From the NCBI GenBank assembly GCA_000004985.1, contig GG739600.1: a DNA stretch of 1,043 nucleotides; one strand, written 5' to 3'. Origin of the DNA: Naegleria gruberi. Its lineage: Eukaryota. Within the stretch, counting starts at the first letter, position 1. Every line of letters begins with the position of its first letter. The notes beneath the pieces were generated by a model. The model saw nothing but the letters and a program-made list of their open reading frames with translations, ran no database searches and had not been told where the DNA came from. Below, in pieces: positions 1 through 1,043 of this stretch. Position numbers and translations under genes: made by a program.

Positions 1-58
1 AAAAACATTCAATAGGACTCTCTAACAAAAAAAATTGCTTTATTTTTGTTCGCTTAAT

Positions 59-107
59 AAAACCCTATCAACTCGTCTTAATTGACAAGTGGTAGGGTTT
101 TTTTTTT
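59..107 (+). terminator. Imperfect palindrome, hairpin plus T10 (intrinsic-terminator-like, potentially bidirectional), copy 1
   Basis: Pairing worked out by hand. Inner stem 75-77 pairs with 84-86 (gtc/gac) around loop ttaatt (78-83). One mismatch at c74.a87. Further pairs 73-88, 72-89 and 71-90, with a70 bulged. Then 69-91, 68.92 (G.U), 67-93, 66-94, 65-95, 64-96 and 63-97 (ccc/ggg). A59-A62 can pair with T98-T101. T-run 98-107 is 10 T on + strand. On the - strand the hairpin is followed by uuuuauuauauu. Confidence 0.5.
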
Positions 108-180
108 CGAAAATTTTTCAATCCTGACTTGGATATTTTTTCAAGTTCGGGAAAGTATTTTCTTTTTTTTAATATAATAA
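61..180. repeat. Repeat unit copy 1 (120 bp, reference copy)
   Basis: Reads aaccctatcaactcgtcttaattgacaagtggtagggttttttttttcgaaaatttttcaatcctgacttggatattttttcaagttcgggaaagtattttcttttttttaatataataa. Confidence 0.93.
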
Positions 181-227
181 AACCCTATCAACTCGTCTTA
201 ATTGACAAGTGGTAGGGTTTTTTTTTT
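179..227 (+). terminator. Hairpin plus T10, copy 2 (identical to copy 1)
   Basis: Same sequence as 59-107 shifted by 120 nt. T10 lies at 218-227. Confidence 0.5.
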
Positions 228-300
228 CGAAAATTTTTCAATCCTGACTTGGATATTTTTTCAAGTTCGGGAAAGTATTTTCTTTTTTTTAATATAATAA
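181..300. repeat. Repeat unit copy 2 (120 bp, identical to copy 1)
   Basis: Character-for-character identical to 61-180. Confidence 0.93.
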
Positions 301-346
301 AACCCTATCAACTCGTCTTAATTGACAAGTGGTAGGTTTTTTTTTT
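299..346 (+). terminator. Hairpin plus T10, copy 3 (stem weakened by loss of one G)
   Basis: The ccc arm (303-305) now faces gg (335-336). T10 lies at 337-346. Confidence 0.45.
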
Positions 347-419
347 CGAAAATTTTTCAATCCTGACTTGGATATTTTTTCAAGTTCGGGAAAGTATTTT
401 CTTTTTTTTAATATAATAA
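301..419. repeat. Repeat unit copy 3 (119 bp, single-G deletion in the hairpin 3' arm: ggtagg vs ggtaggg)
   Basis: Identical to copy 1 except GGG becomes GG at 335-336. The T10 tract is retained at 337-346. Confidence 0.9.
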
Positions 420-465
420 AACCCTATCAACTCGTCTTAATTGACAAGTGGTAGGGTTTTTTTTT
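418..465 (+). terminator. Hairpin plus T9, copy 4
   Basis: Stem identical to copy 1. T-run at 457-465 is 9 nt. Confidence 0.45.
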
Positions 466-537
466 CGAAAATTTTTCAATCCTGACTTGGATATTTTTTC
501 ATAATTTGGGGGATATTTTTCTTTTTTAATATAATAA
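420..537. repeat. Repeat unit copy 4 (118 bp, T9 instead of T10, 3' third diverged)
   Basis: Hairpin intact; T-run at 457-465 is 9 nt. The 3' part caagttcgggaaagtattttctttttttt is replaced by cataatttgggggatatttttctttttt, with substitutions and homopolymer length changes. Confidence 0.9.
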
Positions 538-580
538 AACCCTATTAATATACTTTAATTGACAAGTTGTAGGGGTTTTT
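536..580 (+). terminator. Degenerate hairpin plus T5, copy 5
   Basis: aaaaccctat...gtaggggttttt can still pair ccc/ggg with a bulge. Only 5 T follow before atcccg. Confidence 0.25.
538..580. repeat. Truncated, degenerate copy 5 (hairpin region only)
   Basis: aaccctattaatatactttaattgacaagttgtaggggttttt keeps aaaaccc...ttaattgacaag...taggggttttt but has several substitutions and only T5. Homology ends at 580. Confidence 0.8.
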
Positions 581-582
581 AT

Positions 583-613
583 CCCGATTCGAAGGGATTC
601 GAAGGGAAAGCCC
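583..613. repeat. Short 10-bp direct repeat GATTCGAAGG x2 (586-605) with small CCC/GGG hairpins (583-596 and 604-613) at the array's 3' boundary
   Basis: cccGATTCGAAGGGATTCGAAGGgaaagccc. Two palindromic TTCGAA hexamers. ccc583-585 can pair ggg594-596. ggg604-606 can pair ccc611-613 around an aaag loop. Confidence 0.6.
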
Positions 614-888
614 ACAAATAATGTCGGATGAAATAATCGGTCTGTAAACAGTATTTTAAATTACTCCGAAACCCCGTATTTCCCAAAAATGCATTTACTT
701 CCTACTTGCTCCGTTTGGACTACCTCCCGAACGTTTGGCATCAAACAATGTTTATTATAGTGGATTATTTTGTCCGACAATTTGCAGTGCACCTTCGAGT
801 TATTTAAATAATGATTTTTTTATATGACACAAAACCCCCCCTCGTGACTTTAAGTTACCCTTGTTTTGCGCGAAAGACGACAAAAGTG

Positions 889-898
889 AAAAAAAAAA
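889..898. repeat. A10 homopolymer tract
   Basis: gtgaaaaaaaaaattt: ten consecutive A at 889-898. Other tracts are T7 at 815-821 and C7 at 835-841. Confidence 0.9.
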
Positions 899-949
899 TT
901 TCGATTTGATTTTTTACTTTGCGTTAATTAGATAATAATTTTATTAATA

Positions 950-978
950 TTGATCAATGGTCTATATATTAGTATAAT
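950..978 (+). promoter_or_regulatory. Candidate sigma70-type promoter: TTGATC (950-955), 17-nt spacer, TATAAT (973-978)
   Basis: The -35 matches ttgaca at 4 of 6 positions. The -10 is perfect TATAAT and the spacing is the optimal 17 nt. The predicted start near 985-987 is directed rightward out of the window. No ATG or RBS follows within the window. Such motifs also arise by chance in AT-rich DNA. Confidence 0.3.
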
Positions 979-1043
979 ATGTATATATTTCCAGATTTGA
1001 AATAAAAACAAAAATTCAATTTTTCAATCTTTGCGAATTAGAA

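Follow-up and report, generated by a model that had tools for sequence, protein, structure and literature searches.

A reiterated hairpin, T-run and box module downstream of the Naegleria 28S gene: candidate termination signals in the spacer of a circular rDNA element

The window analysed here, a 1,043-nt stretch of Naegleria gruberi DNA (contig GG739600.1), is part of the non-ribosomal sequence (NRS) carried by the circular extrachromosomal rDNA element (CERE) of an N. gruberi-group amoeba, where it carries a tandem array of hairpin and T-run units on the rRNA-sense strand. With a probability of about 50%, these units are reiterated signals for transcription termination or 3′-end formation, amplified by unequal exchange and perhaps acting as a replication fork barrier. 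The preliminary description of this DNA had proposed that the array marks a control region, and a terminator locus, one of the options it named, is the reading that best explains the data below.

The NRS is the equivalent of the rDNA intergenic spacer on a CERE circle of about 14 kb, and the locus identity is clear from its relatives, every one of which lies on a eukaryotic rDNA element. In particular, locus L001 (about 91% identity to the window) carries, besides eukaryotic LSU, 5.8S and SSU genes, two Naegleria-specific markers, namely the GIR1 branching ribozyme and an intron ORF of the His-Cys-box type; locus L004 is 99.3% identical to window positions 295-1043, and its ORF adjoining the array exactly matches AUH25140.1 of N. 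gruberi. In L001, L003 and L007, the array adjoins the SSU, 5.8S and LSU genes of a single 18S-5.8S-28S cistron on a circle of about 14 kb; the overlapping ends of L003, and the repetition of one gene at a 13,799-bp spacing in L002, are consistent with circularity. The published N. gruberi CERE likewise has an endonuclease-like ORF downstream of its 28S gene, and an NRS with seven repeat families of 34-371 bp. Accordingly, the context is a eukaryotic nucleolar rDNA plasmid and not a prokaryotic control locus, the frame implicit in the preliminary description. The window has no tRNA or tmRNA genes and no open frame longer than 56 aa under translation table 11 (91 aa under table 4). Its features are listed below.

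1-15, plus strand: the four final codons (K N I Q) with the TAG stop of a free-standing His-Cys-box homing-endonuclease-like ORF (AUH25140.1 ends in VNKNIQ).
55-580, plus strand (rRNA-sense): tandem array of three interior units, one variant penultimate unit and one truncated relic, from TRF and comparison with the relatives L001 and L003.
59-107, plus strand: hairpin A and T10 of copy 1 (AAAACCCTATCA...TGGTAGGGT10), from its fold; identical in two lineages.
120-141, plus strand: conserved box AATC-CTGACTTGG-ATATTTTTT of copy 1, recurring at 240-261, 359-380 and 478-499.
123-170, plus strand: hairpin B (123-151) and T8 run (163-170) of copy 1, from its fold; recurring at 243-290 and 362-409.
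420-537, plus strand: copy 4, the penultimate unit, 118 nt, with T9 in place of T10 and a variant 3′ third (CATAATTTGGGGGATATTTTTCTTTTTT); an orthologous edge copy.
536-580, plus strand: hairpin A relic (AAAACCCTATTAATATACTTTAATTGACAAGTTGTAGGGGTTTTT) of copy 5, itself a 43-nt relic at 538-580; orthologous in all related loci.
586-607, plus strand: micro-repeat of GATTCGAAGG (2.2 copies) at the junction with unique sequence; single copy in the L001 lineage.
622-867, plus strand: dispersed NRS repeat.

The repetition is far beyond chance. TRF reports one array at 55-580 with a period of 119, 4.4 copies, 95% matches and a score of 922, and positions 55-216 equal positions 175-336 exactly at a 120-nt offset, giving a perfect stretch of 282 nt (55-336; 2.35 copies). 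The 120-bp array that had been placed at 61-580 is therefore real, its coordinates and copy descriptions were right, and TRF moves only the start of its register to 55. Copy 3 (301-419, 119 nt) lacks one G of the GGG at 337, as had been seen, and the T9 and diverged 3′ third of copy 4 and the truncation of copy 5 were also correctly read. The relic retains the outer stem and TTAATTGACAAGT, lacks the inner stem and has its T-run cut to T5. The GC content of the array is 23-33%.

Each unit is a three-part module, which consists of a structurally conserved, RNA-type hairpin abutting T10, a conserved stretch (CGAAAATTTTTCAATC-(C/T)(T/C)GACTTGG-A(T/A)ATTTTT), and another hairpin that is lineage-specific and has a T8 run behind it. 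The fold of hairpin A has an energy of -16.1 kcal/mol, and this hairpin directly abuts its T10 with no unpaired tail, a stable hairpin set against a run of at least six U on the sense strand; it recurs at 179-227, at 299-346 (with GG and T10) and at 418-465 (with T9). The box takes the form AATCTCGACTTGGAAATTTTT in L001 and in L010, a more distant Naegleria element. Hairpin B varies, its upper stem being broken in the L001 lineage and its 3′ arm absent in L010. Overall, the unit folds at -37.5 kcal/mol in the sense orientation (z = -6.8) versus -30.2 kcal/mol in the antisense, and the wobble pairs fit a sense-strand RNA only.

Comparison with related assemblies changes how the differences between copies are read. 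All five related assemblies have orthologues of the variant penultimate copy and of the relic, with the same variant (CATAATTTGGG...) at the same position in L001, L002/L003, L004 and L007, and it is the number of identical interior copies alone that differs (1 to 5): there are three in the window versus 1, 1, 2 and 5 in the relatives (1 in L004, 2 in L007 and 5 in L001), which bears out the suspicion that copy number would be unreliable or variable. Since the variant and truncated copies are present in both lineages, which are separated by a dS of about 0.23, they are old edge copies that escape the homogenization of the interior copies. The pattern is an edge effect, and not the progressive 5′-to-3′ decay or left-end homogenization proposed earlier; random divergence of the arrays in relatives, which had been named as the outcome that would empty the pattern of meaning, is absent, so that the pattern is meaningful but not as a decay gradient. 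Tandem reiteration would then be a lineage-specific product of unequal exchange or slippage, in which interior copies are homogenized and vary in number while the edge copies stay frozen. CERE repeat copy-number heterogeneity has been documented in N. australiensis (by PCR) and in N. fowleri. The N. gruberi CERE sequences of NEG-M (14,128 bp) and EGB (14,007 bp) are 121 bp apart in length, or roughly one unit.

Part of the unit is strongly conserved. Its first 56 nt show no difference between two lineages with 19.6% divergence at synonymous sites (dS about 0.23), an identity with a chance of 0.804^56, or about 5e-6, by our own calculation. L010 has a single copy of the module, and when its element is compared with L003, the module is the strongest match outside the block contiguous with the rDNA (82.6% over 86 nt), while matches elsewhere in the NRS are weaker (65-67% over about 100 nt); by this comparison, it is the best-conserved NRS element outside the rDNA-flanking block. 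Further, the L010 hairpin shows three compensatory changes in consecutive stem positions (T-A to G-C, T-G to G-C and C-G to T-A), a covariation that comes from one independent lineage, and the L007 hairpin has a T-G to T-A change. Across the stem, 91% of cells are paired, compared to 33-57% when the partners are slid. Two further lineages, L015 and L017, had no significant match to the unit. Together, these alignments argue that the hairpin, T-run and box are under constraint.

The position and strand of the array are those of terminator repeats: it follows the large rRNA gene, has the sense orientation and is reiterated. In L003, it starts 1,695 nt after the end of the LSU on the sense strand, and in L010 the hairpin is about 450 nt from the large rRNA gene. 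Across four CERE lineages, the strongest sense-strand hairpin and T-run elements fall within about 2.3 kb downstream of 28S, while the antisense strand of the whole locus has 0-4 such elements per rDNA element. Within the 2.5 kb that follow 28S, these lineages have 2, 9, 5 and 5 copies of a GACTT[GT] plus T-run motif versus shuffle means of 0.4-0.8, and the motif is found 32 times in sense versus 7 in antisense over the whole NRS of the four elements, an enrichment that is partly circular, as the pattern was written after the N. gruberi and L010 sequences had been seen and L008 and L011 alone are semi-independent. A conserved hairpin with T8 is found already about 190 nt after 28S, so that primary termination may not take place at the array.

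The module shares features with several known systems and differs from each of them. Reiterated Pol I terminators include the mammalian Sal boxes, which are bound by TTF-I, and the yeast arrangement of a T-rich element with a Reb1/Nsi1 site; the Naegleria array resembles them in its location 3′ of the large rRNA gene, its sense polarity, its reiteration, its conservation inside a fast-evolving spacer, and its T-rich stretch upstream of a short conserved box. The box departs from the human Sal-box consensus GGGTCGACCAG, as the L001 and L010 version shares only TCGAC with it and the window's CTGACTTGG has CTGAC instead. The Xenopus T3 box is GACTTGC, and we treat this resemblance and the Sal-box resemblance as leads only. 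Canonical Pol I terminators are protein roadblocks, whereas the main component of the Naegleria module is a covarying hairpin that abuts T10. In that respect it resembles bacterial intrinsic terminators and eukaryotic Pol III T-run terminators, with a stable hairpin followed by 8-10 U in the predicted transcript; unlike the bacterial terminator, it belongs to a eukaryotic host and has a long, imperfect stem with a large apical part, and a strict scan for the bacterial consensus (a short G+C-rich stem with a 3-8 nt loop) returned 0 sites. The use of hairpin and U-run signals by Pol I would be unusual.

In yeast, a stem-loop in the 3′ ETS, within about 50 nt of 25S and capped by an AGNN tetraloop, is cleaved by the RNase III Rnt1, which leads to torpedo termination. 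The Naegleria hairpin is likewise a conserved sense-strand stem-loop that lies beyond the large rRNA, the yeast one being coupled to termination, but it is 1.7 kb (N. gruberi) or about 450 nt (L010) away and its loop is unrelated. The rDNA circle of Entamoeba histolytica, in which tandem repeat families of about 100-170 bp flank the rRNA genes and replication starts at multiple sites, is also a circular extrachromosomal rDNA plasmid of an amoeba with repeat-filled spacers; the likeness is one of architecture alone, between unrelated organisms and unrelated sequences. A further comparison is with the repeats already catalogued in Naegleria CERE spacers (N. gruberi EGB, MG699123; NEG-M, AB298288; N. 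fowleri), which lie on the same molecule and in the same region. In N. fowleri, a 168-bp tandem direct repeat closely follows the 28S gene, with an insertion of about 167 nt at position 6,207, which we infer to be a few hundred nt past the 5,863-bp rDNA region. In the publications consulted, these repeats are listed with no function assigned, and no account was found there of the conserved hairpin, T-run and box module, of the edge-copy arrangement, or of the homologue that another species has in single copy. In human rDNA, repeated terminator boxes are conserved downstream of 28S, and the Pol I terminator complex is a fork barrier.

Under the favoured reading, the module would end the rDNA transcription unit, possibly one that includes the endonuclease ORF, either through pausing and release at the T-run behind the hairpin, through a factor bound at the GACTTG box, or through both. 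Repetition would supply redundant, fail-safe terminators, as the repeated Sal boxes do downstream of mammalian 28S, and, by analogy with other rDNAs, the module may double as a polar replication fork barrier. A search of the literature turned up no work on Naegleria Pol I termination. A bolder extension, which we regard as speculative and rather improbable, is that Naegleria, and perhaps the Heterolobosea, might use factor-independent, bacterial-like terminators on their rDNA plasmids, with a compensated hairpin, U8-U10 and a fail-safe array that closes a Pol I 3′ read-through expressing the spacer homing-endonuclease gene.

The ORF upstream offers another, unlikely explanation, in which the module serves solely to terminate or polyadenylate the mRNA of the spacer endonuclease and has no role in the rRNA unit: AATAAA, together with the hairpin and a T-rich element downstream, would set where the ORF transcript ends. 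The free-standing His-Cys-box ORF sits between the 28S gene and the array, its L001 orthologue matches Pfam PF05551 at 1e-26, and with a dN/dS of 0.46-0.56 it looks functional. The array begins about 40 nt after the ORF stop in the window (42 nt in L003) and directly follows the stop in three N. gruberi-group ORF lineages; an AATAAA at 56-61, also about 40 nt after the stop, recurs in every unit. A hairpin with T9 stands behind a 244-aa spacer ORF in L011, and the single hairpin of L010 lies about 100 nt beyond the stop of an inverted His-Cys ORF, flanked by an A-run and a T-run with which it could work both ways. With the module 40-100 nt beyond a spacer-ORF stop in four lineages, this explanation fits equally well. 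However, L008 has no spacer endonuclease ORF and nonetheless has several sense-strand hairpin and T-run/box modules directly after 28S; AATAAA is expected to be frequent in DNA of 25-30% GC; in L010, the run on the rRNA-sense side is T10 and that on the ORF-sense side just T4; and the wobble pairs suit an rRNA-sense RNA. The two explanations are compatible if the ORF is expressed by way of Pol I read-through.

It is quite improbable that the repetition is functionless, one ancestral element having been amplified by slippage or unequal crossing-over into a neutral spacer minisatellite. The single copy in L010, the differing interior copy numbers among near-identical elements and the repeat-number heterogeneity in N. 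australiensis and N. fowleri all agree with it, but it explains the repetition and not the unit, whose 56-nt identity, compensatory changes and standing as the best-conserved island of the NRS it leaves aside.

A slimmer chance attaches to a replication element independent of transcription, either part of a single CERE origin or a pure fork barrier, in which the hairpins would form cruciforms in the DNA and the T-runs would serve for unwinding. One origin maps to a 2.1-kb NRS fragment in N. gruberi, the array is AT-rich with inverted repeats and long T tracts, and Watson-Crick covariation would fit a cruciform too. Against this, the window has no yeast-type ACS (WTTTAYRTTTW), the element's two matches being inside the ORF and in a 101-bp array; on the rRNA-sense strand every T-run lies 3′ of its hairpin, a strong polarity that, with the G-T wobbles, points to RNA rather than DNA; copy numbers of 2.4-5.9 are seemingly tolerated; and it is terminators and fork barriers, rather than origins, that typically occupy sites immediately 3′ of rRNA genes.

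Finally, the probability is negligible that this is a control locus of a prokaryote, phage or plasmid, whether one of tandem sRNAs or terminators, an origin with iterons or something akin to CRISPR, for although the unit superficially resembles an intrinsic terminator and its best Rfam match at a permissive E-value is the terminator-like sRNA SpF36 (32.5 bits, below the 48 required), the genomic context refutes it, no Rfam family reached its gathering threshold, the only CRISPR-DR match scored 15.6 bits against a gathering score of 37, no matches were found in phages and plasmids (BLAST) or in viral contigs and a bacterial and archaeal genome collection of 185,579 species (pattern scans), and whole 120-nt units run head to tail with no unique spacers. 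The earlier judgement that this is neither a CRISPR array nor a set of iterons was correct.

Recent papers describe the CERE sequences that govern rRNA transcription, replication and their conflicts as essentially unmapped, and the NRS as too divergent between Naegleria species for comparative origin hunting. While the CERE repeats were already catalogued, the comparisons here single out one short module with structural covariation and a defined strand, a conserved hairpin, T-run and box with a candidate role, and so a concrete candidate terminator or fork barrier. A transfectable CERE clone exists in which such a module could be tested, and the module may also be useful in the design of CERE-based vectors.

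Several neighbouring repeats complete the picture of this spacer. Duplication of a spacer promoter was considered as a source of the array and rejected, as the array has no similarity to the region upstream of 18S, where the self-BLAST of L003 finds only 373-bp repeats. The idea that GATTCGAAGG at 586-607 is a tRNA fragment was dropped, with ARAGORN finding nothing and L001 having one copy only. The 101-bp array is a second tandem array on the element, its homology to the 120-bp array not being evident on inspection. The dispersed repeat at 622-867 recurs once on the same element, some 1.9 kb farther downstream, and it matches L001 3697-3452 at 94% and L004 3680-3924 at 95.5%.

The window lies within the non-ribosomal sequence (NRS) carried by a circular extrachromosomal rDNA element (CERE) of the N. 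gruberi group, as follows from the rDNA content of one related contig, the match of another to an N. gruberi protein, and the published description of the N. gruberi element. In particular, a single metagenome scan recovered L001 (VFQN01005947.1; 14,434 bp). This contig, with ~91% identity to window 56-1043, carries eukaryotic LSU, 5.8S and SSU rRNA genes, together with a GIR1 branching ribozyme adjoining a His-Cys-box ORF, a twin-ribozyme group I intron of Naegleria type. Further elements were reached through homologues of L001's 355-aa ORF. Among them, L004 shares 99.3% identity with window 295-1043 and encodes a protein (P0002) that exactly matches AUH25140.1, "hypothetical protein [Naegleria gruberi]", whose C-terminus (...KNIQ and stop) occupies window 1-15. 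By its published description, the N. gruberi EGB element (14,007 bp) carries, downstream of 28S, an endonuclease-like ORF, and its NRS of 8.2 kb contains seven repeat families of 34-371 bp. Nothing in the window is prokaryotic, and phage, plasmid, viral and bacterial/archaeal collections contained no match to it; its longest open stretch in any frame has 56 codons (table 11), no tRNA genes were found in it, and no Rfam family reached threshold. The rRNA-sense strand is the window's plus strand, and in L003, a related circle of ~13.8 kb, the array starts ~1.7 kb past the LSU end and ~6 kb ahead of the SSU start.

Landmarks in L003.
1463-3482: SSU gene
3808-7263: LSU gene
7861-8916: spacer ORF
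from 8958: tandem array

TRF identifies one tandem array in the window (55-580, period 119-120, 4.4 copies, 95% matches, score 922), which corresponds to repeat families D1/D2. At an offset of 120 nt, 55-216 equals 175-336 exactly, resulting in a perfect stretch of 282 nt. The preliminary description of the array proved correct in every detail.

Elements of the 120-bp unit and later array copies in the window, plus strand.
59-101: hairpin A, with T10 at 98-107
after T10: CGAAAATTTTTCAATC-CTGACTTGG-ATATTTTTT, box part at 120-141
123-151: hairpin B, with T8 at 163-170
301-419: copy 3, one G missing at 337
420-537: copy 4 (penultimate), T9 instead of T10, 3' third differs
538-580: copy 5 (relic), 43 nt

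In each unit the 12-mer AATTTTTCAATC runs into the box, and a solo copy (AATTTTTCAATCTTTGCGAATT; family D3) lies at 1018-1029, near the window's right end. At the junction of the array with unique sequence, 586-607 contains 2.2 copies of GATTCGAAGG; the counterpart in L004 is GATCCGAAGGGATTCGAAGGG, and the L001 lineage has one GATTCGAAG only. This micro-repeat resembles a tRNA T-arm (minus strand), and ARAGORN found no tRNA there.

The same architecture occurs in all five related assemblies: N identical interior units (window 3, L004 1, L007 2, L002/L003 1, L001 5), a variant penultimate unit (CATAATTTGGG...), and a truncated relic, the last two being the same throughout. The two lineages represented differ by a dS of 0.23 in the neighbouring ORF and have both edge copies in common, so the edge copies are older than the split. 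Moreover, lineage-specific changes extend across copies; CCTGA or CTCGA is common to every array copy within its lineage, and the change of GGTAGGG to GATAGG(G) in L007 is present in 3/3 full copies, the penultimate among them. The array thus evolves in concert, except for its 3' edge (variant third and relic), which escapes this process, and the pattern is not the progressive 5'-to-3' decay first proposed. Copy number may truly differ among the assemblies, or short-read collapse may have produced the differences; repeat heterogeneity in CEREs is documented as real in N. australiensis and N. fowleri. Logan contigs stop exactly at the array start (L005 1-1730; L006 2044-2072). L006, from a third lineage with an ORF at 58% identity to that of L001, terminates in ...GTATTTTTCTTTTTTAATACAATAAA, the 3' end of a unit, which makes it probable that this lineage also has an array at that place.

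On the sense strand, the unit forms two hairpins with a T-run after each, at -37.5 kcal/mol (z = -6.8); the antisense fold has -30.2 kcal/mol. Its first 56 nt (hairpin A, T10 and CGAAA) are 100% identical between the two lineages, compared with ~84% for the remainder of the unit (counted from the alignment), ~91% for flanking NRS, and a 19.6% difference at synonymous sites. By our own calculation, the chance of such identity is 0.804^56 ~5e-6 or 0.91^56 ~0.005. The more distant element L010 is 97.5% identical to L003 across the cistron and near flanks; outside this rDNA block, the best match between them is one solitary module copy (L010 13264-13353, sense, ~450 nt past the LSU end; nhmmer E = 1.7e-14; BLAST 82.6% identity over 86 nt), the remaining NRS matches having 65-67% over ~100 nt. 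The L010 stem (CCCGAGTAG/CTACTCGGG versus CCCTATCA/TGGTAGGG in the window) contains 3 compensatory double changes (T-A to G-C, T-G to G-C and C-G to T-A), indicating structural conservation of hairpin A, and L007 has one further change (T-G to T-A). Across the hairpin A alignment, 91% of cells are paired, versus 33-57% when the partners are slid, and 7/500 shuffles reached the observed values. In L010, T10 and the next 33 nt, including TCTCGACTTGGAAATTTTT, are nearly unchanged, and thus the box is conserved as sequence; the 3' arm of hairpin B is absent, making hairpin B lineage-specific. The T-G wobbles of hairpin A and the U-G pairs, which occupy alternate positions in the lower stem of hairpin B in the two lineages, are compatible with sense-strand RNA only.

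Four elements (L008, N. andersoni-like; L010; L011; L013) were added by way of homologues of the intron endonuclease, and wherever 6 or more T occurred in a row, the preceding 48 nt were folded. The strongest sense-strand sites lie downstream of the LSU gene, and antisense sites number 0-4 per whole locus.

Sense-strand hairpin and T-run sites, distance after the LSU end.
L003: 192, 1736, 1855 and 2309 nt
L008: 161-809 nt
L010: 187 and 490 nt
L011: 1205 nt, followed by the hairpins of a 126-bp tandem array

Many of these hairpins have (C)GACTTG in the arm adjoining the T-run. Within 2.5 kb past the LSU of four elements, the box motif ([CTA][GA]ACTT[GT], then at least 4 T within 6 nt) has 2, 9, 5 and 5 occurrences (dinucleotide shuffles: means 0.4-0.8, maximum 3-4), and it is found 32 times in sense versus 7 in antisense across their whole NRS; for these counts only L008 and L011 are semi-independent, because the expression was written after the N. 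gruberi and L010 sequences had been seen. L011 (13271-13586 and 14-253), another Naegleria CERE, has the layout of the N. gruberi element with unrelated sequence: the LSU is followed by a spacer ORF of 244 aa, which is no His-Cys homologue, then by a hairpin with T9, and then by the 126-bp array, in position the counterpart of the array in N. gruberi. Further, a hairpin (CCAAGYTGATCARCTTGG) with T7-T8 lies ~190 nt after the LSU end (L003 ~7400-7470; L010 ~12960-13015), inside a block ~97% identical between these distant elements, and 4/6 aligned elements have a TGATCA-centred palindrome ~110-130 nt past the LSU end, with a variant in L011. Both are candidates for the primary site of 3' ETS processing or of termination.

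The module is best explained as a putative transcription-termination or 3'-end module of the rDNA unit, considering its constrained RNA-type hairpin at a T-run, sense polarity, 3' position, box after T-rich sequence, and reiteration. The N. gruberi transcription unit would then include the sense-oriented endonuclease ORF through long 3' read-through, and the reiterated units would serve as fail-safe copies. On L001, this 355-aa ORF lies between the LSU gene and the array and shares with the intron ORF a His-Me/His-Cys endonuclease domain (PF05551, 1e-26). Free-standing His-Cys-box ORFs occupy the same interval between 28S and array at L004 361-1395, L003 7861-8916 and L006 986-2029. The published annotation is 'likely a pseudogene'; at least 3 diverged lineages have it in intact form, its catalytic and zinc residues are conserved, and its dN/dS is 0.46-0.56 (dS 0.23-0.65). 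Its L010 homologue has 31% identity and the opposite orientation. A rival explanation is that the module is the 3'-end signal of the endonuclease mRNA only, as every unit contains AATAAA and the module lies 40-100 nt beyond the stop of the ORF in four lineages, one of them L010 with its inverted ORF; in L008, modules are present without a spacer endonuclease ORF. Alternatively, the array could be a replication element, since a replication origin maps to an NRS fragment; the window contains no ACS. A third rival, neutral amplification, accounts for the copy number while leaving the unit's constraint unexplained. In addition to the termination or 3'-end reading, a polar fork-barrier role is possible by analogy with the repeated Sal-box terminators of mammalian rDNA.

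As a kind, the array is an rDNA spacer sub-repeat array, and as a sequence feature it is among the catalogued, functionally unannotated Naegleria CERE repeat families. The module does not belong to the Sal-box family by sequence, nor does it fit the bacterial terminator consensus in strict form. Three features were not found described in the CERE literature searched, namely the conserved module of hairpin, T-run and box, the single-copy homologue with compensatory changes in another species, and the edge-copy architecture.

Other repeats populate the NRS. Window 622-867 is a dispersed direct repeat with a second copy ~1.9 kb further downstream in the same element (94-95.5% identity), belonging to an old segmental duplication of ~2 kb.

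Other NRS repeats.
L004 3680-3924; L001 3697-3452: second copy of the 622-867 repeat
L003 9284-9575 / 11204-11496, 10092-10175 / 11965-12048, 10696-10869 / 12834-12997: segmental duplication pairs
L004 2797-3050; L003 10313-10570: second tandem array, 101-102 bp, ~2.5 copies, ~1.1 kb downstream of the first
L003 13290-13926 and 1-234: ~373-bp repeats, 1.2-2.2 kb upstream of the SSU gene

The second tandem array is A-rich on the sense strand, with AACCCTA and TTATTGACTTAGC, and has one of L004's only two yeast-ACS matches (minus strand, 2868). The ~373-bp repeats correspond to those given as '371 bp' for the published element. They are candidate promoter or enhancer duplications and adjoin a stretch of 57-59% GC with (CCAG/CCAA)n microsatellites.

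What the first reader, a model, noticed from the sequence alone, without database searches (positions are those of the whole stretch)
59..465. Each unit carries an A4-hairpin-T10 module: four tandem bidirectional terminator-like structures 120 nt apart
The ~43-nt imperfect palindrome, with a ~21-bp stem and TTAATT loop, is flanked by AAAA on the 5' side and TTTTTTTTTT on the 3' side. This is the architecture of a rho-independent terminator readable from either strand. The hairpin recurs four times at exact 120-nt phasing, plus one decayed copy. Possible roles are a strong multi-copy insulator between convergent genes, the 3' ends of tandemly duplicated small RNAs, or a DNA-level site where a protein binds the palindrome. 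The only substitutions within otherwise identical copies hit the stem (GGG to GG) and the T-run length. Both would tune terminator strength.
Basis: partly seen in the sequence, partly recalled or inferred. Interest (0 to 1): 0.6.

Follow-up and report, generated by a model that had tools for sequence, protein, structure and literature searches.

The report
Repeated terminator-like modules, Naegleria rDNA circle
The four hairpin-plus-T-run repeats are real, and they sit just downstream of the ribosomal RNA genes on the circular rDNA plasmid of the amoeba Naegleria gruberi, where they most likely act as repeated stop signals for RNA polymerase I rather than as bacterial-style bidirectional terminators.

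Summary
Window 55-580 is a 119-120-nt tandem array of 4.4 copies. Four units carry A4-hairpin-T9/10 (RNA -20.5 kcal/mol; -13.8 in the GG variant), and a fifth is decayed.

The window is not bacterial. It begins with the last four codons of a Naegleria gruberi protein (AUH25140.1) and lies in the non-ribosomal spacer of the rDNA circle (CERE). It is downstream of 18S-5.8S-28S and of a His-Cys-box nuclease-like ORF, all on the same strand.

Each unit is three-part on the rRNA-sense strand: a hairpin, a 26-29-nt T-rich tract, and a GACTTGK box followed by T6.

- The hairpin plus T-run has 0/49 differences between two lineages whose flanks differ by about 13%.
- A more distant Naegleria lineage has different hairpin sequences with the same CCC..GTC-loop-GAC..GGG frame, the same spacing and the same box, directly after 28S with no ORF.
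- The box is strongly enriched on the sense strand in four lineages.

This matches the hairpin / T-rich / roadblock layout of eukaryotic Pol I terminators (Nielsen & Zenkin 2025). No RNA 3' ends or binding protein are known, so the function is inferred. Fork barrier, ORF poly(A) signal, origin and neutral minisatellite remain rivals.

The parts
1..15 (+). Last four codons (K N I Q) and the TAG stop of the 344-aa His-Cys-box (zf-His_Me_endon) ORF of the Naegleria gruberi rDNA circle
   Evidence: The window starts AAA AAC ATT CAA TAG. P0002 (AUH25140.1, N. gruberi) ends ...NKNIQ*. L005 matches window 1-84 at 100%. Pfam PF05551 scores 1e-26 for the L001 orthologue.
55..580 (+). Tandem array of 119-120-nt units: three core units, one penultimate variant and one decayed terminal unit
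   Evidence: TRF: period 119, 4.4 copies, 95% matches. Unit table. The same architecture, with 1-4 core units, appears in L001, L002, L004 and L007.
59..107 (+). Module 1: A4, hairpin H1 (CCCTATCAACTCGTC / TTAATT / GACAAGTGGTAGGG), T10
   Evidence: RNA fold -20.5 kcal/mol, z -5.9. Coordinates.
179..227 (+). Module 2: A4, H1, T10 (identical to module 1)
299..346 (+). Module 3: A4, H1 with GGG shortened to GG, T10 (weaker, -13.8 kcal/mol)
418..465 (+). Module 4: A4, H1, T9
98..125 (+). T-rich tract (T10 CGAAAATTTTTCAATCCT, 61% T, 75% pyrimidine) between H1 and the box. The same tract is at 218-245, 337-364 and 457-483.
   Evidence: Spacer length is 26-29 nt in the N. gruberi lineages and in the diverged L013 lineage.
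126..141 (+). GACTTGG-ATA-T6 box, the candidate roadblock-protein site. It repeats at 246-261, 365-380 and 484-499.
   Evidence: The motif GACTT[GT]-N1-6-T>=5 occurs 3, 6, 3 and 7 times on the sense strand of the spacer in four lineages, against about 0.07 in shuffles.
122..152 (+). Second hairpin H2 (UCCUGACUUGGA / UAUUUU / UUCAAG U UCGGGA), which contains the box. It repeats at 242-272 and 361-391 and is disrupted in unit 4 (480-510).
   Evidence: -17.0 kcal/mol for the 71-nt + strand segment (which also forms an outer helix) against -9.9 on the - strand. It is weaker in the L001 lineage (-12.9) and lost in the penultimate unit. It is specific to this lineage, not robustly conserved.
536..580 (+). 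Decayed terminal copy. The 5' arm is replaced, the 3' half TTAATTGACAAGTtGTAGGGG is kept, the T-run is only T5, and no box follows.
   Evidence: Fold no better than shuffles. It is decayed in the same way in the L001, L002, L004 and L007 lineages.

Best explanation
The window is the 3' non-ribosomal spacer of the circular extrachromosomal rDNA element (CERE) of Naegleria gruberi. It starts at the stop codon of the nuclease-like ORF that follows the 28S gene.

Each 120-nt unit is a three-part termination module, read on the strand that is sense for the rRNA genes and the ORF:
1. an RNA hairpin (H1);
2. a T-rich tract of 26-29 nt that begins with T9-10 right at the base of the hairpin;
3. a conserved GACTTGK box.

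Proposed mechanism, by analogy with the Pol I terminators of yeast, Xenopus, mouse and human:
1. A sequence-specific protein sits on the box and stops the polymerase that has read through from the 28S gene and the ORF.
2. The weak rU:dA hybrid lets the stalled complex slide back to the nascent hairpin.
3. The hairpin dislodges the transcript.

Four tandem copies would give one main terminator and several fail-safe ones. The same bound protein could also stop replication forks that approach the rRNA genes head-on.

Shown here: the anatomy, the location, the orientation, and the conservation of hairpin, spacing and box.

Inferred: transcription reaching the array, protein binding at the box, and transcript release.
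For: **Identity and position.**
- The window is 98.6-100% identical to contigs encoding N. gruberi protein AUH25140.1.
- The related contigs L001 and L002 carry 18S, 5.8S and 28S, all on the window's + strand. The ORF starts about 600 nt after 28S, and the array starts 44 nt after the ORF stop.

**Structure.** H1 folds at -20.5 kcal/mol, z -5.9.

**Constraint.**
- H1 plus T10 has 0/49 differences between two lineages. The rest of the unit has 10/72 (Fisher p = 0.005), the downstream flank differs by 12.6%, and the ORF dS is 0.23.
- In L007 the U.G wobble became U-A in all copies.

**A more distant lineage** (L012/L013/L014; SSU 97.6% identical).
- Three modules lie 450-700 nt after the 28S end, with no genuine ORF in between.
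- Their hairpins have different mid-stem sequences but the same CCC..GTC-hexaloop-GAC..GGG frame. Several pairs are changed on both sides: T-A / G-C / A-T, C-G / T-A, C-G / G-C.
- A T-run follows on the sense strand only.
- The 26-29-nt spacing to a GACTTGK/GACTTTG box is the same.

**The box.** It is enriched 40-90 fold over shuffles, on the sense strand, in four lineages.

**Other lineages.** L010 and L016 (SSU 94%) also carry A-run/hairpin/T-run repeats and the box right after 28S.

**Literature.**
- Nielsen & Zenkin 2025 (PMC12366685) show that Pol I termination needs a nascent RNA hairpin, a T-rich tract and a roadblock site. In their system the hairpin is about 20 nt before the 3' end and the roadblock is 15 bp beyond it. 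Fail-safe terminators also carry hairpins. The layout is found in yeasts, Xenopus, mouse and human.
- No function has been assigned to the repeats in the Naegleria non-ribosomal spacer (NRS).
Against: - No transcript 3' ends, run-on data or protein-binding data exist for this region. One paper states that rRNA is the only documented CERE transcript.
- In N. gruberi the array is about 1.7 kb past the 28S end with a 1-kb ORF in between. An earlier hairpin-T7 element containing GACTTG lies only about 100-150 nt after 28S and could be the real primary terminator.
- H1 folds about equally well on both strands, and the L007 variant even favours the - strand. A DNA-level palindrome (protein dimer site or cruciform) is therefore not excluded.
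- The hairpin abuts the T-run directly and a T-run also follows the box, so the geometry is not identical to yeast.
- Conservation rests on two close lineages plus one to three distant ones, and the hairpins of L010 and L016 are not demonstrably homologous.
- AATAAA sits just before every H1 in the window, which fits a poly(A) signal instead.
Confidence: 0.45

Rival explanations
1. DNA-level element. The palindromes and/or the GACTTGK boxes bind a protein that forms a polar replication fork barrier at the 3' end of the rDNA transcription unit. This would keep forks from the single CERE origin from meeting Pol I head-on. It could coexist with the terminator role, as with TTF-I, Reb1 and Sap1 sites elsewhere.
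For: - Location is at the 3' side of the co-directional genes.
- The copies are repeated and oriented.
- H1 is a near-palindrome that folds equally on both strands and also as DNA (-8.5 / -9.9 kcal/mol).
- Primary sequence is fully invariant, including loop and bulge, as expected for a protein site.
- The CERE replicates by a theta mechanism from a single origin in the spacer, and how transcription-replication conflicts are resolved is stated to be unknown.
Against: - No fork-pausing data could be accessed.
- In the distant L013 lineage the hairpin sequence differs while pairing is kept. That pattern points to structure rather than a fixed protein recognition sequence.
- The T-run asymmetry (sense strand only in L013) suggests a transcription-linked signal.
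Confidence: 0.15
2. The array is the 3'-end and polyadenylation region of the nuclease-like ORF's mRNA: AAUAAA, a cleavage site inside H1, and a U-rich downstream element. It was duplicated in tandem, so only the first copy matters for the ORF.
For: - The array starts 44 nt after the stop codon on the same strand.
- AATAAA lies at 56, 176, 296, 415 and 533, immediately 5' of every H1, with T10 about 40 nt downstream.
- The ORF is intact in three lineages with dN/dS 0.45-0.57, so it is probably expressed and needs a 3' end signal.
- In the third lineage (L006) the contig ends in the unit's lead-in...TTTTTCTTTTTTAATACAATAAA, right after the stop.
Against: - The L013 lineage has the homologous hairpin/T-run/box modules directly after 28S with no such ORF upstream.
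- The first unit of the L001/L002 lineage lacks AATAAA (TTTAACAAAACCC).
- AATAAA is expected by chance in 72% A+T DNA.
- This reading does not explain the conserved box at fixed spacing.
Confidence: 0.12
3. A neutral minisatellite. A single ancestral hairpin/T-run was amplified by slippage or unequal exchange on a plasmid present at about 4000 copies. The multiplicity and most of the unit have no function.
For: - Copy number differs between assemblies: 1-4 core units in the window, L001, L002, L004 and L007.
- Units within an array are nearly identical, which indicates concerted evolution.
- The published N. gruberi circles differ by 121 bp (14,128 bp recalled for NEG-M, 14,007 bp for EGB), which is about one unit (for EGB; inference).
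- The NRS is generally repeat-laden and poorly conserved between species.
Against: - H1 plus T10 is invariant between lineages while the rest of the same unit and the flanks diverge.
- Hairpin, spacing and box are retained in a lineage where the sequences differ.
- The box shows strand-specific enrichment.
- Short-read assemblies may mis-count copies, so the copy-number variation is itself uncertain.
Confidence: 0.1
4. The array is part of the replication origin of the circle: an A+T-rich, easily unwound, structure-forming repeat region.
For: - The array is 25-33% G+C with many T-runs.
- A single origin was mapped to a 2.1-kb NRS fragment, and a 636-bp fragment is said to contain it.
- Origins of other extrachromosomal rDNAs contain repeated elements (general knowledge).
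Against: - The coordinates of the mapped fragment could not be obtained.
- There is no ARS consensus match in the window at 0 mismatches, and matches with one mismatch are fewer than chance.
- In well-studied rDNAs the origin lies upstream of the promoter rather than at the 3' end (general knowledge).
- The strict sense-strand orientation of the modules and the box is not expected of an unwinding element.
Confidence: 0.07
5. The pseudo-palindromic H1 repeats are binding or cleavage sites for the dimeric His-Cys-box nuclease-like protein encoded immediately upstream, for example for plasmid amplification or recombination.
For: - The ORF belongs to the I-PpoI family domain PF05551. From general knowledge, members of that family bind pseudo-palindromic sites as dimers.
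- The ORF is adjacent, conserved and under moderate purifying selection.
- H1 is sequence-invariant.
Against: - The L013 lineage has H1-type hairpins but no PF05551 ORF in the available spacer.
- The hairpin sequence varies between lineages while pairing is kept.
- Homing endonucleases normally target the empty allele, not their own flank.
- There is no PDB homologue by sequence to model the specificity.
Confidence: 0.05
6. One reading: bacterial-type, rho-independent, bidirectional terminators acting as an insulator between convergent genes, or the 3' ends of tandem small RNA genes.
For: The hairpin plus T10 anatomy and the folding energy fit. There are weak sub-threshold Rfam hits to a terminator-like Streptococcus sRNA model (32.5 bits against a gathering score of 48).
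Against: - The sequence is from a eukaryotic rDNA circle.
- There is no match in phage, plasmid, viral or prokaryotic genome collections.
- All genes are co-directional.
- The - strand has only U4, and none in L013.
- No promoter or RNA family supports sRNA genes.
Confidence: 0.03

Closest known systems
Eukaryotic RNA polymerase I terminators of the hairpin / T-rich / roadblock type (S. cerevisiae T1 with Reb1/Nsi1, S. pombe Reb1 sites; Nielsen & Zenkin 2025, PMC12366685)
   Same: - Located downstream of the large-subunit rRNA gene on the sense strand.
- A stable nascent-RNA hairpin is followed by a T-/pyrimidine-rich tract and then a short conserved oriented box.
- Additional fail-safe copies also carry hairpins.
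   Different: - The hairpin abuts T9-10 directly. Hairpin-to-box distance is 26-29 nt, against about 35 nt in yeast.
- The box (GACTTGK) is unlike the Reb1/Nsi1 site, and its binding protein is unknown.
- A further T-run follows the box.
- In N. gruberi the array lies behind a 1-kb ORF, 1.7 kb from the 28S end.
- Nothing has been tested experimentally.
Mouse rDNA terminator array (Sal boxes T1-T10 bound by TTF-I), which also acts as a polar replication fork barrier
   Same: Several tandemly spaced terminator units in the 3' spacer, each with a protein box and flanking T-rich sequence. It has a dual role in termination and fork arrest (general knowledge).
   Different: The box sequence is different. 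The mouse units are not near-identical 120-nt tandem repeats. TTF-I binding is demonstrated there and not here.
Xenopus laevis rDNA terminator T3 box (recalled as GACTTGC; Labhart 1995 is cited in PMC12366685 but could not be read)
   Same: Six of the seven recalled bases match (GACTTG), in a Pol I 3'-spacer context.
   Different: The resemblance is recalled from memory and could be chance for a 6-7-mer. The source paper could not be read. The Naegleria box continues with K-N2-3-T6+.
Bacterial rho-independent (intrinsic) terminators
   Same: A-tract, stem-loop, U-tract, with comparable stability. In the Pol I model the hairpin is thought to act allosterically on the polymerase, as in bacteria.
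   Different: - The host is a eukaryote.
- The stem is A+T-rich in the middle, with a bulge and a mismatch.
- The module is not truly bidirectional.
- It is probably roadblock-assisted.
Repeat families already catalogued in Naegleria CERE spacers (N. gruberi EGB: 7 families of 34-371 bp; N. fowleri LEE: a 168-bp tandem repeat after 28S)
   Same: This array is evidently one of the catalogued N. gruberi families. The 371-bp and 34-bp families were recovered in L002. The N. fowleri-like contig L016 has 168-bp repeats with an A7-hairpin-T9 and the GACTTGT-T8 box.
   Different: The papers that could be read list repeats by size only. They describe no hairpin/T-run/box anatomy, no cross-species conservation and no function. 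The 2021 review and the 2019 origin paper could not be read.

Membership tests
Naegleria gruberi CERE (rDNA circle) non-ribosomal spacer | Sequence identity to N. gruberi CERE DNA or protein | tested here: met
   Window 1-15 encodes the exact C-terminus and stop of AUH25140.1 [Naegleria gruberi]. Window is 100% identical to L005 over 1-84 and 98.6% to L004 over 279-1043.
Naegleria gruberi CERE (rDNA circle) non-ribosomal spacer | Linked on one small circle to single 18S-5.8S-28S genes | tested here: met
   L001 (14.4 kb) and L002 (unit length 13,799 bp, assembled more than once round) carry SSU, 5.8S and LSU on the same strand as the array.
Eukaryotic Pol I terminator (hairpin + T-rich + roadblock) | Lies downstream of the LSU rRNA gene, on the sense strand | tested here: met
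   It is about 1.7 kb downstream in N. gruberi (behind the ORF) and about 450 nt downstream in L013.
Eukaryotic Pol I terminator (hairpin + T-rich + roadblock) | Stable nascent-RNA hairpin upstream of the release site | tested here: met
   -20.5 kcal/mol, z -5.9. Pairing is kept with different sequences in L013.
Eukaryotic Pol I terminator (hairpin + T-rich + roadblock) | T-/pyrimidine-rich tract between hairpin and roadblock site | tested here: met
   26-29 nt, 45-64% T, 59-79% pyrimidine.
Eukaryotic Pol I terminator (hairpin + T-rich + roadblock) | Oriented binding site for a roadblock protein (Reb1 / Nsi1 / TTF-I / Rib2 class) just downstream | tested here: inconclusive
   A conserved, sense-oriented GACTTGK box sits at fixed spacing and is enriched 40-90 fold. 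No binding protein is known and the box does not match known sites.
Eukaryotic Pol I terminator (hairpin + T-rich + roadblock) | Pre-rRNA or read-through transcripts end in the T-rich tract, and termination depends on the elements | not testable with these tools
   This needs 3'-end mapping and mutagenesis. No such data were found in the searchable literature.
Bacterial rho-independent terminator | Stem-loop immediately followed by a U-tract | tested here: met
   The simple consensus scan found none, because of the bulge and mismatch.
Bacterial rho-independent terminator | Located in a bacterial or phage genome and read by bacterial RNA polymerase | tested here: not met
   It is on a eukaryotic rDNA circle. 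There are no matches in the phage, plasmid, viral or prokaryote collections.
Bacterial rho-independent terminator | Bidirectional: a U-tract follows the hairpin on both strands | tested here: not met
   The - strand has U4 then A, and L013 has no T-run on the - strand.
rDNA polar replication fork barrier | Repeated oriented protein sites at the 3' end of the rDNA transcription unit | tested here: inconclusive
   Position and repetition fit. Protein binding is unknown.
rDNA polar replication fork barrier | Direction-dependent fork arrest | not testable with these tools
   This needs 2D gels. The origin-mapping paper could not be read.
Canonical eukaryotic poly(A) signal | AAUAAA 10-30 nt before the cleavage site, plus a U-rich downstream element | tested here: inconclusive
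   AATAAA lies before each H1 in the window but is absent from the first unit of the L001/L002 lineage. The modules also exist without the ORF in L013.
Pol III-type small RNA gene array (tRNA, 5S, other) | A recognisable RNA gene ending in a T-run | tested here: not met
   No tRNA. No Rfam family reaches its gathering score.

The most novel reading that the evidence does not exclude
Naegleria RNA polymerase I may terminate in an essentially intrinsic, bacterial-like way. Here the hairpin abuts U9-10 with no gap, whereas in yeast it lies 20 nt upstream and needs roadblock-driven backtracking. The hairpin/U-tract alone could therefore release the polymerase. The GACTTGK box protein would then serve mainly as a polar fork barrier or fail-safe. 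That would be a factor-independent terminator for a eukaryotic nuclear polymerase, repeated four times, in a deep-branching eukaryote.
Probability: 0.12. Interest if true: 0.7.

Novelty: new member of a known kind. Interest (0 to 1): 0.4.

Why it matters
The Naegleria rDNA circle is present at about 4000 copies per cell, carries all of the cell's rRNA genes, and also exists in the brain-eating N. fowleri. Recent papers state that the sequences controlling its transcription, replication and transcription-replication conflicts are unknown.

This analysis gives a concrete, testable candidate for where and how rRNA transcription ends: hairpin, T-tract and GACTTGK box, conserved across several Naegleria lineages.

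If confirmed, it would have three consequences.
- It would extend the recently proposed hairpin-dependent model of Pol I termination (PMC12366685) to Discoba, far from yeasts and animals.
- It would point to an unidentified box-binding protein.
- It would supply terminator and insulator parts for the CERE-based vectors that several groups are trying to build.

It is not a new kind of system, and the repeat itself is already in published sequences.

Tried and rejected
**Searches for the source.**
- Phage and plasmid collections: no match.
- Two viral-contig scans and a prokaryotic genome scan with hairpin patterns: no match.
- The one metagenome scan found L001 and opened the case.

**Bacterial-style annotation.**
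- Rfam gave only sub-threshold hits (SpF36 sRNA 32.5 bits against 48; mir-454 and others), read as generic hairpin/T-run matches.
- No tRNA or tmRNA.
- The sigma-70 promoter and terminator scans are uninformative for a eukaryote.

**Ideas considered and dropped.**
- A giant-virus 'hairpin rule' or a eukaryotic transposon was considered because of the His-Me-finger ORF and the low ORF density. Alternative genetic codes were tested as well. All were dropped once rRNA genes were found on the contig.
- Origin of replication: no ARS consensus match. The origin-mapping paper is not held. The plasmid sequences in a supplement are truncated. The origin position therefore stayed unknown.

**More distant comparators.**
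- The L006 contig breaks exactly at the first hairpin.
- P0007 has no DNA available.
- The P0010 contigs stop at the 28S end.
- What worked was using a spurious 46-aa ORF inside the LSU gene as a handle.

**Structure comparison.**
- MAFFT did not align the diverged hairpins in register. Pairs were therefore read from the individual MFE folds, so no formal covariation statistic was computed.
- Strand preference of folding was tested and found inconsistent, so RNA and DNA structure cannot be separated.
- H2 was tested for conservation and found to be lineage-specific.

**Other.**
- A PDB sequence search for the ORF gave nothing.
- The Xenopus T3-box sequence could not be verified from a held paper.
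Full report
**1. The observation.**

The window is 1043 nt, non-coding apart from its first 15 bases, and 19-43% G+C. TRF reports one array at 55-580 with period 119, 4.4 copies and 95% matches. The gap-free repeat finder agrees.

Anchoring on AAAACCCTAT gives unit starts at 59, 179, 299, 418 and 536, so the spacings are 120, 120, 119 and 118.

Units 1-4 carry A4 - CCCTATCAACTCGTC - TTAATT - GACAAGTGGTAGGG - T9/10.
- As RNA the module folds at -20.5 kcal/mol on the + strand and -20.3 on the - strand, with z about -5.8 and no shuffle folding as well.
- Unit 3 has GG instead of GGG and drops to -13.8.
- Unit 5 is decayed and no better than shuffles.
- The stem has 17 pairs, counting the four A:U pairs, with one bulge and one mismatch.

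The described feature is therefore real and far beyond chance. The minor claims (exact 120 phasing, a 21-bp stem, differences confined to stem and T-run) need correcting. Unit 4 has a different 3' half.

**2.

Folding a whole unit shows a second + strand hairpin at 122-152. With an outer helix, the 71-nt segment that contains it folds at -17 kcal/mol, against -9.9 on the - strand. This hairpin is weaker in a sister lineage and lost in the penultimate unit, so it is not robust.

It does overlap a short sequence, GACTTGG-ATA-TTTTTT (126-141 and its repeats), which turned out to be the most widely conserved element of all (section 5).

**3. Where the window comes from.**

Phage, plasmid, viral and prokaryotic collections gave nothing. 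One metagenome scan found a 14.4-kb contig, L001 (VFQN01005947.1), that is 90% identical to the window.

L001 has very few ORFs. It carries eukaryotic SSU, 5.8S and LSU rRNA genes plus a GIR1 branching ribozyme, all on the strand that corresponds to the window's + strand.

Directly upstream of the array is a 355-aa ORF with the His-Me-finger homing-endonuclease domain PF05551 (1e-26). Its closest database relative, P0002, is AUH25140.1, 'hypothetical protein [Naegleria gruberi]'. P0002 ends ...NKNIQ*, exactly what window 1-15 encodes. Contigs encoding P0002 match the window at 98.6-100%.

Naegleria keeps all its rRNA genes on a circular plasmid of about 14 kb, the CERE. Published descriptions of the N. 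gruberi element mention an ORF downstream of 28S with similarity to homing endonucleases, and seven repeat families of 34-371 bp in the non-ribosomal spacer. I recovered the 371-bp and 34-bp families in L002.

The window is therefore the spacer just 3' of that ORF.

**4. Map.**

| Feature in L002 (unit length 13,799 bp) | Coordinates |
|---|---|
| 18S | 1463-3482 |
| 5.8S | 3516-3660 |
| 28S | 3808-7263 |
| ORF | 7861-8916 |
| Array | 8960-9243 |
| Dispersed repeats, a 101-bp tandem repeat and a 373-bp tandem repeat | between the array and the next 18S |
| Next 18S | starts at 15262 |

Every identified gene is co-directional with the modules, so nothing here is convergent. The number of core units differs between assemblies: 3 in the window, 4 in L001, 2 in L007, and 1 in L002 and L004. 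Each array is always followed by the same penultimate variant and the same decayed terminal unit. Short-read assemblies may mis-count repeats.

**5. Conservation.**

*5a. Close lineages.* The window lineage and the L001/L002 lineage have 99.98% identical rDNA, but their spacers differ by about 12.6% and the ORF dS is 0.23.
- The 49 nt of A4-H1-T10 show no difference between the two lineages.
- The other 72 aligned positions of the same unit show 10 differences (Fisher p = 0.005).
- In L007 the single U.G wobble of H1 has become U-A in every copy.
- In a third lineage (58% protein identity) the contig stops exactly where H1 should begin, after a recognisable unit lead-in.

*5b. Distant lineages.* A spurious 46-aa ORF inside the LSU gene served as a look-up handle and retrieved rDNA circles of other Naegleria lineages.

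L012/L013/L014 are 97.6% identical to L002 in SSU.
- 28S ends at 6766 in L013. No genuine ORF follows; the called 154-aa ORF overlaps the 28S end.
- Three hairpin/T-run modules sit at 7216-7269, 7306-7358 and 7422-7474 on the sense strand.
- Their hairpins are CCCGAGTGGATGTC-TTGAAT-GACATGCTATTCGGG and CCCAACCAGATAGTC-TRAAAT-GACTCTGTTTGGG. The outer CCC/GGG, the inner GTC/GAC and the hexaloop size are the same as in the window. The middle of the stem is different but still paired. Read from the base outward, the pairs include T-A / G-C / A-T, C-G / T-A and C-G / G-C.
- The frame CCC..GTC-N6-GAC..GGG occurs nowhere else in about 120 kb of loci.
- In this lineage the T-run follows the hairpin only on the sense strand.
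- Each hairpin is followed, after 26-29 nt of T/pyrimidine-rich sequence, by GACTTGK or GACTTTG plus a T-run. This is the same spacing as in the window.

*5c. The box.* The motif GACTT[GT]-N1-6-T>=5 occurs 3, 6, 3 and 7 times on the sense strand of the spacer in four lineages (L002, L013, L016, L010). Dinucleotide shuffles give about 0.07, and the antisense strand has 0-2. It is absent from a non-Naegleria rDNA contig, L017.

*5d. L016 and L010.* L016 looks N. fowleri-like: it has 168-bp repeats, a group I intron in the spacer and a 208-aa ORF, as in the published map. Each of its repeats has an A7-hairpin-T9 and a GACTTGTAA-T8. L010 has about a dozen hairpin/T-run modules right after 28S, plus a 15-bp perfect palindrome 33 nt upstream of GACTTGTC-T11.

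**6. Interpretation.**

The conserved, sense-oriented trio of hairpin, T-rich tract and box, downstream of the LSU gene and usually repeated, is the anatomy of RNA polymerase I terminators.

Nielsen & Zenkin (2025, PMC12366685) showed for yeast that Pol I stopped by Reb1 or Nsi1 backtracks over the T-rich tract to a nascent hairpin, which then releases the transcript.
- In their system the hairpin is about 20 nt before the 3' end and the roadblock site is 15 bp beyond it.
- Fail-safe terminators also carry hairpins.
- The layout is seen in S. pombe, Xenopus, mouse and human.

The Naegleria units fit this with a somewhat tighter geometry. I therefore read the array as one main and several fail-safe Pol I terminators, possibly doubling as a polar fork barrier as TTF-I and Reb1 sites do.

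This is also consistent with the ORF being expressed from a Pol I read-through transcript. From general knowledge, that is how I-PpoI, the founding member of its domain family, is expressed. It fits with the group I ribozyme found directly upstream of the spacer ORF in L010 and L016.

What is shown: identity, map, anatomy and conservation. What is inferred: that Pol I reaches the array, that a protein binds the box, and that release occurs in the T-tract.

**7. Why the confidence is only moderate (0.45).**
- No 3'-end, run-on, ChIP or binding data exist. One paper says rRNA is the only documented CERE transcript.
- In N. gruberi an earlier hairpin-T7 containing GACTTG lies 100-150 nt after 28S and may be the primary terminator.
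- H1 folds about equally on both strands, so a DNA-level palindrome is not excluded.
- AATAAA precedes each H1, which fits an mRNA poly(A) signal. That reading is weakened by the ORF-less L013 arrangement and by the AATAAA-less first unit of L001/L002.
- The mapped replication origin could not be located relative to the array.
- The comparison rests on few independent lineages, and I could not compute a formal covariation statistic.

**8. Comparison with what is known, and novelty.**

The repeat is present in published N. gruberi CERE sequences and is evidently one of the catalogued repeat families. The papers I could read give sizes only and assign no function. As late as 2026 the elements governing rRNA transcription and transcription-replication conflicts on the CERE are described as unknown.

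The mechanism proposed here is a known kind, a Pol I terminator. The Naegleria instance, its box and its cross-lineage conservation would make it a new member of that kind. The bacterial-terminator membership fails on host and on bidirectionality.

The resemblance of GACTTG to the Xenopus T3 box is from memory only. I could not verify it.

**9. Verdict.**

Interest is moderate (0.4). This is a niche but concrete and testable lead for CERE biology and for the generality of hairpin-dependent Pol I termination.

Noticed in passing
window 1-15; L004 361-1395; L001 7408-6341 (-); L006 986-2029: The spacer ORF (344-355 aa, PF05551 His-Me-finger / I-PpoI-type domain) has been called 'likely a pseudogene' in the literature. 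It is nonetheless intact in three lineages, with dN/dS 0.45-0.57 at dS 0.23-0.65. The HxC...CC..SH and N..CPG motifs are invariant in the three-way alignment, so it looks like a functional, expressed gene.
   Followed up: partly
L016 7351-7662 and L010 7830-8135: In two more distant Naegleria lineages a group I intron-like ribozyme (Rfam RF00028, 103-116 bits) sits in the non-ribosomal spacer directly upstream of the spacer ORF. This suggests the ORF mRNA is cut out of a Pol I read-through transcript. No such ribozyme reaches threshold upstream of the N. gruberi ORF (L002 7264-7860).
   Followed up: partly
window 622-914: This stretch is a dispersed repeat. A second copy lies about 1.9 kb downstream on every circle examined (L002 9284-9575 and 11204-11496 are 94.5% identical; L004 3680-3971; L001 3405-3697). 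It is part of an old duplication of about 2 kb in the spacer. Its function is unknown.
   Followed up: partly
window 586-607: A small perfect tandem repeat, GATTCGAAGG x 2.2, lies immediately after the decayed last unit. The L001 lineage has only one copy.
   Followed up: no
window 1018-1029: The 12-mer AATTTTTCAATC, which lies between T10 and the box in every unit, recurs once more 548 nt after the array. It is also present in L001. It is not followed by a box and may be a relic of another unit.
   Followed up: no
window 900-1043: A very A+T-rich stretch (19-24% G+C) begins about 320 nt after the array. T-runs of 6 or more outnumber A-runs 14:2 in the window and 12:1 in the first 2.2 kb after 28S in L002. 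The ratio reverses (16:30) in the rest of the spacer. This could mark a switch related to replication or transcription.
   Followed up: partly
L002 7363-7417 (same sequence in L007 near 9495): A hairpin (-14.9 kcal/mol) followed by T7, with GACTTG in its loop, lies only about 100-150 nt after the 28S 3' end. It is identical in both N. gruberi lineages and is a candidate primary Pol I terminator upstream of the ORF.
   Followed up: partly
whole array; literature values: The two published N. gruberi circles differ by 121 bp (14,128 bp recalled for NEG-M against 14,007 bp for EGB). That is about one repeat unit, so strain length differences may simply reflect copy number in this array.
   Followed up: no
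L010 6800-7680: There are about a dozen tandem modules of the type AAAGACATGGTAAAG-loop-CTTTACCTCTATGTC-T4-6 directly after the 28S gene. The two that were folded are 2.6-4.2 kcal/mol more stable on the sense strand. This is an independent case of hairpin/T-run repeats in a Naegleria 3' spacer.
   Followed up: partly
L001 14046-14242 and 13315-14079 (-): The L001 strain carries a twin-ribozyme group I intron in its SSU gene (GIR1 branching ribozyme, 203 bits) with a 254-aa His-Cys-box homing endonuclease ORF. L002, whose spacer ORF protein is 99% identical to L001's, lacks the intron.
   Followed up: no
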